A stretch of DNA of 64,000 nt from Patescibacteria group bacterium (GTDB lineage Bacteria > Patescibacteriota > Patescibacteriia > PEXW01), in NCBI GenBank assembly GCA_041671325.1, contig JBAZBR010000001.1, forward strand, positions 327,126-391,125. Reading direction: 5' to 3'. The notes beneath the pieces were generated by a model that was given only the letters and a program-made list of their open reading frames with translations, ran no database searches and was not told the origin of the DNA. Positions 1-64,000 of the stretch are shown here, piece after piece (position 1 is the stretch's first letter; each line of letters begins with the position of its first letter). The translations under genes were made by a program, and so were the position numbers.

Positions 1-2
1 TG

Positions 3-902
3 GTGACTTGGAACAGCGAAAAATGGCTTAAGGATTGCTTGCAGTCAATTTTCAACCAAACCCAAAAACCCGGGAAAATTTTTATTACTGACAATGCTTC
101 CAATGATAAAACCTTGGAAATTTTGGGTAATTACCCTGAACTTGAACTTACAAAATCCAGTGAAAACTCGGGTTATGCCAAGGCTCATAATTTGAATATT
201 AATAAAAGCCAAAGTGATTTCATTTTAGTCATCAACCCGGATATTATTTTGAGTAATGACTATGTGGAAGTTTTATTAAATTTTGCTGGAAAAGATCAAA
301 AGATTTCAGCTTTAGTTGGTGAAATAAAGCATTTTCAAAATAAAGCGATTGATACTTGTGGCTTGCAAATAAAACCCTGGCGCCTTGTTAAAGAAATTAA
401 AAAAGAATTCAATGAACCAGAAGAAGTTTTTGGAATTTCTGGAGCAATTGCTTTATACCGAAAAACAGCGCTAGAAAATATACAAATTCAGGGTCAACTT
501 TTTGATGAAAGTTTTTTTGCCTATAAAGAAGACGTACAATTAGCTTGGCGTTTGCGCTGGGCAGGTTGGCATGCCTTTTGCGTGCCTCAAGCCAAAGCAA
601 ATCATGTCAGATCCGTGCGCGATGATACACCAAGGCGAAACCGCGATTTTTTAAGGCGAAAATTGAGTTACCGCAATCATTGGCTATTGTATGCAACGTC
701 TGAAAATTCAAAAACTGTATTACCTGATCTTTGGGTAATTGTGCCAGCGGAGATTTTTAGGTTTTTATATCTGCTAATTATTGATGCAAAAATGGCAATG
801 TCCGCCCTTGCTGAAGTCAAGAAAATGTGGCATTCTGCAAGAACGTTCGCCAAGCAAGAAAAACGTCTGCTTAAAGCAAGCGAATTGCGTTCTAAATTTT
901 AA
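3..902 (+). CDS. Family-2 glycosyltransferase (GT2). The 5' end is truncated by the window edge.
   Basis: ORF runs from the window start. The N-terminal region has the GT2 fold pattern (FITDNASNDKT ... VINPD) and the C-terminal half a typical GT2 acceptor-side region. Confidence 0.7.
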   Translation: MTWNSEKWLKDCLQSIFNQTQKPGKIFITDNASNDKTLEILGNYPELELTKSSENSGYAKAHNLNINKSQSDFILVINPDIILSNDYVEVLLNFAGKDQKISALVGEIKHFQNKAIDTCGLQIKPWRLVKEIKKEFNEPEEVFGISGAIALYRKTALENIQIQGQLFDESFFAYKEDVQLAWRLRWAGWHAFCVPQAKANHVRSVRDDTPRRNRDFLRRKLSYRNHWLLYATSENSKTVLPDLWVIVPAEIFRFLYLLIIDAKMAMSALAEVKKMWHSARTFAKQEKRLLKASELRSKF

Positions 903-906
903 TTCA

Positions 907-1734
907 ATGGAAAACCAGCCAGAAGTTTCGATAATCATTTTAAATTACAAAACTCGGGGTTTATTGCGCCAGTGTTTGCGGGGGATTGCCAGTTCAGGGG
1001 ATAAAATTTCCAAGCAAATTATTGTGGTTGATAATGCTTCAAGTGACGGCAGTATTGATATGCTAGAAGCAGAATTTCCAGAAGTTGTAATAATTGCCTC
1101 ACCAGAAAATAGGGGATTTGGCGCAGGCATGAATTTGGGCTTAAAAAGAGCTACTGGTCGGTATGCGATTTTACTGAATACAGACGTGGCCATTATGGAA
1201 AAACCTTTTGATCGTTTGGTGACTTTTATGGATCAGCATCCACGGGTTGGTTTGGCTGGCCCTAAATTGTTAAATCCAGACGGTTCAGTCCAATATTCTT
1301 GCTATCGTTTTCACAAATGGTATACACCAATTTTAAGGCGATCACCCTTAGGGTCTTTACCAAAACTTCGGAACCATCTAAAAAAGTTTTTAATGAAGGA
1401 CTTCAGCCATAATGAGAATCTGGCAGTTGATTGGTTACTGGGCGCTTTTTTAATTGTCCGTTTGCAGGCCTTGCCGCAAGTTGGTTATTTTGATGAAAGA
1501 TTTTTTCTATATTTTGAAGATGTGGATTGGTGTCGGAGATTTTGGGCCAAGAACTGGGCGGTTTACTATGTTGCAGATGTGGAAGTTGTCCATTATCATA
1601 AGCGTGAATCAGCCGAGATTGCCGGTTTTAGCGGCATTTTTTCCTACCCAACCAGGTTGCATATAAAATCCTGGCTCAGGTATTTGGCAAAATACTCTGG
1701 TGATAAAATTCCAGTTAGATTTAATAATTTATGA
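907..1734 (+). CDS. Family-2 glycosyltransferase (GT2).
   Basis: MENQPEVSIIILNYK ... VVDNASSDGS ... DVDWCRR, matching the rhamnosyltransferase-like GT2 pattern. The start was moved from ORF-track 781 to the ATG at 907, which follows the stop of the upstream GT2. Confidence 0.75.
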   Translation: MENQPEVSIIILNYKTRGLLRQCLRGIASSGDKISKQIIVVDNASSDGSIDMLEAEFPEVVIIASPENRGFGAGMNLGLKRATGRYAILLNTDVAIMEKPFDRLVTFMDQHPRVGLAGPKLLNPDGSVQYSCYRFHKWYTPILRRSPLGSLPKLRNHLKKFLMKDFSHNENLAVDWLLGAFLIVRLQALPQVGYFDERFFLYFEDVDWCRRFWAKNWAVYYVADVEVVHYHKRESAEIAGFSGIFSYPTRLHIKSWLRYLAKYSGDKIPVRFNNL

Positions 1735-3689
1735 ATTTTTTAAATAGAATAAAAGGTTTTTTTAAAACTTCAAAATCTGAAAAAGTTATAAGAATTTTGA
1801 AGAGGATATGGGCTTATGCCTGGCCACCTTTATTAGCAATTTTAGTTTTAATGCTAGTTTTCGGAATATTATATGGTCCAGGTTTCAAAACTATTTATCG
1901 GGAAGCCGTGGCAGGCCAAAAGGATTTGGAATCAGCCCAAAAACTGATTGTCGCTCAAGAGTTCGTGGCAGGTCAAGACAAATTAAAAACCGGAAAAATC
2001 CATTTAGAAAATGCCCAAACCAGAGTGAGAAAAATGAATTCCTTAAAAAAATTGCCTTGGGTAAAAACCCAAATTAATGCCATGGATAATTTATTGGCTG
2101 CGGGCATTTCCACGACCTCGGGCATAAATCGTTTAAGTGCATGGGCTGAGACTGTAGTCAAGCCTTTTAAAGTCGGTAAAGCTTTTAATTTAGGGGCTTT
2201 AAAACCTGAACAGAAAAGCTTGATCTTAAAAGCAATTTATGAGGCTCAGCCCGATTTGCAGGCAGCTAAAGCTTCTGTTGATTTAGCCATCACCAACATT
2301 GAACAAATCCCGAATACGGGCGTAGTTTCCCAAATTGCGAGCAAAGTTAAAACTTTCAAAGAATTACTGCCGCAGTTGCAAGAGGGTATAGCCATGGCAA
2401 TTCCCGCTTCAAAAGTAATCCCGCCTTTACTGGGTTATCCTGATCAGCAAAATTATCTGTTTTTATTACAAAATAATTCTGAATTACGGCCAACCGGCGG
2501 GTTTATTGGAACCTATGGGATTTTAAAGATTAAGGATGGCGAAATCCTCTCTTTTACTACTGATAATGTTTATAATTTAGATAACAAAGCCAAATACTTG
2601 AATATCACCCCGCCGCAACCTTTAATCCGTTATAACAGAACTAGCAAATGGTTTTTCCGAGATTCTAACTGGTCACCAGATTTTCCGACTTCAGCTCAGG
2701 AGGCCCTGAGTTTTTATCGGAAAGAAAATGGCCCAGAAAGAAAAATTGACGGTGTCATTGCCATGGATCCAGAAGTGTTTAAAAATTTATTAAATTTAAC
2801 CGGTCCGATTACGATAGGAAAAACTAAATTTACCTCGGAAAATCTAGTTGATGAACTCCAGTATTTAACCGGTTTCGCTTACGTTGATAATAAGACTGTC
2901 GATACAACCCAAAGGAAAGGAGTTATTGGCCAATTGGGTAAAATCATGATTGATAAAGTAATCCACTTGTCAAAAGATAAATATTCAAAAGCCTGGGTGA
3001 TTTTTAATAACGCGACCGAACAAAAGCATCTTATGCTTTGGGCGGCAAATACCAATCGTCAGTTAACGCTTGAACAGCTTAAATGGACTGGTTCGATCAA
3101 AGATCCAGTTGGCGATAATTTAATGGTGGTAGATGCGAATATTGCCAGTCTAAAAACCGATCCTGCCGTAAAAAGGACAATTACTTATGAATTAAAAAGG
3201 CAGGATGATCAGTTGATTGCCAATTTAACTTTAAAGTACGAAAATATCGGCCAATTGACCTGGAAAACAACCCGTTATCGGACATATACCCGTGTCTACG
3301 TGCCTTTAGGCAGCAAGTTAATATCCACCGAAGGGGAGATGTATGAATGTAATTCCAAAAAAGCCGGACAAGTGGATAAATTTGAGGAGTTGAACCATAC
3401 TGGAATTGGAATCTTTACCTGCGTTGAAATAGGCGCGACCAAAGAGCTGAAATTAAAATACCAGCTTTCACCGAAAATTTATGCTCAATTAGAGCAGGGT
3501 GAATATAATTTGTTAATCCAGAAACAGCCAGGCACTTTGGCAAGCAATTTGAATATTAATATTAATGTTGGCAAGAATATTAAAAGTTTAGTGAAACTTG
3601 AAAAAAATGAGAAAGTCAGTGGCAAAAATTTTCAAGCTAAAACCGATTTATCAGTAGACCGTTCGTATATTTTTAAATTAGAAGATTAA
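1731..3689 (+). CDS. Large N-terminally membrane-anchored protein, possibly DUF4012-like. Function unknown.
   Basis: 652-aa ORF with one N-terminal TM helix and no catalytic motif recognised. It sits in a co-directional run with the glycosyltransferases. The family assignment is inference. Confidence 0.6.
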   Translation: MNFLNRIKGFFKTSKSEKVIRILKRIWAYAWPPLLAILVLMLVFGILYGPGFKTIYREAVAGQKDLESAQKLIVAQEFVAGQDKLKTGKIHLENAQTRVRKMNSLKKLPWVKTQINAMDNLLAAGISTTSGINRLSAWAETVVKPFKVGKAFNLGALKPEQKSLILKAIYEAQPDLQAAKASVDLAITNIEQIPNTGVVSQIASKVKTFKELLPQLQEGIAMAIPASKVIPPLLGYPDQQNYLFLLQNNSELRPTGGFIGTYGILKIKDGEILSFTTDNVYNLDNKAKYLNITPPQPLIRYNRTSKWFFRDSNWSPDFPTSAQEALSFYRKENGPERKIDGVIAMDPEVFKNLLNLTGPITIGKTKFTSENLVDELQYLTGFAYVDNKTVDTTQRKGVIGQLGKIMIDKVIHLSKDKYSKAWVIFNNATEQKHLMLWAANTNRQLTLEQLKWTGSIKDPVGDNLMVVDANIASLKTDPAVKRTITYELKRQDDQLIANLTLKYENIGQLTWKTTRYRTYTRVYVPLGSKLISTEGEMYECNSKKAGQVDKFEELNHTGIGIFTCVEIGATKELKLKYQLSPKIYAQLEQGEYNLLIQKQPGTLASNLNININVGKNIKSLVKLEKNEKVSGKNFQAKTDLSVDRSYIFKLED

Positions 3690-3690
3690 G

Positions 3691-4704
3691 ATGGGCATCT
3701 TTGGTAAAAAATTAGGTATTGACCTGGGGACGACTAATACTTTAGTGCATATCCCGAACCGCGGTATTGTTTTAAACGAACCGTCAGTCGTGGCGATTTC
3801 AGTCATGGATAAAAGAGTTTTGGCTGTTGGCTCAGAAGCTAAAGAAATGTTGGGTCGGACACCCGATACCATCATTGCCTCTCGGCCGTTGAAAGAAGGG
3901 GTGATTGCTGATTATAAGACGACTGAAGCCATGTTAAGGTATTTTATCAATAAAGCCCTGGGCGGAGTAAAATTTTTCAGACCAGAAGTCATGATTGCTG
4001 TGCCTGCAGGAATTACCTCCACAGAAAGGCGGGCGGTCATTGACGCAACTATCCAAGCCGGGGCGAAAGCCGCGTATATTATTAAAGAACCTATTGCTGC
4101 TGCAATTGGGGCAAATATTCCAATTGGTTCAGCTTCTGGGCATATGATTATTGACTTGGGCGGCGGAACTTCTGAAGTTGCCGTAATTTCGCTTGGCGGC
4201 ATTGTAGCCAACACTTCAGTCAGGATTGGTGGCAATAAGTTTGATTCAGCCATTCAGGAATATACCCGGAAAAAACATGGGGTAGCTATAGGCGAAAGGA
4301 CTTCTGAAGAATTAAAAATTCAAATTGGTTCAGCCCTGCCTCTGGAAGAAAAATTGGTTATGGATATTAAAGGCCGGGATATGGTCAGTGGCTTACCGAC
4401 TACTTTAAGATTGACCTCAGATGATGTTACTGCTGCAATCCAAAATGAATTGATGGGTATAATTCAGGCCGTCAAATCTGTTTTACAGAATACTCCGCCT
4501 GAACTTTCAGCGGATGTCATTGATAAGGGCATGGTTTTGAGCGGCGGTTCGGCTTTATTGCGGAATTTGGACAAGCTTTTGACCCAAGAAACTGGAGTGC
4601 CGGCTTATGTTGCTGATGATCCACTGTTGTGCGTGGCTAAAGGTACGGGGGTGGCCTTGGATAACCTTGATTCATACAAGCGTAGCATTTTATCAGCCAA
4701 TTAA
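3691..4704 (+). CDS. mreB: Rod-shape-determining actin homolog MreB.
   Basis: LGIDLGTTNT at the N-terminus, then DLGGGTSEVAV and LSGGSALLRNLD. These are the actin/MreB ATPase motifs. Confidence 0.9.
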   Translation: MGIFGKKLGIDLGTTNTLVHIPNRGIVLNEPSVVAISVMDKRVLAVGSEAKEMLGRTPDTIIASRPLKEGVIADYKTTEAMLRYFINKALGGVKFFRPEVMIAVPAGITSTERRAVIDATIQAGAKAAYIIKEPIAAAIGANIPIGSASGHMIIDLGGGTSEVAVISLGGIVANTSVRIGGNKFDSAIQEYTRKKHGVAIGERTSEELKIQIGSALPLEEKLVMDIKGRDMVSGLPTTLRLTSDDVTAAIQNELMGIIQAVKSVLQNTPPELSADVIDKGMVLSGGSALLRNLDKLLTQETGVPAYVADDPLLCVAKGTGVALDNLDSYKRSILSAN

Positions 4705-4707
4705 AAT

Positions 4708-5913
4708 ATGCGCATTGGCATTGATGCTTCACGTGCAAATTGCAAGGAAAAAACTGGGACAGAATGGTATGCTTTTTATTTGATAAAAGCTCTTTTTAAG
4801 CATATCCAACCCCAAGACCAGGTCATTCTTTATTTAAAAGATCAACCAATAGTTGACTGGGGGGAAATGCCCGTGAATTTCAATTTTAAAATCTTGAATT
4901 GGCCGCCCAAATTTTTATGGACCCAGATCCGTTTATCTCTTGAAATGTTGCTTAAGCCGGTGGATATATTGTTTGTGCCGGCACACACCATTCCCATTAT
5001 TTGTCCCAAGAATACCCTGACAACAATTCATGATATTGGTTTTGAGCATAATCAGAGTCTTTATGACCAGAAAGATATTAGCCGCAAAGGTTTGGGCAAG
5101 AATTTCTTAAATTTTATTGTCAGGCTAGTGACTTTAGGAAAATATGGAGCTAATGAATACGATTACCATCGTTTTTCGGCGAGATTGGCTTTTAAAAAAT
5201 GCAAAAATATCCTGACGGTTTCAGAATTTTCCAAGAAAGATATTATAAATACTTACAAAATCGAGCCGGAAAGGATAACGGTTATATACAACGGCGTGAA
5301 TACCGATAAATTTAATATTAGTGTGAAAAATGATTTGACTAAAATCCATGAGATTCAAGGGCGGATCGGCATCAAGCCGCCTTATTTAATGACTTTAGGC
5401 AGAATTGAAAAAAAGAAGAATTCGCTTGGTTTAGTCGAGGCTTTTTGTCTTTTGAAAAAAGAAAAAGGCTTTAATGATTTTAAATTGTTAATGGTAGGCA
5501 AACCAGGTTTTGGTTATTCGGAAATTCTTAATAAAATAAAATCATACGGGCTTGAAAAAGAAATTTATTTGCCTGGCTGGGTAGCCGATCAAGACATTCC
5601 CTATTTATTAGCAAGCGCAGAAGTTTTTTTATTACCTTCTTTTTTCGAAGGCTTTGGTGTTCCAGTCATCGAAGCCATGGCGGTCAATACCCCGGTAGTC
5701 TGTAGCAATCTGACGGCTTTTCCGGAAATTATCGGAAGTGCTGGGATTTTAATAGATCCATATAATCCAGGCAAGATTGCCCAAGCTATAAAAAAAATAT
5801 TTGAAGATCCTGAATTGATAAATCGATTGACCCAAGAGGGCCAGCAAAGGTCCAAAATTTTCAATTGGGACAAAAGCGCGAAATTGCTTTCAAGAATAAT
5901 TTATTCATTATAA
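4708..5913 (+). CDS. Family-1 glycosyltransferase (GT4-type, retaining).
   Basis: C-terminal EGFGVPVIEAMAVNTPVVCS, the E-x7-E motif of GT1/GT4 enzymes. Confidence 0.8.
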   Translation: MRIGIDASRANCKEKTGTEWYAFYLIKALFKHIQPQDQVILYLKDQPIVDWGEMPVNFNFKILNWPPKFLWTQIRLSLEMLLKPVDILFVPAHTIPIICPKNTLTTIHDIGFEHNQSLYDQKDISRKGLGKNFLNFIVRLVTLGKYGANEYDYHRFSARLAFKKCKNILTVSEFSKKDIINTYKIEPERITVIYNGVNTDKFNISVKNDLTKIHEIQGRIGIKPPYLMTLGRIEKKKNSLGLVEAFCLLKKEKGFNDFKLLMVGKPGFGYSEILNKIKSYGLEKEIYLPGWVADQDIPYLLASAEVFLLPSFFEGFGVPVIEAMAVNTPVVCSNLTAFPEIIGSAGILIDPYNPGKIAQAIKKIFEDPELINRLTQEGQQRSKIFNWDKSAKLLSRIIYSL

Positions 5914-5933
5914 ATTTATTTGAATATCAGGTC

Positions 5934-5962
5934 TTGCAAAAAAGTCAATTTTATTGTACTAT
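5934..5962 (+). promoter_or_regulatory. Putative sigma-70 promoter for holB.
   Basis: TTGCAA, a 17-bp spacer, then TACTAT. The ATG at 5994 is 32 bp downstream. Confidence 0.35.
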
Positions 5963-5993
5963 CATTACAGCATTTTAAGTACTTAACTTAAGT

Positions 5994-6887
5994 ATGGAAA
6001 AAATTGGGCAGAAAAGACTAGAACAAGCACTTTTAAAAATATTAAAAAATAGAAATTTTGGTCATGCCATAATTTTTTCCGGTAATGACCAATTAGCCGT
6101 TAAGCAGGTTTCAAAATGGTTTGCTGAAATGCTTATTTGCCAGAAACCTAAGTTAAACAAACCATGCAATAATTGCCCGGCGTGCCTAAGCATTGCCAGA
6201 AACGAACAAACCTTAATCACAATTTTGAATCCTGAAAATCAGCATTATTCAGTTGAGCAGATAAGGAACCTGAAAAAAGACTTAGCTTTAAAAAATAGTT
6301 TAAATTTGAACCGAGCGGTAGTTTTAAATGAAATACAGTATTTACGTGATTCAGCCGCCAATGCCTTATTGAAGGTTTTAGAAGAACCTGGAAAGAATAC
6401 TTATTTTATTTTCACTGCTAATAATATATTAAGCGTTTTAAAAACCTTAAGTTCACGCGCTATTCATTTCATAATTCAACCAGTAGCCAAAACAGTTATT
6501 GAAAAAGCATTAAAAAGTAAAGATTTTTCTAAAAAAGACATAGAGCTAGCCTTAAAATTATACCCAGGAAAATTTCTTAAAGTTCTAGAATTGCTGGAAA
6601 ATACCGCAGATTTTGAGGAATTTAAAAAAGATTATTTAAAAATCAGCAAATTGTTGACTTCTAACAGATTAGAACGTTTGAATTTAAGCGATATGTTAAA
6701 TAAAAATAAAACCGACCATAACCAGAAGGAAAATTTTCAAAAATTAATTAATATTTTAATTGCCCAGATAAGGTTGGATCCGGGATATATGAAATATCTG
6801 CCAAAGCTTATGCATTCCCTTAAATTACTGCAAACCAATGCTAATCCTAAATTATTGTTTGAATCAATTTTAATCCAAATTCCATGA
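5994..6887 (+). CDS. holB: DNA polymerase III delta-prime subunit.
   Basis: Cys4 zinc module CNNCPACLSIAR and an AAA+ clamp-loader-like N-terminal half, about 300 aa. Confidence 0.75.
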   Translation: MEKIGQKRLEQALLKILKNRNFGHAIIFSGNDQLAVKQVSKWFAEMLICQKPKLNKPCNNCPACLSIARNEQTLITILNPENQHYSVEQIRNLKKDLALKNSLNLNRAVVLNEIQYLRDSAANALLKVLEEPGKNTYFIFTANNILSVLKTLSSRAIHFIIQPVAKTVIEKALKSKDFSKKDIELALKLYPGKFLKVLELLENTADFEEFKKDYLKISKLLTSNRLERLNLSDMLNKNKTDHNQKENFQKLINILIAQIRLDPGYMKYLPKLMHSLKLLQTNANPKLLFESILIQIP

Positions 6888-7939
6888 AAAAAATATTTAT
6901 TTTAAGCGTTGCACTTATTTTTTTTACCGCTTGTGGAATTAAAGTGAATACTTCTTCCTCTGGTTCCACGTCCGATGGGGGAGTATTTTTTTCTCAAGAT
7001 CGTGGGGAAACTTGGGCACAAAAAGTTTTTGTCAGCCAAACCCAAGCTAAAACTACAACCATTGGCAATGTCAATGTCGGTTATATATATTTTCACCCAA
7101 ACAATCCAAATATAATAATCATCAGCACTTTAGAAAATGGCTTATGGAGAACTGAAAACCTAGGTGAATCCTGGTCAGCTATGGGCTTGAAGGCGGGCTA
7201 TGTGACGGGTTTTGAAATTGATCCAAAGAATACAGATGTTATGTATGCCGGGTTTCAAAATACAGTTCAAAAAAGTACAGATAATGGTCAGACTTGGAAC
7301 GTGGTTTATACCAATCAACCAGGCAACACCATAAATCAGGTCAGGCTTGATCCGCTTGACAACCGAATTGTTTTCGCCGCAACCAATGGGGGAATTTTGT
7401 TAAAAAGCGAGGATCAAGGCGTAACCTGGAGAATTATCAAGCAATTTCCAAGCAAAGATTTGCAAAAGTTGATAATTCTGAAAAATGATTCCAGGATCAT
7501 GTTTTTATTAACCGGAGATGGAATTTTACGTTCAACCGATGGCGGTACTTCTTGGAGTGATAATATGACCCAAGCCTTAACCAAAGTAAACGCTTTACCG
7601 ATTAATGATTTCATATTTTCCGAAAGAAATCCCTCCATTATGTATGTGGTCAGTAATGTTGGTATTGCCAAATCAACCGATGGCGGCACGTCCTGGCAGA
7701 TAATCCCAACGGTTATCCCGCCAAATACTGTTCCCATCCAATCAATAGCGGTTAATACTTATGATGAAAAAGAAATTTATTTTGTTGCTGGTTCAACTTT
7801 TTATAAATCCCAAGACCTTGGCGCTACCTGGCAGACGATTAGAAACGTGCCTTCTGGCAGGTTATTCAGGTATTTAGTAGCGCATCCAAAAAAACCAGGC
7901 ACATTGTTACTGAGCACCTTATTAGTTAAGAAGAAATAA
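6884..7939 (+). CDS. Lipoprotein with BNR/Asp-box repeats (beta-propeller, Ycf48-like).
   Basis: Lipobox MKKIFILSVALIFFTACG. Repeated S-x-D-x-G-x-T-W motifs: STDNGQTW, SEDQGVTW, STDGGTSW (twice), SQDLGATW. Confidence 0.75.
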   Translation: MKKIFILSVALIFFTACGIKVNTSSSGSTSDGGVFFSQDRGETWAQKVFVSQTQAKTTTIGNVNVGYIYFHPNNPNIIIISTLENGLWRTENLGESWSAMGLKAGYVTGFEIDPKNTDVMYAGFQNTVQKSTDNGQTWNVVYTNQPGNTINQVRLDPLDNRIVFAATNGGILLKSEDQGVTWRIIKQFPSKDLQKLIILKNDSRIMFLLTGDGILRSTDGGTSWSDNMTQALTKVNALPINDFIFSERNPSIMYVVSNVGIAKSTDGGTSWQIIPTVIPPNTVPIQSIAVNTYDEKEIYFVAGSTFYKSQDLGATWQTIRNVPSGRLFRYLVAHPKKPGTLLLSTLLVKKK

Positions 7940-7940
7940 T

Positions 7941-8495
7941 ATGGAAAATTTTGTTCAAAGGCATCAAGGCGATTTTGAAAAAGTTATAAGTTTTTTAAAG
8001 CAAGACTTGCAAAGCATCAGGACTGGCCGAGCAACGCCAGCCATAATTGAACCGTTGATCATTGATGCTTATGGTACGCCCACGCCTTTAATCCAATTAG
8101 CCAGCATATCATGTCCAGAACCAACCCAACTTTTCATTCAACCCTGGGATCCAAACTTGATAAAAAGCATTGAGAAAGCCATTCAGACTTCCTCGCTGGG
8201 TTTAATGCCGGTTGTACAGGGCCAGGGGATTAGACTGAATTTTCCATCATTAACTGAAGAGAGAAGGAATGAAATGGTAAAACTGACCAAGGAAAAAATT
8301 GAAAAAGCAAAAGTATCGGTTAGGGGAGTCAGGGAAATAGTCCAAAAAAGCATTAAACAATCCGAGCGTGATGGGGAAGTTTCGGAAGACCAATCAGCAA
8401 TTGAGTTAAAGCAACTTCAAGACAAGGTTGATGAATTAAATGAGGTAATAATTGAAATTGGCAAGCAAAAGGAAAAGGATTTAACCACCATATAA
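7941..8495 (+). CDS. frr: Ribosome recycling factor.
   Basis: 184 aa with RRF-like sequence throughout (LQSIRTGRATPAIIEPLIIDAYG ... VRGVRE). Confidence 0.9.
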   Translation: MENFVQRHQGDFEKVISFLKQDLQSIRTGRATPAIIEPLIIDAYGTPTPLIQLASISCPEPTQLFIQPWDPNLIKSIEKAIQTSSLGLMPVVQGQGIRLNFPSLTEERRNEMVKLTKEKIEKAKVSVRGVREIVQKSIKQSERDGEVSEDQSAIELKQLQDKVDELNEVIIEIGKQKEKDLTTI

Positions 8496-8501
8496 ATTTA
8501 C

Positions 8502-9602
8502 ATGTTAACAATTGTAATTTTTCTCTTAATTTTGGGCCTACTTGTTTTTGTACATGAATTGGGGCACTTTATTTCCGCCAGGATTTTAGGGATTGGGGTT
8601 GAAGAATTTGGCTTTGGCTTTCCCCCCAAAATTTTCAGCCTAAAAAGAAAAAAAACTATCTATAGTATCAATTGGATCCCTTTGGGAGGTTTTGTCCGTT
8701 TGCATGGCGAAGACGGCAAGCAGAAAGATCCTGAAAGTTTTATGGTACAGAAAGCCTGGAAAAGATTTATTGTCTTATTTTCAGGGGTGTTCATGAATAT
8801 CATTTTAGCCGTAGTGATATTTATCATAGGTTTCAATATAGGTCTGCCCTCAGACTTAAGCGGAGATTTGCCTGCTGGCGCAAAAGTCAGAAATGCCCAA
8901 ATACAAATTGTCGAAGTTTCTGAGAATTCAGCTGCTTCAAGCATAGGGCTTAACGTGGGTGATATTTTGTTAAAAGTAAATAATACTGCAATTAATACCA
9001 TTCAAAATGCTCAAGATCTTGCTAAACAGGCTGGGGAAAACATAGTAACTGTTGAGTATTCACGTTCAGGAAAAATTTATTCTAAACCTGTTAAGTTGCA
9101 AAAAATACCCGGAACTGATCGGGCTGGTTTAGGCGTTGCTTTAGCCCAGACCGGGCTAGTTTCCTTTTCTTTTGCCCGGGCGGTTGTACAGGGCATCCTG
9201 GCGGCCTTTCGGTCACTTTGGATGATTATACTGGCCTTTGCCCAAATTATCAGTGATTTATTCACTTACCATAAAGTCACCGCGGATGTGGCCGGACCTG
9301 TGGGTATTGCCATTTTGACTGGTCAAGTGGTAAAACTAGGGTTCGTCTATCTAATCCAATTCGCAGCCTTGCTTTCCTTAAATTTAGCGATTATCAATTT
9401 TTTACCAATTCCAGCTTTAGATGGCGGCCGAGCCTTATTTTTATTAATAGAAAAATTTAGAGGCAAGCCCATAAGCCAAATAATCGAAGCGAAAATTCAC
9501 AATACCGGGTTTGCGATTTTATTGGCCTTAATCGTGTTGGTAACTTTCAGGGATGTTTTTAAATTAAATGTTATCCAGCAAATTTGGAATAAGATATTTT
9601 AA
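8502..9602 (+). CDS. rseP: RIP site-2 zinc metalloprotease RseP.
   Basis: HELGHF (HExxH) in the first TM helix, a central PDZ-like region, and a C-terminal membrane domain. Confidence 0.85.
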   Translation: MLTIVIFLLILGLLVFVHELGHFISARILGIGVEEFGFGFPPKIFSLKRKKTIYSINWIPLGGFVRLHGEDGKQKDPESFMVQKAWKRFIVLFSGVFMNIILAVVIFIIGFNIGLPSDLSGDLPAGAKVRNAQIQIVEVSENSAASSIGLNVGDILLKVNNTAINTIQNAQDLAKQAGENIVTVEYSRSGKIYSKPVKLQKIPGTDRAGLGVALAQTGLVSFSFARAVVQGILAAFRSLWMIILAFAQIISDLFTYHKVTADVAGPVGIAILTGQVVKLGFVYLIQFAALLSLNLAIINFLPIPALDGGRALFLLIEKFRGKPISQIIEAKIHNTGFAILLALIVLVTFRDVFKLNVIQQIWNKIF

Positions 9603-9612
9603 ATAAATTATC

Positions 9613-10677
9613 ATGATACTTGATGGACTATTAGGAAAATTTTCAAGGGATTTGGGCATAGATTTAGGCACTTCTAGTACTTTAGTCTATGTCAAAGGTA
9701 AAGGCATAATGATCAATGAACCTTCAGTGGTTTCAGTTAATACGCGAACCCAGCAAATTTTAGCCGTCGGTACCGAGGCTAGGAAAATGGTCGGTAAAAC
9801 CCCAAGCCATATTATCGCCGCTAAGCCTTTGGTTGACGGGGTTATTTCTGACTTTGAAGTGACAGAAAAAATGTTGAGGTATTTTGTTGATAAAGTTCAT
9901 CGCGAAGGTTTCACTTTAATACCACGGCCACGCGTGGTAATCGGCATACCTTTGGGTGTAACTGAAGTTGAAAGGAAAGCCGTAGAAGACGCAACACTCC
10001 ATGCTGGCGCCAGAGAAGTCTATTTAATTGAACAGCCAATGGCTGCGGCCATCGGTTCAAGATTGCCTATTCAAGATGCCTCTGGCACTATGATTGTTGA
10101 CATTGGCGGCGGCACAACTGATATTGCCGTAATTTCCCTAGGTGGCGTGGTTACCTGGCGAAGTTTGCGCACAGCTGGTAATTCCTTTGATAACAGCATA
10201 ATCCAGTATTGCCGTTCACATTTCAATCTGTTAATTGGTGAAAGCATGGCTGAGGAAATAAAAATTTCCATTGGCACAGCAACCGAAGATAATGACGCTT
10301 TGGAAACTAAAGCCAGGGGCAGGGATTTAATAACAGGTTTGCCAAAAGAAATCACTATAACCGGTCAAAACATCAGGGAAGCTTTAGCCCGATCGTTAGG
10401 GATTTTAGTGGAGAATATCGGCAGTGTGATTGAAAGTACTCCACCGGAATTAGTTGCCGATATTCATCAACGAGGTATTTTGTTAACTGGTGGAGGAGCA
10501 TTATTAAGGGGTTTGGCTGATTTGATACAGCGGGAGACAAGAATAATTGTTCATGTGGCCGATGACCCTTTGACTGCAGTTGTCCGGGGTACGGGCATTG
10601 TCTTAGAGGATTTAGATGGTTTAAAAAATATTTTAGTTTTATCAACGGAAAACAGCAATTCAGGAGGTAAACGTTAG
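9613..10677 (+). CDS. mreB: Second MreB paralog (MreB/Mbl-like).
   Basis: LGIDLGTSSTLVY, DIGGGTTDIAV, LTGGGALLRGL. It lies directly upstream of mreC. Confidence 0.88.
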   Translation: MILDGLLGKFSRDLGIDLGTSSTLVYVKGKGIMINEPSVVSVNTRTQQILAVGTEARKMVGKTPSHIIAAKPLVDGVISDFEVTEKMLRYFVDKVHREGFTLIPRPRVVIGIPLGVTEVERKAVEDATLHAGAREVYLIEQPMAAAIGSRLPIQDASGTMIVDIGGGTTDIAVISLGGVVTWRSLRTAGNSFDNSIIQYCRSHFNLLIGESMAEEIKISIGTATEDNDALETKARGRDLITGLPKEITITGQNIREALARSLGILVENIGSVIESTPPELVADIHQRGILLTGGGALLRGLADLIQRETRIIVHVADDPLTAVVRGTGIVLEDLDGLKNILVLSTENSNSGGKR

Positions 10678-10679
10678 CA

Positions 10680-11483
10680 ATGCCAAATTTAAAGTTTCGT
10701 TTATCAACAATAGTAATACTGATCGGAGTAATTATTTTTTTTGTAATTTTAAGTTTAACCGGTGCTATTCAAATTGTTCAAAAAATTAGCCGACCGATTT
10801 TATTGCCAATTGCCAGACTGGCAAGTACTTCAACTAATAAAATCGGTGAACTTTTTAAAGGCCGCGAAGAAAAAGAAAACCTGATGACAGAAAATAAAAT
10901 TCTCCAGCAAAGGGTTATAGACTTGGAAATCAATCAGGCCAGCTTAAATCGTCAACTTTCAGAACTACAGATTTTAAAATCAGAAGAAGAGTTTCTAAAC
11001 AGAAATAAGCTTAAGGGAATACCAGTCAGGGTAATCGGCCGTTCACAAACTTCTGCCCAGCAGATTTTATTGGATGCCGGCAAACAGCAGGGGATTATCA
11101 TTGGTTCGCCAGTTTTAGCCGTTAATGGCGTATTAATTGGCATAATTTATGAGGTTGGCGAAGCTACCAGCAGCTTGAAATTATTGACCTCGGACGGCAT
11201 GAATGTAGCAGCCAGAGTTGAAAACGAAACTAGTAGTCCTGGGATTATTAACGGCGAAAAAGGCGTGGGCATTCGCTTAAATTTAGTACCTCAAAACCAA
11301 GTTTTAAAAGAAGCTCAGACTATCGTGACTTCAGATTTAGATCCAAAAGTCCCTAATGGCTTATTAATTGGCGCTATTTCTAAAATTGAACAGAATCCAG
11401 GCGCTTTATTCCAAAGCGCTTCAGTAATTCCATCTATTTCTTATGATAAATTGAATGTCCTAATGGTTTTGAACAACCAATGA
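10680..11483 (+). CDS. mreC: Rod-shape-determining protein MreC.
   Basis: N-terminal TM helix, a coiled-coil segment, then a beta-rich C-terminal domain. It occupies the position between mreB and mreD/PBP2. Confidence 0.7.
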   Translation: MPNLKFRLSTIVILIGVIIFFVILSLTGAIQIVQKISRPILLPIARLASTSTNKIGELFKGREEKENLMTENKILQQRVIDLEINQASLNRQLSELQILKSEEEFLNRNKLKGIPVRVIGRSQTSAQQILLDAGKQQGIIIGSPVLAVNGVLIGIIYEVGEATSSLKLLTSDGMNVAARVENETSSPGIINGEKGVGIRLNLVPQNQVLKEAQTIVTSDLDPKVPNGLLIGAISKIEQNPGALFQSASVIPSISYDKLNVLMVLNNQ

Positions 11484-12013
11484 AAAACTTTATAAAAAAC
11501 TTAATTTTTGTAATCATTTTTTTCGTCATTCAGATGGGTTTTTCAAACATTTTTTCAATTGGCTGGGTTTTAAACTTGCTTGGGACGTTCTTAATTATTG
11601 CCGTCTGGACGAATAATCATAGCATTATAAAAAACCAAATAATACCTTCTGCCATATTGGTTGACCTCATGCAAAGTTCCCGTTTTCCAATTTTAACCGT
11701 AACCCTTCTGGGCATTTGGTTGGTAGTTTCAATCGTAGAAAATCAATGGTTCACCAACCATTCAGGTGCATCATTATTCGGTTTGGCTTTAATAGGTGAA
11801 GCAGTCAGGATTTTTTTTACCTGGTCCTTAATTGGCCTGGCTTATTTGTTAAATTTTTCGAATACCAGGCCAAATTCAACCTGGTTTACCAAGCAAATTA
11901 TTACAATAGCTTTGATTGAAATTATTTTGGTATTTTTTGGCGGTATTTTTGCTAGATGGTTTAGTAAAAAAGTAATCCAAAAATTTTCTTATGGTTCAGC
12001 CCAATCCATTTGA
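11480..12013 (+). CDS. mreD: MreD-like polytopic membrane protein.
   Basis: 177 aa and very hydrophobic, sitting between mreC and PBP2. The assignment is by position and topology. Confidence 0.5.
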   Translation: MKNFIKNLIFVIIFFVIQMGFSNIFSIGWVLNLLGTFLIIAVWTNNHSIIKNQIIPSAILVDLMQSSRFPILTVTLLGIWLVVSIVENQWFTNHSGASLFGLALIGEAVRIFFTWSLIGLAYLLNFSNTRPNSTWFTKQIITIALIEIILVFFGGIFARWFSKKVIQKFSYGSAQSI

Positions 12014-13943
12014 AATTTTAAGCGATTCAAATTTTGGGAAATCAAAGATTATCAAATCCTATAAAAGTTTTGAGTTCAGCGATTCAACTTTAGAATCGAA
12101 AAACAGCGACTCACCAACTTTAAAACAGCAATTTTTGCCAAGCCGGATAAAACTTGTCGGTTATTTATTTTTAATTTTAATCATTATTTTGCTAGTCAGA
12201 GGTTTTTGGTTGCAATTAGCCAAAGGTATTCAATATCGTGATTCGGCAGAAAATAACCGATTAAGAATTGTCAGTACGCCATCCCCCCGAGGGATTATTT
12301 TTGACCGTAATGGGAAAAAATTAGTAGAAAATATTGGTGAATTCACTTTAGGGATTATTCCAGCTGATTTGCAAAAAGATCCAATTTTAAAGGAGAAACA
12401 GTTGTTGAAAATTTCTAAAAATTCAAAGATTCCTGTTGAAGAAATTTTACAGCCACTTAAAACCGTAAAAAGTACCAGTACGGATTTATTAACTATTAAG
12501 GAACATATTAATTACGATGAAGCTTTAAAATTAAAAATAAATTTTAAAGATGAAACAGCGGTAAAGGTTGAAGTCACGCCCAGGCGGCATTATCTAGATA
12601 GTTTAATTTTCAGCCAGTTGATCGGTTATACCGCAAAAATATCTGATCAGGAGTGGGCAAAACTCAGTAAACAAGAAAATAATGATTACCGATTTAATGA
12701 TTTAATCGGTAAAACAGGTCTGGAATACTTTTATGAGAATCAATTGCGGGGGATCAGTGGAAAATCTTCGGTTGAGGTAAACGCCCAAAAGCGCGAACAA
12801 AAGATAATTGCTGCTGAAGATCCTGTGCCTGGAAAAAATTTAGTTTTAACCGTCGATTCAAATTTGCAAAAGTTGCTTTATGATGCCGCAAATTCAGCGG
12901 TAAAAAATTCAAAAAATTTCGGCGCTACTGTGGTGGCTATAGATCCAAGGGACGGTGGCGTACTTGCAATGGTTAGCGTACCCGGTTATGACAATAATGC
13001 TTTTGTTTCCGGAATCACTCAAGAAAATTATAAAAAATTGGTAGATGATCCAAAGAAACCGTTGTATTTTCGGGCAATTGCCGGCGAATATCCTTCTGGT
13101 TCTACTATTAAACCAGTAATAGCCATAGCTGCATTGGATCAAGGAATTATCACACCCCAAACCACAGTTTTAAGTACCGGAGGAATTAAAATTGATAAAT
13201 GGTTTTTTCCAGATTGGAAAGCCGGCGGGCACGGGGTAACTAATGTCTATAAGGCTATTGCAGATTCAGTAAATACTTTTTTTTACACAATTGGCGGCGG
13301 TACAGAGTCTTTTGACGGGCTAGGTATTGATCGTATGACTCAATATGCCCGTGCTTTTGGCTTAGGTTCCCAAACAGGAATTGATTTACCCGGGGAAAGG
13401 CCTGGATTCCTGCCTAGCAAGGCTTGGAAAGAACAAACCAAAGGTGAAGCTTGGTATATTGGCGATACTTACCATTTTGCCATAGGCCAAGGTGATTTAT
13501 TGGTGACTCCATTGCAAATGGCATTAACTACAGCCACCGTGGCAAATGGAGGAGTTTTGTATAAACCGCATTTAGCTAAAAATTTTCAAGATAATAATGG
13601 TAATATTATTCAAGAAGTCCAACCCGAGATTATCCGTAAGCAAATCGCTAAGCCCGAAGATTTCAAAGTCGTTCAGGCTGCCATGCGTTTGGCTGTCAGC
13701 TCTGGGAGCGCTCGGGGCCTGCAAGCTCTTTCAGTCCCAGCCTGTGGAAAAACCGGCACTGCCCAATTTGGCAACGCTAATAAAACCCATGCTTGGTTTA
13801 TAGGTTTTGCGCCTTGTGAAAATTCGGAAATTGCCATCGCCGTGCTGGTTGAAGGCGGCGGAGAGGGTAATGTCCAAGCCTTGCCAATTGCTAGGAAAGG
13901 TTTTGAATATTGGTTTAGCCAGGCTAACAAGAACCGAGAATAG
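11991..13943 (+). CDS. mrdA: Penicillin-binding protein 2 (elongasome transpeptidase).
   Basis: SGSTIKP (the SxxK motif), KTGTAQ (KTG) and an N-terminal TM helix. The N-terminal start is uncertain. Confidence 0.85.
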   Translation: MVQPNPFEILSDSNFGKSKIIKSYKSFEFSDSTLESKNSDSPTLKQQFLPSRIKLVGYLFLILIIILLVRGFWLQLAKGIQYRDSAENNRLRIVSTPSPRGIIFDRNGKKLVENIGEFTLGIIPADLQKDPILKEKQLLKISKNSKIPVEEILQPLKTVKSTSTDLLTIKEHINYDEALKLKINFKDETAVKVEVTPRRHYLDSLIFSQLIGYTAKISDQEWAKLSKQENNDYRFNDLIGKTGLEYFYENQLRGISGKSSVEVNAQKREQKIIAAEDPVPGKNLVLTVDSNLQKLLYDAANSAVKNSKNFGATVVAIDPRDGGVLAMVSVPGYDNNAFVSGITQENYKKLVDDPKKPLYFRAIAGEYPSGSTIKPVIAIAALDQGIITPQTTVLSTGGIKIDKWFFPDWKAGGHGVTNVYKAIADSVNTFFYTIGGGTESFDGLGIDRMTQYARAFGLGSQTGIDLPGERPGFLPSKAWKEQTKGEAWYIGDTYHFAIGQGDLLVTPLQMALTTATVANGGVLYKPHLAKNFQDNNGNIIQEVQPEIIRKQIAKPEDFKVVQAAMRLAVSSGSARGLQALSVPACGKTGTAQFGNANKTHAWFIGFAPCENSEIAIAVLVEGGGEGNVQALPIARKGFEYWFSQANKNRE

Positions 13944-14030
13944 CCTTTAAAACCTCATGTTTTTAAGGAGTTGACAGATTTTCAGATATTGCATATTCTG
14001 TCTACCATACTAATTAATTTTAAGCTTTAT

Positions 14031-14486
14031 ATGGATAAACAATTTGTTACGCCTGAGGGTTTTGAGAAGTTAAAAAGCGAAATCCAGTTTTTAAAATCTG
14101 AAAAAAGGAAAGAACTCGCAGACCGTATACAAGAAGCTAAAGAACTAGGCGATCTTTCGGAAAATGCGGAATATCAAGAAGCAAAAAATGAACAGTCTTT
14201 TGTTGAAGGCCGGATTGTTGAATTAGAAAACATTATCAAAAACGCCGAAGTTATTTTACCAACCAACTCAAATATTATTCAAGTTGGTTCGACTGTCGAA
14301 GTTCTGGTAAATGATAAACCAAGGGTCTTTTGCATTGTTGGTTCAAACGAAGCGGATCCGGCCAATGGCAGGGTTTCTAACGTTTCACCTTTTGGCCATG
14401 CTTTTTTAGGTAAAAAGGTGGGTGATTCTGCGGTTATTAATACCCCGACTGGTGCTGTAGAAGCCAAAATAGTCAAAATAAAATAG
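14031..14486 (+). CDS. greA: Transcription elongation factor GreA.
   Basis: N-terminal coiled coil (GDLSENAEYQEAK) plus a C-terminal FKBP-like domain. The start was moved from 13971 to the ATG at 14031 (MDKQFVTPEG). Confidence 0.85.
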   Translation: MDKQFVTPEGFEKLKSEIQFLKSEKRKELADRIQEAKELGDLSENAEYQEAKNEQSFVEGRIVELENIIKNAEVILPTNSNIIQVGSTVEVLVNDKPRVFCIVGSNEADPANGRVSNVSPFGHAFLGKKVGDSAVINTPTGAVEAKIVKIK

Positions 14487-14544
14487 TTAAATATTAAATA
14501 GCCAAAACATTGTCATTTAGCAGAATAAATGATAAATTTTTACT

Positions 14545-16014
14545 ATGAAATACGATATTAACGACGAGCGAAGTGTTAGGCTTAAACGCTTGGAAGAGAT
14601 TAGAAAAGCCGGCATCAATCCTTATCCAAACAATTGCGCCAAAAGTTTTTCAATTGAAAAAATTCTTGTTGGTTTCAAAGAAGGTGATAAAACATTAAAT
14701 GCGGTCGGCCGGATTCGTGGCTTAAGAAGGCATGGTGGTTCGACTTTTATAGACCTGCAGGATCAAAGTGGGAACATCCAAATTTTCGTCAGCAAAAGTG
14801 ATTTGGAAAATAAGTATGAAATACTTGTTGAACGGTTGGATATTGGAGATTTCATACAAATCAGTGGTAAACCCTTTTTGACAAAAACTGGCCAAAAGAC
14901 TTTAAGAGCGCTTGAGGTTTTTTTGTTGAGCAAAGCCTTGCGGCCTTTACCAGATAAAATCCATGGCTTAACTGATGTGGAACAGCGCTACCGGCAAAAG
15001 GAAATTGATTTGTTATCAAATCCAGAATCAAAATTTACCGCTGAAATCAGGATAAAAATGCTGAAGGCAATGCGCCAATTTCTGGAAGAAGAAAATTTTA
15101 TTGAAGTTGAAACCCCGGTTTTACAAACTGTTGCTGGCGGAGCAACGGCTAAGCCCTTTATTACCCACCATAACGCCTTAAATGCAGACTTGTATTTAAG
15201 AGTCTCGCCTGAGCTGTATTTAAAACGCTTAATCATTGGCGGTTTTGAAAAAGTTTATGAAGTTGCCAGGTGTTTTAGGAATGAAGGCTTAAGCCCTCAG
15301 CACAATCCCGAATTCACCCAAATAGAATTTTATGCGGCTTACTGGGATTACCGGCAATTAATGGATTTTTGCGAAAAATTGGTCATTTCTACTTTTGAAA
15401 AAGTAAAGGGTAAACTGAATTTTGAATTTGATGGGAAAATGTTGGATTTTGAACCACCATTTGCAAGAGTTTCATATATTGAAGCCATCAAAAAAGCAAC
15501 CGGGATAGATGTCCTAGAAATATCAGATAAGGACTTACGGGCTACAATAAAAAAACTCGGTATAGAGGTTGATAAAAAAATGGGTCGGGGGAAATTAATA
15601 GATGAACTATGGAAAAGCAAAGTCAGGCCAAATGTCCATCATCCAACCTTTATTTACGATTATCCCGCTGAATTGTCGCCTTTGGCTAAAAGAAAAGCTG
15701 AAAATTCAAAAATAGTTGAAATGTTTCAACTAGTGATTTCTGGGGCTGAAGTGGTTAAGGCCTTTACTGAATTAAACGACCCAATTGACCAGGCACTACG
15801 CTTTCAAGAGCAAGAGGCTTTAAAAAAGCAAGGTGATGAGGAAGCCCAAGGCACAGATCCAATTTTTGTCGAGGCAATGGAATACGGCATGCCCCCAACG
15901 GCAGGCGCCGGCATTGGCATAGACCGTTTAGCCGCGATTTTAAGCAATAGCCATTCAATTAAAGAAGTTATTTTATTCCCGACTTTAAGGCCAGAAAATA
16001 AGAATAAAAAATGA
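14545..16014 (+). CDS. lysS: Lysyl-tRNA synthetase, class II.
   Basis: N-terminal OB-fold anticodon-binding domain and class-II motifs (FRNEG, GIGIDRL). Confidence 0.9.
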   Translation: MKYDINDERSVRLKRLEEIRKAGINPYPNNCAKSFSIEKILVGFKEGDKTLNAVGRIRGLRRHGGSTFIDLQDQSGNIQIFVSKSDLENKYEILVERLDIGDFIQISGKPFLTKTGQKTLRALEVFLLSKALRPLPDKIHGLTDVEQRYRQKEIDLLSNPESKFTAEIRIKMLKAMRQFLEEENFIEVETPVLQTVAGGATAKPFITHHNALNADLYLRVSPELYLKRLIIGGFEKVYEVARCFRNEGLSPQHNPEFTQIEFYAAYWDYRQLMDFCEKLVISTFEKVKGKLNFEFDGKMLDFEPPFARVSYIEAIKKATGIDVLEISDKDLRATIKKLGIEVDKKMGRGKLIDELWKSKVRPNVHHPTFIYDYPAELSPLAKRKAENSKIVEMFQLVISGAEVVKAFTELNDPIDQALRFQEQEALKKQGDEEAQGTDPIFVEAMEYGMPPTAGAGIGIDRLAAILSNSHSIKEVILFPTLRPENKNKK

Positions 16015-16571
16015 ATTTGCCTTCAAGAACTGATGCCTTAAAAATTTTAGATAAATGGGTTAAAAATCCAAATTTAAAAAAACATATGTTAGCCGTAGAA
16101 GGAGTAATGCGGAGTTATGCCAAAATTTTCAAAGAAGATGAAGAATATTGGGGGCAAGTTGGTTTATTGCACGATTTTGATTATGAAAGATATCCAGTTC
16201 TAAAAGACCATCCTTTTAAAGGCGTAGAGGAACTTAAAAGGCTTGGTTATCCTGAAAATTTTTTAAAAGCTATCTTGGCCCATGCAGAACATACGGGTGA
16301 ACCAAGAAACACATTGTTAAAGAAGGCCATTTTCGCAGTAGATGAATTATCAGGCTTTATCATTGCGGTCGCCTTAGTCAGGCCGACTAAAAAGCTTTCG
16401 GAAGTAAACATTGAAGCAGTCATGAAAAAATTAAAGGAAAAAAGTTTTGCCAGTAAAATAAATCGTGAAGAAATATTTAAAAGCGCCCAAGAATTGGGAA
16501 TTGAATTTTCAGAGCACATTAATAACGTTTTAAATAGCTTAAAGTCAATACATAGCGAACTGGGCTTATGA
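16011..16571 (+). CDS. HD-domain phosphohydrolase.
   Basis: H...HD motif (HMLAVE ... LLHDFD). Confidence 0.6.
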   Translation: MNLPSRTDALKILDKWVKNPNLKKHMLAVEGVMRSYAKIFKEDEEYWGQVGLLHDFDYERYPVLKDHPFKGVEELKRLGYPENFLKAILAHAEHTGEPRNTLLKKAIFAVDELSGFIIAVALVRPTKKLSEVNIEAVMKKLKEKSFASKINREEIFKSAQELGIEFSEHINNVLNSLKSIHSELGL

Positions 16572-17860
16572 TAGATTATAAAGATTTTATAAAAAATTCA
16601 GATAGATATTTTAATGCGTACAGAAAACGTGGCGGTTTGGCTTTGGAAAAAACCGCAAAATCTACCCTTAAAAAAATCCAAGAAACTCAAAAGCCTAATC
16701 TACTTACTGAATTAGAGAAATACCAAAGCGAAATTAACCAGGCAAACAAGCAAATAACCGCTTTAGATCCAGTTAATAAAAAAAAGAAAATCATTGAACT
16801 TAAAAAACTTTCAGACAAAATCAGTAAATTAAAGACTGCAGCCAGACAACAACATGAAATAATCACTAAATCAATAAAAAACCTGCCAAATATTTTGCAG
16901 GCAGATGTTCCGCCAGGAATTGATGCAAGTTCAAATAAGGTATTAAGAAAAGTAGGGGATAAGCCTAAAATCCAAAATCCCAAAGATTATTTAGCTTTAA
17001 GTGAGAAATTAGAAATTATTGACATTGAACGTGCGGCTAAAGTTTCTGGCTCAAGGTTTGGTTATATTAAAGCGGAAGCGGCTTTATTGGAATTTGCCCT
17101 GATTCAATATAGCTTTAGTAAATTAATAAAACAGGGTTTTACCCCGATTGTGCCGCCTGTAATCATTAACCAAGAATTTATGGAAGGCATGGGTTATTTG
17201 GCCCAAGGCGGTGAAGAAGAAGTCTACCATTTAGTTAAGGATAACCAGTATTTAGTCGGTACAGCTGAACAATCAGTGGGCCCGTATTTTGCCAATGAAT
17301 TAATTCTTGAAAAAGACTTACCAAAAAAGTTCATTGCTTTTTCTTCATGTTTTCGGCGTGAAGCTGGAAGCCACGGTAAAGACACAAAGGGCATTTTACG
17401 CGTGCACCAATTTGATAAATTGGAAATGTTCGTATTTTGCAAACCAGAAGATTCTGAATCACAGCACCAAAAACTTTTAAAATTTGGGGAAGAATTGGTG
17501 AAGGGTTTGGGCCTGCCATATCAAGTTGTGCAATTATGCGCGGGGGACCTGGGTTTCCCATCCTCTAAGACTTACGATATCGAATGCTGGATGCCTGGCC
17601 AAAACCAAGGTAAAGGCGAATATCGTGAGACCCATTCAACATCTAATACCACGGATTTTCAGGCCCGTGCACTGAATATCCGTTTTAAAGCTAAAGATGG
17701 AAAAAATTGTCATTTGCATATGATAAATGGGACGGCTTTTGCTATAGGCAGGATTTTAATTGCCATATTGGAGAATTACCAGCAACCTAATGGCGATATT
17801 TTGATACCTGGGGCTTTACAGCCGTTTATGCATGGAATCAGTAAAATTACAAAAAAGTAA
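16568..17860 (+). CDS. serS: Seryl-tRNA synthetase.
   Basis: N-terminal coiled-coil arm, and FRREAGSHGKDTKGILRVHQFDKLEM, which is class-II motif 2. Confidence 0.9.
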   Translation: MIDYKDFIKNSDRYFNAYRKRGGLALEKTAKSTLKKIQETQKPNLLTELEKYQSEINQANKQITALDPVNKKKKIIELKKLSDKISKLKTAARQQHEIITKSIKNLPNILQADVPPGIDASSNKVLRKVGDKPKIQNPKDYLALSEKLEIIDIERAAKVSGSRFGYIKAEAALLEFALIQYSFSKLIKQGFTPIVPPVIINQEFMEGMGYLAQGGEEEVYHLVKDNQYLVGTAEQSVGPYFANELILEKDLPKKFIAFSSCFRREAGSHGKDTKGILRVHQFDKLEMFVFCKPEDSESQHQKLLKFGEELVKGLGLPYQVVQLCAGDLGFPSSKTYDIECWMPGQNQGKGEYRETHSTSNTTDFQARALNIRFKAKDGKNCHLHMINGTAFAIGRILIAILENYQQPNGDILIPGALQPFMHGISKITKK

Positions 17861-17863
17861 ACA

Positions 17864-18679
17864 ATGGAAAAGAGGTTGCTGGATAAAAAGTATTACAATT
17901 TGCAGTACTTAGGTTCTAAGCGTGGCCATTGGCTGTTAAGGCATCCAAAATCAGTTTTAGCAATATTTGTTTTTTTTATAATCGCAGTTATTTATTTATT
18001 TTATGGTCTGCCTTCCTGGCAGATTAAAAAAGTTAAAATTAGCGGTGATTATAATTTTTCCGCAGCAGAGCTAAAAGATTTGACCTTGAGGCAAATGAAA
18101 GCCAGGTGGCTCTTGTTTTTTAAGCAGGACAAGCTTTGGGGATTTGATAAAAACGCTTACCAAAAACGATTAAAAGAAAGGTGGATTTTTTCTAAACTAG
18201 AAGTTTCTAAATCAATGCCTGATACTTTAATTCTTAAAGTTATTGAACAAAAGCCTAATTTTATTTTAAAGATTAACGACAAAATAATTGGAATTGACAG
18301 TGCTGGCATTCTGTCAAATTTTTTAATTCCAAATACAAACCAATCAGCCATTGAATTGCAATTAGAAACCTTACCGGAAAATATTTCTTTAGGCCAAAAT
18401 ATTGTTTCCAAAGCAGATATAAGTTTTTTAAATCAGTTTACTGAAGCCATAACTGGACAAAAAGAAAAAAAATTGACAATTCAATCTATACTGATTAAAA
18501 ATTCTCCTGATCGAACAGCGGTCATAAAGTTGATAGGGGAGAGGGAAATTAAGGTTGATCGCTCAAGTTCGGTTCAAAGGCAAATTGATGCTTTGATTTT
18601 AGCCTATTCAGAAAAAATAAAAAATAAAAATTTTCAATATATAGACGTAACTGTCCCTTCAAGAGTTTATTACAAATAA
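17864..18679 (+). CDS. ftsQ: FtsQ/DivIB-like cell division protein (POTRA domain).
   Basis: Short cytoplasmic N-terminus, one TM helix, then the POTRA-like stretch IKKVKISGDYNFSAAELKDL. Confidence 0.55.
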   Translation: MEKRLLDKKYYNLQYLGSKRGHWLLRHPKSVLAIFVFFIIAVIYLFYGLPSWQIKKVKISGDYNFSAAELKDLTLRQMKARWLLFFKQDKLWGFDKNAYQKRLKERWIFSKLEVSKSMPDTLILKVIEQKPNFILKINDKIIGIDSAGILSNFLIPNTNQSAIELQLETLPENISLGQNIVSKADISFLNQFTEAITGQKEKKLTIQSILIKNSPDRTAVIKLIGEREIKVDRSSSVQRQIDALILAYSEKIKNKNFQYIDVTVPSRVYYK

Positions 18680-18682
18680 CTT

Positions 18683-19129
18683 ATGTTACTTTCAGTTCAT
18701 GTTTTAGCCGGCTCGACAATTTCTTTAGCAATAGGTAATCCTGTCTTAAGCGCGCCAATATGTTTTGCGACACATTTTATTCTAGATGCTTTGCCACACT
18801 GGAATTATCCCATCCCAAAAAAATATACCCATAGCTTGAAAACCTATTATAAATTTTTTGGACCAGATCTGGTATTAACCATATTAATCGAAATTATCCT
18901 TTTAACTTTATTTAGAAGATATTGGTATTTCATCTTATGGGGTAGTTTTTGGTCAGCTTTGCCAGACTACTTAACTCTCTACAAAAATAAAAAACCCTAT
19001 AAAACGCTTTTAAAGGGTTATTTCAAATTCCACGATAAAGTACAGTTTGAGGTAGATAAAGCTTCTGGAATCGCACTACAGAGCCTTACAGTGGGGGTTT
19101 TGATAGTAATATTATCGGCTATTATCTAG
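18683..19129 (+). CDS. Small polytopic membrane protein, possibly a YdjM/DUF457-like membrane metal-dependent hydrolase.
   Basis: 148 aa and hydrophobic, with His/Asp motifs (HFILDALPHW). Confidence 0.4.
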   Translation: MLLSVHVLAGSTISLAIGNPVLSAPICFATHFILDALPHWNYPIPKKYTHSLKTYYKFFGPDLVLTILIEIILLTLFRRYWYFILWGSFWSALPDYLTLYKNKKPYKTLLKGYFKFHDKVQFEVDKASGIALQSLTVGVLIVILSAII

Positions 19130-19253
19130 ATTAAAGTTAATTGAGCTTTATAAGGTTATTTGATACTTATGTGTCGTCTAAGATATATTGTACGACAGTC
19201 AATTAGTATTAATATTTTTATTAAGCAACCCCCTACCCTAAGATTTTTACACA

Positions 19254-19288
19254 TAAAAAAATTCACCGCCTCAATACGAAGCGGTGAA
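19254..19288 (-). terminator. Rho-independent terminator for the 19322-19810 gene.
   Basis: Minus-strand hairpin TTCACCGC-N11-GCGGTGAA followed by TTTTTTT. An adjacent tandem duplication of GCGGTGAAAAG allows an alternative stem. Confidence 0.6.
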
Positions 19289-19321
19289 AAGCGGTGAAAA
19301 GTTTATTACTGAATTTTGGTT

Positions 19322-19810
19322 TTATGAAACCGGCTCGGTAAATGTCGTATCTACGGCAATAAGACTGTCAGCTATATTTACTTGGTCCAAAAGTCTAATT
19401 TGAGTCGAATCAAGAGGAAAGCCTGCATCTCGCTTTATTGCGATCATGGCTCCAATATTCGTCTTTTGCCAAAATTCCCGACAATAAATCTGATCAGCAA
19501 AGAGCCAAAGGTCATAAAGTCTTCCGTCTCGGTCATAAGTGGATATGCTGATTTTATTCATAGCCGGCCATGTTGTGATTTGTGAAATAAATAACGGCTG
19601 CTCCCATTTTTCGTCAGGCAAGGGTATGAAATTATCAGCTTTAACACGCCAGGCAAATCTCCAAAAATCCGACCGATCACTCACTTGCCTCCAATCAAGT
19701 TCACGAGTGATGCTTAAAATGCTTGGTTTCTCAGGAGATAATTGAAATACGAATATTAGAGCAAGAACAGCAACAATAAACGCAACTACTGCGGTAGTAG
19801 ACCTTCTCAT
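19322..19810 (-). CDS. Hypothetical exported or membrane-anchored protein.
   Basis: N-terminal hydrophobic segment (AVVAFIVAVLALIFV), 162 aa. GC is noticeably higher than the flanks. It has its own terminator. Confidence 0.55.
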   Translation of the reverse strand: MRRSTTAVVAFIVAVLALIFVFQLSPEKPSILSITRELDWRQVSDRSDFWRFAWRVKADNFIPLPDEKWEQPLFISQITTWPAMNKISISTYDRDGRLYDLWLFADQIYCREFWQKTNIGAMIAIKRDAGFPLDSTQIRLLDQVNIADSLIAVDTTFTEPVS

Positions 19811-19981
19811 AGCCTATTCTCCTTTTAGGATTCTCTTAATTTTGTCAATTTACAAACGGTAAGACTGTCTGGCCTTAAACTAATATTAACGTGAAAATAA
19901 GTCAATTCAGTTTATATCTAAAAAGCGTTAGTTATTACTAACATGGGTACTAAGCTAAATCTAAAAAGTTCTATGAGACTT

Positions 19982-21319
19982 TTAAGGCAAGTAGTCCAAC
20001 GGATTAACTGGAATACCATTTAACCGAACTTCAAAATGCAAATGAGCGCCAGTAGTCAACCTGCCTGATCCAGGCGTACCTGGCAAGCCACCGCTCAAAC
20101 CAATAATTTGCCCTTTTTTGACATAAGTGTCTTCGGCAACATTAATCTGGCTTACGTGTCCGTATACTGTAGAAATGCTGTTTGAATGAACAAGCATAAT
20201 ATAGCTGTAGCCAAATCCCCCATTCTTTGCTCTAGCTACATAGCCATCATCCACTGCGGCGATAGCCGTCCCTTGGTTGATCGGGATATCAATCGCTGGA
20301 TGTTCAAAATATTTTCGATAAGGGTAAGTCGGGTCATGAAAATATGCGCTTATACCCTTGCCTGGTGATATTGGCCAAGCCAGTTGAACATTCCGGTTGC
20401 CAGTAAAAATTGAAAGTTGATCCGCACTGTTTGTATTTTGATCCCCAAGTCTTGATTTTAATTTTTCTTGGAGGTTTCGAATATCATAATCCGCATTTAA
20501 TTGTTCCTGCTTAGATTGCTCTAAGAGATTGCTGTAGACCTGTTCATTGGATTTGGTTTCGTCTAGTATTTTGCCTTTATATTGTTTTTGTTCGTCAAGG
20601 TTTACGATAGTGCCTTCTAAATCTTTCTGTAAACCCTGTAATTCTAATTTTTGCCTTTCTCTTTCATTTTTTTCTCTTTCTAAATTACTTTTTACTGACC
20701 TAAGCTCATTTAAGGAATCTGAAACCTCATTTTGCAGGCTTGAGGTTGCACGAATATCATTAATAACTTCAGAAAATGAACTATGGGCAATCAACATTTC
20801 TAATTGGCCTTGCCTATCATAACGGTTAATAGTCCTGACTAAATCCTCTAAATAAGATCTTTGCTTTTTTAAATCATTTTCTTTGCCATCAATTGCTTTT
20901 TGGGTTGCACTGACTTGAAGCTGTTTTTCTTCAATCGTAAAGCCTAGGGCCTGAGTATCCAACTGGGTTTTTTCAATTTGCGCTTCTAAAAGTGACAATT
21001 CATTATTTAAGCTAGCTGCAGTTTTTTGCTTTTCAGCAATTATTTCCTTATATTTCTGAAGTCTTTCTTCAATTAATTTTTTCTGATCTTGCTTTTCCTG
21101 AATATTTTTATTAAGCTCATCAGTTGTAAAATTTTCTAAATCCGTGGTTAAAATTTGAGGAGCTATAATTTGCGTATTTGTATTATCCCCTATTATTGAA
21201 TTGGTATTTTGGTTCTGATTGGCTAATTGGGCTATTCCAAAGCTTGGGTACGCCAAAAAAGCACTCATAATGAGGGCTAAGCCGATTTTTACTGGTTTTT
21301 GTAGTTTATTTTTGATCAT
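19982..21319 (-). CDS. M23 family metallopeptidase with an N-terminal coiled coil (EnvC-like).
   Basis: Signal peptide and a long coiled-coil region. C-terminal M23 motifs HPAIDI and TGAHLHFEV. Confidence 0.85.
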   Translation of the reverse strand: MIKNKLQKPVKIGLALIMSAFLAYPSFGIAQLANQNQNTNSIIGDNTNTQIIAPQILTTDLENFTTDELNKNIQEKQDQKKLIEERLQKYKEIIAEKQKTAASLNNELSLLEAQIEKTQLDTQALGFTIEEKQLQVSATQKAIDGKENDLKKQRSYLEDLVRTINRYDRQGQLEMLIAHSSFSEVINDIRATSSLQNEVSDSLNELRSVKSNLEREKNERERQKLELQGLQKDLEGTIVNLDEQKQYKGKILDETKSNEQVYSNLLEQSKQEQLNADYDIRNLQEKLKSRLGDQNTNSADQLSIFTGNRNVQLAWPISPGKGISAYFHDPTYPYRKYFEHPAIDIPINQGTAIAAVDDGYVARAKNGGFGYSYIMLVHSNSISTVYGHVSQINVAEDTYVKKGQIIGLSGGLPGTPGSGRLTTGAHLHFEVRLNGIPVNPLDYLP

Positions 21320-21358
21320 AGCAAAAGCACTATATCACAAATTGCCAATAAAATCAAG

Positions 21359-22816
21359 TCATTTTAAAGAATTGATCGCATTATCTATCCTAGATAGGGT
21401 TTTGCCTTTCCCCAGCGCATAAGCAATATCAAAAACATCAGGACTTTTTTCCAAACCTGATAAAGCAACTCTTAATGGCCAGAGCATTTCTTGGTTAGAT
21501 TTGCCATTAAGCTTGATCCATTTGATAGTTTTTTCCTTGATTTTCAAGGCAGAAAGCCATTCCTCTGGTCCTAATTCAGTAAGATAATTCTTAATATTTA
21601 TTAGATTAGTTTTAGTAATATTAGCTTCAGCGTCTTTGGGGATTAATAATTCAGGTTTATAAGCAATATCGTCAGTGATCAAAAAACTGATGAGTTTAGG
21701 AATGTCAGAATTTTTTTCAGCCCTTTCCAGAGCCATGGGTAAATATTTTTTTAATTCTGAACTATCAAGTTTTAAATCAATCTTTTTTGCTAAATCTCCT
21801 ATCGGATATTGTTTTAAGTGTTCATGATTTAAAAAGTTCAATTTTTTTACTTCAAATATTGCCCCAGCTTTGTTTATTTTATTAATTTCAAAATCTTCGA
21901 TCATCTCATCAGGAGTTAGGTAAAATTCCCGGTTATTTTTTGGATTCCAACCCAGCAATGCGATGAAATTTAATATAGCATTGGGCAAATATTCCTTTAA
22001 ATAATCTTTTGCTGCTGTATCACCGTCACGCTTGGATAATTTTTTGTGAGTAGGACTTAGCATTAATGGCAAATGCGCAAATTCCGGCGGTTGCCAATTA
22101 AAAGTCTTATAGATTAAAAAATGCAAGGGTAAAGAAGGCAGCCATTCTTCACCGCGAATGACATGGCTGATTTCCATCAAATGATCATCGACAACATTGG
22201 CTAAATGATAGGTCGGAAAGCCGTCAGATTTTTGCAAGACCGCATCTTCCAAGACGATATGGTTAAAACTCACTTGACCTCGGATTAAGTCAATAATTTC
22301 AGTTTTTCCTTCTCTTGGCATCATAAACCTTACGACAAAATTCATGCCCGCCTTGATATTCCTTTCTATTTCAGCATTTGGAAGGTTGCGGCAGAAGCCA
22401 TCATAACCAGGAGGCAAATTTTGTTTTTCCTGGCTTTGCCTTAAAGCATTTAACCTTTCGGTGGTGCAAAAACAACGGTAAGCACTCCCCTGCTCTAGTA
22501 ATTCCTTGGTTGCTTTTTTGTAGTGTTCCAATCTTTTTGATTGGACGTAGGGACCATGATTGCCTTTTTCTTCAAGATTATTTCCAACCAAAATTGGACC
22601 CTCATCATAAGCGAGCCCATAAGCATTCAGAATGGTAATTATTTCTTCCAAGGCTCCGGGCACTGTTCTTTTTTGGTCAGTATCTTCAATCCTCAGGATA
22701 AAAGCCCCGTGATTTTTTTTTGCAAATAAGTAATTATATAATGCCGTCCTTAAGCCGCCGATATGCATGCTCCCGGTTGGTGAGGGAGCGAATCTGACCC
22801 GAATTTTGTTTATCAT
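21359..22816 (-). CDS. gltX: Glutamyl-tRNA synthetase.
   Basis: FAPSPTGSMHIGGLRTAL (HIGH motif) and KLSKR (KMSKS motif). Confidence 0.9.
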   Translation of the reverse strand: MINKIRVRFAPSPTGSMHIGGLRTALYNYLFAKKNHGAFILRIEDTDQKRTVPGALEEIITILNAYGLAYDEGPILVGNNLEEKGNHGPYVQSKRLEHYKKATKELLEQGSAYRCFCTTERLNALRQSQEKQNLPPGYDGFCRNLPNAEIERNIKAGMNFVVRFMMPREGKTEIIDLIRGQVSFNHIVLEDAVLQKSDGFPTYHLANVVDDHLMEISHVIRGEEWLPSLPLHFLIYKTFNWQPPEFAHLPLMLSPTHKKLSKRDGDTAAKDYLKEYLPNAILNFIALLGWNPKNNREFYLTPDEMIEDFEINKINKAGAIFEVKKLNFLNHEHLKQYPIGDLAKKIDLKLDSSELKKYLPMALERAEKNSDIPKLISFLITDDIAYKPELLIPKDAEANITKTNLINIKNYLTELGPEEWLSALKIKEKTIKWIKLNGKSNQEMLWPLRVALSGLEKSPDVFDIAYALGKGKTLSRIDNAINSLK

Positions 22817-23517
22817 AATTTAAATGAAATTGTATGCCAAAAACCAAAAGTAGCGTTCCAAATCCTTTTTAACCTTTTTGGATGGGTTATCAGCCTCCAA
22901 AGCCATTCTAAGCCTAATTGCCTAAAAAACCTAGGTGCTCTTTTCCTGGCCCCGGTAATAAAATCTACAGCTCCGCCAACCCCAATCGCAATTTTACAAT
23001 TTAAAGCATTTTTATTTTCGAATATCCAATTTTCTTGCATGGTTTGGCCTAAAGTTAAAAAAAGCAGGCTTAGATTTTGATTATTGATATCCTGAATCGT
23101 TGTTTCGTTTTGGTAAAAAATATAAATCTGAATTTGTGGAAATAATTTTAAAAATGCTTGTCTTATTTCATCTTCACTTGATAAGCCATTGGCTGATAAA
23201 AAGATGCCAACTTTAAGGTTATGCTTTTCGGCATAAGCGCATAAATCATGCATTATATCAACGCCTGGATAGCGCAATATTTTTTTTGCATATTTTTTTA
23301 ACGCCCAAGCCAAGCCAAAGCCATCAACTATCACTAATTCACAAGAATTGTTCAGGTTTATTAAGCCCACATTTTTACCGGCCTTTACTATAAATTCTGG
23401 ATTTAAAGTCAGGACCTGTTTGCAGCCGTTGGTCTGTAGACAATTGATAAGAGTTTGAAAAATTTGATCTTTATCGCCAATATCAATATTAAAACCTTTA
23501 TAATTTATCCTTTGCAT
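22813..23517 (-). CDS. WecB/TagA/CpsF family glycosyltransferase (GT26).
   Basis: About 230 aa with family-typical stretches (VGIFLSANG ... IAIGVGGAVDFITG). Confidence 0.7.
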   Translation of the reverse strand: MQRINYKGFNIDIGDKDQIFQTLINCLQTNGCKQVLTLNPEFIVKAGKNVGLINLNNSCELVIVDGFGLAWALKKYAKKILRYPGVDIMHDLCAYAEKHNLKVGIFLSANGLSSEDEIRQAFLKLFPQIQIYIFYQNETTIQDINNQNLSLLFLTLGQTMQENWIFENKNALNCKIAIGVGGAVDFITGARKRAPRFFRQLGLEWLWRLITHPKRLKRIWNATFGFWHTISFKL

Positions 23518-23600
23518 ACAATTAAATTAAAGAATTTTAGTAATTTAAGCAAGCATCAATCCTTGCAATTTATTAAAATTTTTTGTAGAGTATTAACACT

Positions 23601-24986
23601 ATGAAAATTAAAGCAATATTAAGCCTGAGCTTTTGTTTTAGCGGATTTTTGTTGTTAATTTCAGCAAACGCGGTTTTTGCTGCTTTTAATCCCGGCCGGA
23701 TTATAAGTGATGAAGAGTTTATCGATTCAGGCAGTATGAGCGTTGCCGATGTCCAGAACTTTTTAGCCAGGCGAGGCGGAACTTTGGCAAATAGGCAAAT
23801 TGAAGATTTTAATAAAGTTACTAAACCGGTTAGCGAGGCAATTATTGAAATCGGTAAATTATATAATATTAATCCGAAAGTAATCTTGGTGACTTTACAA
23901 AAAGAATCAAGCCTTTTAACCCATCAGGCTCCATCCCAAAGATTGCTTGATTATGCCATGGGATATGGTTGTCCTGACAGTGGCGGTTGCAGCACAAAAG
24001 CAGCCGGTTTTTACCGGCAAATGGATTTTGCTACTTGGCAATTTAGGCAATATTTTGATTTACCAGGAAATTATTCCTTTAAAGCCGGCGGCACCTATAC
24101 TTTTACGGATTTAAGCGGATCAAAAATTTCAACAGTCATCATTGAAAATCAAGCTACGGCTGGACTGTATAATTACACCCCACATGTTTATAACGGTAAT
24201 TATAATTTTTACACCCTTTATAACCAATGGTTTGCCAAAATTTACCCCGATGGCTCTTTGGTTAGAGTCGGCAAATCACCTGGCATTTGGTTGATCCAAA
24301 ATGGCGAACGTAGAGCAATCCAAACTCGTGCCGCTTTTGTAACTCGTTTTGGCGGTGATTATTCAAAAGTTTTGCCAATAACACAAGATGCTTTGGAAAA
24401 TTATCCTCGCGGAGTAAATATAAGACTGCCAAATTATTCTTTAGTTAGAACCCCAGATATGCAAATTTATTTGTTAAGCGGCGATGAGAAAAGATTGATT
24501 CAATCCCAGGAAATCTTTAAAAATTTAGGGTTTAACCCTGAAGAAGTTGAAGACGTTTCTTTTGAGGATCTGACTGATTATTTAGACGGGATTCAAGTCT
24601 CCAATGCAAGCGCCTACCCAGCTGGTGCTTTAGTGCAGATAAAAGGCAGTGGTGTAGTCTGGATTGAACAAGGCGTATGGTATCCGATTTTAGATAAATC
24701 AATATTAAAATCAAGGTTCCCAAACCGCCGCCCAACCTTGACCATAACCAACGAAGAGTTAAATAAATATTCAAAAGGTCAGCCTTTAAAGCTTAGGGAT
24801 GGTGAATTAGTTCAAGTCAAAGGCGAGGCAGGAATTTCAGTAATTTCTAATGGTTTACGCAGGGGCATACCTTCCCGTGAACTATTGAAACAATTTGGAT
24901 ATAACAAAAAGAATATAATACTTATCAATAGTCGCGTAGCTGAATTGCATCCAGTGGGTGAAAAGTTAAATAATGCTAATTTGTAA
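23601..24986 (+). CDS. Secreted protein with four tandem ~50-aa repeats, possibly cell-wall associated.
   Basis: Signal peptide. The C-terminal half has four repeats sharing G-x-RR-x-I ... F-x-x-G-(Y/F). Confidence 0.6.
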   Translation: MKIKAILSLSFCFSGFLLLISANAVFAAFNPGRIISDEEFIDSGSMSVADVQNFLARRGGTLANRQIEDFNKVTKPVSEAIIEIGKLYNINPKVILVTLQKESSLLTHQAPSQRLLDYAMGYGCPDSGGCSTKAAGFYRQMDFATWQFRQYFDLPGNYSFKAGGTYTFTDLSGSKISTVIIENQATAGLYNYTPHVYNGNYNFYTLYNQWFAKIYPDGSLVRVGKSPGIWLIQNGERRAIQTRAAFVTRFGGDYSKVLPITQDALENYPRGVNIRLPNYSLVRTPDMQIYLLSGDEKRLIQSQEIFKNLGFNPEEVEDVSFEDLTDYLDGIQVSNASAYPAGALVQIKGSGVVWIEQGVWYPILDKSILKSRFPNRRPTLTITNEELNKYSKGQPLKLRDGELVQVKGEAGISVISNGLRRGIPSRELLKQFGYNKKNIILINSRVAELHPVGEKLNNANL

Positions 24987-24988
24987 TT

Positions 24989-25783
24989 ATGGGCATTATC
25001 TTATCGGCACTAGTCCCCCATTCTCCACTTCTATTGCCGACTATTCACGAATCGAAAAAAAAGGCCTTAACCGAGCTAAGTTCTGCCTTTAAAAACTTGG
25101 CTGAAATTTTGCATTCCCAAAAAGTAGACATTATAATTTGTTTTAATCCGCATGCAACTAGCGTTGGTAATGTCTATACTTTTAACTTGGCAAAAGTATA
25201 TAAGGCAAATTTTGCTGAATTTGGCGATTTAACAACGAGTACGCAGGCTTTTGGTTCCCCGATTTTTACTTATCATCTTAAGGAATTAATGGAATCAACT
25301 TGGCCGGTTTCCACAATTATTAAGGAAGAGATTAATTATGGGGCTGGCATTCCTATTTTGCATCTGAATAATTTATTAAATGAAGTCAAATGGAGTTTAA
25401 TTTCAACTCGAAAAGCCAGTTTAAGAGAACATTTTGATTTTGGAATTAAACTGCAAAAAGAATTAATAAACTCAAATTTCAGGATAGCGGTCATTGCATC
25501 TGGTGACGTAGTCACTGGAATTACGGAGGCGTCGCCTGAGGGCGTACTTCCTGATGCTCAAATTTTTTATAATAATTGGAATAATGCTTTTAATAATAAT
25601 TCCTTAAAAGAATTTTTATTTTCGTTAGATCAAAAAACTATTGCCAAAGTAATGTCGTGCGGCGCTTACAGCTTAGCCCAGATGCTCGGGACTATTAATA
25701 GCCTTAATACTAAAGTTGAAACTTTATATAATAAAGCTCCATTTGGAATTGGCTATCAATTAAGTATTTGGCAACCACAATGA
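24989..25783 (+). CDS. LigB/Memo-like class III extradiol dioxygenase family protein.
   Basis: N-terminal LVPHSPLLLP pattern and about 260 aa, as in LigB/AmmeMemoRadiSam protein B. Low certainty. Confidence 0.4.
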   Translation: MGIILSALVPHSPLLLPTIHESKKKALTELSSAFKNLAEILHSQKVDIIICFNPHATSVGNVYTFNLAKVYKANFAEFGDLTTSTQAFGSPIFTYHLKELMESTWPVSTIIKEEINYGAGIPILHLNNLLNEVKWSLISTRKASLREHFDFGIKLQKELINSNFRIAVIASGDVVTGITEASPEGVLPDAQIFYNNWNNAFNNNSLKEFLFSLDQKTIAKVMSCGAYSLAQMLGTINSLNTKVETLYNKAPFGIGYQLSIWQPQ

Positions 25784-25973
25784 TTAGATACCAACATTTC
25801 ATTTCAAAAAATAAGCTGCCTGCACTGTAAAAGTTAAATTAAGAAACAATCAAGACTGCAATATTTGTGGGGTCAATTTTGGCTTAGGTCAATGCCTGGG
25901 CGGTTTTAAAGCGACAATAAAAGAAAATTAAACAAATATAGCATATATTCCCATAATTTTGTAAGATTAAAGC

Positions 25974-27716
25974 ATGCAAAATAATTTATTTTCAGTTGTC
26001 CCCTTAAGAAGATTACCGAAAAAGTTGTCTTTATTGGATTATCAATTTTCAAAAAAGGGTCAAAACCCTGATATCGGTGAAGTAGTCGAAATTCCTTTTG
26101 GCAAGCAAGCAATCAGGGGAGTGGTTTGGAATATTTTAAAAAAAGAAACCATCGATTTGAAAAAAATAAAATATTTGTCAAAACAGAAAAATTTTGAAAA
26201 ACTTTCAAGATTTCAAATTTTATTGAGTAATTGGCTTGCTGAGAACACCCTAACTCCCATAAGTCAAGTTTTATTAGGCATTACGCCAGATATAAAAGCA
26301 AGTGAATACTCTTTAAATCCAAGCAAAATCCAAGCAAAATTGTTTATTGCCCAAAATTTGCATGAAAGAGAAAAATTAATAAAAATTTGGTTAAAAAAAG
26401 TTAAGAAGGAAAATTATCCTAGTTTGGTTGTGATTCCAGCTTATCAGTATGCGGAAACTTGGCTAAAAAATTTTCCTGAAAATTCAATTTTTATACATTC
26501 AAAACTTTCAAAAAAAGAAAAGCTAAATGCCTTGCAAAAAATTCATAAAGTGAAATTAATTATCGTAACTCATAGTGGTTTGCTTTATCCCCTACCCCGC
26601 TTGGCCAGGGTAATAATTGATCAGGCTGATGACGATGGATACTTCGCCTTTGATCAAGCCCCAAGATTGGATGTTAGAAAGTTAGCCCAAGCAGTTGCAT
26701 ATATTCAAGGGGTGAATTTAACTTTATTAGCAAGGTGGCAAAGTCCTACGATTTTAAGTTTTAACCCAGTTTTAAAATTTAGAAAGATTAGTGAAAATTT
26801 AAAACCAATCATTATCGACAGAAACTTAGAATCTTTTGAAGAAAAAAAAGTTTATATAAATCAATCAGTTCTGGATCGAGTGGCAAACGGGAAAAACTTT
26901 TGGTTAGTTTTCCGCAAAGAAGAAGCAAGGTTATTAATTTGTGACGATTGCAAACTGCCAGTCTTTTGCCCAAAATGCAAAAATCCTTTAACGCCATCAA
27001 CGGGTTGTAACGGCGATAAACTCCTTAAATGCAAAATCGATAATTTAACAGTATTACCGCCTGAAATTTGCCCTAATTGTCATGGTTCAAATTTGAAATT
27101 AAAAGGCTTGGGCATCCAAAAAATTTCGCAAATATTAAAAAATATAATTAAAGATGGCAACATCTTGATTTTTGAGAAAAACAGCAAGGCTATAGCTCTT
27201 GATAATATTAAAAATATTGTCGGTACTTCAGCTATAACCAGGTATTTAAATGTTAAATTTGATAATTTAATAATTTTAAATCCCGAAACTGCCCGTAATA
27301 ACAGCGAATATCGCAATGAAGAATCGATAATAAATTCAATAATATCGGTAGCTCAGCACTTAAAGCCAAAAAACAGTTTTTTTATACAAACATATGAAAA
27401 AGAAAATTCAATTGCCAATTCACTGGTAAACCTAGATGAAACTGCCAACAGGATTTCAAAAGAACGGAAAAACTTTAATTACCCTCCTTTTGGAACGCTT
27501 ATATCATTAAAAACAAATTCAAGAAACAATATTGCTAAAATTCCCCTCAGTTCTTATGTCCGAAAACAAATAAGCCAAAAATTTAACCTAATTGAAAATC
27601 CTGGTAATTTTTTGATAAAAGGCCCTCTAAATGACTTTGATTGGATATTAAAGATTTTAAATGAAAATTTACCAGAGGATTATATGGTTAAGGTCAATCC
27701 ACCCTCAATCAGCTGA
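25974..27716 (+). CDS. priA: Primosomal protein N' (PriA)-like protein lacking a recognisable Walker A motif.
   Basis: N-terminal 3'-DNA-binding-domain-like stretch (DIGEVVEIPFGKQAIRGVVW). PriA-type CxxC zinc clusters (CDDCKLPVFCPKCKN ... CPNCHG). No GxxGSGKT P-loop. Confidence 0.6.
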   Translation: MQNNLFSVVPLRRLPKKLSLLDYQFSKKGQNPDIGEVVEIPFGKQAIRGVVWNILKKETIDLKKIKYLSKQKNFEKLSRFQILLSNWLAENTLTPISQVLLGITPDIKASEYSLNPSKIQAKLFIAQNLHEREKLIKIWLKKVKKENYPSLVVIPAYQYAETWLKNFPENSIFIHSKLSKKEKLNALQKIHKVKLIIVTHSGLLYPLPRLARVIIDQADDDGYFAFDQAPRLDVRKLAQAVAYIQGVNLTLLARWQSPTILSFNPVLKFRKISENLKPIIIDRNLESFEEKKVYINQSVLDRVANGKNFWLVFRKEEARLLICDDCKLPVFCPKCKNPLTPSTGCNGDKLLKCKIDNLTVLPPEICPNCHGSNLKLKGLGIQKISQILKNIIKDGNILIFEKNSKAIALDNIKNIVGTSAITRYLNVKFDNLIILNPETARNNSEYRNEESIINSIISVAQHLKPKNSFFIQTYEKENSIANSLVNLDETANRISKERKNFNYPPFGTLISLKTNSRNNIAKIPLSSYVRKQISQKFNLIENPGNFLIKGPLNDFDWILKILNENLPEDYMVKVNPPSIS

Positions 27717-27725
27717 GGAGCCTGG

Positions 27726-27922
27726 CCCCGCACCACTTTCTAATAATAGTTACGGTTATAAGTTTTAGGTGTAAACATCCGTATCGTCGGTAGTCGTGGT
27801 TTTAAGGATTTTTCTATATCCCTATAACTACAGCGATATCCCTGCCCGCCATTGCCGAACCTTAAGCGAAGGCGGCGGAGAAATCTACAACCAAAACCAA
27901 ATCCCTATAAAAGTGGTGTGCG
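27726..27922. ncRNA. Candidate structured non-coding RNA or leader element. Class and strand unknown.
   Basis: About 200-nt GC-enriched non-coding segment closed by a long-range inverted repeat (CCGCACCACTTT ... AAAGTGGTGTGCGG). No tRNA, tmRNA, SRP or RNase P hallmarks seen. Confidence 0.2.
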
Positions 27923-27923
27923 G

Positions 27924-27952
27924 TTGACAAAATAGATTTTTCATTTAGTATT
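27924..27952 (+). promoter_or_regulatory. Putative promoter of def-fmt. It may give a leaderless mRNA.
   Basis: TTGACA, 17 bp, TAGTAT. The -10 ends 5 bp before the def ATG. Confidence 0.4.
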
Positions 27953-27957
27953 TAAAA

Positions 27958-28440
27958 ATGGCAATTAAAAAAATAATCACTATCCCAAATCAAATTTTGA
28001 GAGCGCCAACTACATTAGTCGATCCTTTTTTGGTTAATCAAAAGAGCTTTAAGCTTTTAATTGAAGATTTAATGGATTCGATGTTAAGTTCTGATGGCAT
28101 TGGCATTGCCGCCACGCAAATCGGTTCGAATTTAAAGGTTTGCATTATTAATACTAAGGATAAGCCATTGGTCTTGATAAACCCCGCAATTGCCAAATTT
28201 TCATGGCGTAAGGCAATAATGGAAGAGGGTTGCCTTTCGGTACCAGGGGTTTGGGGTTTAGTAAAAAGGTCAAAAAAAATTACTGTCCAAACTATGAATG
28301 ATAAAGGTGAACAAAAAATATTTGAAGCCAAAGACATGTTTGCGCGAGTAATTCAACATGAGATTGATCATTTGAATGGGATTTTATTTATTGATAAAAC
28401 CTTAAAATACACCCAAGGTGAACCACCAAAAAATTCCTAA
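27958..28440 (+). CDS. def: Peptide deformylase.
   Basis: GIGIAATQIG, EGCLSVPG and HEIDHLNG, the three deformylase motifs. Confidence 0.92.
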   Translation: MAIKKIITIPNQILRAPTTLVDPFLVNQKSFKLLIEDLMDSMLSSDGIGIAATQIGSNLKVCIINTKDKPLVLINPAIAKFSWRKAIMEEGCLSVPGVWGLVKRSKKITVQTMNDKGEQKIFEAKDMFARVIQHEIDHLNGILFIDKTLKYTQGEPPKNS

Positions 28441-29368
28441 AAAGTGGCGGGTACTATTTGCCGGCACACCGAGTTATGCGATTCCGTCTCTAGCTGCCCT
28501 TTTAGGTTTGCCAAACATCGAAGTTGTTGGTGTTTTAACCCAAAAATCCAAACCTGCAGGTAGGGGCCAGGTTCCTAAATCTAGCCCGATTGAAGTTTAT
28601 GCAAAGGAAAAAGATTTATTTATTCTTTCTCCTGATTCCTTGAAAGACAATGATATTTTAGCCTTATTAAATTCATTCAAAGCTGATTGTGCAATTGTGA
28701 TTGCTTACGGGAAAATTATCCCCGAAAACTTACTAAATCTCTTGCCTTACGGTTGGTTAAATCTACATGCTTCACTTTTACCTCGATGGCGAGGCGCTTC
28801 GCCGATCCAATATGCCATCACTTCAGGCGATAAAAAAACCGGTGTAACCCTAATGAAAATTGATAAGGGCATGGACACGGGCCCAATTTTGATTTCAGAA
28901 GAATTACCAATTTTAAAAACTGAGACCAGCTTAAGTTTGGCAAAAAAACTATCTGATTTAAGCGCTGAAATTATTAATAAAAATTTGTTGGCTTATTTAC
29001 TTGGAAAATTAAATACCATAAATCAGCCAGAAGTGGGTATTACTATGGCACCAAAAATTGAAAAAATAGACGGTAAATTAACCTGGTACGAACCAGCGGA
29101 ATTAATAGAAAGGAAAATCAGGGCGCTTAATCCATGGCCAGGGACTTATACCACTTGGCAAAATCAAAAACTAGCAATATTTGAAGCTGAACTGGTGAAT
29201 ATAAAAAATGAAGTAAGCAAAGTTAGCAAAAACCCATCGGGCTGTATTATTGGCACGTCAAATGGCTCAATTATTCCAAAAAAAGTCCAATTGCCTGGCA
29301 AAAAAGTCTTAGAGATAAATGAATTCCTCAGGGGCCATCAAAATTTTATTGGCTCTTTTTTAGGTTAA
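28418..29368 (+). CDS. fmt: Methionyl-tRNA formyltransferase.
   Basis: N-terminal formyltransferase fold (VLFAGTP ... HASLLPRWRGASPIQ) plus a C-terminal domain. It overlaps def by 23 nt. Confidence 0.88.
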   Translation: MNHQKIPKKWRVLFAGTPSYAIPSLAALLGLPNIEVVGVLTQKSKPAGRGQVPKSSPIEVYAKEKDLFILSPDSLKDNDILALLNSFKADCAIVIAYGKIIPENLLNLLPYGWLNLHASLLPRWRGASPIQYAITSGDKKTGVTLMKIDKGMDTGPILISEELPILKTETSLSLAKKLSDLSAEIINKNLLAYLLGKLNTINQPEVGITMAPKIEKIDGKLTWYEPAELIERKIRALNPWPGTYTTWQNQKLAIFEAELVNIKNEVSKVSKNPSGCIIGTSNGSIIPKKVQLPGKKVLEINEFLRGHQNFIGSFLG

Positions 29369-29965
29369 TTAGTTTGCAAGAATTTCAATTTTTTGCATAA
29401 CATCACCCTGCTGGATCGCTTTAACTACTTCCATGCCTTTGGTGACTTTGCCGAATAAATTGTAACTTTTAGCTAAATTTTTTGTTTGATCAGCTAAAGT
29501 TATAAAAAACTGTGAGCCATTGGTATTTGGCCCAGAATTAGCCATAGCTACCATACCTTCAACATATTCTCCTTTAACTGGTTCATCTTCAAATTTGTAG
29601 CCTGGACCGCCGGTACCGTCGCCTTTAGGGTCTCCACCCTGGATGACAAAGCCTGGGACTACACGATGGAAAGTCAAACCATTATAAAAACCAAGTTCAG
29701 CAAGATAAATAAAGTTGCTAACAGTTTTGGGGGCATTTTTGTTATCTAAATTAAACTCAATTACACCTTTAGAGGTGGTAATCACCGCTTTTTTATCAGC
29801 GATTTTTTCATCGCTTAAAACCCCAGGAAATGCATGAGTCATAGTATTAGTGTTGTTATTTGAATTATTAATGTTTTTTGGCGCAAGGGTGCCAGACCAA
29901 ATAAATATAGCAACCCCAATAATTATTACTAAGGGTATAGATATGTATAAAACCTTTTTTCTCAT
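29369..29965 (-). CDS. Cyclophilin-type peptidyl-prolyl isomerase, membrane-anchored.
   Basis: N-terminal TM helix and FHRVVPGFVIQGGDP. Confidence 0.88.
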   Translation of the reverse strand: MRKKVLYISIPLVIIIGVAIFIWSGTLAPKNINNSNNNTNTMTHAFPGVLSDEKIADKKAVITTSKGVIEFNLDNKNAPKTVSNFIYLAELGFYNGLTFHRVVPGFVIQGGDPKGDGTGGPGYKFEDEPVKGEYVEGMVAMANSGPNTNGSQFFITLADQTKNLAKSYNLFGKVTKGMEVVKAIQQGDVMQKIEILAN

Positions 29966-29966
29966 A

Positions 29967-30500
29967 TTATTTTTTTAATTTATTAGTTAAATCGATTAAT
30001 TCTGAGATAAGCTGTTTTAATTTTTCTTTTATATTTTCATCATAAGCGCCGTTGATTGGAAAAGTTTTTTCAACATTTGGAACTGCAACGCTAGTTGGCA
30101 GTAAATAAACCCCAAAGGTCGGTAGACTTGAACGCATCACTGCTTGGGCTCGAATTCCGCCAATATTACCGTTTGAAACCGAAACCAAGCCAATTATTTT
30201 ATTCTTTATTTCGTATTTCCTTAAATAATCCAGGGCATTCAATATTGCGGGGCATGGCCGAAAATTATATTCAGGAAAAACTAAGATTAAGGCGTCTGGA
30301 GTTTTAATTGCATCAATCCAGGGCTGTTCTTGTTTTGGGTGAGATTCATCATAAATTGGCAAGTTGAAATCAAGCAGATCCAATTCTTTAACTTCAATCG
30401 GGAAATTTTTTGATAAGTCAACCAGGGCTTTAGCTGGTCGAATTGTTGCCCGGTTTTTCCTAACTGAGCCAATTACTATACCAAGTTTAATTTGTTTCAT
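29967..30500 (-). CDS. NADPH-dependent FMN reductase / flavodoxin-like fold protein.
   Basis: KLGIVIGSVRKNR N-terminus and about 180 aa, typical of the NAD(P)H-dependent FMN reductase family. Confidence 0.7.
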   Translation of the reverse strand: MKQIKLGIVIGSVRKNRATIRPAKALVDLSKNFPIEVKELDLLDFNLPIYDESHPKQEQPWIDAIKTPDALILVFPEYNFRPCPAILNALDYLRKYEIKNKIIGLVSVSNGNIGGIRAQAVMRSSLPTFGVYLLPTSVAVPNVEKTFPINGAYDENIKEKLKQLISELIDLTNKLKK

Positions 30501-30566
30501 TTAATTTTACATTATACTAAAGGCATACTAAAATATAATATACTATAATCCTTAAGGAGTAAAAAT

Positions 30567-31358
30567 ATGAAAAAAGTATTCGTCTCGGTTATTTTGACTA
30601 TACTAATCGGCATACCTGTCTATGCCCAAACCAATACTACCGTAGATGTGACAAATCCCATAATCTCGAGTGTTTCAGTTAGTAGTATTACTAAAAATAC
30701 CGCTTTAGTAAGCTGGAAAACCAATGAACCAGCCACGAGTTATGTAGATTTCGGCCCAACAGATATTTACGGAAATACTTTTGGATTGGGAGATTATATC
30801 ACCACCCATAGCGTTTCTCTTTCAAGCATGACTGCTGAAACTTTGTACCATTTCAGGATTCGCTCAAAAGATGCGGCTGGGAATGAGGCGGTTAGCACTG
30901 ATACGACTTTTACGACTTTAGCAAGCACAACTAACACAAACTTAAATACAAATACTGCGGTGAACTCTAATACGAACGCAAAAACCAATTTAAATGGCAA
31001 TATCAACACAAATAAGAATTCCAACGCTAACAAGAATACAAATTTAAACGCAAACAAAAACACTAACTTGAACAGCAATAAGAATACAAATTTAAACAGA
31101 AACGTCAATGTTAATACGAACGTTAATGCTAACCTGAATGGTAATACCAATGAAGATGCAAATTTAAATATTAATGAAGATATTACCAATGCCAATCTTG
31201 TTTCTGAGGCTGATTCAAACACAAATTCAAGCGAGGCCGAGACGACTAATGATGGTCGCATAGGCCTGTTATTGATTGTTGGCGGAGTTATTCTCTTGGT
31301 TGTGATTATAATATTTGCCTGGAAAAAATTAAGGCAACCACCAGCATTACGGCCTTAA
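30567..31358 (+). CDS. Surface protein with a signal peptide, FN3-like domain, Asn-rich low-complexity repeat region and C-terminal TM anchor.
   Basis: Signal peptide. FN3-like segment (ISSVSVSSITKNTALVSWKT ... YHFRIRSKDAAGNE). About 80 aa of NTNLN/NKNTNLN repeats. C-terminal hydrophobic helix followed by KKLRQ. Confidence 0.8.
   Translation: MKKVFVSVILTILIGIPVYAQTNTTVDVTNPIISSVSVSSITKNTALVSWKTNEPATSYVDFGPTDIYGNTFGLGDYITTHSVSLSSMTAETLYHFRIRSKDAAGNEAVSTDTTFTTLASTTNTNLNTNTAVNSNTNAKTNLNGNINTNKNSNANKNTNLNANKNTNLNSNKNTNLNRNVNVNTNVNANLNGNTNEDANLNINEDITNANLVSEADSNTNSSEAETTNDGRIGLLLIVGGVILLVVIIIFAWKKLRQPPALRP
30933..31182 (+). repeat. Imperfect tandem DNA repeats (about 24-27 bp units) encoding the Asn-rich region.
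   Basis: Repeated aacaagaatacaaatttaaacgcaaac-like units. Coding, in frame. Confidence 0.7.
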
Positions 31359-31360
31359 AA

Positions 31361-32425
31361 TTAAAGCGCATTTTCGATTACTGCGCTTCCTAAGCATTCT
31401 TGGTTTTTATAAAAAACTATGAATTGGCCAGGAGTTATGGCTTTGATAGGTTTTTTAAAATCAACTTTAATTTTGCTATTATTTACGTAAAGCCGGCAGC
31501 CTGACAGCGGTTGGCGATATCTAATTCTTGCGGAACATACCAGTTTTTTGATATTTGGTTTTTGGATAATCCAATGAACTTTTTTTATTATTAAACTTTT
31601 ATTTTTTAAAATTGGATCATTTTTTCCAATCGCTACGATTAAGGTGTTGGTTTTTTCAATTTTTCCAGCAACATAGTATGGTTTGGCGCCTGGGATATTT
31701 ATCCCCTGTCTTTGGCCAATAGTATAGAAACTCAAGCCTTTATGCCTGCCAATAATCTGGCCTTTTGAATCCATAACATTTCCAGGTTTTGCTTTTATTT
31801 CCTTACTTAATAAGTTTTTTAGCTTAATTTTCCCAATAAAACAAATTCCTTGGCTATCTGGCTTGCTGGCATTTGGCAATTTAACTTTTAAAGCTATCTT
31901 TCTTACTTGAGTTTTTGTTAAATTTCCAATGGGAAATAAGCTTTTAGATAATTGTTTTTGGTTTAAGAGGCTTAAAAAATAGCTTTGGTCTTTTTTCTTG
32001 TCCACACCTGTTAGCAAATGATAGCCAAATTGGTCATGTTTTATTCTGGCATAATGTCCAGTAGCGACCATGGCGTATCCGTTTTTTAAAGCTCTTTTTA
32101 AAAAAACTCCAAATTTTATTTCTTTATTGCACAAAATATCTGGATTTGGGGTTCGGTTGAAGCGGTATTCTTTATAGAAATATCCAAGAACTAATTTGGA
32201 ATATTGCCTTTCAAAATTCCAGGTTTCAAAAGGGATTTTCAATTTTTGGCAAATCTTTTTTGCATCATCCTGGTCTTTTTTCCAAGGACAATTTTTTTGA
32301 TGGGTTTCCAAGGATTCATAATTTTTCATAAAAACACCCTTAATTTCATGACCTGCTTTTTTCAGCAAAAAAGCTGCAACTGAAGAATCAACTCCGCCAC
32401 TCATGGCCACAATAATTTTAGCCAT
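31361..32425 (-). CDS. mnmA: tRNA-specific 2-thiouridylase MnmA.
   Basis: MSGGVDSSVAA PP-loop, and sequence similarity to MnmA throughout. Confidence 0.9.
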   Translation of the reverse strand: MAKIIVAMSGGVDSSVAAFLLKKAGHEIKGVFMKNYESLETHQKNCPWKKDQDDAKKICQKLKIPFETWNFERQYSKLVLGYFYKEYRFNRTPNPDILCNKEIKFGVFLKRALKNGYAMVATGHYARIKHDQFGYHLLTGVDKKKDQSYFLSLLNQKQLSKSLFPIGNLTKTQVRKIALKVKLPNASKPDSQGICFIGKIKLKNLLSKEIKAKPGNVMDSKGQIIGRHKGLSFYTIGQRQGINIPGAKPYYVAGKIEKTNTLIVAIGKNDPILKNKSLIIKKVHWIIQKPNIKKLVCSARIRYRQPLSGCRLYVNNSKIKVDFKKPIKAITPGQFIVFYKNQECLGSAVIENAL

Positions 32426-32426
32426 A

Positions 32427-34844
32427 TTATTTTACTTTTCGGTAAAAAAAGAAATTACCAGTATTTTGGATTAATTTGTAACTTGGATCTTTGGCTAAGT
32501 CCTCAGCTTGTAAATGATTTCTTTGCCATTCCAAAGTACCGGCTTTGGCCATTAAAATGAAAATATAATCAGCTTCCCCTATGCCTTGTGGAAATTGAAA
32601 TAAATATTGCCTATGGGCAAGTTGTGCGCCAACTGTATTGGTTGCAGAAACTTTGGCTTCAAACGGTACATTTTTTATGGCTTCTTTGACAATTGGGGCC
32701 ATAGGCGCTGGCCAATAAACTCGCATATCTTTGGTTTGGGAATAAGGAAGAGGGCTTAAACGGTAAGATTCAATGGCGGTAGTAATTATTAATAATATTA
32801 AGATACACATTTCTAAACTAAATTTAGAATTTTTTTGAATTTTTATTTGCCACCAGGGGCCAATTCTTTTTTTAATGGCGGCAATACCAAAGATTGTTGA
32901 GATGAATATAAATCCGGTTATAGTCGCTTGATAATGGTAATTAAGCAACCTTGGCTCAATCCGGTCATTGAATAAATTTACGGCAAAGTCTGGCCAAGCT
33001 ATGGCTAAAGTTAAAGGACTAGCTACTGGCAAAAATGCTACAGAGCCAAGTAAGCCGGCATAAAGATGGCGGGCTTGGTTGCCTGCCACCATTGATAAAA
33101 CCAACCTTGGATGCGAAAGCAGGTTTTTGGATATTGATTCAGGTTTATTGCCCAAAGTCTGGTATTGGTAGTTATATTTACTGGGTTGCCAATTCCTGGC
33201 CATTGGCATCAACCAAAATAAATTTAGGCTTAAATAAGCAAGCGACAAAATAATTATTGTTATGGCTTTTCGCCATTCTTTCCGTTCGTGCCATAAAATG
33301 AATATGCCGAAGGTTGCCACCATCAAGACCAATTCTTCTTTGCACATTGCCAATAATATTGAAAATAGAATAAATGTTTTCCAGCGTTTTTCAAGATAAG
33401 CAAGCATCATGCCTAATGAAAAAGTTGCTCCAAGGGTTAAAGCATGGAAATCAAACATCAGTGCCCTTTGCAAAGTTGGATAAAATAAATAAGCCAAAGC
33501 TAAAACTGCTGACAGCCATTCATGGCCAAGAATTTTTTTTGCAAGACGGAACACTAGCCAACCACCATAAGCCACAACTAGAACCTGAATGATTAATAGA
33601 ATATAGGGGCTTGAATAAATCCAATACAAAGGGGCAAAGAGCACTAAAATTAGGTCTGCATGATGTATGTACCTTAAAACAACATCTGTCCCATATGGAT
33701 TGGTAAATTGAAAAAACCTGCCCTGGCTGGTGTTCCAGACTACCTGGTCCATATTTCCCAAATCAAAGCGTCCGGTTATAACCTTTGAATGCATTAAGCA
33801 GCCCATAACCGTAAAATAAATTGCAAAAAATAAAATTGCTAAGATTACAACTCCTTTTGGTTTTCGTATAAAATTCCATAACCAAATAACAGGCTTTTTC
33901 AGGTATTTCCAAGCAAAGACTATGACCCAGAAGAATTCGACTAAAGTTAGGCCTAAGCGGGTAAAAGAAGCCACTAGGACCCCTGTAACGCCCAGAGAAG
34001 CCTTTAAAATAGCGGCTACGCTAGCTTCTCTTATTCCAATGCCGCTTGGGGTTATAAAGCTAACGTAGCCTAAAAACCAACCAATCGGCATGGCGGCTAA
34101 TATTAATAAAAACTGGTTTGGATTCAGTTTGAAAAAAGCAAGAGTTAGAAACAAGCCACCGAAGGCGTAAAAAGCCCATCCGACAATTAAGATAGTCAGT
34201 AATTGATAATTTTGAAATATAGAATAAGTAATAATTTCTGCAGGTTTTTTTAGCTTTATAAGTAACCAAGTAATTAGTTTTTTGAATATTTTTGAGAACC
34301 AAAAAATAGCAATAGAACCGATAGCTCCAATTATCACTAAAAGTTTGAACCAATTGGGCAAATCTTTTGCGAATAAACTAAAAATTCCTCCCACAACTAC
34401 TGATGCAGAAAGTAACGAAAGAATTTCCAATAAGGTTGCGTAAAACGATTGGTTTTTTGAAACTCCATATTTTTCACTTTGGCCTATCCGGCCTAAAACA
34501 CTCCAAATATTTCCAGGGACATATCTTGTGAATTCAGAAAGCATGATTATTTCCCCAGACTGTTTAAAACTTATTGAATGTCCAAGATCCCTTAGGATTT
34601 TCTTCCAAGCGTAGATCCTGAAAAAGTAATAAAAACTAAAACCCAAAAAAGCCAAAAATAACCAAAACCAGTTTGGTTTAGTGAAATTTTTTGAAACATC
34701 ATGCCAGTTACCCTGCAAAACTTTTACAAAAAACAAAAGAACAATAATTGATATTGCTAGGGTTAAAGTTCTCCTAATCCTGTTCTTATATTTAAACCAA
34801 AGGTTCATTGCCATTCCATTCGGCCCGAATCGGTAGGTTATCAT
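32427..34844 (-). CDS. Fusion membrane protein: flippase-like (LPG_synthase_TM / UPF0104) N-terminal domain plus DUF2079 GT-C-type glycosyltransferase-like C-terminal domain.
   Basis: N-terminal motifs RYVPGNIWSVLGR and TPSGIGIREASV. C-terminal polytopic region with FDLGNMDQVVWNT. 805 aa, more than 15 predicted TM helices. Confidence 0.7.
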   Translation of the reverse strand: MITYRFGPNGMAMNLWFKYKNRIRRTLTLAISIIVLLFFVKVLQGNWHDVSKNFTKPNWFWLFLAFLGFSFYYFFRIYAWKKILRDLGHSISFKQSGEIIMLSEFTRYVPGNIWSVLGRIGQSEKYGVSKNQSFYATLLEILSLLSASVVVGGIFSLFAKDLPNWFKLLVIIGAIGSIAIFWFSKIFKKLITWLLIKLKKPAEIITYSIFQNYQLLTILIVGWAFYAFGGLFLTLAFFKLNPNQFLLILAAMPIGWFLGYVSFITPSGIGIREASVAAILKASLGVTGVLVASFTRLGLTLVEFFWVIVFAWKYLKKPVIWLWNFIRKPKGVVILAILFFAIYFTVMGCLMHSKVITGRFDLGNMDQVVWNTSQGRFFQFTNPYGTDVVLRYIHHADLILVLFAPLYWIYSSPYILLIIQVLVVAYGGWLVFRLAKKILGHEWLSAVLALAYLFYPTLQRALMFDFHALTLGATFSLGMMLAYLEKRWKTFILFSILLAMCKEELVLMVATFGIFILWHERKEWRKAITIIILSLAYLSLNLFWLMPMARNWQPSKYNYQYQTLGNKPESISKNLLSHPRLVLSMVAGNQARHLYAGLLGSVAFLPVASPLTLAIAWPDFAVNLFNDRIEPRLLNYHYQATITGFIFISTIFGIAAIKKRIGPWWQIKIQKNSKFSLEMCILILLIITTAIESYRLSPLPYSQTKDMRVYWPAPMAPIVKEAIKNVPFEAKVSATNTVGAQLAHRQYLFQFPQGIGEADYIFILMAKAGTLEWQRNHLQAEDLAKDPSYKLIQNTGNFFFYRKVK

Positions 34845-35742
34845 GATCCGAGGACCTGACTAATAATTCAGCTAGTAAGCCGGTAAATACTAATTGAACT
34901 CCAACTAAAGCAATGAAAATTCCAAAAATTAACAATGGCCGAGTACCAATTGATTGGTGAAAAAACAAACGTAATATCGCCAAATAAATTAAAATGATTA
35001 AACCCATAAAACTCAAACTAATTCCCAAACCACCAAAAAGATGCAGGGGCCGACGGTTGTATTTTGTTAAAAACAAAACCGTAATCAGGTCTAACATGCC
35101 CCTCAAATACCTCTTACCCTTATATTTGGTTTCACCGTATTTTCTTGGCCGAGTATGGGTTGGAATCTCAGCAATTTTAAAGCCTTGGCTATTTAAAAGT
35201 ACGGGGATGTAGCGATGCAATTCGCCATATAATTTTAAACTTTTTGCCGCTTCCCGAATATAAATTTTAATAGCGGAATTAAAATCATGAAGTTTTAATC
35301 CGCTTAGTTTTCTAGTTATAAAATTGAAAAATTTTGAAGGTAGGCGCTTTTCCAAATTATCCGGCCGGTCAAATTTCCAACCACTTACCACATCATAACC
35401 TTCAGCCATTTTTTCAAGCATTTTTGGGATTTCATTTGGATCATTCTGTAGATCCGAATCTAGTGTTATGAAAATTTCGCCTTTAGCTTGTTGGAAGGCA
35501 GAATGCAGAGCTGCCGCTTTACCTAGATTTCTTCGATGACAAATTACATGAAGTTTTTTATCCTCCTTGGTTTTTAATTTTAAGTAATCAAAAGATCCAT
35601 CAGTTGATCCGTCATCGACAATGATTATTTCGTATGGAATATTTAAATTTTTACCAGCTTGATGTAGCTCGGAGATTAATTCTGGTAAACTATCTTTTTC
35701 ATTAAAAGCCGGGGCAATAAACGATATGGAGCTTGTCTTCAT
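34792..35742 (-). CDS. GT2 polyprenyl-phosphate sugar synthase (DPM1/ArnC/GtrB-like).
   Basis: IVDDGSTDGS and DSDLQNDP motifs, with two C-terminal TM helices. Confidence 0.85.
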   Translation of the reverse strand: MKTSSISFIAPAFNEKDSLPELISELHQAGKNLNIPYEIIIVDDGSTDGSFDYLKLKTKEDKKLHVICHRRNLGKAAALHSAFQQAKGEIFITLDSDLQNDPNEIPKMLEKMAEGYDVVSGWKFDRPDNLEKRLPSKFFNFITRKLSGLKLHDFNSAIKIYIREAAKSLKLYGELHRYIPVLLNSQGFKIAEIPTHTRPRKYGETKYKGKRYLRGMLDLITVLFLTKYNRRPLHLFGGLGISLSFMGLIILIYLAILRLFFHQSIGTRPLLIFGIFIALVGVQLVFTGLLAELLVRSSDHDNLPIRAEWNGNEPLV

Positions 35743-36265
35743 AACTACACATTAACAAAATCACTTAATTAAATCAATCCAACGCCACTTTTCATAAAAA
35801 TATTACTTGAAAATATAGTTATTTTTATTATTAAGAATATCTAAAACTATCTTAAAATTCATTTTGGAAAGTGGTGTTGGGTCAATTCTGATTAATGAAA
35901 AAATCTTTATTTTCATGACGTATACTTACATCCCAATTGGTTTCCTAGACAATCGAGCTTTTAGCGCCATTATATCAATTTTAGTAAATCTTTTTAAAAG
36001 TATGAAGAAGATGAGATACCTCGGTAATAGTCTTGAATGGCAAAAATACCCTGTCCCAGTACGAGCCATGCTGATTAACCTCTTGGTGGTAAGCGATGAC
36101 AGATGTTGGAAGATCATCCAAAAGTCCTTAAATAAGCCAAAATAACCACATGGACGCGCCTACTCTCCCACAAGACATTAGTAATATCCTTAAAGGCCTC
36201 TTTCCACCCCTGGTTGCCTCTGAGATAATAAAAGTGTTACCGATGACCCCTTCTTATACAAAGTA

Positions 36266-36294
36266 TTGACCGATAATATAATAAATGCTAACAT
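36266..36294 (+). promoter_or_regulatory. Putative promoter of the orphan 96-aa gene.
   Basis: TTGACC, 17 bp, TAACAT. An AAGAGG Shine-Dalgarno sits 7 nt upstream of the ATG at 36341. Confidence 0.4.
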
Positions 36295-36340
36295 ATTTTG
36301 AATATAAACACAGTGTCCTTTTCTAAAAAAGAGGTTTTGT

Positions 36341-36631
36341 ATGAGTAATATAAATGAACAGATTCTTATTTCGATTAAAAAATGGATCGAGGTTAATAAA
36401 CCAGATGATCGCCATTTTTTAACTCAGACCGGAGCCTTAACCGTTGATCAAATAATGAAACAAATCGAAGAAAAAACGGTTTGGGGGCTAGATTTCGCAA
36501 TGGTTGTTAAATTGAAATACTTGGGTTATGTTGCCCGTCATTCTTTGTCCACAGAGGAAGAGAAGGAGCGAATAATTTATACTTTTGTTGCTGAATCCAT
36601 GAAAAATCTTCAAACGCTTTCTGTTCAATAA
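36341..36631 (+). CDS. Small acidic hypothetical protein (96 aa), monocistronic.
   Basis: Good SD (aaaagaggttttgtATG). Its own terminator follows immediately. No family recognised. Confidence 0.6.
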   Translation: MSNINEQILISIKKWIEVNKPDDRHFLTQTGALTVDQIMKQIEEKTVWGLDFAMVVKLKYLGYVARHSLSTEEEKERIIYTFVAESMKNLQTLSVQ

Positions 36632-36648
36632 GAATTATCGAATATAAA

Positions 36649-36680
36649 AACGTGTACCTATTTGGGTTCACGTTTTTTTT
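36649..36680 (+). terminator. Rho-independent terminator, probably bidirectional.
   Basis: AACGTGTACC-TATTTG-GGTTCACGTT followed by TTTTTTTT, with an A-run on the 5' side. A second GC-rich hairpin, CCCCGGAT-N13-ATCCGGGG, lies at 36694-36722. Confidence 0.7.
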
Positions 36681-36875
36681 CTATTCCAGGAAACCCCGGA
36701 TGCAGCAAAGCGGAATCCGGGGAGTAGGTCATTATTTTATAAAATTCGGCATACAATTACATCTCCATGCGAAAATACCGTTGTTATTAATTGAATCTAT
36801 TGCGTTGTTATTATCAAATCGTTCAAATAATAAAAAACGCAAAACACGAGCACAGCCTCAGTAAAAACTGTATTT

Positions 36876-38534
36876 TTAAAATTTAACGGTTTTACCGAAA
36901 GGTATTGCTGCGCTTTGATCGCTTGGTTGTGGAGGCTGAGGCTTGAAATTTTGGTTTTCCCTACGGTTTTGAGGTTTAAAACGGTTTGGCCGAAAACCTT
37001 GATTTCTTGGTGGTCCAAAATTACGATTTCCCTGAAAATGTTGGGCTACAGGCTGTTTGTTTAATTCAGAAAGTTTGATCGGCGAAACTTCAGATTCATT
37101 AATAACTGGCTCTACGGTAACTTCTGGACTTTGAAAAAGGTCTTTGGGGGGTCGTTTCTTTTTGCCTTCGGTTCGATAAATGGATTCTTCCTTTTCAACT
37201 GCCTGGTTTTCTTCCTCGGCGGAAGCCCGATAAACATCTTCAACCCCACTCCAACGTAAAACTTTTTCTTCAACATCAGCTCGTTTTAATGTATATCGTT
37301 CCCTGGATACGGCAATTACCTTTTCACGATTGTTTGTCGGGATAAGTTCCATCGGCGGTAAAGTGGTGGCGCTGAATGGCTGTGAAGCTACGCCGTCTAT
37401 CATTAATTTCAAATAAACTTCATATTTTGGCAAATTGACCAAATCAACCTGGGTAAAGGTCGGAAAAAATTCTTTTTCTAAAAATTCAGCATCTGCTCCG
37501 CCAACCCGGAAAGCCATAATTGTGCCTACGTTGCCAAAAACTGCAGGGGCAACAGTTTCATCCAGCTGCTCAATGTATTGGTGGGCGATAATTAAATTCA
37601 AGCGGTATTTTCTGGCTTCTGAAAGAATATTGGCAAAACTTTCAGTGGCGAAATTTTGAAATTCATCTACGTACAAGAAAAAATCCGAACGTTCATTTTC
37701 CGGCAAATCCACTCGGCTCATGGCCGCTAATTGTAAACGGGTTATCATCATGGCACCCAATAAAGCCGAATTATCTTCGCCTATCCGGCCTTTAGCCAGA
37801 TTAAAAAGTAAAATTTTATTGCTATCCATTACTTCTCTTAAATCAATCGTACTTTTAGTTTGACCGACGATATTGCGGATAATTGCGCTGGATAAAAATT
37901 GACCGACTTTGTTTTGGATTGGGGCAACAGCTTCATTCCTGAACTTATCGTTATAATTCGCAAATTCATCGACCCAGAAACCTTTTACTATCGGATCGGT
38001 CACTTTAGTTAAGACTCGAGTCCGGTATCGGGCATCAACTAGCATCCTGGCAATGCCAAGCATGGTGGAACCGGGGTATTCCAATAAAGCTAAAATCGTA
38101 TTATTTAATATGTATTCCATCCGGGCGCTCCAGACCCCTTCCCAGATTTTTGTAAAGACACCCATCAAGCCAGAGGCAACTAAATGCCTTTGGGTTTCAT
38201 CAACAGTTTCTAGAACATTAAAACCAATTGGATGCTCAATGTCGGCAGGATTAAAGTAAACAACATCATTAATTCTGTTATTAGGTATGTAATCTAAAAC
38301 TTTTTCAACCAAATCACCGTGCGGATCGACTAGGGCAATTCCGTTGCCTGCATTTAAATCGTTAATTATCATCCGTTCGATTACTGTAGATTTGCCCATA
38401 CCGGTTTTTCCAATCAAATACATATGCCGCCTGCGGTCGTCCGTCTTAATGCCAAAACGCCGGAAATATCCCCGGTAATTGGTTTGGGCAAAAACATTAA
38501 CATCTTTTAAATCGTATGGCATATTATTCGACAA
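36876..38534 (-). CDS. Type IV coupling-protein-like P-loop ATPase (VirD4/TraG/TraD family, TraG-D_C-like), lacking a TM domain.
   Basis: Walker A GKTGMGKST and ALVDPHGDL (DPKGD-like). Walker B LYVDEFQNF, then ARKYRLNLIIAHQYIEQL. Pro/Gln/Asn-rich C-terminal tail. Confidence 0.65.
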   Translation of the reverse strand: MSNNMPYDLKDVNVFAQTNYRGYFRRFGIKTDDRRRHMYLIGKTGMGKSTVIERMIINDLNAGNGIALVDPHGDLVEKVLDYIPNNRINDVVYFNPADIEHPIGFNVLETVDETQRHLVASGLMGVFTKIWEGVWSARMEYILNNTILALLEYPGSTMLGIARMLVDARYRTRVLTKVTDPIVKGFWVDEFANYNDKFRNEAVAPIQNKVGQFLSSAIIRNIVGQTKSTIDLREVMDSNKILLFNLAKGRIGEDNSALLGAMMITRLQLAAMSRVDLPENERSDFFLYVDEFQNFATESFANILSEARKYRLNLIIAHQYIEQLDETVAPAVFGNVGTIMAFRVGGADAEFLEKEFFPTFTQVDLVNLPKYEVYLKLMIDGVASQPFSATTLPPMELIPTNNREKVIAVSRERYTLKRADVEEKVLRWSGVEDVYRASAEEENQAVEKEESIYRTEGKKKRPPKDLFQSPEVTVEPVINESEVSPIKLSELNKQPVAQHFQGNRNFGPPRNQGFRPNRFKPQNRRENQNFKPQPPQPSDQSAAIPFGKTVKF

Positions 38535-40083
38535 AAGGCAGGTTGACGGGCACTTCTGGTTCTTTTATTTCAGGTTGTTGGATTGAAGTTTGAGGTTGAG
38601 CCGGAAATTGCTGTTGAGGTGCTGTATACATTGGTTGTTTAGGCAGGGCCATGGGTGGGCTGGCTTTTGGGTGCATAGAAACTGAGTGAACTTTTTGGAT
38701 AGGCAGAGGACTTTCAAAAGGCAGGGATGAGGGTGCGCCAGAACGTTTAGTTTCGGTCTTTTGAACTTGTCCGGCTTTTACATCAATGGTTGGGGGGTGG
38801 AATATAGTCGCTAGTTCTTCAACATTCAAGTACATTGGAGTACGTCCGCGCCATATTGACCTAGATCTATAATTGTTTAAATTCCTTTTCTTTCTCAAAA
38901 TCAGCCTTCTTTCTTTGAAAAAGACGATATCGCTGGTTTTTGTAAATTTATTGAATGTAAACAAATTACAATCTTGCAGGGTAAATTGTTTCAAGGCACC
39001 GACTACGCCATTAACACCCCTGGCCTTGCTAAATGGTTTAATGCCGTCTGGCCCAGGGGTTTTCTTGCCCCAATAAATAAATCTCCCTTTCACTTTAAAT
39101 GCCACTTTGGTCAATTTCATTTGGACTTGGGTGACGGTATCTCTTTCCCCCGGTGATAAATGAAGCATTAAGGTCGGTGGCTCTTCCCTTTTAAATTTTT
39201 CCTGTTCATGACTAATTGGGATCAAAGAGGCAGTAAGTGATTCACGTACTCCTTTGACTACATTCGCGGGAATTTCAAAAGGATTACCGGAACTTTTTCC
39301 TTTTCTGCCAATTAGTTTATTAACAATATTTTTTGCTTGCTCGCGCCATTCGGCGGGATAATCCACTGTCTCTTGTTGCAAAACCCATTGGAGCCAAATT
39401 TGTTCATCCGGGCTGATGCGGTTCATTATTTCTAAAAGCGCAGCCATCGGGTCTATTAATTTTTGACTCATGCTGTGCTCAAATAACGGATAAGTCCGAA
39501 TAGGATAACAGCTCGGCATAAGAAGTTGAATTTGGGCAGACCAGCAATCCCATTCCTCATGTGGTATTTCGGCTGGCTTGGGCATTAAATCAACATAATC
39601 TTCTACTTCAGTAATTTCCGCATCTGGGTATTGGGCGTAAACTGCAGACTCGATAATTTCCCGATGAACTATTAGACATCTCACAAAGAATTGGACATAA
39701 CCGCCCAGACTGACGACTTCAACTGACATGCTGGGTGGGACAAAACCATAACCAAAAAATTCAGTAAATGGTAAGCCCCATTTTTCAGGGAATATGGGAG
39801 CTTTTGAAATACCATTAAAATGGGCGAACATCTGCTCAGCGGCTTTCGGGGTTTGTTCACTGTCTTTAGGTACATCAATGGCCAAAAGCACGTACCTGCC
39901 TGCATAGTATTTATTTATGTACCGCCTGGTAACAAAATCCCACCAAACATATTTTAAACCAACTATAAAGGTTATGACGACTGCAATCCAGCCTCCATTC
40001 TGAAAGAGAAACCACATCATTAAAATTGGGTTGGCTGATGAAGTTCGGAAAGCTTCAGCCATGCCTGAAAGATCTATTATCAT
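38524..40083 (-). CDS. Membrane-anchored hypothetical protein (519 aa). Candidate membrane partner of the ATPase.
   Basis: N-terminal hydrophobic hairpin (ILMMWFLFQNGGWIAVVITFIVGL) and a large soluble region without known motifs. Pro/Gln-rich C-terminus. It overlaps the ATPase gene by 11 nt. Confidence 0.6.
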   Translation of the reverse strand: MIIDLSGMAEAFRTSSANPILMMWFLFQNGGWIAVVITFIVGLKYVWWDFVTRRYINKYYAGRYVLLAIDVPKDSEQTPKAAEQMFAHFNGISKAPIFPEKWGLPFTEFFGYGFVPPSMSVEVVSLGGYVQFFVRCLIVHREIIESAVYAQYPDAEITEVEDYVDLMPKPAEIPHEEWDCWSAQIQLLMPSCYPIRTYPLFEHSMSQKLIDPMAALLEIMNRISPDEQIWLQWVLQQETVDYPAEWREQAKNIVNKLIGRKGKSSGNPFEIPANVVKGVRESLTASLIPISHEQEKFKREEPPTLMLHLSPGERDTVTQVQMKLTKVAFKVKGRFIYWGKKTPGPDGIKPFSKARGVNGVVGALKQFTLQDCNLFTFNKFTKTSDIVFFKERRLILRKKRNLNNYRSRSIWRGRTPMYLNVEELATIFHPPTIDVKAGQVQKTETKRSGAPSSLPFESPLPIQKVHSVSMHPKASPPMALPKQPMYTAPQQQFPAQPQTSIQQPEIKEPEVPVNLPFVE

Positions 40084-40089
40084 GTTGGT

Positions 40090-41232
40090 TTAATTGGGAT
40101 TTGCTTTTTCAAGTAAAATATATTCACCTGATGGAAGTTTTGTAAATTTACTGTGATTTGTTAAAGCTAATTGAATAGTATTTTTTTTCACCATCCGCTG
40201 CTTTAAAACTTCTTCAACTAATTCATCTCTTTTCATTGACCGTCCTGATTTTTTTAAAACCTCGGCCAAAATATCAGCAACAACGCCTGGCTTATATCCC
40301 CATTCTTTTAAGGCATATATTCCCCTACCGACTAAAACATACCGGCTGTTTAAAATCAGTTCATTATGCACAGTTGGTGGATAAGCAACCCGATGATCAA
40401 ACTTTGTTTGATTTATAAGTTTGGTAATTTCGTTAAAATGCAAAGGTTTATTAGCTTTCTTTAAAATCAGATATATTTTGTCATTCATCCTTTTTGGAAT
40501 TATAGAACCCCATCCGACCAGGCCATATTCATTATATGGATTTTTTGCAATTTGCTTGCTTATATCAATATAAGATAAAATAGCCTCATCACTTAATTGG
40601 AACCTGTGTTCCTCGCCAAATTTTGTTTTTCTAATTTTTTCTATTAATTCCGAAACTTTTAAAGGTTTGCTTTCTGCTTGTAAAATTTCTTCAGCTTGAG
40701 TTATGGTCTCAGTCACTAAATGAATGGGTGCAGTTTTTAATTGCCATGCAGTATGAAAATTTTCATTAATAACGAAATTCTTTAGTTTATCTGTTAATAT
40801 AAAACGCATGACAAATAAAGTTGCGGATTTAGCCGATTGTTGGTCTTCCTTGATATCCAAAATTTGGCTTAGGAAATTTTCTTCCTTAATGATTCCCCCA
40901 TGATTATTGATTACATTAATAATTGCATCAGCCAAATGTTGGACTTGATTGGCGGTTTGAGTGAATTTTTTTATTTTTGAAATTGCCCCGGACTCAATTT
41001 GCCGGATTCTCTCTCTGGTCACTTTATAAATTTCACCGATTTGTTCAAGGGTTTCAGCTGGTTTTCCGTGCAGACCATAGCGACGACGTAAAACATCTTC
41101 TTCTCTTGAAGATAAGCTTTTTAGCAAATTCGAAATCACTTCAACAGGGTTGAAATGCTCAATTTCTTGATTTTGTTTCTGGTTTAAAACTCTGTCCAGA
41201 ATTGAACCTGTATTAGAAATCGGTCCACTCAT
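40090..41232 (-). CDS. DNA-binding protein with N-terminal sigma-70 region-4-like HTH and C-terminal HARE-HTH (RNAP delta-like) domain.
   Basis: REEDVLRRRYGL ... TLEQIGEIYKVTRERIRQIESGAISKIKK has the sigma region 4 pattern. The C-terminus PLHFNEITKLI ... YVLVGRGIYALKEWGY matches the HARE-HTH of RpoE/delta. Confidence 0.6.
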   Translation of the reverse strand: MSGPISNTGSILDRVLNQKQNQEIEHFNPVEVISNLLKSLSSREEDVLRRRYGLHGKPAETLEQIGEIYKVTRERIRQIESGAISKIKKFTQTANQVQHLADAIINVINNHGGIIKEENFLSQILDIKEDQQSAKSATLFVMRFILTDKLKNFVINENFHTAWQLKTAPIHLVTETITQAEEILQAESKPLKVSELIEKIRKTKFGEEHRFQLSDEAILSYIDISKQIAKNPYNEYGLVGWGSIIPKRMNDKIYLILKKANKPLHFNEITKLINQTKFDHRVAYPPTVHNELILNSRYVLVGRGIYALKEWGYKPGVVADILAEVLKKSGRSMKRDELVEEVLKQRMVKKNTIQLALTNHSKFTKLPSGEYILLEKANPN

Positions 41233-41348
41233 AAGGCTAAATATTAATAACTTGTATTAATATAGCACTTTATTGTTATACTGTCAAGTTTTTATTATAA
41301 AACAAAATTTAACCTTACTTGAAGTTCAAGCTTTATAATATATTAGTC

Positions 41349-42251
41349 TTAATTTTTTTTCTTTTGCCTGAAATTGTTCCAAGTAACCAATATTGGAGAA
41401 GCTACAAAGATTGATGAATATGTACCTGAAGCAATGCCTATAAGCAATGCTAAAACAAAGTTCCTGATTGTATTGCCTCCGAATAACACTAAAGCAAATA
41501 AAATTAACAGAGCCGTCATGGAAGTATTTATTGATCTGACCATAGTTTGGTTCATGCTCTCATTGACCACTTCTTCATAAGTTTTGCCAGTTGAGGAAAT
41601 TAATCTTTCCCGAATTCTATCGTAAACAACAATCGTATCATGCACTGAAAAACCTAAAATTGTAAGCAAAGCAGTAACGAATAGGGTGTCAATTTCTATG
41701 CCAAAAAAATGCCCGAAGATTGAAAAAATACCTATGACCATAATCATATCGTGAACCAAAGCGATAATGGCACTGACGCCATATATCCAAGAAGGAACAG
41801 GACCTACAGACACTTTTCTGAATGCCCAAGTAATGTATAAAATAATCAAAATTAAAACTATGGCCATTGCGGTTATGGATTTTCTTTTCAACTCGGAGCC
41901 GATGGTTGGGCCGATTGTTTCAAAACTGTTTTCAGTTATTTTTTCATCAAATTTTTTCAAGTTGCTTAATATTTTTTCTTTTTGTGCATTGGTTATTGGT
42001 TCTAATCTCAGGCTTAAACCTTTTTCACCAGTCAATTGAATGCTGACATTTTTTACTTCCGCAACTTTTACAGCCTCGGTAATTTGCTGGGTTGAGGGAA
42101 CATTTTTTGAAAATTCCAAGCGCATTAATGATCCTCCGGTGAAATCAATGCCAAATTTAAAACCCCAAATAAACATTGAAAGAATTCCTGGAATCAATAA
42201 CAACAATGATAAGGTGTAATAATATTTCCTTTTCTGGATAATTGCGTACAT
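41349..42251 (-). CDS. secF: Protein translocase subunit SecF.
   Basis: 300 aa with six TM helices and SecF-like sequence throughout. It directly follows secD. Confidence 0.88.
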   Translation of the reverse strand: MYAIIQKRKYYYTLSLLLLIPGILSMFIWGFKFGIDFTGGSLMRLEFSKNVPSTQQITEAVKVAEVKNVSIQLTGEKGLSLRLEPITNAQKEKILSNLKKFDEKITENSFETIGPTIGSELKRKSITAMAIVLILIILYITWAFRKVSVGPVPSWIYGVSAIIALVHDMIMVIGIFSIFGHFFGIEIDTLFVTALLTILGFSVHDTIVVYDRIRERLISSTGKTYEEVVNESMNQTMVRSINTSMTALLILFALVLFGGNTIRNFVLALLIGIASGTYSSIFVASPILVTWNNFRQKKKN

Positions 42252-42255
42252 AATT

Positions 42256-43950
42256 TTATTCTTTAGATTTTTGCGGGTCTCTTAAGCCAAACCATTTTGG
42301 GTTTTTAACCCAATTAAATGTGGTTACCAACCTCAAGAGCATCCGGGTAACCGTGATTGCGGAAAATAAACTGACCACGATACCAATCAACAAGGTTATG
42401 GCAAAACCCTTGACAATACTTGAACCAAACCAAACTAAAATAAGCGAAGTGATTATGCTTGAAACATTTGAATCGCGAATTGACAGCCAAGCGCGTTTAA
42501 AGCCTTCTTCAATAGCAATTTCCAACGGCCGGCCGTTGTGCAGCTCTTCTTTGGTTCTTTCAAAAATTAAAATATTGGCGTCTAAAGCAATGCCTATTGA
42601 AAGGATAAACCCGGCTATGCCCGCTAAAGTCAAAGTAACCGGCCAAAGTTTGAAAATCGCCACAACTATTAGGGTGTATAAAACCAGAGCTAAAGAGGCT
42701 AATAATCCAGGTAGCCGATAAAAAACTATCATGAAAATAGCAACTACGATGATACCTAATAAGCCGGCAAAAATACTTCTAGCAATTGAATCATTACCCA
42801 GGGTTGCCCCGACAGTTTGTTGGCTAATCAAGTTAACTGGAACCGGTAAGGCCCCGGCGTTTAGTCTTTTCGCTAAATCTTTCGCCTCTTTTAAAGTGAA
42901 ACTTCCGCTTATGACTGCTTCTCCGCCTGTAATTTCTTGATTAACCGTAGGATTACTGATAATTTGGCCGTCTAAAAAAATTGCCACGTTTTTGCCAATA
43001 TTTCTTTTGGTTATTTCTGCAAAAAGTTTTGTACCTTCGCTATTAAAACTTAAACTGACTTCAGGTTCACCGGTTGACTGGTTAAAAGCCACGCCGGCCC
43101 TTTGTAATTGTTTTCCTGAAAGCCCAGTATCTTTAAAGGCTATTTGGGTTTGGTCATTCGCAATAGTAAATAAAATATGCGCTCCTCTAACTTCTAAAAT
43201 ATCTTTTCCATCTTCCTGAATAGTTTTATCTTCAATTCTTTTAATGATATGGTAGCCGAATTCAGTTTTGACCAATTTTGGGTAAACTTGATCGTTTTTT
43301 AATTCATCAAAAAGAACTTTTTCGAATTCGGCGACAAAAGTGCCTTTTTTGGCAAAACCTAAATCCCCACCCTTTTGTTTTCCTGCTGAATCAGCATTGC
43401 TCGGATCTTGGGAATATTCATTAGCTAAAGCTGAAAAATCAGCATTTTTTACTAAAGCTTTTTTCAAAACTTCTTCTGCCTGTTTTTTAGTTGCCGCCTC
43501 TGCATCTATCTGAGCTTTTTTTTGAGCCTCAGTTTGGGTTTGATTTTGGTCAACTTCCTTAAATTCTAAAATTGGCGTATCGCCAATCATTTTAATTGCC
43601 TGGTCAATGTCTTTAATCCCGGCTAATTCAACAATTATCCGCCAACTATTTCCAGATTTACTGGTTTGAACCACTGGCTCAGAAACCCCAAAAGCGTTAA
43701 CTCGTCTTTCAATGACATCCCTAACGCTTTCCAAGGCTTGGGCTTGGTCACCGCTAACGATATTTTTTGTGTCAGCTTCGTAAATTAAAGATGAACCGCC
43801 TTGCAAGTCTAAGCCGAGCCGAAGGTCAAATTGTTTGCCAAATATTTTAATATTTGGAAGCAAATTTTTTGGTAAAGCAATATAGCTAACTACCAAACCA
43901 AGCACGATTATTAGCGAAAAATTAAGCCAAAGTTTTTTTCTAGAAGTCAT
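42256..43950 (-). CDS. secD: Protein translocase subunit SecD.
   Basis: N-terminal TM helix, large periplasmic domain and a C-terminal six-TM bundle. Paired with secF. Confidence 0.88.
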   Translation of the reverse strand: MTSRKKLWLNFSLIIVLGLVVSYIALPKNLLPNIKIFGKQFDLRLGLDLQGGSSLIYEADTKNIVSGDQAQALESVRDVIERRVNAFGVSEPVVQTSKSGNSWRIIVELAGIKDIDQAIKMIGDTPILEFKEVDQNQTQTEAQKKAQIDAEAATKKQAEEVLKKALVKNADFSALANEYSQDPSNADSAGKQKGGDLGFAKKGTFVAEFEKVLFDELKNDQVYPKLVKTEFGYHIIKRIEDKTIQEDGKDILEVRGAHILFTIANDQTQIAFKDTGLSGKQLQRAGVAFNQSTGEPEVSLSFNSEGTKLFAEITKRNIGKNVAIFLDGQIISNPTVNQEITGGEAVISGSFTLKEAKDLAKRLNAGALPVPVNLISQQTVGATLGNDSIARSIFAGLLGIIVVAIFMIVFYRLPGLLASLALVLYTLIVVAIFKLWPVTLTLAGIAGFILSIGIALDANILIFERTKEELHNGRPLEIAIEEGFKRAWLSIRDSNVSSIITSLILVWFGSSIVKGFAITLLIGIVVSLFSAITVTRMLLRLVTTFNWVKNPKWFGLRDPQKSKE

Positions 43951-44013
43951 TTAAAATATAAAAAAACGCCAAGTTAGATTATTCTAACATGCTCAGATTA
44001 AATTTGGCAAGAC

Positions 44014-45411
44014 TTAATTTTGAACTCTGACTGGAGTGCTGATTTCTGCCCATTTAAAAACTTCTTTTGATTCTGCGGGTGACAACCTAATGCAACCGTG
44101 TGAAACTCTAATGCCTAAATGTTTGACACCTTCATAATAAATGCCACCATTTTTTAACTTCCAGTATGGCAAGGAATGGATGCCATATGCGCCATCTGAT
44201 GTAAATGCCATCCAGTTATCCATATATAAACTGTATTTTCTTGAATAAGCAACGTTCATTTTATTTTTTATTGAAAAGTTACCCAAGGGCGTAGGCATTG
44301 ACCATTTACCCGTTGAAACCCTATAGGTTTTTATTAATTTGCCATTTTCATAGCGTTTCAGTTTTTGTTCGGAAATATCAACGACAATCAGCTTTCCAGA
44401 ACCGACGTTTTCATCCATTTGCTCAGAGCCTACGGGAACAACAATTATTTCTTGGTCACTATCTCCATCAACATTTGCGGTAGCCACAGAAAGCCCTTGG
44501 GTATAATTTTTCCCATACGGGAAGAATTTTATTTTACCTTTTTGGCCATTTGGCAAATAACTAATAACTTGGGCGGAAGTTCCTGGCGCATCAGCTAAAA
44601 CTATTTCATTTTTTGAACCCAAGGTGTTTTGATTTGAAATTTTCAAATTATTTGGAAAAATGTTAGAAGTTTTAAAAGTAGAAGTCAAATTACCATCAGC
44701 TTGGAAAACTTTGATTAAGGAATTTTTTTCAATTTTTGTAGTTACTATTTCAAAATTTCCATCATTGTTCAGGTCAAATGCCAAGGGAATCACACCAGTA
44801 CGGACATTTTTTGGATAAGCCCAAAATTCAGAAAGTTTTTTACCATCTTGATTAAAAATGGCCACTCTCGGTCCACCGCCTTTGCCAGGCGCAGTAATAA
44901 TTTCATCAATTTTATCGCCATTAACATCGGCAACGTCCATATATACCCCGCCCTTAAATCCTTTTTCATAAGCTAAAAAAGTTTTAAGTTTTTTACCATT
45001 TAAATCAAATATCCAGATTTCAGGTGTAGTACCTTGGCCAAAGCTTGTAATGATTTCTTTTTTCCCATCATTATTAATATCACCGATTGCAACCCTGATA
45101 GCCGGTTTATTTTTAACATTTTTTAAATTGATGTTTTTTAAAATCCAACCGTCATTTTTCAAAATCCTTATCCCGGGATTTTTTCCGGTTGCGGTCCCGT
45201 AAATTATTTCAACTGCGCCATCATTATTCAAATCCGCCGCGGCAATATTTACACCAGCTGGGATATTTGAGATTTTCCTAATTAGCTTGCCATTAGCTTC
45301 AAAAATTCCAGCTTGAATAGTAGCGGCTTGGCTGTTTTTAATGACAACAAATGACCCCAGTAAAAAAATACTGAATATAAAAAGTCTAATAATTACTAGT
45401 TTTTTATTCAT
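44014..45411 (-). CDS. Secreted L,D-transpeptidase (YkuD domain) with N-terminal FG-GAP/VCBS-like repeats.
   Basis: The C-terminus has the YkuD catalytic motif SHGCIRL. Repeated DxNxDGxxEI motifs. Signal peptide MNKKLVII... The start was moved to the ATG at 45411. Confidence 0.8.
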   Translation of the reverse strand: MNKKLVIIRLFIFSIFLLGSFVVIKNSQAATIQAGIFEANGKLIRKISNIPAGVNIAAADLNNDGAVEIIYGTATGKNPGIRILKNDGWILKNINLKNVKNKPAIRVAIGDINNDGKKEIITSFGQGTTPEIWIFDLNGKKLKTFLAYEKGFKGGVYMDVADVNGDKIDEIITAPGKGGGPRVAIFNQDGKKLSEFWAYPKNVRTGVIPLAFDLNNDGNFEIVTTKIEKNSLIKVFQADGNLTSTFKTSNIFPNNLKISNQNTLGSKNEIVLADAPGTSAQVISYLPNGQKGKIKFFPYGKNYTQGLSVATANVDGDSDQEIIVVPVGSEQMDENVGSGKLIVVDISEQKLKRYENGKLIKTYRVSTGKWSMPTPLGNFSIKNKMNVAYSRKYSLYMDNWMAFTSDGAYGIHSLPYWKLKNGGIYYEGVKHLGIRVSHGCIRLSPAESKEVFKWAEISTPVRVQN

Positions 45412-45442
45412 TTTTATTTTTATTTTAAGCCTTAATATTACT

Positions 45443-45471
45443 ATCTTAACACAAAATTGACATAAAGTCAA
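45443..45471 (-). promoter_or_regulatory. Putative promoter of the L,D-transpeptidase gene.
   Basis: On the minus strand: TTGACT, 17 bp, TAAGAT, about 30 bp upstream of the ATG. Confidence 0.4.
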
Positions 45472-45503
45472 CAAAGTTATGCTGTTTTAATTATATTAAT
45501 TTA

Positions 45504-45764
45504 TTAGATTTTATTTCCTTTTAACTTCTGAACTCTTTGAATAAATTCTTTAATATCATCTGGATGTATGCCAATTATTTCAGTTTCACCACCAATTTTC
45601 TTAGTTTGGAACCTTAATCCTTCACCTAGATTCCCATATCCAAGCAAACCAAGCGCATAGCGCTTGGCATATTGAGTCTGCATGCCAAGTCTGTTCAAAC
45701 AGATATCTGTAAAATCTAGATAATTTCCAGTATTACTTTCTGCCTTGTTTTCAAAAGATTCCAT
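45504..45764 (-). CDS. Small hypothetical protein (86 aa).
   Basis: Intact ORF in a co-directional run. No recognisable motif. Confidence 0.4.
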   Translation of the reverse strand: MESFENKAESNTGNYLDFTDICLNRLGMQTQYAKRYALGLLGYGNLGEGLRFQTKKIGGETEIIGIHPDDIKEFIQRVQKLKGNKI

Positions 45765-45782
45765 TTTTAATAATGTTTAAAT

Positions 45783-46211
45783 TTATAGATCTTCTTCGGA
45801 AATTACTTTGATCTTGTGCTTTTTTAATAGTTTTGTTGTAACCCCATCACCTTTGATTATTTTTCCAGAAAAAGAACCGTCGTAAATTTGGCCAGAGCCG
45901 CAGGAAGGGCTTCTTTGTTTTAAAATGGCTTGTCTTGCTTTAAACATTTTCGCGATTTTTAAAACCTGGGTTGCGCCCTGACTAAAATTTTTTGTTACGT
46001 CTTTACCCGATTTGGTAAAAACTTTTTTGCCTTTTTGTTCAGCTGGTTCTCTAGGGGTAGTTAAACCACCAAGCTGTTCAGGACAAACTGGAATTAAATA
46101 ACTATCTTTTGAAAGTTTAATAAATTTCTTATTGCTTTTAATTTTACCATCATAACGACATTTAATACCCAGTAAACATGCGCTGCAAATTATCTTTTCT
46201 TTTTTTGACAT
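45783..46211 (-). CDS. DUF523 family protein (TudS-like 2-thiouracil desulfidase fold, putative Fe-S).
   Basis: N-terminal CSACLLGIKCRYDG, the cysteine signature of DUF523/YbbK. Confidence 0.6.
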   Translation of the reverse strand: MSKKEKIICSACLLGIKCRYDGKIKSNKKFIKLSKDSYLIPVCPEQLGGLTTPREPAEQKGKKVFTKSGKDVTKNFSQGATQVLKIAKMFKARQAILKQRSPSCGSGQIYDGSFSGKIIKGDGVTTKLLKKHKIKVISEEDL

Positions 46212-46226
46212 AAGTATATTTTAATT

Positions 46227-46799
46227 TTAATCCCACGGAATAACCTTAAGCTTTGGCCAAACTTTTACCCAGCCCTTAACTTTGTCTTCATAGATTTTTT
46301 TGGTAATCAATGGTTTATTTGGCCTGACCACCATATTAAAGAGATCATCGAAATCAAAGGGCGAATAAACTTGAATTTTTCCAGCAGTGTCCTTTTTGAT
46401 GCCGACACAGGTTGCGGTTGTGGGCCAGGTACTAATAGCTTCTTCCACGGATTTATATTGTTCAATTGATTTACCAAAATGTTTTTCATACCAAAGGTAA
46501 ACCCTGGCCTCATTTACTATTTCCACCAAAACTGGAATTTCTTTAAATAAAACTTTGCCTTTCTGGATATACTTGTCCTCAGCCTCATATGAAGTGTCTG
46601 TGGCATCATAATAGACTAGGTCATAATCTTTTATGCCGTTTTCTGGATCAAATCCAGATTTAATATTCCATATTGTCTGCGAAATGCAACCAGCGCCAAG
46701 ATACCAATCTGGCATGTTTAATTCCTGAGCATGAGCCAATATAAATTGAATGCTCTGATTTTTTTCAAGCATTTGTAATAGCAACTTTTCTTTTATCAT
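46227..46799 (-). CDS. NTP_transf_6-like minimal nucleotidyltransferase.
   Basis: WYLGAGCISQTIWN, DYDLVYYDATD, WPTTATCVGI and DDLFNMVVRPN match the family pattern. Confidence 0.55.
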   Translation of the reverse strand: MIKEKLLLQMLEKNQSIQFILAHAQELNMPDWYLGAGCISQTIWNIKSGFDPENGIKDYDLVYYDATDTSYEAEDKYIQKGKVLFKEIPVLVEIVNEARVYLWYEKHFGKSIEQYKSVEEAISTWPTTATCVGIKKDTAGKIQVYSPFDFDDLFNMVVRPNKPLITKKIYEDKVKGWVKVWPKLKVIPWD

Positions 46800-47341
46800 A
46801 ATAAACTAAGATAATCCAATCCTAAATACCCAACTTCTACATCTGTCATTTTGCCGCTTCTAAGTAGTTTTCGAAATTCGGTTAATCCAAGCAGTTTAAC
46901 TTCAGCAAATTCAGTATCATCTAACGATGGCTTTCCTACTTTCTTACATTCAGTAGCTACAAAGCAATATCGGTTAATTGTAGAATAAGCGCAGTCATAA
47001 CATCTAGTAACCAATTTAAGCTTACCTTTATAGCCGGTTTCTTCTAACAATTCCCTTTTGGCCGCTTCAATCGGACGTTCGTTTTTCTCAACTGCGCCGC
47101 CTGGCAATTCTAACAAAATTTTATCAGGACCTGGCCGATACTGTTTAACTAGGATTACCTGCTTTTTCTTTGTTAACGCCAAAATTCCTGCAGGAATGCT
47201 TTCGGCCTTCAGGTAAAAATCACTTTTTTTGCCACTGGGTAATTTATAAACTACTTTTTCAATTCCTCGACCATACTTCTTAAAAACCATCTCTTGAGAT
47301 AAAACTTTCCATTTTTTTAATTTAGTTGTATTCTTTTTCAC
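46796..47341 (-). CDS. NUDIX hydrolase.
   Basis: Nudix box GGAVEKNERPIEAAKRELLEETGY. Confidence 0.85.
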   Translation of the reverse strand: MKKNTTKLKKWKVLSQEMVFKKYGRGIEKVVYKLPSGKKSDFYLKAESIPAGILALTKKKQVILVKQYRPGPDKILLELPGGAVEKNERPIEAAKRELLEETGYKGKLKLVTRCYDCAYSTINRYCFVATECKKVGKPSLDDTEFAEVKLLGLTEFRKLLRSGKMTDVEVGYLGLDYLSLL

Positions 47342-47345
47342 GTTA

Positions 47346-47939
47346 TTATTTCTTAGATTTCTTTGCTTTTTTTATTACATTTTTTACAAATTTTGCTTTT
47401 TTAGCCGTATAAATTTCTCTTGAATTTTTATACTTATTAGCCAATTGTTCTTTTAATTTAGAATATACTCTCGCTTCTTTTTTATGATTGCGGAGATAAT
47501 CCCTAAACAAAATCATATCTAAGACGTAATTGCTACCGCTTTCGCCAATATGGAGGTAGTGTGTTCGGGATTCTTCTGGACCTTTTGTGAAAAATAATCT
47601 TTCTTTCCTTAGGTCGTTTTTCTTTTTTTGATAGCCAATCGCTTTCAACTTTTTCTCGTGGTTTGTTACTTTTTGAAGCGAATTAACGACTAAAACTATA
47701 TCAATAATTGGTTTAGCTTGTATTCCTGGAATAGCTGTGCTTCCGACATGTTGAATTTCTAAAGCGTCCAAACTAAAAATCTTGCTCAGTTTCTTTTGCT
47801 CCAAAAGGAAGCTCTGTAACCATTTTTGGTCATAACTAACTAATTTAACCGTTCCTCTTTTCAAGCCAATATTTGATTTGCTGATCCTACGCCCCATGGC
47901 ATTTTTTATCCCAGTAGTAGAGAAATAAGAATTTCTCAC
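47346..47939 (-). CDS. GrpB (UPF0157) family nucleotidyltransferase-fold protein.
   Basis: HVGSTAIPGIQAKPIIDI motif. The true start may be the internal Met near 47897. Confidence 0.7.
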   Translation of the reverse strand: MRNSYFSTTGIKNAMGRRISKSNIGLKRGTVKLVSYDQKWLQSFLLEQKKLSKIFSLDALEIQHVGSTAIPGIQAKPIIDIVLVVNSLQKVTNHEKKLKAIGYQKKKNDLRKERLFFTKGPEESRTHYLHIGESGSNYVLDMILFRDYLRNHKKEARVYSKLKEQLANKYKNSREIYTAKKAKFVKNVIKKAKKSKK

Positions 47940-48010
47940 TACGGGATTGCGCTACCCTGTCTTGCTTAAAAAATTTTATTTCCATCTAAATTCTATTTAA
48001 TGAATTTAAA

Positions 48011-50719
48011 TTATTGGCCATGGCACCGCTTATATTTTTTTCCACTCTGACAAGGACATGGATCATTCCTACCGATTTTTTTGCTGGCAAACGGGTTAGT
48101 TGAACTTTGGGAAACTTCAGGCATAGCCGTGGAAGTTGAGGAATTATCAATCGCTTCTTTGGCTGGTGCTGAAAGAGTTAAATTCTTCGGCTGGCTTTGG
48201 TTTTGCTCAACAATATTTTGGGAAACGTGGGCTTTGAAAATCGTATGGACTAATTGCGAACGGATAGAATTCAATAATTGGCTGAATAATAAATATGCTT
48301 CTTTTTTATATTCAACCAAGGGATCTCTTTGGCCATAACCCCTTAAGCCAATGCCTTGGCGCAAGTGATCCATTAAATCCAAGTGCTCAATCCACAGCGT
48401 ATCAATAACTCTTAATTCTACGGCTCTTTCAACCAAGCGCATTAAATTTTGACCCGTGTCTTTAGCTTGACGGCCAGTTGGTGACTCACATACATCTTTT
48501 TCTAGTCTGATGTATGCTTCTTCCAATAATTTTTGCAAATGTTCAGTTATGGCATTTCTGGTTGCGGCAGTTGATGTGACAACGTTTGCTTCTTGCCTAA
48601 ATGATTCCAGTTTCAATCTGGATTGAAATGGAATTGAAAAAATTGAATCTACGGATTCATAAATTTCATCGAGATTCCATTGGTCTTCTTTATCGCTGGC
48701 GGTATGGGTAGAAACCAGCTGGTTAATTTCATCCTTCAGAGACTCTAAAATTGTTTGCTTACGGCCTTCTGGATTATTTAAACTATTCAAAGTGGCACGA
48801 CGCCGTGAATATATGACTTCTCGATGCTTATTAATAACGTCGTCATATTCAACTAAGTGTTTTCGGATATCAAAGTTATGGCCTTCAACTTTTTTTTGAG
48901 CGCCTTCAATTGAACGGGAAATCATCTTGTTTTCAATTGGCATGTCTTCTGGCACGCCAAGCCTTTCCATTAAACCTTTGACCCTGTCACCGCCAAAAAT
49001 ACGCATCAAGTCATCCTCTAGTGATAAAAAGAATTGGGAAGAACCAGGATCGCCTTGGCGGCCAGCACGACCGCGTAACTGGTTATCAATTCGCCTGGAC
49101 TCATGCCTTTCTGTGCCTATGACGTGTAAACCGCCTAATTTTTTAACTTTTTCCGCTTCTTCAGCAACATATGGATTCCCGCCTAAGATTATATCCACAC
49201 CCCGACCAGCCATATTAGTAGCAACTGTTACGCCACCTAAGCGACCTGCCTGGGAAATCACGCCTGCTTCTTTTTCGTGGTTTTTTGCGTTTAATAAATT
49301 ATGCGGAATGCCTTCTCGATCCAATAACTGGCTTAACATTTCGTTTTTAGCAATGGAAATCGTGCCAATTAAAATAGGCTGGCCAAGGTCATGCCTAACT
49401 TTGACATCACGGGCAATGGCCTCATATTTACCCATTTCGGTTTTATACACGCTATCTGCAACATCATTCCTGATCATGGATTTATTGGTTGGAATGGTAA
49501 CAACTTCCAGATTATAAATTTTTGAAAATTCCTCAGCTTCGGTAGAGGCTGTGCCAGTCATGCCAGAAAGCTTTTTGTACATGCGGAAATAATTCTGGAA
49601 AGTGATGGTGGCTAAAGTTTGAGATTCCTGTTTTATCTCAACGTGCTCTTTAGCTTCAATGGCTTGATGTAAACCTTCAGAATACCTTCGGCCATGCATC
49701 ATGCGTCCGGTAAATTCGTCTACAATTATCACTTCATTTTCTTTAACCACATAATCCCGATCACGTTTGAATAAAGCATGGGCTTTTAAGGCTTGCTCAA
49801 TGTGGTGGACAATTTCCACTCCGCCCGCTTCATAAATATTCCCGACGCCAAGCCAGCCCTCAATCTTGCTAATCCCCTGTTCGGTTAAAGTTGAAGCCCG
49901 TAATTTTTCATCAATATTATAATCCGGACCTTCTTCAAGCCTTTGGACTAAATCTGCAAAACGGTAATATTGTTCGCTTGGCGTATCCGAAGGGCCGGAA
50001 ATTATCAATGGTGTCCGAGCCTCATCAATTAAAATTGAATCAACTTCATCGACAATGCCATAAACCAAATCTCTCTGGGCTAAATATTGCGGATCGGGAA
50101 CCATATTATCCCGCAAATAATCAAAACCGAATTCATTATTGGTTCCGTAGGTGATGTCTGCCTTATAGGCGCTTGGACGGTCAACTGGCTTAAGGTTTTT
50201 AGTCAATTCATCGCCCTCATAACTTGGGTCATAAATAAATGCTGCTTCATGCTGGATAGTACCCACTGAAAGCCCAAGAAAATGATAAATTTGCCCCATC
50301 CAACGGGTATCACGTTTGGCTAAATAATCATTAACGGTCACCACATGGACGCCCTCGCCAGTAACAGCATTTAGATAAGCTGGCAAGGTGGCTACTAGGG
50401 TTTTTCCCTCACCAGTACGCATTTCTGAGATTTTTCCCTGATGCAAAACAATACCGCCCATCAACTGCACGTCAAAATGCCTTTGGCCCAAAGTCCTTTT
50501 GGCAGCTTCTCTGACTAAGGCAAAAGCTTCAGGCAAGAGCTTGTCCAAGGATTCGCCTTTGGTATAGCGATCGTAAAATTCCTTAGTTTTTTCCGGAAAT
50601 CTGGAGTCTGGGAATTTACTGACCTCGCTTTCAAAAACATTAATTTGCTTAACCAAAGGCTCGAGGTCTTTTACCACCTTATCATTGGGGTTGCCAAAAA
50701 TTGTATTAATTAATCCCAT
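48011..50719 (-). CDS. secA: Preprotein translocase ATPase SecA.
   Basis: DEAD-like motor motifs (MRTGEGKTLVA, DEVDSILIDEARTPLIISG) and C-terminal zinc finger CPCQSGKKYKRCHG. Confidence 0.95.
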   Translation of the reverse strand: MGLINTIFGNPNDKVVKDLEPLVKQINVFESEVSKFPDSRFPEKTKEFYDRYTKGESLDKLLPEAFALVREAAKRTLGQRHFDVQLMGGIVLHQGKISEMRTGEGKTLVATLPAYLNAVTGEGVHVVTVNDYLAKRDTRWMGQIYHFLGLSVGTIQHEAAFIYDPSYEGDELTKNLKPVDRPSAYKADITYGTNNEFGFDYLRDNMVPDPQYLAQRDLVYGIVDEVDSILIDEARTPLIISGPSDTPSEQYYRFADLVQRLEEGPDYNIDEKLRASTLTEQGISKIEGWLGVGNIYEAGGVEIVHHIEQALKAHALFKRDRDYVVKENEVIIVDEFTGRMMHGRRYSEGLHQAIEAKEHVEIKQESQTLATITFQNYFRMYKKLSGMTGTASTEAEEFSKIYNLEVVTIPTNKSMIRNDVADSVYKTEMGKYEAIARDVKVRHDLGQPILIGTISIAKNEMLSQLLDREGIPHNLLNAKNHEKEAGVISQAGRLGGVTVATNMAGRGVDIILGGNPYVAEEAEKVKKLGGLHVIGTERHESRRIDNQLRGRAGRQGDPGSSQFFLSLEDDLMRIFGGDRVKGLMERLGVPEDMPIENKMISRSIEGAQKKVEGHNFDIRKHLVEYDDVINKHREVIYSRRRATLNSLNNPEGRKQTILESLKDEINQLVSTHTASDKEDQWNLDEIYESVDSIFSIPFQSRLKLESFRQEANVVTSTAATRNAITEHLQKLLEEAYIRLEKDVCESPTGRQAKDTGQNLMRLVERAVELRVIDTLWIEHLDLMDHLRQGIGLRGYGQRDPLVEYKKEAYLLFSQLLNSIRSQLVHTIFKAHVSQNIVEQNQSQPKNLTLSAPAKEAIDNSSTSTAMPEVSQSSTNPFASKKIGRNDPCPCQSGKKYKRCHGQ

Positions 50720-50770
50720 AAAGTCAGTCTATCTTATGCTTATTATTGCTAAATGCAAGGCTTAATATTA

Positions 50771-51091
50771 TCACAAGCCATGATGACCGGCTCTTTTTGA
50801 AAGCCATAATTCCTTAGCATCTCGCAATTGCCTTTCCAGCTTTTCCTTGACTAAATCAATAGCTTCGTACATATCATCGGCTTTAACCCCGGCTTTATAA
50901 GTTTTGCCGAGCCATAAAACTGATGCTTCAACTCGGTAGATATCTCCGGAATGCTGATTTCTATCAAAATCCAGCCTGACTTTCATTTCGGTTATTGGTT
51001 GGCGGCTTAACTTGTGCAGTGGATATAATTTTTCTTCAGCATAAGTTTTCAGGCTGGTCGTTAATTTAATATTTTTGGCTGAAATAATCAT
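50771..51091 (-). CDS. hpf: Ribosome hibernation-promoting factor (RaiA/HPF, short form).
   Basis: 106 aa, beta-alpha-beta-beta-beta-alpha pattern, with an N-terminus typical of the family. Confidence 0.75.
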   Translation of the reverse strand: MIISAKNIKLTTSLKTYAEEKLYPLHKLSRQPITEMKVRLDFDRNQHSGDIYRVEASVLWLGKTYKAGVKADDMYEAIDLVKEKLERQLRDAKELWLSKRAGHHGL

Positions 51092-51103
51092 ATTGGTAAA
51101 TTT

Positions 51104-52003
51104 TTAAAAACCTAAATATCTGACTTCTTCTTCTAATTGTATATTGAACTGATCCCGGATTTGCTGTTTTATGTAGCTTATTAATATTACAATATCCTCG
51201 GCAGTGGCATGGCCAGTATTTAAAATAAAATTTCCATGTTCTTCGGATATTTTTGCACCACCGATTTTTTTGCCTTTTAAACCAGCTTCCTCAATTAATT
51301 TACCAGCGACTTTGTCAGTCGGATTTTTGAATATGCAACCTGCGCACCAGGCGCCTTTAGGCTGCCATGATCTTTTTTCCAAAACGGATTTAATTAAAGC
51401 TTGGGATTCAGCGGGATTGCCTATTTGAAGTTTTAAAACTGCGGAAATAATAATTTCATCCGACGCATATTTAAAACGAGTGTAACGGTAAGAAACATCC
51501 AGTTGGTTTCGTTCGTATGAATTTAATACACCATTTTTATCAATGTATTTCAGTTTTTTGACAAATTCGGCAATGCCATGTCCGCTAGTACCGGCATTCC
51601 CAGCCACTGCCCCCCCAAAAGAACCTGGGATGCCTACGGCAAATTCCAAGCCAATTAAATTATAATTCAAAGCCATTTGAATAACTTTTGCTAAGCTAGT
51701 GCCGGCATCAGCCATAAGCATATCCGGTTCAATAAATTCACAAGCCGAAGAATTAAGCTTGATGATCAGGCCATCATAACCCTTGTCCGAAACTAGGATA
51801 TTGCTGCCTCCGCCTAAAGCTGAATAAGGAATTTGGTTTTTTATAGCAATCTTAACGGCTTTTTCAATGAAGACGGGATTATTGGTTTCCAAAAAATAGG
51901 CAGCTGGTCCACCGACTTGGAAGGTGGTATATTTGGCCAAAATTTCGTCTTTCCTTATTTCGGGCAGGGCGTCTAATTCTGGATTTGAAATATTTGTTGA
52001 CAT
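51104..52003 (-). CDS. murB: UDP-N-acetylenolpyruvoylglucosamine reductase MurB.
   Basis: FAD-binding N-terminal domain (TTFQVGGPAAYF) and MurB C-terminal domain. Confidence 0.88.
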   Translation of the reverse strand: MSTNISNPELDALPEIRKDEILAKYTTFQVGGPAAYFLETNNPVFIEKAVKIAIKNQIPYSALGGGSNILVSDKGYDGLIIKLNSSACEFIEPDMLMADAGTSLAKVIQMALNYNLIGLEFAVGIPGSFGGAVAGNAGTSGHGIAEFVKKLKYIDKNGVLNSYERNQLDVSYRYTRFKYASDEIIISAVLKLQIGNPAESQALIKSVLEKRSWQPKGAWCAGCIFKNPTDKVAGKLIEEAGLKGKKIGGAKISEEHGNFILNTGHATAEDIVILISYIKQQIRDQFNIQLEEEVRYLGF

Positions 52004-52076
52004 ATTCTAGTTAATTATTTACACTATAGCGCAATTTAACACAAAAACTAAATTTGCCGTTAGGAGGTGAATAAAG

Positions 52077-53078
52077 TTGCTTTTACAATCTTTTATCCAG
52101 CAAATCTGGTTGTGGACTTGGGAACATCCCTGGATTTTAGTCTTAGTCGGCATACTGATTGGCTTTTTATTCAGTACTATATTTTTGGCGGCCAGAAGTA
52201 AAGCTATCAATCGTTATATCCGGCTGGTTCGAACTTCAACTATTGAGGAATTCGAATCAAGGATTTTTGGCGTAAGGGTTCTTTGCCGTAAAGTTTTCCC
52301 GAGCACTAGAAACCTAAATGCCTTGAATGTCCCTCCGCCAGCTTTAAACTCAGGGAACGCTTCAAATTCAACCGCCCAAATCTTGATTAGCCAGCCAAAC
52401 GAACAGATATACTATCTGCCGAATAAGGCCGGTATTGCTACTGGACTTGCTTTTCCGCCGTTTGTGAAAATCGTGCACGGCAACCCGCCAATTCTGGAAA
52501 TGACCCAGATTTTGCCGGTTGATATCATTCCAGCTCCAGCAAACGGCGTCTGGATCCCCGGCCGCGTTGGTTCCAATAACATCAGTTTAACTATGGAGGG
52601 ATTGCGGACCAAAAAATTCTGGAAAGGCAGCAGGAATTTCTACATCCTGGATTTTTTTGAAAAAAACGACTGTCTTGGTTTTATCCAACCAATTGAGAAA
52701 AAATCCCAGCCAATTCCGGTCCTGGCTCCTGCCAGTGGCTACATCCTCCAGTTCGGTGCTTTGGAACGAACACCGATTGTTGCTGGCGCCAGCGTAATGC
52801 TTGTTGCCAAGTTGGAAACCCACCGAATTTTGTCTGAGAACGTCGGGACTTTCTTCGATTCAGTAGATAGCAAGCTTTACGCTGAACTTGGTAAAACTGT
52901 TCGAGCCGGGGAAATTCTGGGTGTGATTAAATACCTGGGGAAATTAAATCCCCTGGTGCATAAAGTAATTGCGCCTTGCGACTTGATCTTGTTAAGGTCA
53001 TTTGCCCATGCCCAAAACCCGGAAGATGGCGCTCCAGTTGGTTTCAATAGTAAGTTATTTACTTTTCAGGCTCTTTAG
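52077..53078 (+). CDS. Membrane-anchored hypothetical protein, possibly a degenerate LytM (M23-like, non-catalytic) domain protein. GC-rich.
   Basis: N-terminal TM helix. The C-terminal half has the M23-like pattern PVLAPASGYILQFG ... VRAGEILGVIKYLG without the HxxxD/HxH residues. GC is markedly higher than the flanks. Opposite strand to the flanking dcw genes. Confidence 0.55.
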   Translation: MLLQSFIQQIWLWTWEHPWILVLVGILIGFLFSTIFLAARSKAINRYIRLVRTSTIEEFESRIFGVRVLCRKVFPSTRNLNALNVPPPALNSGNASNSTAQILISQPNEQIYYLPNKAGIATGLAFPPFVKIVHGNPPILEMTQILPVDIIPAPANGVWIPGRVGSNNISLTMEGLRTKKFWKGSRNFYILDFFEKNDCLGFIQPIEKKSQPIPVLAPASGYILQFGALERTPIVAGASVMLVAKLETHRILSENVGTFFDSVDSKLYAELGKTVRAGEILGVIKYLGKLNPLVHKVIAPCDLILLRSFAHAQNPEDGAPVGFNSKLFTFQAL

Positions 53079-53090
53079 AAAATCCCCTGC

Positions 53091-54458
53091 TTAACCGTTG
53101 GGGATTTTATTTTTTGCAAAAGAATAAAAATTGGTTATATCACCCGCCCCAACGGTTAAAATAATATCCTTAGGCTTAAGTAATTTTTTTGTAATCTCAA
53201 CTGCATCAGCAATATTTTTTGCGTAATAAGCGTTACTCCCAGCCAAATCAACAATTTCTTGGCTGGATATGTTTAAATTTTCTTCCCGGCCGGCAACTTG
53301 GTAAATTTCAGGGATGATTTTTAAATCAGCTAATTTTAAAACTTGAACAAATTCACGTAAAAATTGCTGTGTCCGAATTTTTTGATGCGGTTGAAAAACG
53401 CAAATTATCCTACGATTAGGAAAGGCTTGCCGGGTAGCCCCTAAAGTCGCCCTTAATTCTGTGGGATGGTGGGCATAATCATCAATCACAATTGCACCTT
53501 GCCATTCGCCTCTTTTTTCAAACCGACGCCAACAGCCAGAAAAATTTTGGATGGCTTTTTTGGCTATTTCAAATTTAATATTCAAAACTTTTGCTACACC
53601 TAAGGCGGCTAATACATTTAAAATATTATGTTGGCCAAAAAGTGAGGTTTGGATGTGGCCGGAGTACAAGCCATTTACATCAAAGGTCAGGCCTTGTTCT
53701 GAGGATATTATATTAGATGCTGTTAAATCTGCACCTAATAAGGCAAAGGTTATCACTTTGGCCTTAGTCGAATTCACTAATTCATTTGAATTCTTATCTG
53801 ATTTATTTAAAATTAAAAATCCATCTTTGGGCAAGCGTCCGGCAAAAGTTTTAAAAACCTGTAAATATTCGCTTTCATTTTTATAAACATCCACATGATC
53901 AAAATCGATATTCAAAATTGCGGCTATGTTGGGCTTATAATCTAAGAAAGCCCTTCTGTATTCATCAGCCTCGACCAAAAATTCCTTGCCTTGGCCAATC
54001 CTTTCATTGGTTCCGTTTAAAATCCTCAAACGCGTACCAACAATAATAGTTGGGTCTTTTCTAGCTTCAATCAAGATTTGGGCTAATAAACCGGTGGTTG
54101 TGGATTTGCCATGTGTACCAGCTATGGCAATGCCGTTTTTGTTCTGCATTAATTCATTAATTGCTTGGGGATATGAAATACAAGGGATATTGCGTTTTTT
54201 GGCGGAAATCAATTCAATATTATTTTCAGGAATTGCGTTGCTATAAATAACTAAATCGCAGCCTTGTCGGAGATTTCCTGCTTTATGTTGTCCAATTTTT
54301 ATATTAGCGCCATGATCTATTAACCATCGCGAAGTCAATTGGATTGATAAATCTGAACCCGTGACTTGCTTATTATTTTCCAAAGCCCATTTGGCAATGG
54401 CCGAAATGCCAATGCCAGATATGCCGATAAAATGTATGTGTTTAGCGGTTAGTAACAT
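53091..54458 (-). CDS. murC: UDP-N-acetylmuramate--L-alanine ligase MurC.
   Basis: HFIGISGIGISAIA and GTHGKSTTT P-loop. Confidence 0.9.
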   Translation of the reverse strand: MLLTAKHIHFIGISGIGISAIAKWALENNKQVTGSDLSIQLTSRWLIDHGANIKIGQHKAGNLRQGCDLVIYSNAIPENNIELISAKKRNIPCISYPQAINELMQNKNGIAIAGTHGKSTTTGLLAQILIEARKDPTIIVGTRLRILNGTNERIGQGKEFLVEADEYRRAFLDYKPNIAAILNIDFDHVDVYKNESEYLQVFKTFAGRLPKDGFLILNKSDKNSNELVNSTKAKVITFALLGADLTASNIISSEQGLTFDVNGLYSGHIQTSLFGQHNILNVLAALGVAKVLNIKFEIAKKAIQNFSGCWRRFEKRGEWQGAIVIDDYAHHPTELRATLGATRQAFPNRRIICVFQPHQKIRTQQFLREFVQVLKLADLKIIPEIYQVAGREENLNISSQEIVDLAGSNAYYAKNIADAVEITKKLLKPKDIILTVGAGDITNFYSFAKNKIPNG

Positions 54459-55509
54459 TGTTCGTTTTAAGGATTAATTCAGCAATTTTATCGGCCCCAT
54501 CAGTTTGCCAGATATTTGCGATATTTCGGCTCAAAATTTCTAATTTTTCTGGGTTTAAGATATTTTCAGCAATTATTTTAGCAAATATTTCAGGCTCCAG
54601 CTTATCCTGGGAAATGACCAAGCCGCCGCAAGCGTGCAAATATTCAGCATTTTTTTCTTGCTGGGTGTTTGGCAAAGGAACTATCAGGGCTGGTTTTTTT
54701 AAAGCTACCAATTCAGCCAAGGCATTGCTTCCCGCTCGTGAAACAATAAAATTAGCCGCTGCATAAAGATCTGGCAATTCATTGTTTGTAAAAGATATAC
54801 TGTGGTAATTTTGTCGATTTTCAGTTGAAACACTTTTGCCTACTCCGGTTATGTGCAAAATTTGAATTTCAGCAGGTAAAAATTTTATACAAGCTACAAA
54901 TTTGTGATTTAAACTTAAAGCACCCGAGCTTCCGCCAATCACTAGCAGGACTGGTTTTTGAGGATTTAAATTATACTTTCTATAAGTATTTTCAGCCCTG
55001 CCAAATAATAATTCTTTCCTGATAGCAAAACCTAAAGTGTCTGATTCGCCTGGAATATTTTTTGCGATTAATCCGGCTGTGGCAATTCTTTTTACGGCAA
55101 TTTTTGAAATGTATTTATTCGCCATGCCAAGTTCTGCGTCTTGTTGGTACATCAAGACTTTCAGGTTCAGCTTTTTAGCCGCCCAGGCAACCGGTACTGC
55201 TACAAAACTTCCTGCTGTTAATATCCAATCCGGTTTCATTATTTTTAACTTTTGATAGACAAAAAAACCTGCATAAATAATCTTAAAAAAATCCATTATA
55301 TTCAAAAACGAAAAATACCTTCGATATTTTCCAGAAGGTATGGGGATCAATTCAAAACCATATTCTTCCACGAATTGTTTTTCAAAAGGATTTTTGCTTC
55401 CCCAAAAAACAATATCAATTGCAGTGTCTTTAATTTTTATAGCAGAAGCAATTGCTAATAGTGGGTTAACCGATCCAAGCGTACCGCCCCCAACCAATAG
55501 AATTTTCAT
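54442..55509 (-). CDS. murG: Undecaprenyl-PP-MurNAc-pentapeptide GlcNAc transferase MurG.
   Basis: MKILLVGGGTLGSVNPLLAIA and GT28 C-terminal domain. Confidence 0.9.
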   Translation of the reverse strand: MKILLVGGGTLGSVNPLLAIASAIKIKDTAIDIVFWGSKNPFEKQFVEEYGFELIPIPSGKYRRYFSFLNIMDFFKIIYAGFFVYQKLKIMKPDWILTAGSFVAVPVAWAAKKLNLKVLMYQQDAELGMANKYISKIAVKRIATAGLIAKNIPGESDTLGFAIRKELLFGRAENTYRKYNLNPQKPVLLVIGGSSGALSLNHKFVACIKFLPAEIQILHITGVGKSVSTENRQNYHSISFTNNELPDLYAAANFIVSRAGSNALAELVALKKPALIVPLPNTQQEKNAEYLHACGGLVISQDKLEPEIFAKIIAENILNPEKLEILSRNIANIWQTDGADKIAELILKTNNVTNR

Positions 55510-56603
55510 GATCGTATTTGCTTAGTGACATTCAATAATACTCCAATGGAGCCAAGTGAAACAATTAAAGCACTGCCGCCATTGGAGATAAAGGGCAAAG
55601 GGATTCCGGTCAACGGCAAAATGCCTGTTAAAGCGCCGATATTAACAAATGCTTGAGCTGTAATCCAAATAACCACTCCCATAATAATTAACCTTCCTCC
55701 TGGATCCGAAATTTTTTTTGCTAGTTTTCTGCCCCTGATATAAATAGCAGTGTATAAAAAAACAATGCCCAAAACGACAATAAAACCCAATTCTTCAGCA
55801 GCTACTGCAAATATTGAATCCCCCGCTGCTTCGGGCAAGTAATTGAATTTTTGGATTGATTTTCCTAAGCCTCTGCCAAACCAACCGCCTGAACCAATAG
55901 CTAAAAGCGAACGATTTATATGATAGCTAGAATCTTGGGAGTCTTGCTGTGGATTCAGAAAAGTAGTCAGTCGTTCGGCTCGATATGGCTCAAATTTTAT
56001 TAATAGCAAGATAACTAAAATTATGCCAACCAAAATCCAAAGCAGATGTTTTACGGGTGCGCCAGCTATAAAATACATTGCCGTGGCAATTATAAAAATT
56101 ATAAGGGTTGTACCCAAATCTCTTTGTAACATAAGCATCAAAGCGCAGCCAGCAATCAGTATTGAGAAAGGTACAAGGGTTTTTTTATAATCACGCCAAT
56201 TATTTTGGATTTTTGGCAGCCAGGCGGCTAAATAAATTATCATGCCGATTTTCAAAACTTCTGAGGGTTGGAAAAAAAAGCCCCCGATACTTATCCAGCG
56301 CTTTGCACCCAGGAGTTCTTTCCCAATTCCAGGTACGAAAGGCAAAAATAAAATTAAAATTGATAGTATCAATAAAATGTTTGACCATTTAATCCAATGA
56401 CGATAATCAATCATTTGGGCAAAATACAAAATAGCAAAACCAATTATTAAAGGCAGTATCTGCTTAATTAACATGCTATTAGGGTCTCCAAGGGTTCGAA
56501 ATGATTCAGCCGTACTGGCAGAAGAAAAAATTATCACTCCAATTACGCAAAGAGTGATAATTATGGCTAAAAAAATTGAATCTGGCCTTCGGTATGAAAT
56601 CAT
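55506..56603 (-). CDS. ftsW: SEDS family peptidoglycan polymerase (FtsW/RodA).
   Basis: 365 aa with 10 TM helices, in the dcw position between murD and murG. Confidence 0.85.
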   Translation of the reverse strand: MISYRRPDSIFLAIIITLCVIGVIIFSSASTAESFRTLGDPNSMLIKQILPLIIGFAILYFAQMIDYRHWIKWSNILLILSILILFLPFVPGIGKELLGAKRWISIGGFFFQPSEVLKIGMIIYLAAWLPKIQNNWRDYKKTLVPFSILIAGCALMLMLQRDLGTTLIIFIIATAMYFIAGAPVKHLLWILVGIILVILLLIKFEPYRAERLTTFLNPQQDSQDSSYHINRSLLAIGSGGWFGRGLGKSIQKFNYLPEAAGDSIFAVAAEELGFIVVLGIVFLYTAIYIRGRKLAKKISDPGGRLIIMGVVIWITAQAFVNIGALTGILPLTGIPLPFISNGGSALIVSLGSIGVLLNVTKQIRS

Positions 56604-58714
56604 TTGAGGTTTTTTACGGCTTGGACAAATTTTTCACCCCGATCAAATTCATTCTTGAATAGGCCAAAACTGGCCGCTCCAGGATTTAAAATTATAGAAT
56701 CTTTTGATTTTGAAATTTCCCAAGCTTTGTTCACTGCTTCAACCATTGAACTCGCAATATATTTTGGTGCTTTTACTCTGCTTTGCATTTTATTCGTTGC
56801 TGAACCGGGTAAGAAGATTACATACCCAGCCTTCTTGTTTATTTCCTTAACATATTCAGCAAATTCTAAATTTTTATCGCTGCCACCGCAAATTACAATC
56901 GGTTTAGTTTTTATGCTTCTTAAAGCCATGACGGCCGCTATTGGATTTGTAGCTGTAGTATTATTGATAAAATTTCGTCCTTTAAAAAATTTTACCAACT
57001 CGAACCTCTCATTAACCCCTTTAAAGTTTTTTAATTTATTTTTAATAGTTTTCAAGGGTAAACCCAGTAAATAACCGGCTAAAGCTACGTTAATTGCGTT
57101 TCTCAAAGAAGCTTGGTCTTGCAACTTCATTTGTTTTATTGAAATTATCTTGATTTTTTTATTGTTAATCTTTAGGACAATATCTGATTTTTCAATCCAG
57201 GCCGAAGAATTGGGCAGATATGAAAAACTGGTCCAGTAAATTTTAGGCTTTATTGGCAATTTATTAAATTTTTTCCAAAAACTGTCTAATGGCAATATGG
57301 CGATGTCGTTTGCTGATTGACCTTCAAAAATACGGGCTTTAATTTTTGAATATTTAAACAGGCTTTTATGCCGATTTAAATGATCTGGGTAAAGATTCGT
57401 AACAATCGTCAATTTCGCATTTAAAGACAAAGACAAGTCTTCCAGCTGAAAAGATGATAATTCAAAAATCACAGGTGTTTTTCCATCAAAAGCCTTGGCT
57501 TGTAATAATGGTGAAATTTTCAAATTACCAGCAAGGACGGGATTTGTTTTTTCTTTTATCAAATAGGCAAGCCAAGTTGCAGTAGTGGTTTTGCCTTTAG
57601 TACCGGTTATTGCGTATATCGGATTGGCGCTATTCGCTTTAAAAATTGAGATATCGTTAGTCATTGGAATCTTGGCTTTTTTTAATTTAACAATAATTTT
57701 ATTGTTTGGATTAATGCCAGGATTTTTGACAATTAAATCTGCTTTGCTTAAAGCTTTAAAATCAATTTTACCGAAATAGTATTTTATAGGCAGCCCTCTT
57801 AGCTTTTTTAATGTTTCTTTAAAAAATATCCTTGGCTTATCATCAAAAATACTGACTTTAGCATTTGCTTTGACAGCAAACCGTACGCTTGACTCACCTC
57901 CTCCTTGAATGCCTAAACCATATATGGCTATCTTTTTTCCAGCCAAAAAAGATTCCAAAGGCTTTTTCGCTATGACAGTCAAAGTATTTTTATGCAATTT
58001 AAAACCATCTCTTCTGGCTGAGGGCAGCTGTTTACTTTCAAAAGTGCATAAAGGTGAAATTTCGATATTATTTCTTAATACCCCACAAGATAGTAATTGT
58101 TTAATCAAGCCGGCTTTCAAATTAATAAAGTGTTTACTTCCAACTTTTATTGATTTAATCTTTAATTTTTTTTCAAACAAGCGTATTCGATTTAAGTTGT
58201 TGACAAAGTAACATTTTTGACAAATTCCAGGCCCTAGCCAAATTCGCAAATTTGAAACTGCTACGCCTTTAGCTTTTAAGATTTTTATTGCTTTTGGCAC
58301 AATTTCTTTAATCATGCCTTTCCAACCTGTGTGTAGCGCGCCTAACCAACCAGTTTTTGGATCATAAAGTAACACAGGGATACAATCGGCTGTTAAGACC
58401 CCTAATGCTATGTTTGCTTTCTGAGTTAAAAGCCCGTCAGTTTTGGGAAGATAATTGCGTTGATGAAAAGCACCAGCTCCCAGATTTTTTTCGTCAATAA
58501 TTCTAATATTATTGCCATGGACTTGCTGACCCAGAACTAGTTGATTTAAATTTAATTTCAATTCGCCTAAAAATTTCTTCCTGGAATTGATCACCTTTTC
58601 ACCATTTTCACCTACAAAACTTAATGGCTGGTAACTTTCCGATGCCGTAGCCTGGATAATTTCTGGGAATTTTTTAAGTTTTTTTGACTGGAAAAATACC
58701 ATATTTAAAAGCAT
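56600..58714 (-). CDS. murD: Fusion protein: N-terminal PgeF/YfiH (DUF152 laccase-domain, peptidoglycan editing factor) plus C-terminal UDP-MurNAc-L-Ala--D-Glu ligase MurD.
   Basis: The N-terminal ~250 aa has the YfiH pattern (QVHGNNI ... LTADCIPVLLYD ... ALHTGWKG). The C-terminal ~450 aa has MurD motifs (IAIYGLGIQG, ITGTKGKTTT). Confidence 0.8.
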   Translation of the reverse strand: MLLNMVFFQSKKLKKFPEIIQATASESYQPLSFVGENGEKVINSRKKFLGELKLNLNQLVLGQQVHGNNIRIIDEKNLGAGAFHQRNYLPKTDGLLTQKANIALGVLTADCIPVLLYDPKTGWLGALHTGWKGMIKEIVPKAIKILKAKGVAVSNLRIWLGPGICQKCYFVNNLNRIRLFEKKLKIKSIKVGSKHFINLKAGLIKQLLSCGVLRNNIEISPLCTFESKQLPSARRDGFKLHKNTLTVIAKKPLESFLAGKKIAIYGLGIQGGGESSVRFAVKANAKVSIFDDKPRIFFKETLKKLRGLPIKYYFGKIDFKALSKADLIVKNPGINPNNKIIVKLKKAKIPMTNDISIFKANSANPIYAITGTKGKTTTATWLAYLIKEKTNPVLAGNLKISPLLQAKAFDGKTPVIFELSSFQLEDLSLSLNAKLTIVTNLYPDHLNRHKSLFKYSKIKARIFEGQSANDIAILPLDSFWKKFNKLPIKPKIYWTSFSYLPNSSAWIEKSDIVLKINNKKIKIISIKQMKLQDQASLRNAINVALAGYLLGLPLKTIKNKLKNFKGVNERFELVKFFKGRNFINNTTATNPIAAVMALRSIKTKPIVICGGSDKNLEFAEYVKEINKKAGYVIFLPGSATNKMQSRVKAPKYIASSMVEAVNKAWEISKSKDSIILNPGAASFGLFKNEFDRGEKFVQAVKNLK

Positions 58715-58747
58715 ACCATGCTTTTTGGCCTATTTAAAAAATAAAAA

Positions 58748-59833
58748 CTAGGTTTTATCTATTAGAAATACTGATACGCCAACCACCGCGCAAACACCGG
58801 AAATTACCCAAAAACGCATGACAATCTTTGATTCAGGCCAGCCAATTGCTTCCAAATGATGGTGAATGGGCGCAGAAATAAAAACTTTTTTCTTAAAAAC
58901 TTTCTTAGAGATAATTTGGATGATTACGCTTAAAGCTTCTAAGACAAAAAGCAAGCCAATAACCGGTAAAAGCAAGGCTTGATTCGTGAGCATTGCCACA
59001 ATGCCTAAAGTCACCCCTAATGACATGGCGCCAGTATCACCCATGAAAAATCTGGCAGGTGGAATATTAAACCAAAGAAATGCCAACAAGGCCCCAACTA
59101 TCACCCCGCAAAGCGTGGCTAATTCAAACCTTTGCTGGGCAAAAGCAATTGCGCCATAAGCCACAAAAGCAGATAGTAGTGTTCCTCCTGATAAACCGTC
59201 TAAGCCATCGATTTCATTTACTGAAAAAGCGGTTGCCACCATAATAAAAATAAATAGCGGAATATACCACCAGCTGATTTCAAAATTCCCCAAAAAAGGC
59301 ACGTGAATTTGGCTAAAGCCTAATTTAAAGTAAAACCAAAAAGCCCCGACAATCGCAATGGCTGTATAAATAAGAAGTTTATGTCTGACTTGAAAACCAC
59401 CGCCTTTGGGTCCCCAACCTTTTACATTAAAAAAATCATCAACCAGACCGACCAAAGCCGCAGCTCCCAGCGCGGCTAAAGGCAGCCAGGTTTGCTGCCG
59501 AGTCAAAAAATTTAAATCATGCCAAAAACCACCGGATATTAATTGCCGGATTATAAAAAATAAAATCGCAAAAACACAAACCGTAAACCAGACAATAACC
59601 CCACCCATGGTTGGTGTGCCAGACTTTTTTTCATGGAGTTTGGCAAATACTGGGGCAGATTCCGAACTCCTAATTTTTTTACCTAACTTATATTTATATA
59701 AAATTCCAGCCCAAACTGGAGTCAGCGCTATGGCTGTTAAAAAAGCCAGAGTTGAAAGAAAAAATATTCGAATTACCGGCAACTGGTCAATCATGATAAT
59801 ATTTGCTGAAATTGTAAAAGCCAAACTAGCCAA
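58748..59833 (-). CDS. mraY: Phospho-N-acetylmuramoyl-pentapeptide transferase MraY.
   Basis: Polytopic, with GTPTMGG and the DD-containing loop (VGLVDDF). Confidence 0.9.
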   Translation of the reverse strand: MASLAFTISANIIMIDQLPVIRIFFLSTLAFLTAIALTPVWAGILYKYKLGKKIRSSESAPVFAKLHEKKSGTPTMGGVIVWFTVCVFAILFFIIRQLISGGFWHDLNFLTRQQTWLPLAALGAAALVGLVDDFFNVKGWGPKGGGFQVRHKLLIYTAIAIVGAFWFYFKLGFSQIHVPFLGNFEISWWYIPLFIFIMVATAFSVNEIDGLDGLSGGTLLSAFVAYGAIAFAQQRFELATLCGVIVGALLAFLWFNIPPARFFMGDTGAMSLGVTLGIVAMLTNQALLLPVIGLLFVLEALSVIIQIISKKVFKKKVFISAPIHHHLEAIGWPESKIVMRFWVISGVCAVVGVSVFLIDKT

Positions 59834-60207
59834 AGTATCCCCAAACTAATAATAAGATTAGCATAGTGTACAAGGATCAAGCCCTTAATTGTTGAATTAC
59901 GGAACCAGGGTAAAAAAACTAATGTGTTTATCAAAAAGAAAAAGAAAGCAATTAATGGCAAAAGCCAAATAACCCACCAATAACCGATCATATCAATACC
60001 AAAGGGAATGTTATAATGGATTACGACATTAGAAGTTCCTGGAGGGAAATATTTAATTGCAATTATCCCGCTAATTACCATGCTTACTAAACACACACTT
60101 AAAGAAAAAATTTCCCATTTCTTGAAGCCGGAAAAAAGCCAATTTTTTAGTTTTGAAATTCCCAAACTTTGGCGAAGTATTCTTGTTGGTTTTCTGCTAA
60201 TAATCAT
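59791..60207 (-). CDS. Small hydrophobic membrane protein. Start ambiguous (60207 or internal Met at 60081).
   Basis: Three to four predicted TM helices. It overlaps the mraY start and the divergent GT39-like gene. Confidence 0.4.
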   Translation of the reverse strand: MIISRKPTRILRQSLGISKLKNWLFSGFKKWEIFSLSVCLVSMVISGIIAIKYFPPGTSNVVIHYNIPFGIDMIGYWWVIWLLPLIAFFFFLINTLVFLPWFRNSTIKGLILVHYANLIISLGILWLVWLLQFQQILS

Positions 60208-61924
60208 GGCTATTCTTCAGATTACCTCAATCCGCCAAGAAGTCCAAACCATTGATGAAGGCGCTCATTTGGCCGCAGGCGTTTCTTACTGGCTGAAACG
60301 CGACTTCCGGCTAAATGAAGAACATCCGCCTTTAATAAAGCTTTTAGCGGCTTTACCAGTGGTTCTAACCCAGCCCAAAGTATCTTTTGATACCACGGCT
60401 TGGAATGAATCAAACCAATGGCAATTTGCCAGGGAATTTTTTTACCAAAACGGCAATAATGCCGACAAACTTTTCTTTTTAGGCCGCTTGCCCATGATTG
60501 CCTTAAGCCTGTTGCTGGGGTTATTTATTTACTTTTGGGCTAATAAATTAGCCAATCCCTTAGCCGGACTTTTGGCCTTGGCCTGGTATATTTTTGACCC
60601 GAATTTTCTGGCTCACGGCAGGTATATCACTACTGATGTTCCAGTAGCTTTAGGTGTTATTGCCAGCCTTTATTTTATAGTTAAATATTTGGAAAATTCA
60701 AACTGGCGAAATGCTGTTTATTTTTCCGCTATTTTTGGCTTAACCCAAGTGACAAAATTTTCTGCAGTTTTTTTATGGCTGTTGATAATTATTATCCCGA
60801 TTATTTGGTTTGTTAAAAGAAACTATACCAGCAAAAAAATCTTGGGAAAGACATGGCGAATTTTTTATTTAGCCATTATCGGAACAATTATTTCCATCAC
60901 CCTTGTTTATGCCGGCCAAATTAAGCAAGGGAAAAACGATCCTTGGATAAATTCATTATATGCAGAGCGCGAACAAATCGTTAACCAACAAGGTGGATCA
61001 AACGAATCGTTAGTCCAAAAATTAATCAAATTATCTGACGGAAAAACAAAAATTGGGAAAATCACTAATTATGTAGTTAAAGAACTGCCAGTGCCAGGTT
61101 GGTCATATTTTAAAGGTTTAGCGCTGGTAATTAACCACGATTATTGGGGGCACTTAGCTTATTTAGACGGCCAATATTCAAACTTTGGCTGGTGGTATTA
61201 TTTCCCGGCTGCTTTTTTAGTAAAAACTCCTTTTGCGACTTTGATTATATTTCTCCTATCCCTTATTGCTCTAAGCATTTCTATAAAAAATCTAGATTCA
61301 AAAAAATTTCAGCAAATTTTATGGATACCTTTAGTCAGCGCGCTGCTGTATTTTTTATGGAGCTTGACCAGCCATATCAACCTCGGCCTAAGGCATATAT
61401 ACCCCGTCTATCCACCGATCTTTATTTTGGTTGGAATTTTTATTGCCTCAGTTTTGAAATTTAGCAATAAAATCCTCAAAATTACTGCTTTATTAATTTT
61501 TATTTTTTATACCACAACCAGCTTTTTAGCATATCCAAATTATACCGCTTATTTTTCAGAATTAATTGGCGGTTCAAACAATGGTCCAAATTATCTAGTT
61601 GATTCCAATATTGATTGGGGCCAAGATTTAAAGAAACTTAAAAATTTCTTAACTGAAAATAATATCCCCTATGTCTGCATGAGTTATTTCGGCCAAGCAG
61701 AAATGAGCTTTTACAATCTGGATTTCCGATACATACCTAATAAAAATGATCCCCACGAACCAAATGACGTCAATTGCGTAATAGCAATTAGTGTAACCAG
61801 TTTGTTGTCTGAAGATGGGGCTTATTGGTGGTTGAAAAAGTACGAACCTGATGCCAGGATTGGCGGCTCGATTTATGTCTATGATTTTCGTAATAGCCGA
61901 AGCCCCAGCACTAAAGTTAAATAA
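60080..61924 (+). CDS. GT-C membrane glycosyltransferase of the GT39/GT83 (PMT/ArnT-like) type.
   Basis: Polytopic. First-loop motif DEGAHLAAGVSY ... EHPPLIKLL. The start may instead be the ATG at 60206. Confidence 0.75.
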   Translation: MLTKHTLKEKISHFLKPEKSQFFSFEIPKLWRSILVGFLLIIMAILQITSIRQEVQTIDEGAHLAAGVSYWLKRDFRLNEEHPPLIKLLAALPVVLTQPKVSFDTTAWNESNQWQFAREFFYQNGNNADKLFFLGRLPMIALSLLLGLFIYFWANKLANPLAGLLALAWYIFDPNFLAHGRYITTDVPVALGVIASLYFIVKYLENSNWRNAVYFSAIFGLTQVTKFSAVFLWLLIIIIPIIWFVKRNYTSKKILGKTWRIFYLAIIGTIISITLVYAGQIKQGKNDPWINSLYAEREQIVNQQGGSNESLVQKLIKLSDGKTKIGKITNYVVKELPVPGWSYFKGLALVINHDYWGHLAYLDGQYSNFGWWYYFPAAFLVKTPFATLIIFLLSLIALSISIKNLDSKKFQQILWIPLVSALLYFLWSLTSHINLGLRHIYPVYPPIFILVGIFIASVLKFSNKILKITALLIFIFYTTTSFLAYPNYTAYFSELIGGSNNGPNYLVDSNIDWGQDLKKLKNFLTENNIPYVCMSYFGQAEMSFYNLDFRYIPNKNDPHEPNDVNCVIAISVTSLLSEDGAYWWLKKYEPDARIGGSIYVYDFRNSRSPSTKVK

Positions 61925-61942
61925 ATTTTAAGATAAAAGAAA

Positions 61943-61974
61943 ACGACCCGCACCATTGCTACGACGCGGGTCGT
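61943..61974 (-). terminator. Rho-independent terminator, possibly bidirectional, for the convergent genes.
   Basis: ACGACCCGC-N14-GCGGGTCGT perfect 9-bp stem. The minus strand is followed by TTTTCTTTTATCTT. The plus-strand T-tract is weak. Confidence 0.65.
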
Positions 61975-62000
61975 TGTTTACCTAAAGGACTAATTACTTG

Positions 62001-62594
62001 CTACTTTTGAAGTACGCCTGCCGGATTGTCGGCGTCCCAGATGCCATGGGCGATCCGGCGATAGCCCCAATGCCAGGAACCATCATCTTCCCGATAGAGG
62101 TGGAGGATATATTGCTCACCATTCGTTTCCTGCAGGATAGTGTCAAAAAACGATAGAAAAGTAATGCTCTTAGTGGCATATAACCATTTGAGTGTTGTAT
62201 GCCCTTCTTCCTGCCACAGGGTAATGAAGTCATTAGCACCAAGTTGAACATCTGTTGGTTCTGCCTTGACACGGCGGAGGTATTCTTCGCCATTGATAGA
62301 AGACTCTCCTTTTTTAAGGTAGTCTTTCGCTATTATTTTTTCGGCGTTTAAGTAACCCCTCGAATGTAGCTTTTCATAAATCACCCAGCCCTTCCACGAG
62401 AAAAGTTCCTCCGGGTTGAAAGATTTAAGCCGGAGAACGTGAGTGATGATGATTTCTGCAGATCCATGAAGGTAGCTTAGAATTTTCTGCAGCTGCTCTG
62501 ACTGCCCAAGAAGTGTAACATCATGAGCAGTGAAATTTTCTTTTTCCAGTCTTTCCATCAACTGATGGGACTGACCTTCTGAGTAAGAAGACAT
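62001..62594 (-). CDS. Hypothetical protein (about 197 aa), GC-rich.
   Basis: The start was placed at the internal Met (MSSYSEG) because a strong SD AAGGAGG sits 5 nt upstream. The ORF track extends to 62618. No family recognised. Confidence 0.6.
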   Translation of the reverse strand: MSSYSEGQSHQLMERLEKENFTAHDVTLLGQSEQLQKILSYLHGSAEIIITHVLRLKSFNPEELFSWKGWVIYEKLHSRGYLNAEKIIAKDYLKKGESSINGEEYLRRVKAEPTDVQLGANDFITLWQEEGHTTLKWLYATKSITFLSFFDTILQETNGEQYILHLYREDDGSWHWGYRRIAHGIWDADNPAGVLQK

Positions 62595-62654
62595 GTCTTC
62601 CTCCTTAGTTTGGCACATGTGCCGTTGTTTCTTGGCCAGAGGGCCACCACCTTG

Positions 62655-62781
62655 GTAGTCATAGCCAGAAAGTACTAATAAATATTATATGTCATGCTGA
62701 ACTTGTTTCAGCATCTCATTCTGTAGACCCTGAAACGAGTTCAGGGTGACAAGATGATAAGTGCCTTTTGGCTATGACTAC
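62655..62781. promoter_or_regulatory. Nested inverted-repeat element: a 13-16 bp outer inverted repeat enclosing two hairpins with shared CTGAA-N5-TTCAG arms. Overlaps a minus-strand TATAAT box.
   Basis: Outer arms GTAGTCATAGCCA (62655-62667) and TGGCTATGACTAC (62769-62781). Hairpin 1 ATGCTGAA-CTTGT-TTCAGCAT (62694-62714). Hairpin 2 ACCCTGAA-ACGAG-TTCAGGGT (62727-62747). Confidence 0.5.
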
Positions 62782-62895
62782 GCTGCTTTTTTAAAGTGCA
62801 AAATAACAAGGAAGAATATCATGGATTAACCGTTTTGTCAATGGACATCAGGGAATACTTAGCAAGTTTTACTGTACAAACAGCCTGTTTTTTAT

Positions 62896-62901
62896 TATAA
62901 T
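62896..62901 (+). promoter_or_regulatory. Candidate -10 box (TATTATAAT) upstream of pilB.
   Basis: TATAAT 33 nt upstream of the ATG at 62934. The -35 is weak. Confidence 0.3.
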
Positions 62902-62933
62902 TTCATCATGCTTGCCTTAGAAAATAAAATCCA

Positions 62934-64000
62934 ATGAAAAGCAAACTTTTAGCTAGGATAATTACCGAGGCGAATCTTTTGGCTCCTGACCAGCTAAAAT
63001 CAGCAACTGAGGTGGCTGAACAGCAAAACGTTGAACTTGACCGTTATTTAGTTGATGAAAACTTGATTTCTGAAAATGTACTTTACGAAGCTATAGCCAG
63101 CTATTACAAGCTGCCTTTTGTAGACTTAAAACAATCAACAATCCGTAAAGACGTTTTGGAGGCTGTGCCCGAACCATTAGTCCAAGTCCATCAGTTGGTG
63201 GCATATGACATGGACCCCAAAAAAATAAAGATAGCAACCCTTGACCCAAGAGATTTGCAGACTTTTGAATTTATTAAGAAAAAAACCGGCTTAAATCCTG
63301 AAATTGCCATCACTACGCCCTCCAGCATAAAAAATGCCCTTGGCCAATTTCATAAAGGCTTATCCGCAACTTTCAAGGAAATAACCAAAGAAACTGAAGA
63401 ATCCGAAGAAACTGGCGGTGAAAAAAAATTAAGCGAACTTGCTGAGGATTTGCCAATAGTCAGGATTGTTGACAGCATGCTTGAATACGCAGTTTTTGAA
63501 AGCGCTTCGGATATCCATATTGAGCCGCAAGAAAATGAATTAATTGTCAGGTACCGAATTGATGGCCGTTTAAAGCAAGTAATGACCTTACCTAAAAATA
63601 CCCAATCAGGCATTATTGCCAGAATAAAAATCCTTTCAAACTTAAAAATTGACGAGCATCGACTGCCCCAAGACGGCCGTTTTACTATCGCTTCAAAAGA
63701 TTACAAAGTTGCTTTCCGGGTTTCAATTTTGCCGGTTTACGACGGGGAAAAGGCAGTCCTACGTTTGTTGAATGAGTCCGCACAAGTTTTGACTTTGGAA
63801 CAATTGGGATTACAGCCAAACCCCCTGGAAATTCTGAAAAGAAACATAAAAAAACCACACGGAATTATCTTAGTAACCGGCCCGACTGGCTCAGGTAAAA
63901 CCACAACCCTTTACACAGTCCTAAATATTTTGAATAAGCCCGAAGTGAATATTTCCACAGTTGAAGATCCAATTGAATATCGAATGCCCAGAGTCAACCA
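62934..64000 (+). CDS. pilB: Type IV pilus / type II secretion assembly ATPase (PilB/GspE family). The 3' end is truncated by the window edge.
   Basis: N-terminal T2SSE_N-like domain. LPQDGRF ... ILVTGPTGSGKTTTLY Walker A. The ORF runs off the window end and was not listed in the track because it has no stop. Confidence 0.85.
   Translation, partial: MKSKLLARIITEANLLAPDQLKSATEVAEQQNVELDRYLVDENLISENVLYEAIASYYKLPFVDLKQSTIRKDVLEAVPEPLVQVHQLVAYDMDPKKIKIATLDPRDLQTFEFIKKKTGLNPEIAITTPSSIKNALGQFHKGLSATFKEITKETEESEETGGEKKLSELAEDLPIVRIVDSMLEYAVFESASDIHIEPQENELIVRYRIDGRLKQVMTLPKNTQSGIIARIKILSNLKIDEHRLPQDGRFTIASKDYKVAFRVSILPVYDGEKAVLRLLNESAQVLTLEQLGLQPNPLEILKRNIKKPHGIILVTGPTGSGKTTTLYTVLNILNKPEVNISTVEDPIEYRMPRVN

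Follow-up and report, generated by a model that had tools for sequence, protein, structure and literature searches.

A conserved hairpin upstream of hypermutation target genes of Patescibacteria probably forms the main stem-loop in a structured 5′ leader RNA

Described leader elements comparable with the one reported here include the MS2/R17 replicase operator, a translational operator hairpin that contains the start codon, the 5′ leader hairpins processed by RNase III, represented by the R1.1-type sites of phage T7 and by the lambda N leader, and the put RNA of HK022, a processive-antitermination leader. Diversity-generating retroelements (DGRs) are, to our knowledge, the sole prokaryotic systems in which protein hypermutation is targeted. 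Their density is especially high in Patescibacteria, the targets lacking recognisable domains and known function or regulation, and one published clade, DGR clade 2, is restricted to this group, again with targets in which no domains can be recognised (PMC8144416). In the Bordetella phage BPP-1 a DGR target-site hairpin/cruciform adjoins the variable region (VR) (Guo et al. 2011, PMC3240598), and a set of candidate RNA motifs, RT-1 to RT-19, found near bacterial reverse-transcriptase (RT) genes, has been deposited in Rfam (Weinberg et al. 2017, PMC5737381). No description of an RNA element upstream of DGR targets was found in the full-text literature searched.

The stretch of DNA analysed here, 64 kb in length and referred to as the window, contains a 127-bp inverted-repeat element upstream of a gene that, as we show below, belongs to a family of DGR variable proteins. 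We propose that this repeat is probably the DNA counterpart of HP1, by which we denote the principal stem-loop in a ~210-nt structured 5′ leader RNA read from the minus strand. The features of the locus, in the order in which they would be met by RNA polymerase, are as follows.

62813-62841, minus strand: promoter of the leader and gene, identified by a promoter scan, with a -35 TTGACA at 62841-62836, a 17-nt spacer and a TG-extended -10 TATTCT at 62818-62813.
62782-62806, minus strand: 5′ segment of the predicted leader, containing CUUUAAAAAAGCAGC (the complement of a T6 run); relatives carry CUUUAAAA or AGUUCUUUGA at the same place.
62655-62781, minus strand: HP1, the main stem-loop of the predicted leader, delimited by covariance model R1 and by covariation of its basal helix.
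62761-62781, minus strand: conserved basal 5′ arm of HP1, GUAGUCAUAGCCAAAAGGCAC, which aligns with 52 other instances.
62676-62760, minus strand: lineage-specific 85-nt apical expansion of HP1, which holds twin hairpins and the TATAAT at 62684-62689 and is absent from relatives.
62655-62675, minus strand: conserved basal 3′ arm of HP1, GUACUUUCUGGCUAUGACUAC, from the same alignment as the 5′ arm.
62625-62654, minus strand: linker CAAGGUGGUGGCCCUCUGGCCAAGAAACAA, with GGUGGU and a GCCCNCUGGC-type box that is conserved in relatives.
62611-62624, minus strand: HP2, CGGCA-CAUG-UGCCA, just upstream of the Shine-Dalgarno sequence, recognised by eye in relatives.
62585-62606, minus strand: Shine-Dalgarno sequence AAGGAGG (62606-62600) and HP3 (62602-62585), a 7-bp stem with the start codon in a 4-nt CAUG loop.
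62001-62594, minus strand: gene for a 197-aa DGR variable-protein homolog, in which the VR is expected at the C-terminal end, near 62001-62130.
61942-61975, minus strand: G+C-rich 15-bp hairpin and T-run, terminator-like, 26 nt after the stop codon.

HP1 resembles the BPP-1 hairpin in that each is a conserved inverted repeat in physical linkage with a DGR target gene, with structure outweighing sequence. It differs, however, in lying in the 5′ leader, ~650 bp from the expected VR, and in displaying strand-specific G.U wobbles and invariant base pairs; the candidate counterpart of the BPP-1 hairpin at this locus is the inverted repeat at 61942-61975, which sits where DGR targets carry a post-VR hairpin. 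In common with RT-1 to RT-19, HP1 is a structured RNA candidate that was found via retroelement loci. Unlike these motifs it goes with the target gene, is equally frequent in the absence of a nearby RT, and reaches no Rfam threshold. Indeed, Rfam 15 gave 0 matches in the window at the gathering threshold and none in gathering scans of the leaders of 14 related loci, while permissive E-value scans of three leaders returned only miRNA-like hairpins, at 14-24 bits against thresholds of 44-120. Scanning the window for tRNA and tmRNA identified none, and the HP1 consensus pattern was absent from IMG/VR viral contigs. As far as the libraries searched extend, we take the HP1 leader to be an RNA motif without earlier description, although its general kind, the structured cis-acting 5′ leader, is familiar, and its association with the hypermutation target genes of Patescibacteria to be new.

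The initial annotation presented the element as a nested inverted repeat with two inner hairpins, and offered it as a pair of tandem operators, as a three-way-junction leader RNA or riboswitch-like element, or as a MITE-like insertion. The outer arms are borne out, GTAGTCATAGCCA at 62655-62667 and TGGCTATGACTAC at 62769-62781 forming a perfect 13-bp inverted repeat that reaches 25 nt at 84% complementarity. The twin hairpins also occupy the positions assigned to them and share CTGAA/TTCAG cores. Hairpin 1 is ATGCTGAA-CTTGT-TTCAGCAT at 62694-62714 (8 bp); hairpin 2, ACCCTGAA-ACGAG-TTCAGGGT at 62727-62747, has a stem of 8 bp instead of the 7 bp reported, and the centres of the two are 33 bp rather than 34 bp apart. 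The sequence attata at 62684-62689, which is TATAAT on the minus strand, lies 90 nt from the ATG at 62594, in agreement with the earlier description, as does the presence of a T6 run beyond the element on the plus strand (62787-62792). The pattern CTGAA-N5-TTCAG occurs twice in the window against an expectation of 0.05; both copies are inside the element, none is dispersed, and the element itself is single-copy within the 64 kb. Folding z-scores of -10.8 (plus strand) and -8.5 (minus strand) are far beyond chance. Hairpins 1 and 2 are, in addition, complementary to each other, a property that had not been noticed previously, and thus the most favourable fold of the whole element is one continuous rod of ~60 bp, with an energy on the gene strand of -54.6 kcal/mol, compared with -49.2 kcal/mol for a Y-shape that retains both small hairpins. 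The possibility that the T6 run is the tail of an intrinsic terminator, or of a plus-strand sRNA, was considered and discarded: the terminator scan makes no call, 5 bases intervene between stem and T-run, the run complements an A-rich motif conserved in the leader (CUUUAAAA), and the wobbles favour the other strand.

The gene downstream of the element has a strong Shine-Dalgarno sequence and matches a hypothetical protein of a Patescibacteria MAG, while Pfam and NCBIfam hold no family for it or for 15 of its relatives. It had been labelled an orphan gene, a description that does not stand, as a profile of the six closest relatives retrieved 3312 cluster representatives at E<=1e-3. The family comprises proteins of ~190 aa whose loci are almost all from Patescibacteria, a distribution that fits DGR clade 2. 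At related loci the last 120-125 nt of the gene are repeated ~350 nt downstream with 80-92% identity, and the mismatches between VR and this second copy (TR) are located nearly all at TR adenines (for example 19/19, 23/23, 18/18, 20/20 and 26/26), with a reverse-transcriptase gene ~400 nt past the TR. A TR with adenine-specific mismatches, followed by an RT, was identified at 28 related loci. Together the repeat, the adenine mismatches and the RT are the signature of a diversity-generating retroelement, with its VR, TR and adenine mutagenesis. Neither RT nor TR was detected in the window by tblastn or blastn, and thus the gene is classed as a stand-alone copy, defined as one without TR or RT within 3.4-4 kb, like those at 41 related loci; it may be a remote or decayed DGR target. 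An AlphaFold model of the protein, built from a 6-sequence alignment, was poor (mean pLDDT 47).

Homologs at 33-56% identity display the same stem-base sequence upstream of the gene and on the gene strand, and in a close relative (L012) the outer stem is almost identical to that of the window while the interior is wholly different. Within the family the base of HP1 reads ..GCCAYAGCNRAAAG / CUUUUCUNGCURUGGC.. and forms a basal helix of 22 bp in which the A-G-C/G-C-U and A-U pairs are invariant and two G.U wobbles and an internal mismatch are conserved; the apex is variable. The window copy conforms to this design at its base, where 16/16 outer pairs are standard and both the family A.C at pair 14 and the G.U at pair 17 are present. 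A likeness of AUAGC...GAUGGUAGU to 5S rRNA helices was rejected, the 5S model being without a match even at E<=10.

That this helix is conserved as a structure was established by comparative alignment. When 24 instances were aligned on sequence only with MAFFT, and 500 shuffles together with partners slid by 1-3 columns were used as controls, 92% of the cells were paired, compensatory changes were evident in 17/22 pairs and 0/500 shuffles matched this; pairing in the slid-partner controls was 41-52%. In a second alignment of 53 distinct instances, which included the window copy with its interior removed, 19/22 pairs covary (0/500 shuffles), with 212 double-change cells compared with 69 in shuffles, and the wobbles are retained, G.U at pair 17 in 41/53 and U.G at pair 22 in 36/53. 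The conservation is also specific to one strand. Read on the gene strand the alignment contains 139 G.U cells, against 51 A.C cells, the form that a G.U of the opposite strand would take, with 21 of the 51 falling at one conserved mismatch; covariance-model scores were ~10-20 bits higher on the gene strand at nearly every locus. The model in question (R1) was built from the 24 seeds and run over both strands of 100 sources totalling 744 kb. Its sole match in the window is exactly 62655-62781 on the minus strand (38.4 bits, E 2e-6), and in ~58 loci it matches ~50-100 nt upstream of the start of the family gene, the 3 off-site matches being an extra copy (L105), a copy before a different gene (L087) and a weak partial match (L067, 216-244). 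It should be emphasized, however, that canonical HP1 is missing at E<=1 from ~40% of the family loci, which carry other hairpins or none in its place. Given that G.U pairs are conserved on one strand, that the spacing of the arms varies and that a promoter lies upstream, HP1 is best interpreted as belonging to the 5′ untranslated region of the gene's transcript. Thus, of the readings first offered, the leader RNA survives in altered form: a structured leader with a long P1 stem is supported, but the RNA would derive from the minus strand, only the outer stem is conserved and covaries, and the twin hairpins, which are not conserved, belong to an apical expansion and not to a three-way junction.

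This expansion sets the window copy apart. A typical HP1 has a short apical stem-loop and a total length of 48-63 nt; the only longer copies are those of L012 (86 nt), L081 (87 nt), L015 (100 nt) and the window, which at 127 nt is the longest of the 53 instances, and the expansions of these four are unrelated in sequence. With its unrelated 85-nt apex in place of the short stem-loop, the window copy is thus a length variant of the HP1 family. The twin CTGAA-N5-TTCAG pattern was present in 0/110 related loci, and the TATAAT, by virtue of its position inside the expansion, is outside the conserved design, in which the promoter is that at 62841-62813. The opposite, plus strand gives the better fold of the expansion (-67.2 kcal/mol compared with -54.6 kcal/mol on the gene strand), perhaps as a result of chance transitions in a young palindrome. 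In view of this fold and of a promoter-like CTGAAA-16-TATAAT within it, the expansion could conceivably have a second, lineage-specific function or contain an internal promoter.

For the remainder of the leader, 300 nt of gene-strand sequence upstream of each homolog were folded. The order that emerged is promoter, ~30-40 nt, HP1, a linker carrying a small hairpin and a GCCCRCUGGC box, then HP2 and an A-rich stretch, and lastly the Shine-Dalgarno sequence and HP3, whose loop contains the AUG. In almost all of the ~58 loci a near-consensus TTGACA-17-TATAAT, often with TG, ends 28-50 nt upstream of HP1. The window displays the same placement between promoter and start codon, the distance from the -10 to HP1 being 31 nt and that from HP1 to the ATG 60 nt. 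The promoter consensus suggests that the leader is transcribed, with a start that we infer to be near 62806. The position of HP2 is occupied in relatives by TGGCACATGTGCCA, GGTACATGTACC or GCGCTCATGAGCGC, or by longer GCAAC..GTTGC and GGAC..GTCC hairpins, and thus, as judged by eye, the sequence changes yet the hairpin remains. HP3 was assessed by searching for hairpins with stems of 5 bp or more and a 3-6-nt loop that contains the AUG, at 95 distinct family starts and at 138 control starts from the same loci. Such hairpins are found at 45% of the family starts compared with 8.7% of the control gene starts (p 1.6e-10). Their stems are varied (GAAGAC/GUCUUC, UUGAC/GUCAA, GUGGAC/GUCCAC and GUAGCC/GGCUAC) and covary with codons 2-3. 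A looser measure, which scored any pairs enclosing the AUG, did not discriminate between the two sets of starts (71% compared with 66%). Inspection by eye for sequences that could pair over a distance with the conserved ACUUGCG box yielded candidate pairings with the HP2 tail that fit some classes only, and the idea was dropped.

With respect to function, the most likely role, as far as comparative sequence data can indicate, is post-transcriptional control of variable-protein synthesis. HP1 was present in 17/28 DGR-linked copies and in 22/41 stand-alone copies (p 0.63), and the R1 scan revealed no second HP1-like element near TR or RT. Its equal frequency with and without a DGR, and its absence from the vicinity of TR and RT, indicate that it is the variable-protein gene, rather than the retroelement machinery, that HP1 serves. 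The retention of a covarying leader even on stand-alone targets implies that the amount or timing of the variable protein is under selection. We envisage that the leader would be read from the near-consensus extended -10 promoter at 62841-62813 into the gene at 62594-62001, and that HP1 would provide a cis recognition platform on the mRNA for a trans-acting factor, most likely a protein or a double-strand-specific RNase. The invariant pairs, the conserved wobbles, the internal mismatch and a length of about two helix turns are what give HP1 the appearance of a protein or RNase site. HP1 would work together with HP2 and HP3, the last of which would restrict access to the start codon, and the three hairpins may jointly set the translational yield of variable protein from a transcript whose promoter is very strong.

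Parallels for both parts of this proposal exist among the systems introduced above. In common with the MS2/R17 operator, HP3 may present or occlude an AUG beside the Shine-Dalgarno sequence, and repression by protein binding would be plausible by analogy; in contrast with that operator, the leader has two further conserved hairpins upstream, and there is no sequence relationship. By the same kind of analogy HP1 recalls the T7 R1.1 and lambda N sites, as it would offer an RNase III-type enzyme about two helical turns with a conserved internal mismatch near the 5′ end of a strongly transcribed mRNA, but its invariant base pairs correspond to no known RNase III determinant. A bolder version of the proposal, which we advance only tentatively and consider doubtful, is that the leader constitutes a new class of regulatory RNA for hypermutation targets, sensing a signal or binding a factor dedicated to it, perhaps one encoded by the DGR or a host-interaction protein. 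If correct, expression of the diversified binding protein by an ultra-small bacterium would be confined to defined conditions, and no earlier case of a post-transcriptional control layer in a DGR system would be known. The motif has practical value in that it provides a sequence tag for DGR target genes that are far from their reverse transcriptase, together with experimental handles: a 52-nt RNA could serve in pull-downs, structure probing has a defined RNA to work on, and the leader lends itself to reporter fusion.

It could be argued that the leader acts on transcription rather than on translation, HP1 and HP2 modifying RNA polymerase in the manner of a processive-antitermination leader such that it reads through the post-gene hairpin to TR and RT. 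Consistent with such a role, the hairpins lie close to the promoter and their sequence is conserved, the gene is followed by a strong terminator-like hairpin in the window and at many other loci, and at 14 DGR-linked loci there is no comparably strong promoter between the stop codon and TR/RT, and thus the cassette may depend on the upstream promoter. HP1, however, is kept equally on stand-alone copies, of which the window is one, and displays no similarity to any Rfam antitermination RNA, while the AUG-loop hairpin would be left unexplained. We consider antitermination unlikely.

Somewhat less likely still is that the leader is a riboswitch-type sensor, in which a small molecule is bound and HP1 is the P1-like helix that governs the hairpin at the Shine-Dalgarno sequence and AUG. 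The leader does contain several covarying hairpins and conserved unpaired boxes (ACUUGCG and GCCCGCUGGC), and at many loci the HP1 3′ tail can pair with a downstream segment, a candidate partner in the window being the GGUGGU of the linker. An alternative pairing of at least 6 bp, however, was available at 76% of loci when the tail was matched with its own leader and at 52% in cross-locus controls; complementarity within a locus is thus not clearly above the cross-locus background, and we make no claim for a switch. Furthermore, conservation resides mostly in a long regular helix with no junction or pocket, the downstream gene hints at no metabolite, and RNAalifold applied to the whole leader recovered only HP1 and one short linker helix, although this consensus fold is limited by the inability of MAFFT to align the variable linkers.

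The almost exclusive occurrence of HP1 with DGR variable-protein genes, and the precedent of DGRs that use a hairpin/cruciform adjoining the VR (PMC3240598), may be taken to indicate a cis element of the retroelement itself, the hairpin marking the target gene or recruiting the reverse transcriptase as RNA or as a DNA cruciform. We regard this as very unlikely, as HP1 is distant from the expected VR (~650 bp), the conservation of G.U on one strand points to RNA and argues against a cruciform, and TR and RT have no adjoining HP1-like element.

The least probable of the readings, even in the weak form in which only the 85-nt expansion is inserted palindromic DNA, is that the element is an operator or a MITE: although the expansion, a near-perfect palindrome whose better fold is that of the plus strand, is absent from relatives and contains the promoter-like CTGAAA-16-TATAAT, and although the element resembles MITE and REP sequences in being a long near-perfect intergenic inverted repeat at which assemblies break, the arms lie 48-127 nt apart among relatives, a variation that a dimeric protein on duplex DNA could not accommodate, the conserved promoter lies outside the element and 31 nt upstream of it, G.U pairs are conserved on one strand only, the window holds one copy, the twin-hairpin pattern does not recur at related loci, matches in 744 kb of such loci are nearly all upstream of the family gene, no flanking direct repeat or target-site duplication was found, and the outer arms, unlike the terminal inverted repeats of an insertion, are a locus-specific, family-conserved RNA helix that covaries across distant genomes.

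Two further observations relate to hairpins at these loci. Assemblies break at HP1, those of L001 and L002 ending at the centre of the hairpin. Downstream of the gene, hairpins of the form GACCCGC...GCGGGTC, similar to that at 61942-61975, are found in L003, L007, L053, L063 and L074.

In most relatives of the window's variable-protein gene (62001-62594, minus strand) the variable region (VR) ends in ...GCGTGCAAGT-TGA, whereas the 3' end of the window gene (62001-62030) reads ...GGCGTACTTCAAAAG-TAG, and the sequence at the position of the DGR homing site is thus altered in the window copy. Neither a template repeat (TR) nor a reverse transcriptase (RT) was found in the 64-kb window. The altered homing-site sequence, combined with the lack of a TR or RT across these 64 kb, suggests that the window copy may have ceased to be diversified.

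Two elements were located downstream of the gene in the window and in related loci (L-numbers):

Window 61942-61975, minus strand: G+C-rich hairpin with a 15-bp stem and a T-run, 3' of the stop codon
L003 5625-5663 and L007 1511-1552: G+C-rich hairpin with T-run, 3' of the stop codon
L053, L063 and L074: G+C-rich hairpin with T-run, downstream of the gene
Window 61976-61998 and L022 ~6565-6650: short repeat units after the gene
L017, L034, L035, L037 and L061: short repeat units directly 3' of the stop codon

The post-stop hairpin, which in several loci shares the sequence GACCCGC...GCGGGTC, occupies the same place as the post-VR hairpin/cruciform of DGR targets, and also resembles an intrinsic terminator. 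The repeats consist of CCTTTGGAC-, GCTCTTTGA- or CCTTAG-type units and fill the stretch from the stop codon to the terminator-like hairpin or the TR; in L022 approximately five GCTCTTTGA units are in tandem.

Alignments of the family (A1 and A2; L007 and L011-L016 compared with the window) revealed that the N-terminal 50-70 residues are exchanged between subfamilies (MSSYSEGQ..., MSKDVSPSE..., MSDLTLDVG... and MGDKFVMS...). Neither the leader RNA nor the variable domain at the C-terminus changes with them, a pattern consistent with modular recombination of targets. The DGR-linked cassettes, exemplified by L017 6558-8458 and L022 6564-8438, apparently comprise target gene, TR and RT alone. No separate accessory (Avd-like) gene was evident between target gene and RT in such loci, and the ORF called there, which overlaps the TR, is probably spurious.

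At family start codons in L027-L106 the stem of the hairpin that presents the AUG in its loop is built from the spacer between Shine-Dalgarno and AUG together with codons 2-3. Residues 2 and 3 (Ser-Ser, Ser-Thr, Ala-Thr, Thr-Thr and others) covary with the untranslated spacer. Example start codons are:

L028 1995
L033 3989
L072 3989

HP1, the main stem-loop of the 5' leader RNA, also occurs away from its usual site:

L105 2654-2706 and 3429-3479: two HP1 copies, 775 nt apart
L087 468-519: HP1 before a different gene, of 200 aa

In L105 a recognisable family gene follows the second copy only. The 200-aa product of L087 resembles one subfamily solely in its N-terminal region, and the family gene lies ~1.1 kb farther along. 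The HP1 hairpin breaks de Bruijn assemblies. In independent short-read assemblies, whose strains are the same or related, two Logan contigs encoding a protein identical to the window's (L001 and L002) stop at the midpoint of the 127-bp palindrome (62655-62781, minus strand), 122 nt before the ATG, and L010 stops inside the HP1 3' arm.

Clusters of tRNA genes adjoin several variable-protein/DGR loci:

L034 3230-3622
L104 3000-5862
L037 4747-4818
L101 2343-2608, with a group I intron ~1.2 kb upstream as well

L022 adjoins a tmRNA gene. Such neighbours may hint at insertion hot spots. In L008 (985-2047) a transposase pair, HTH plus DDE_3 (IS630-type), comes after the homolog P0004.
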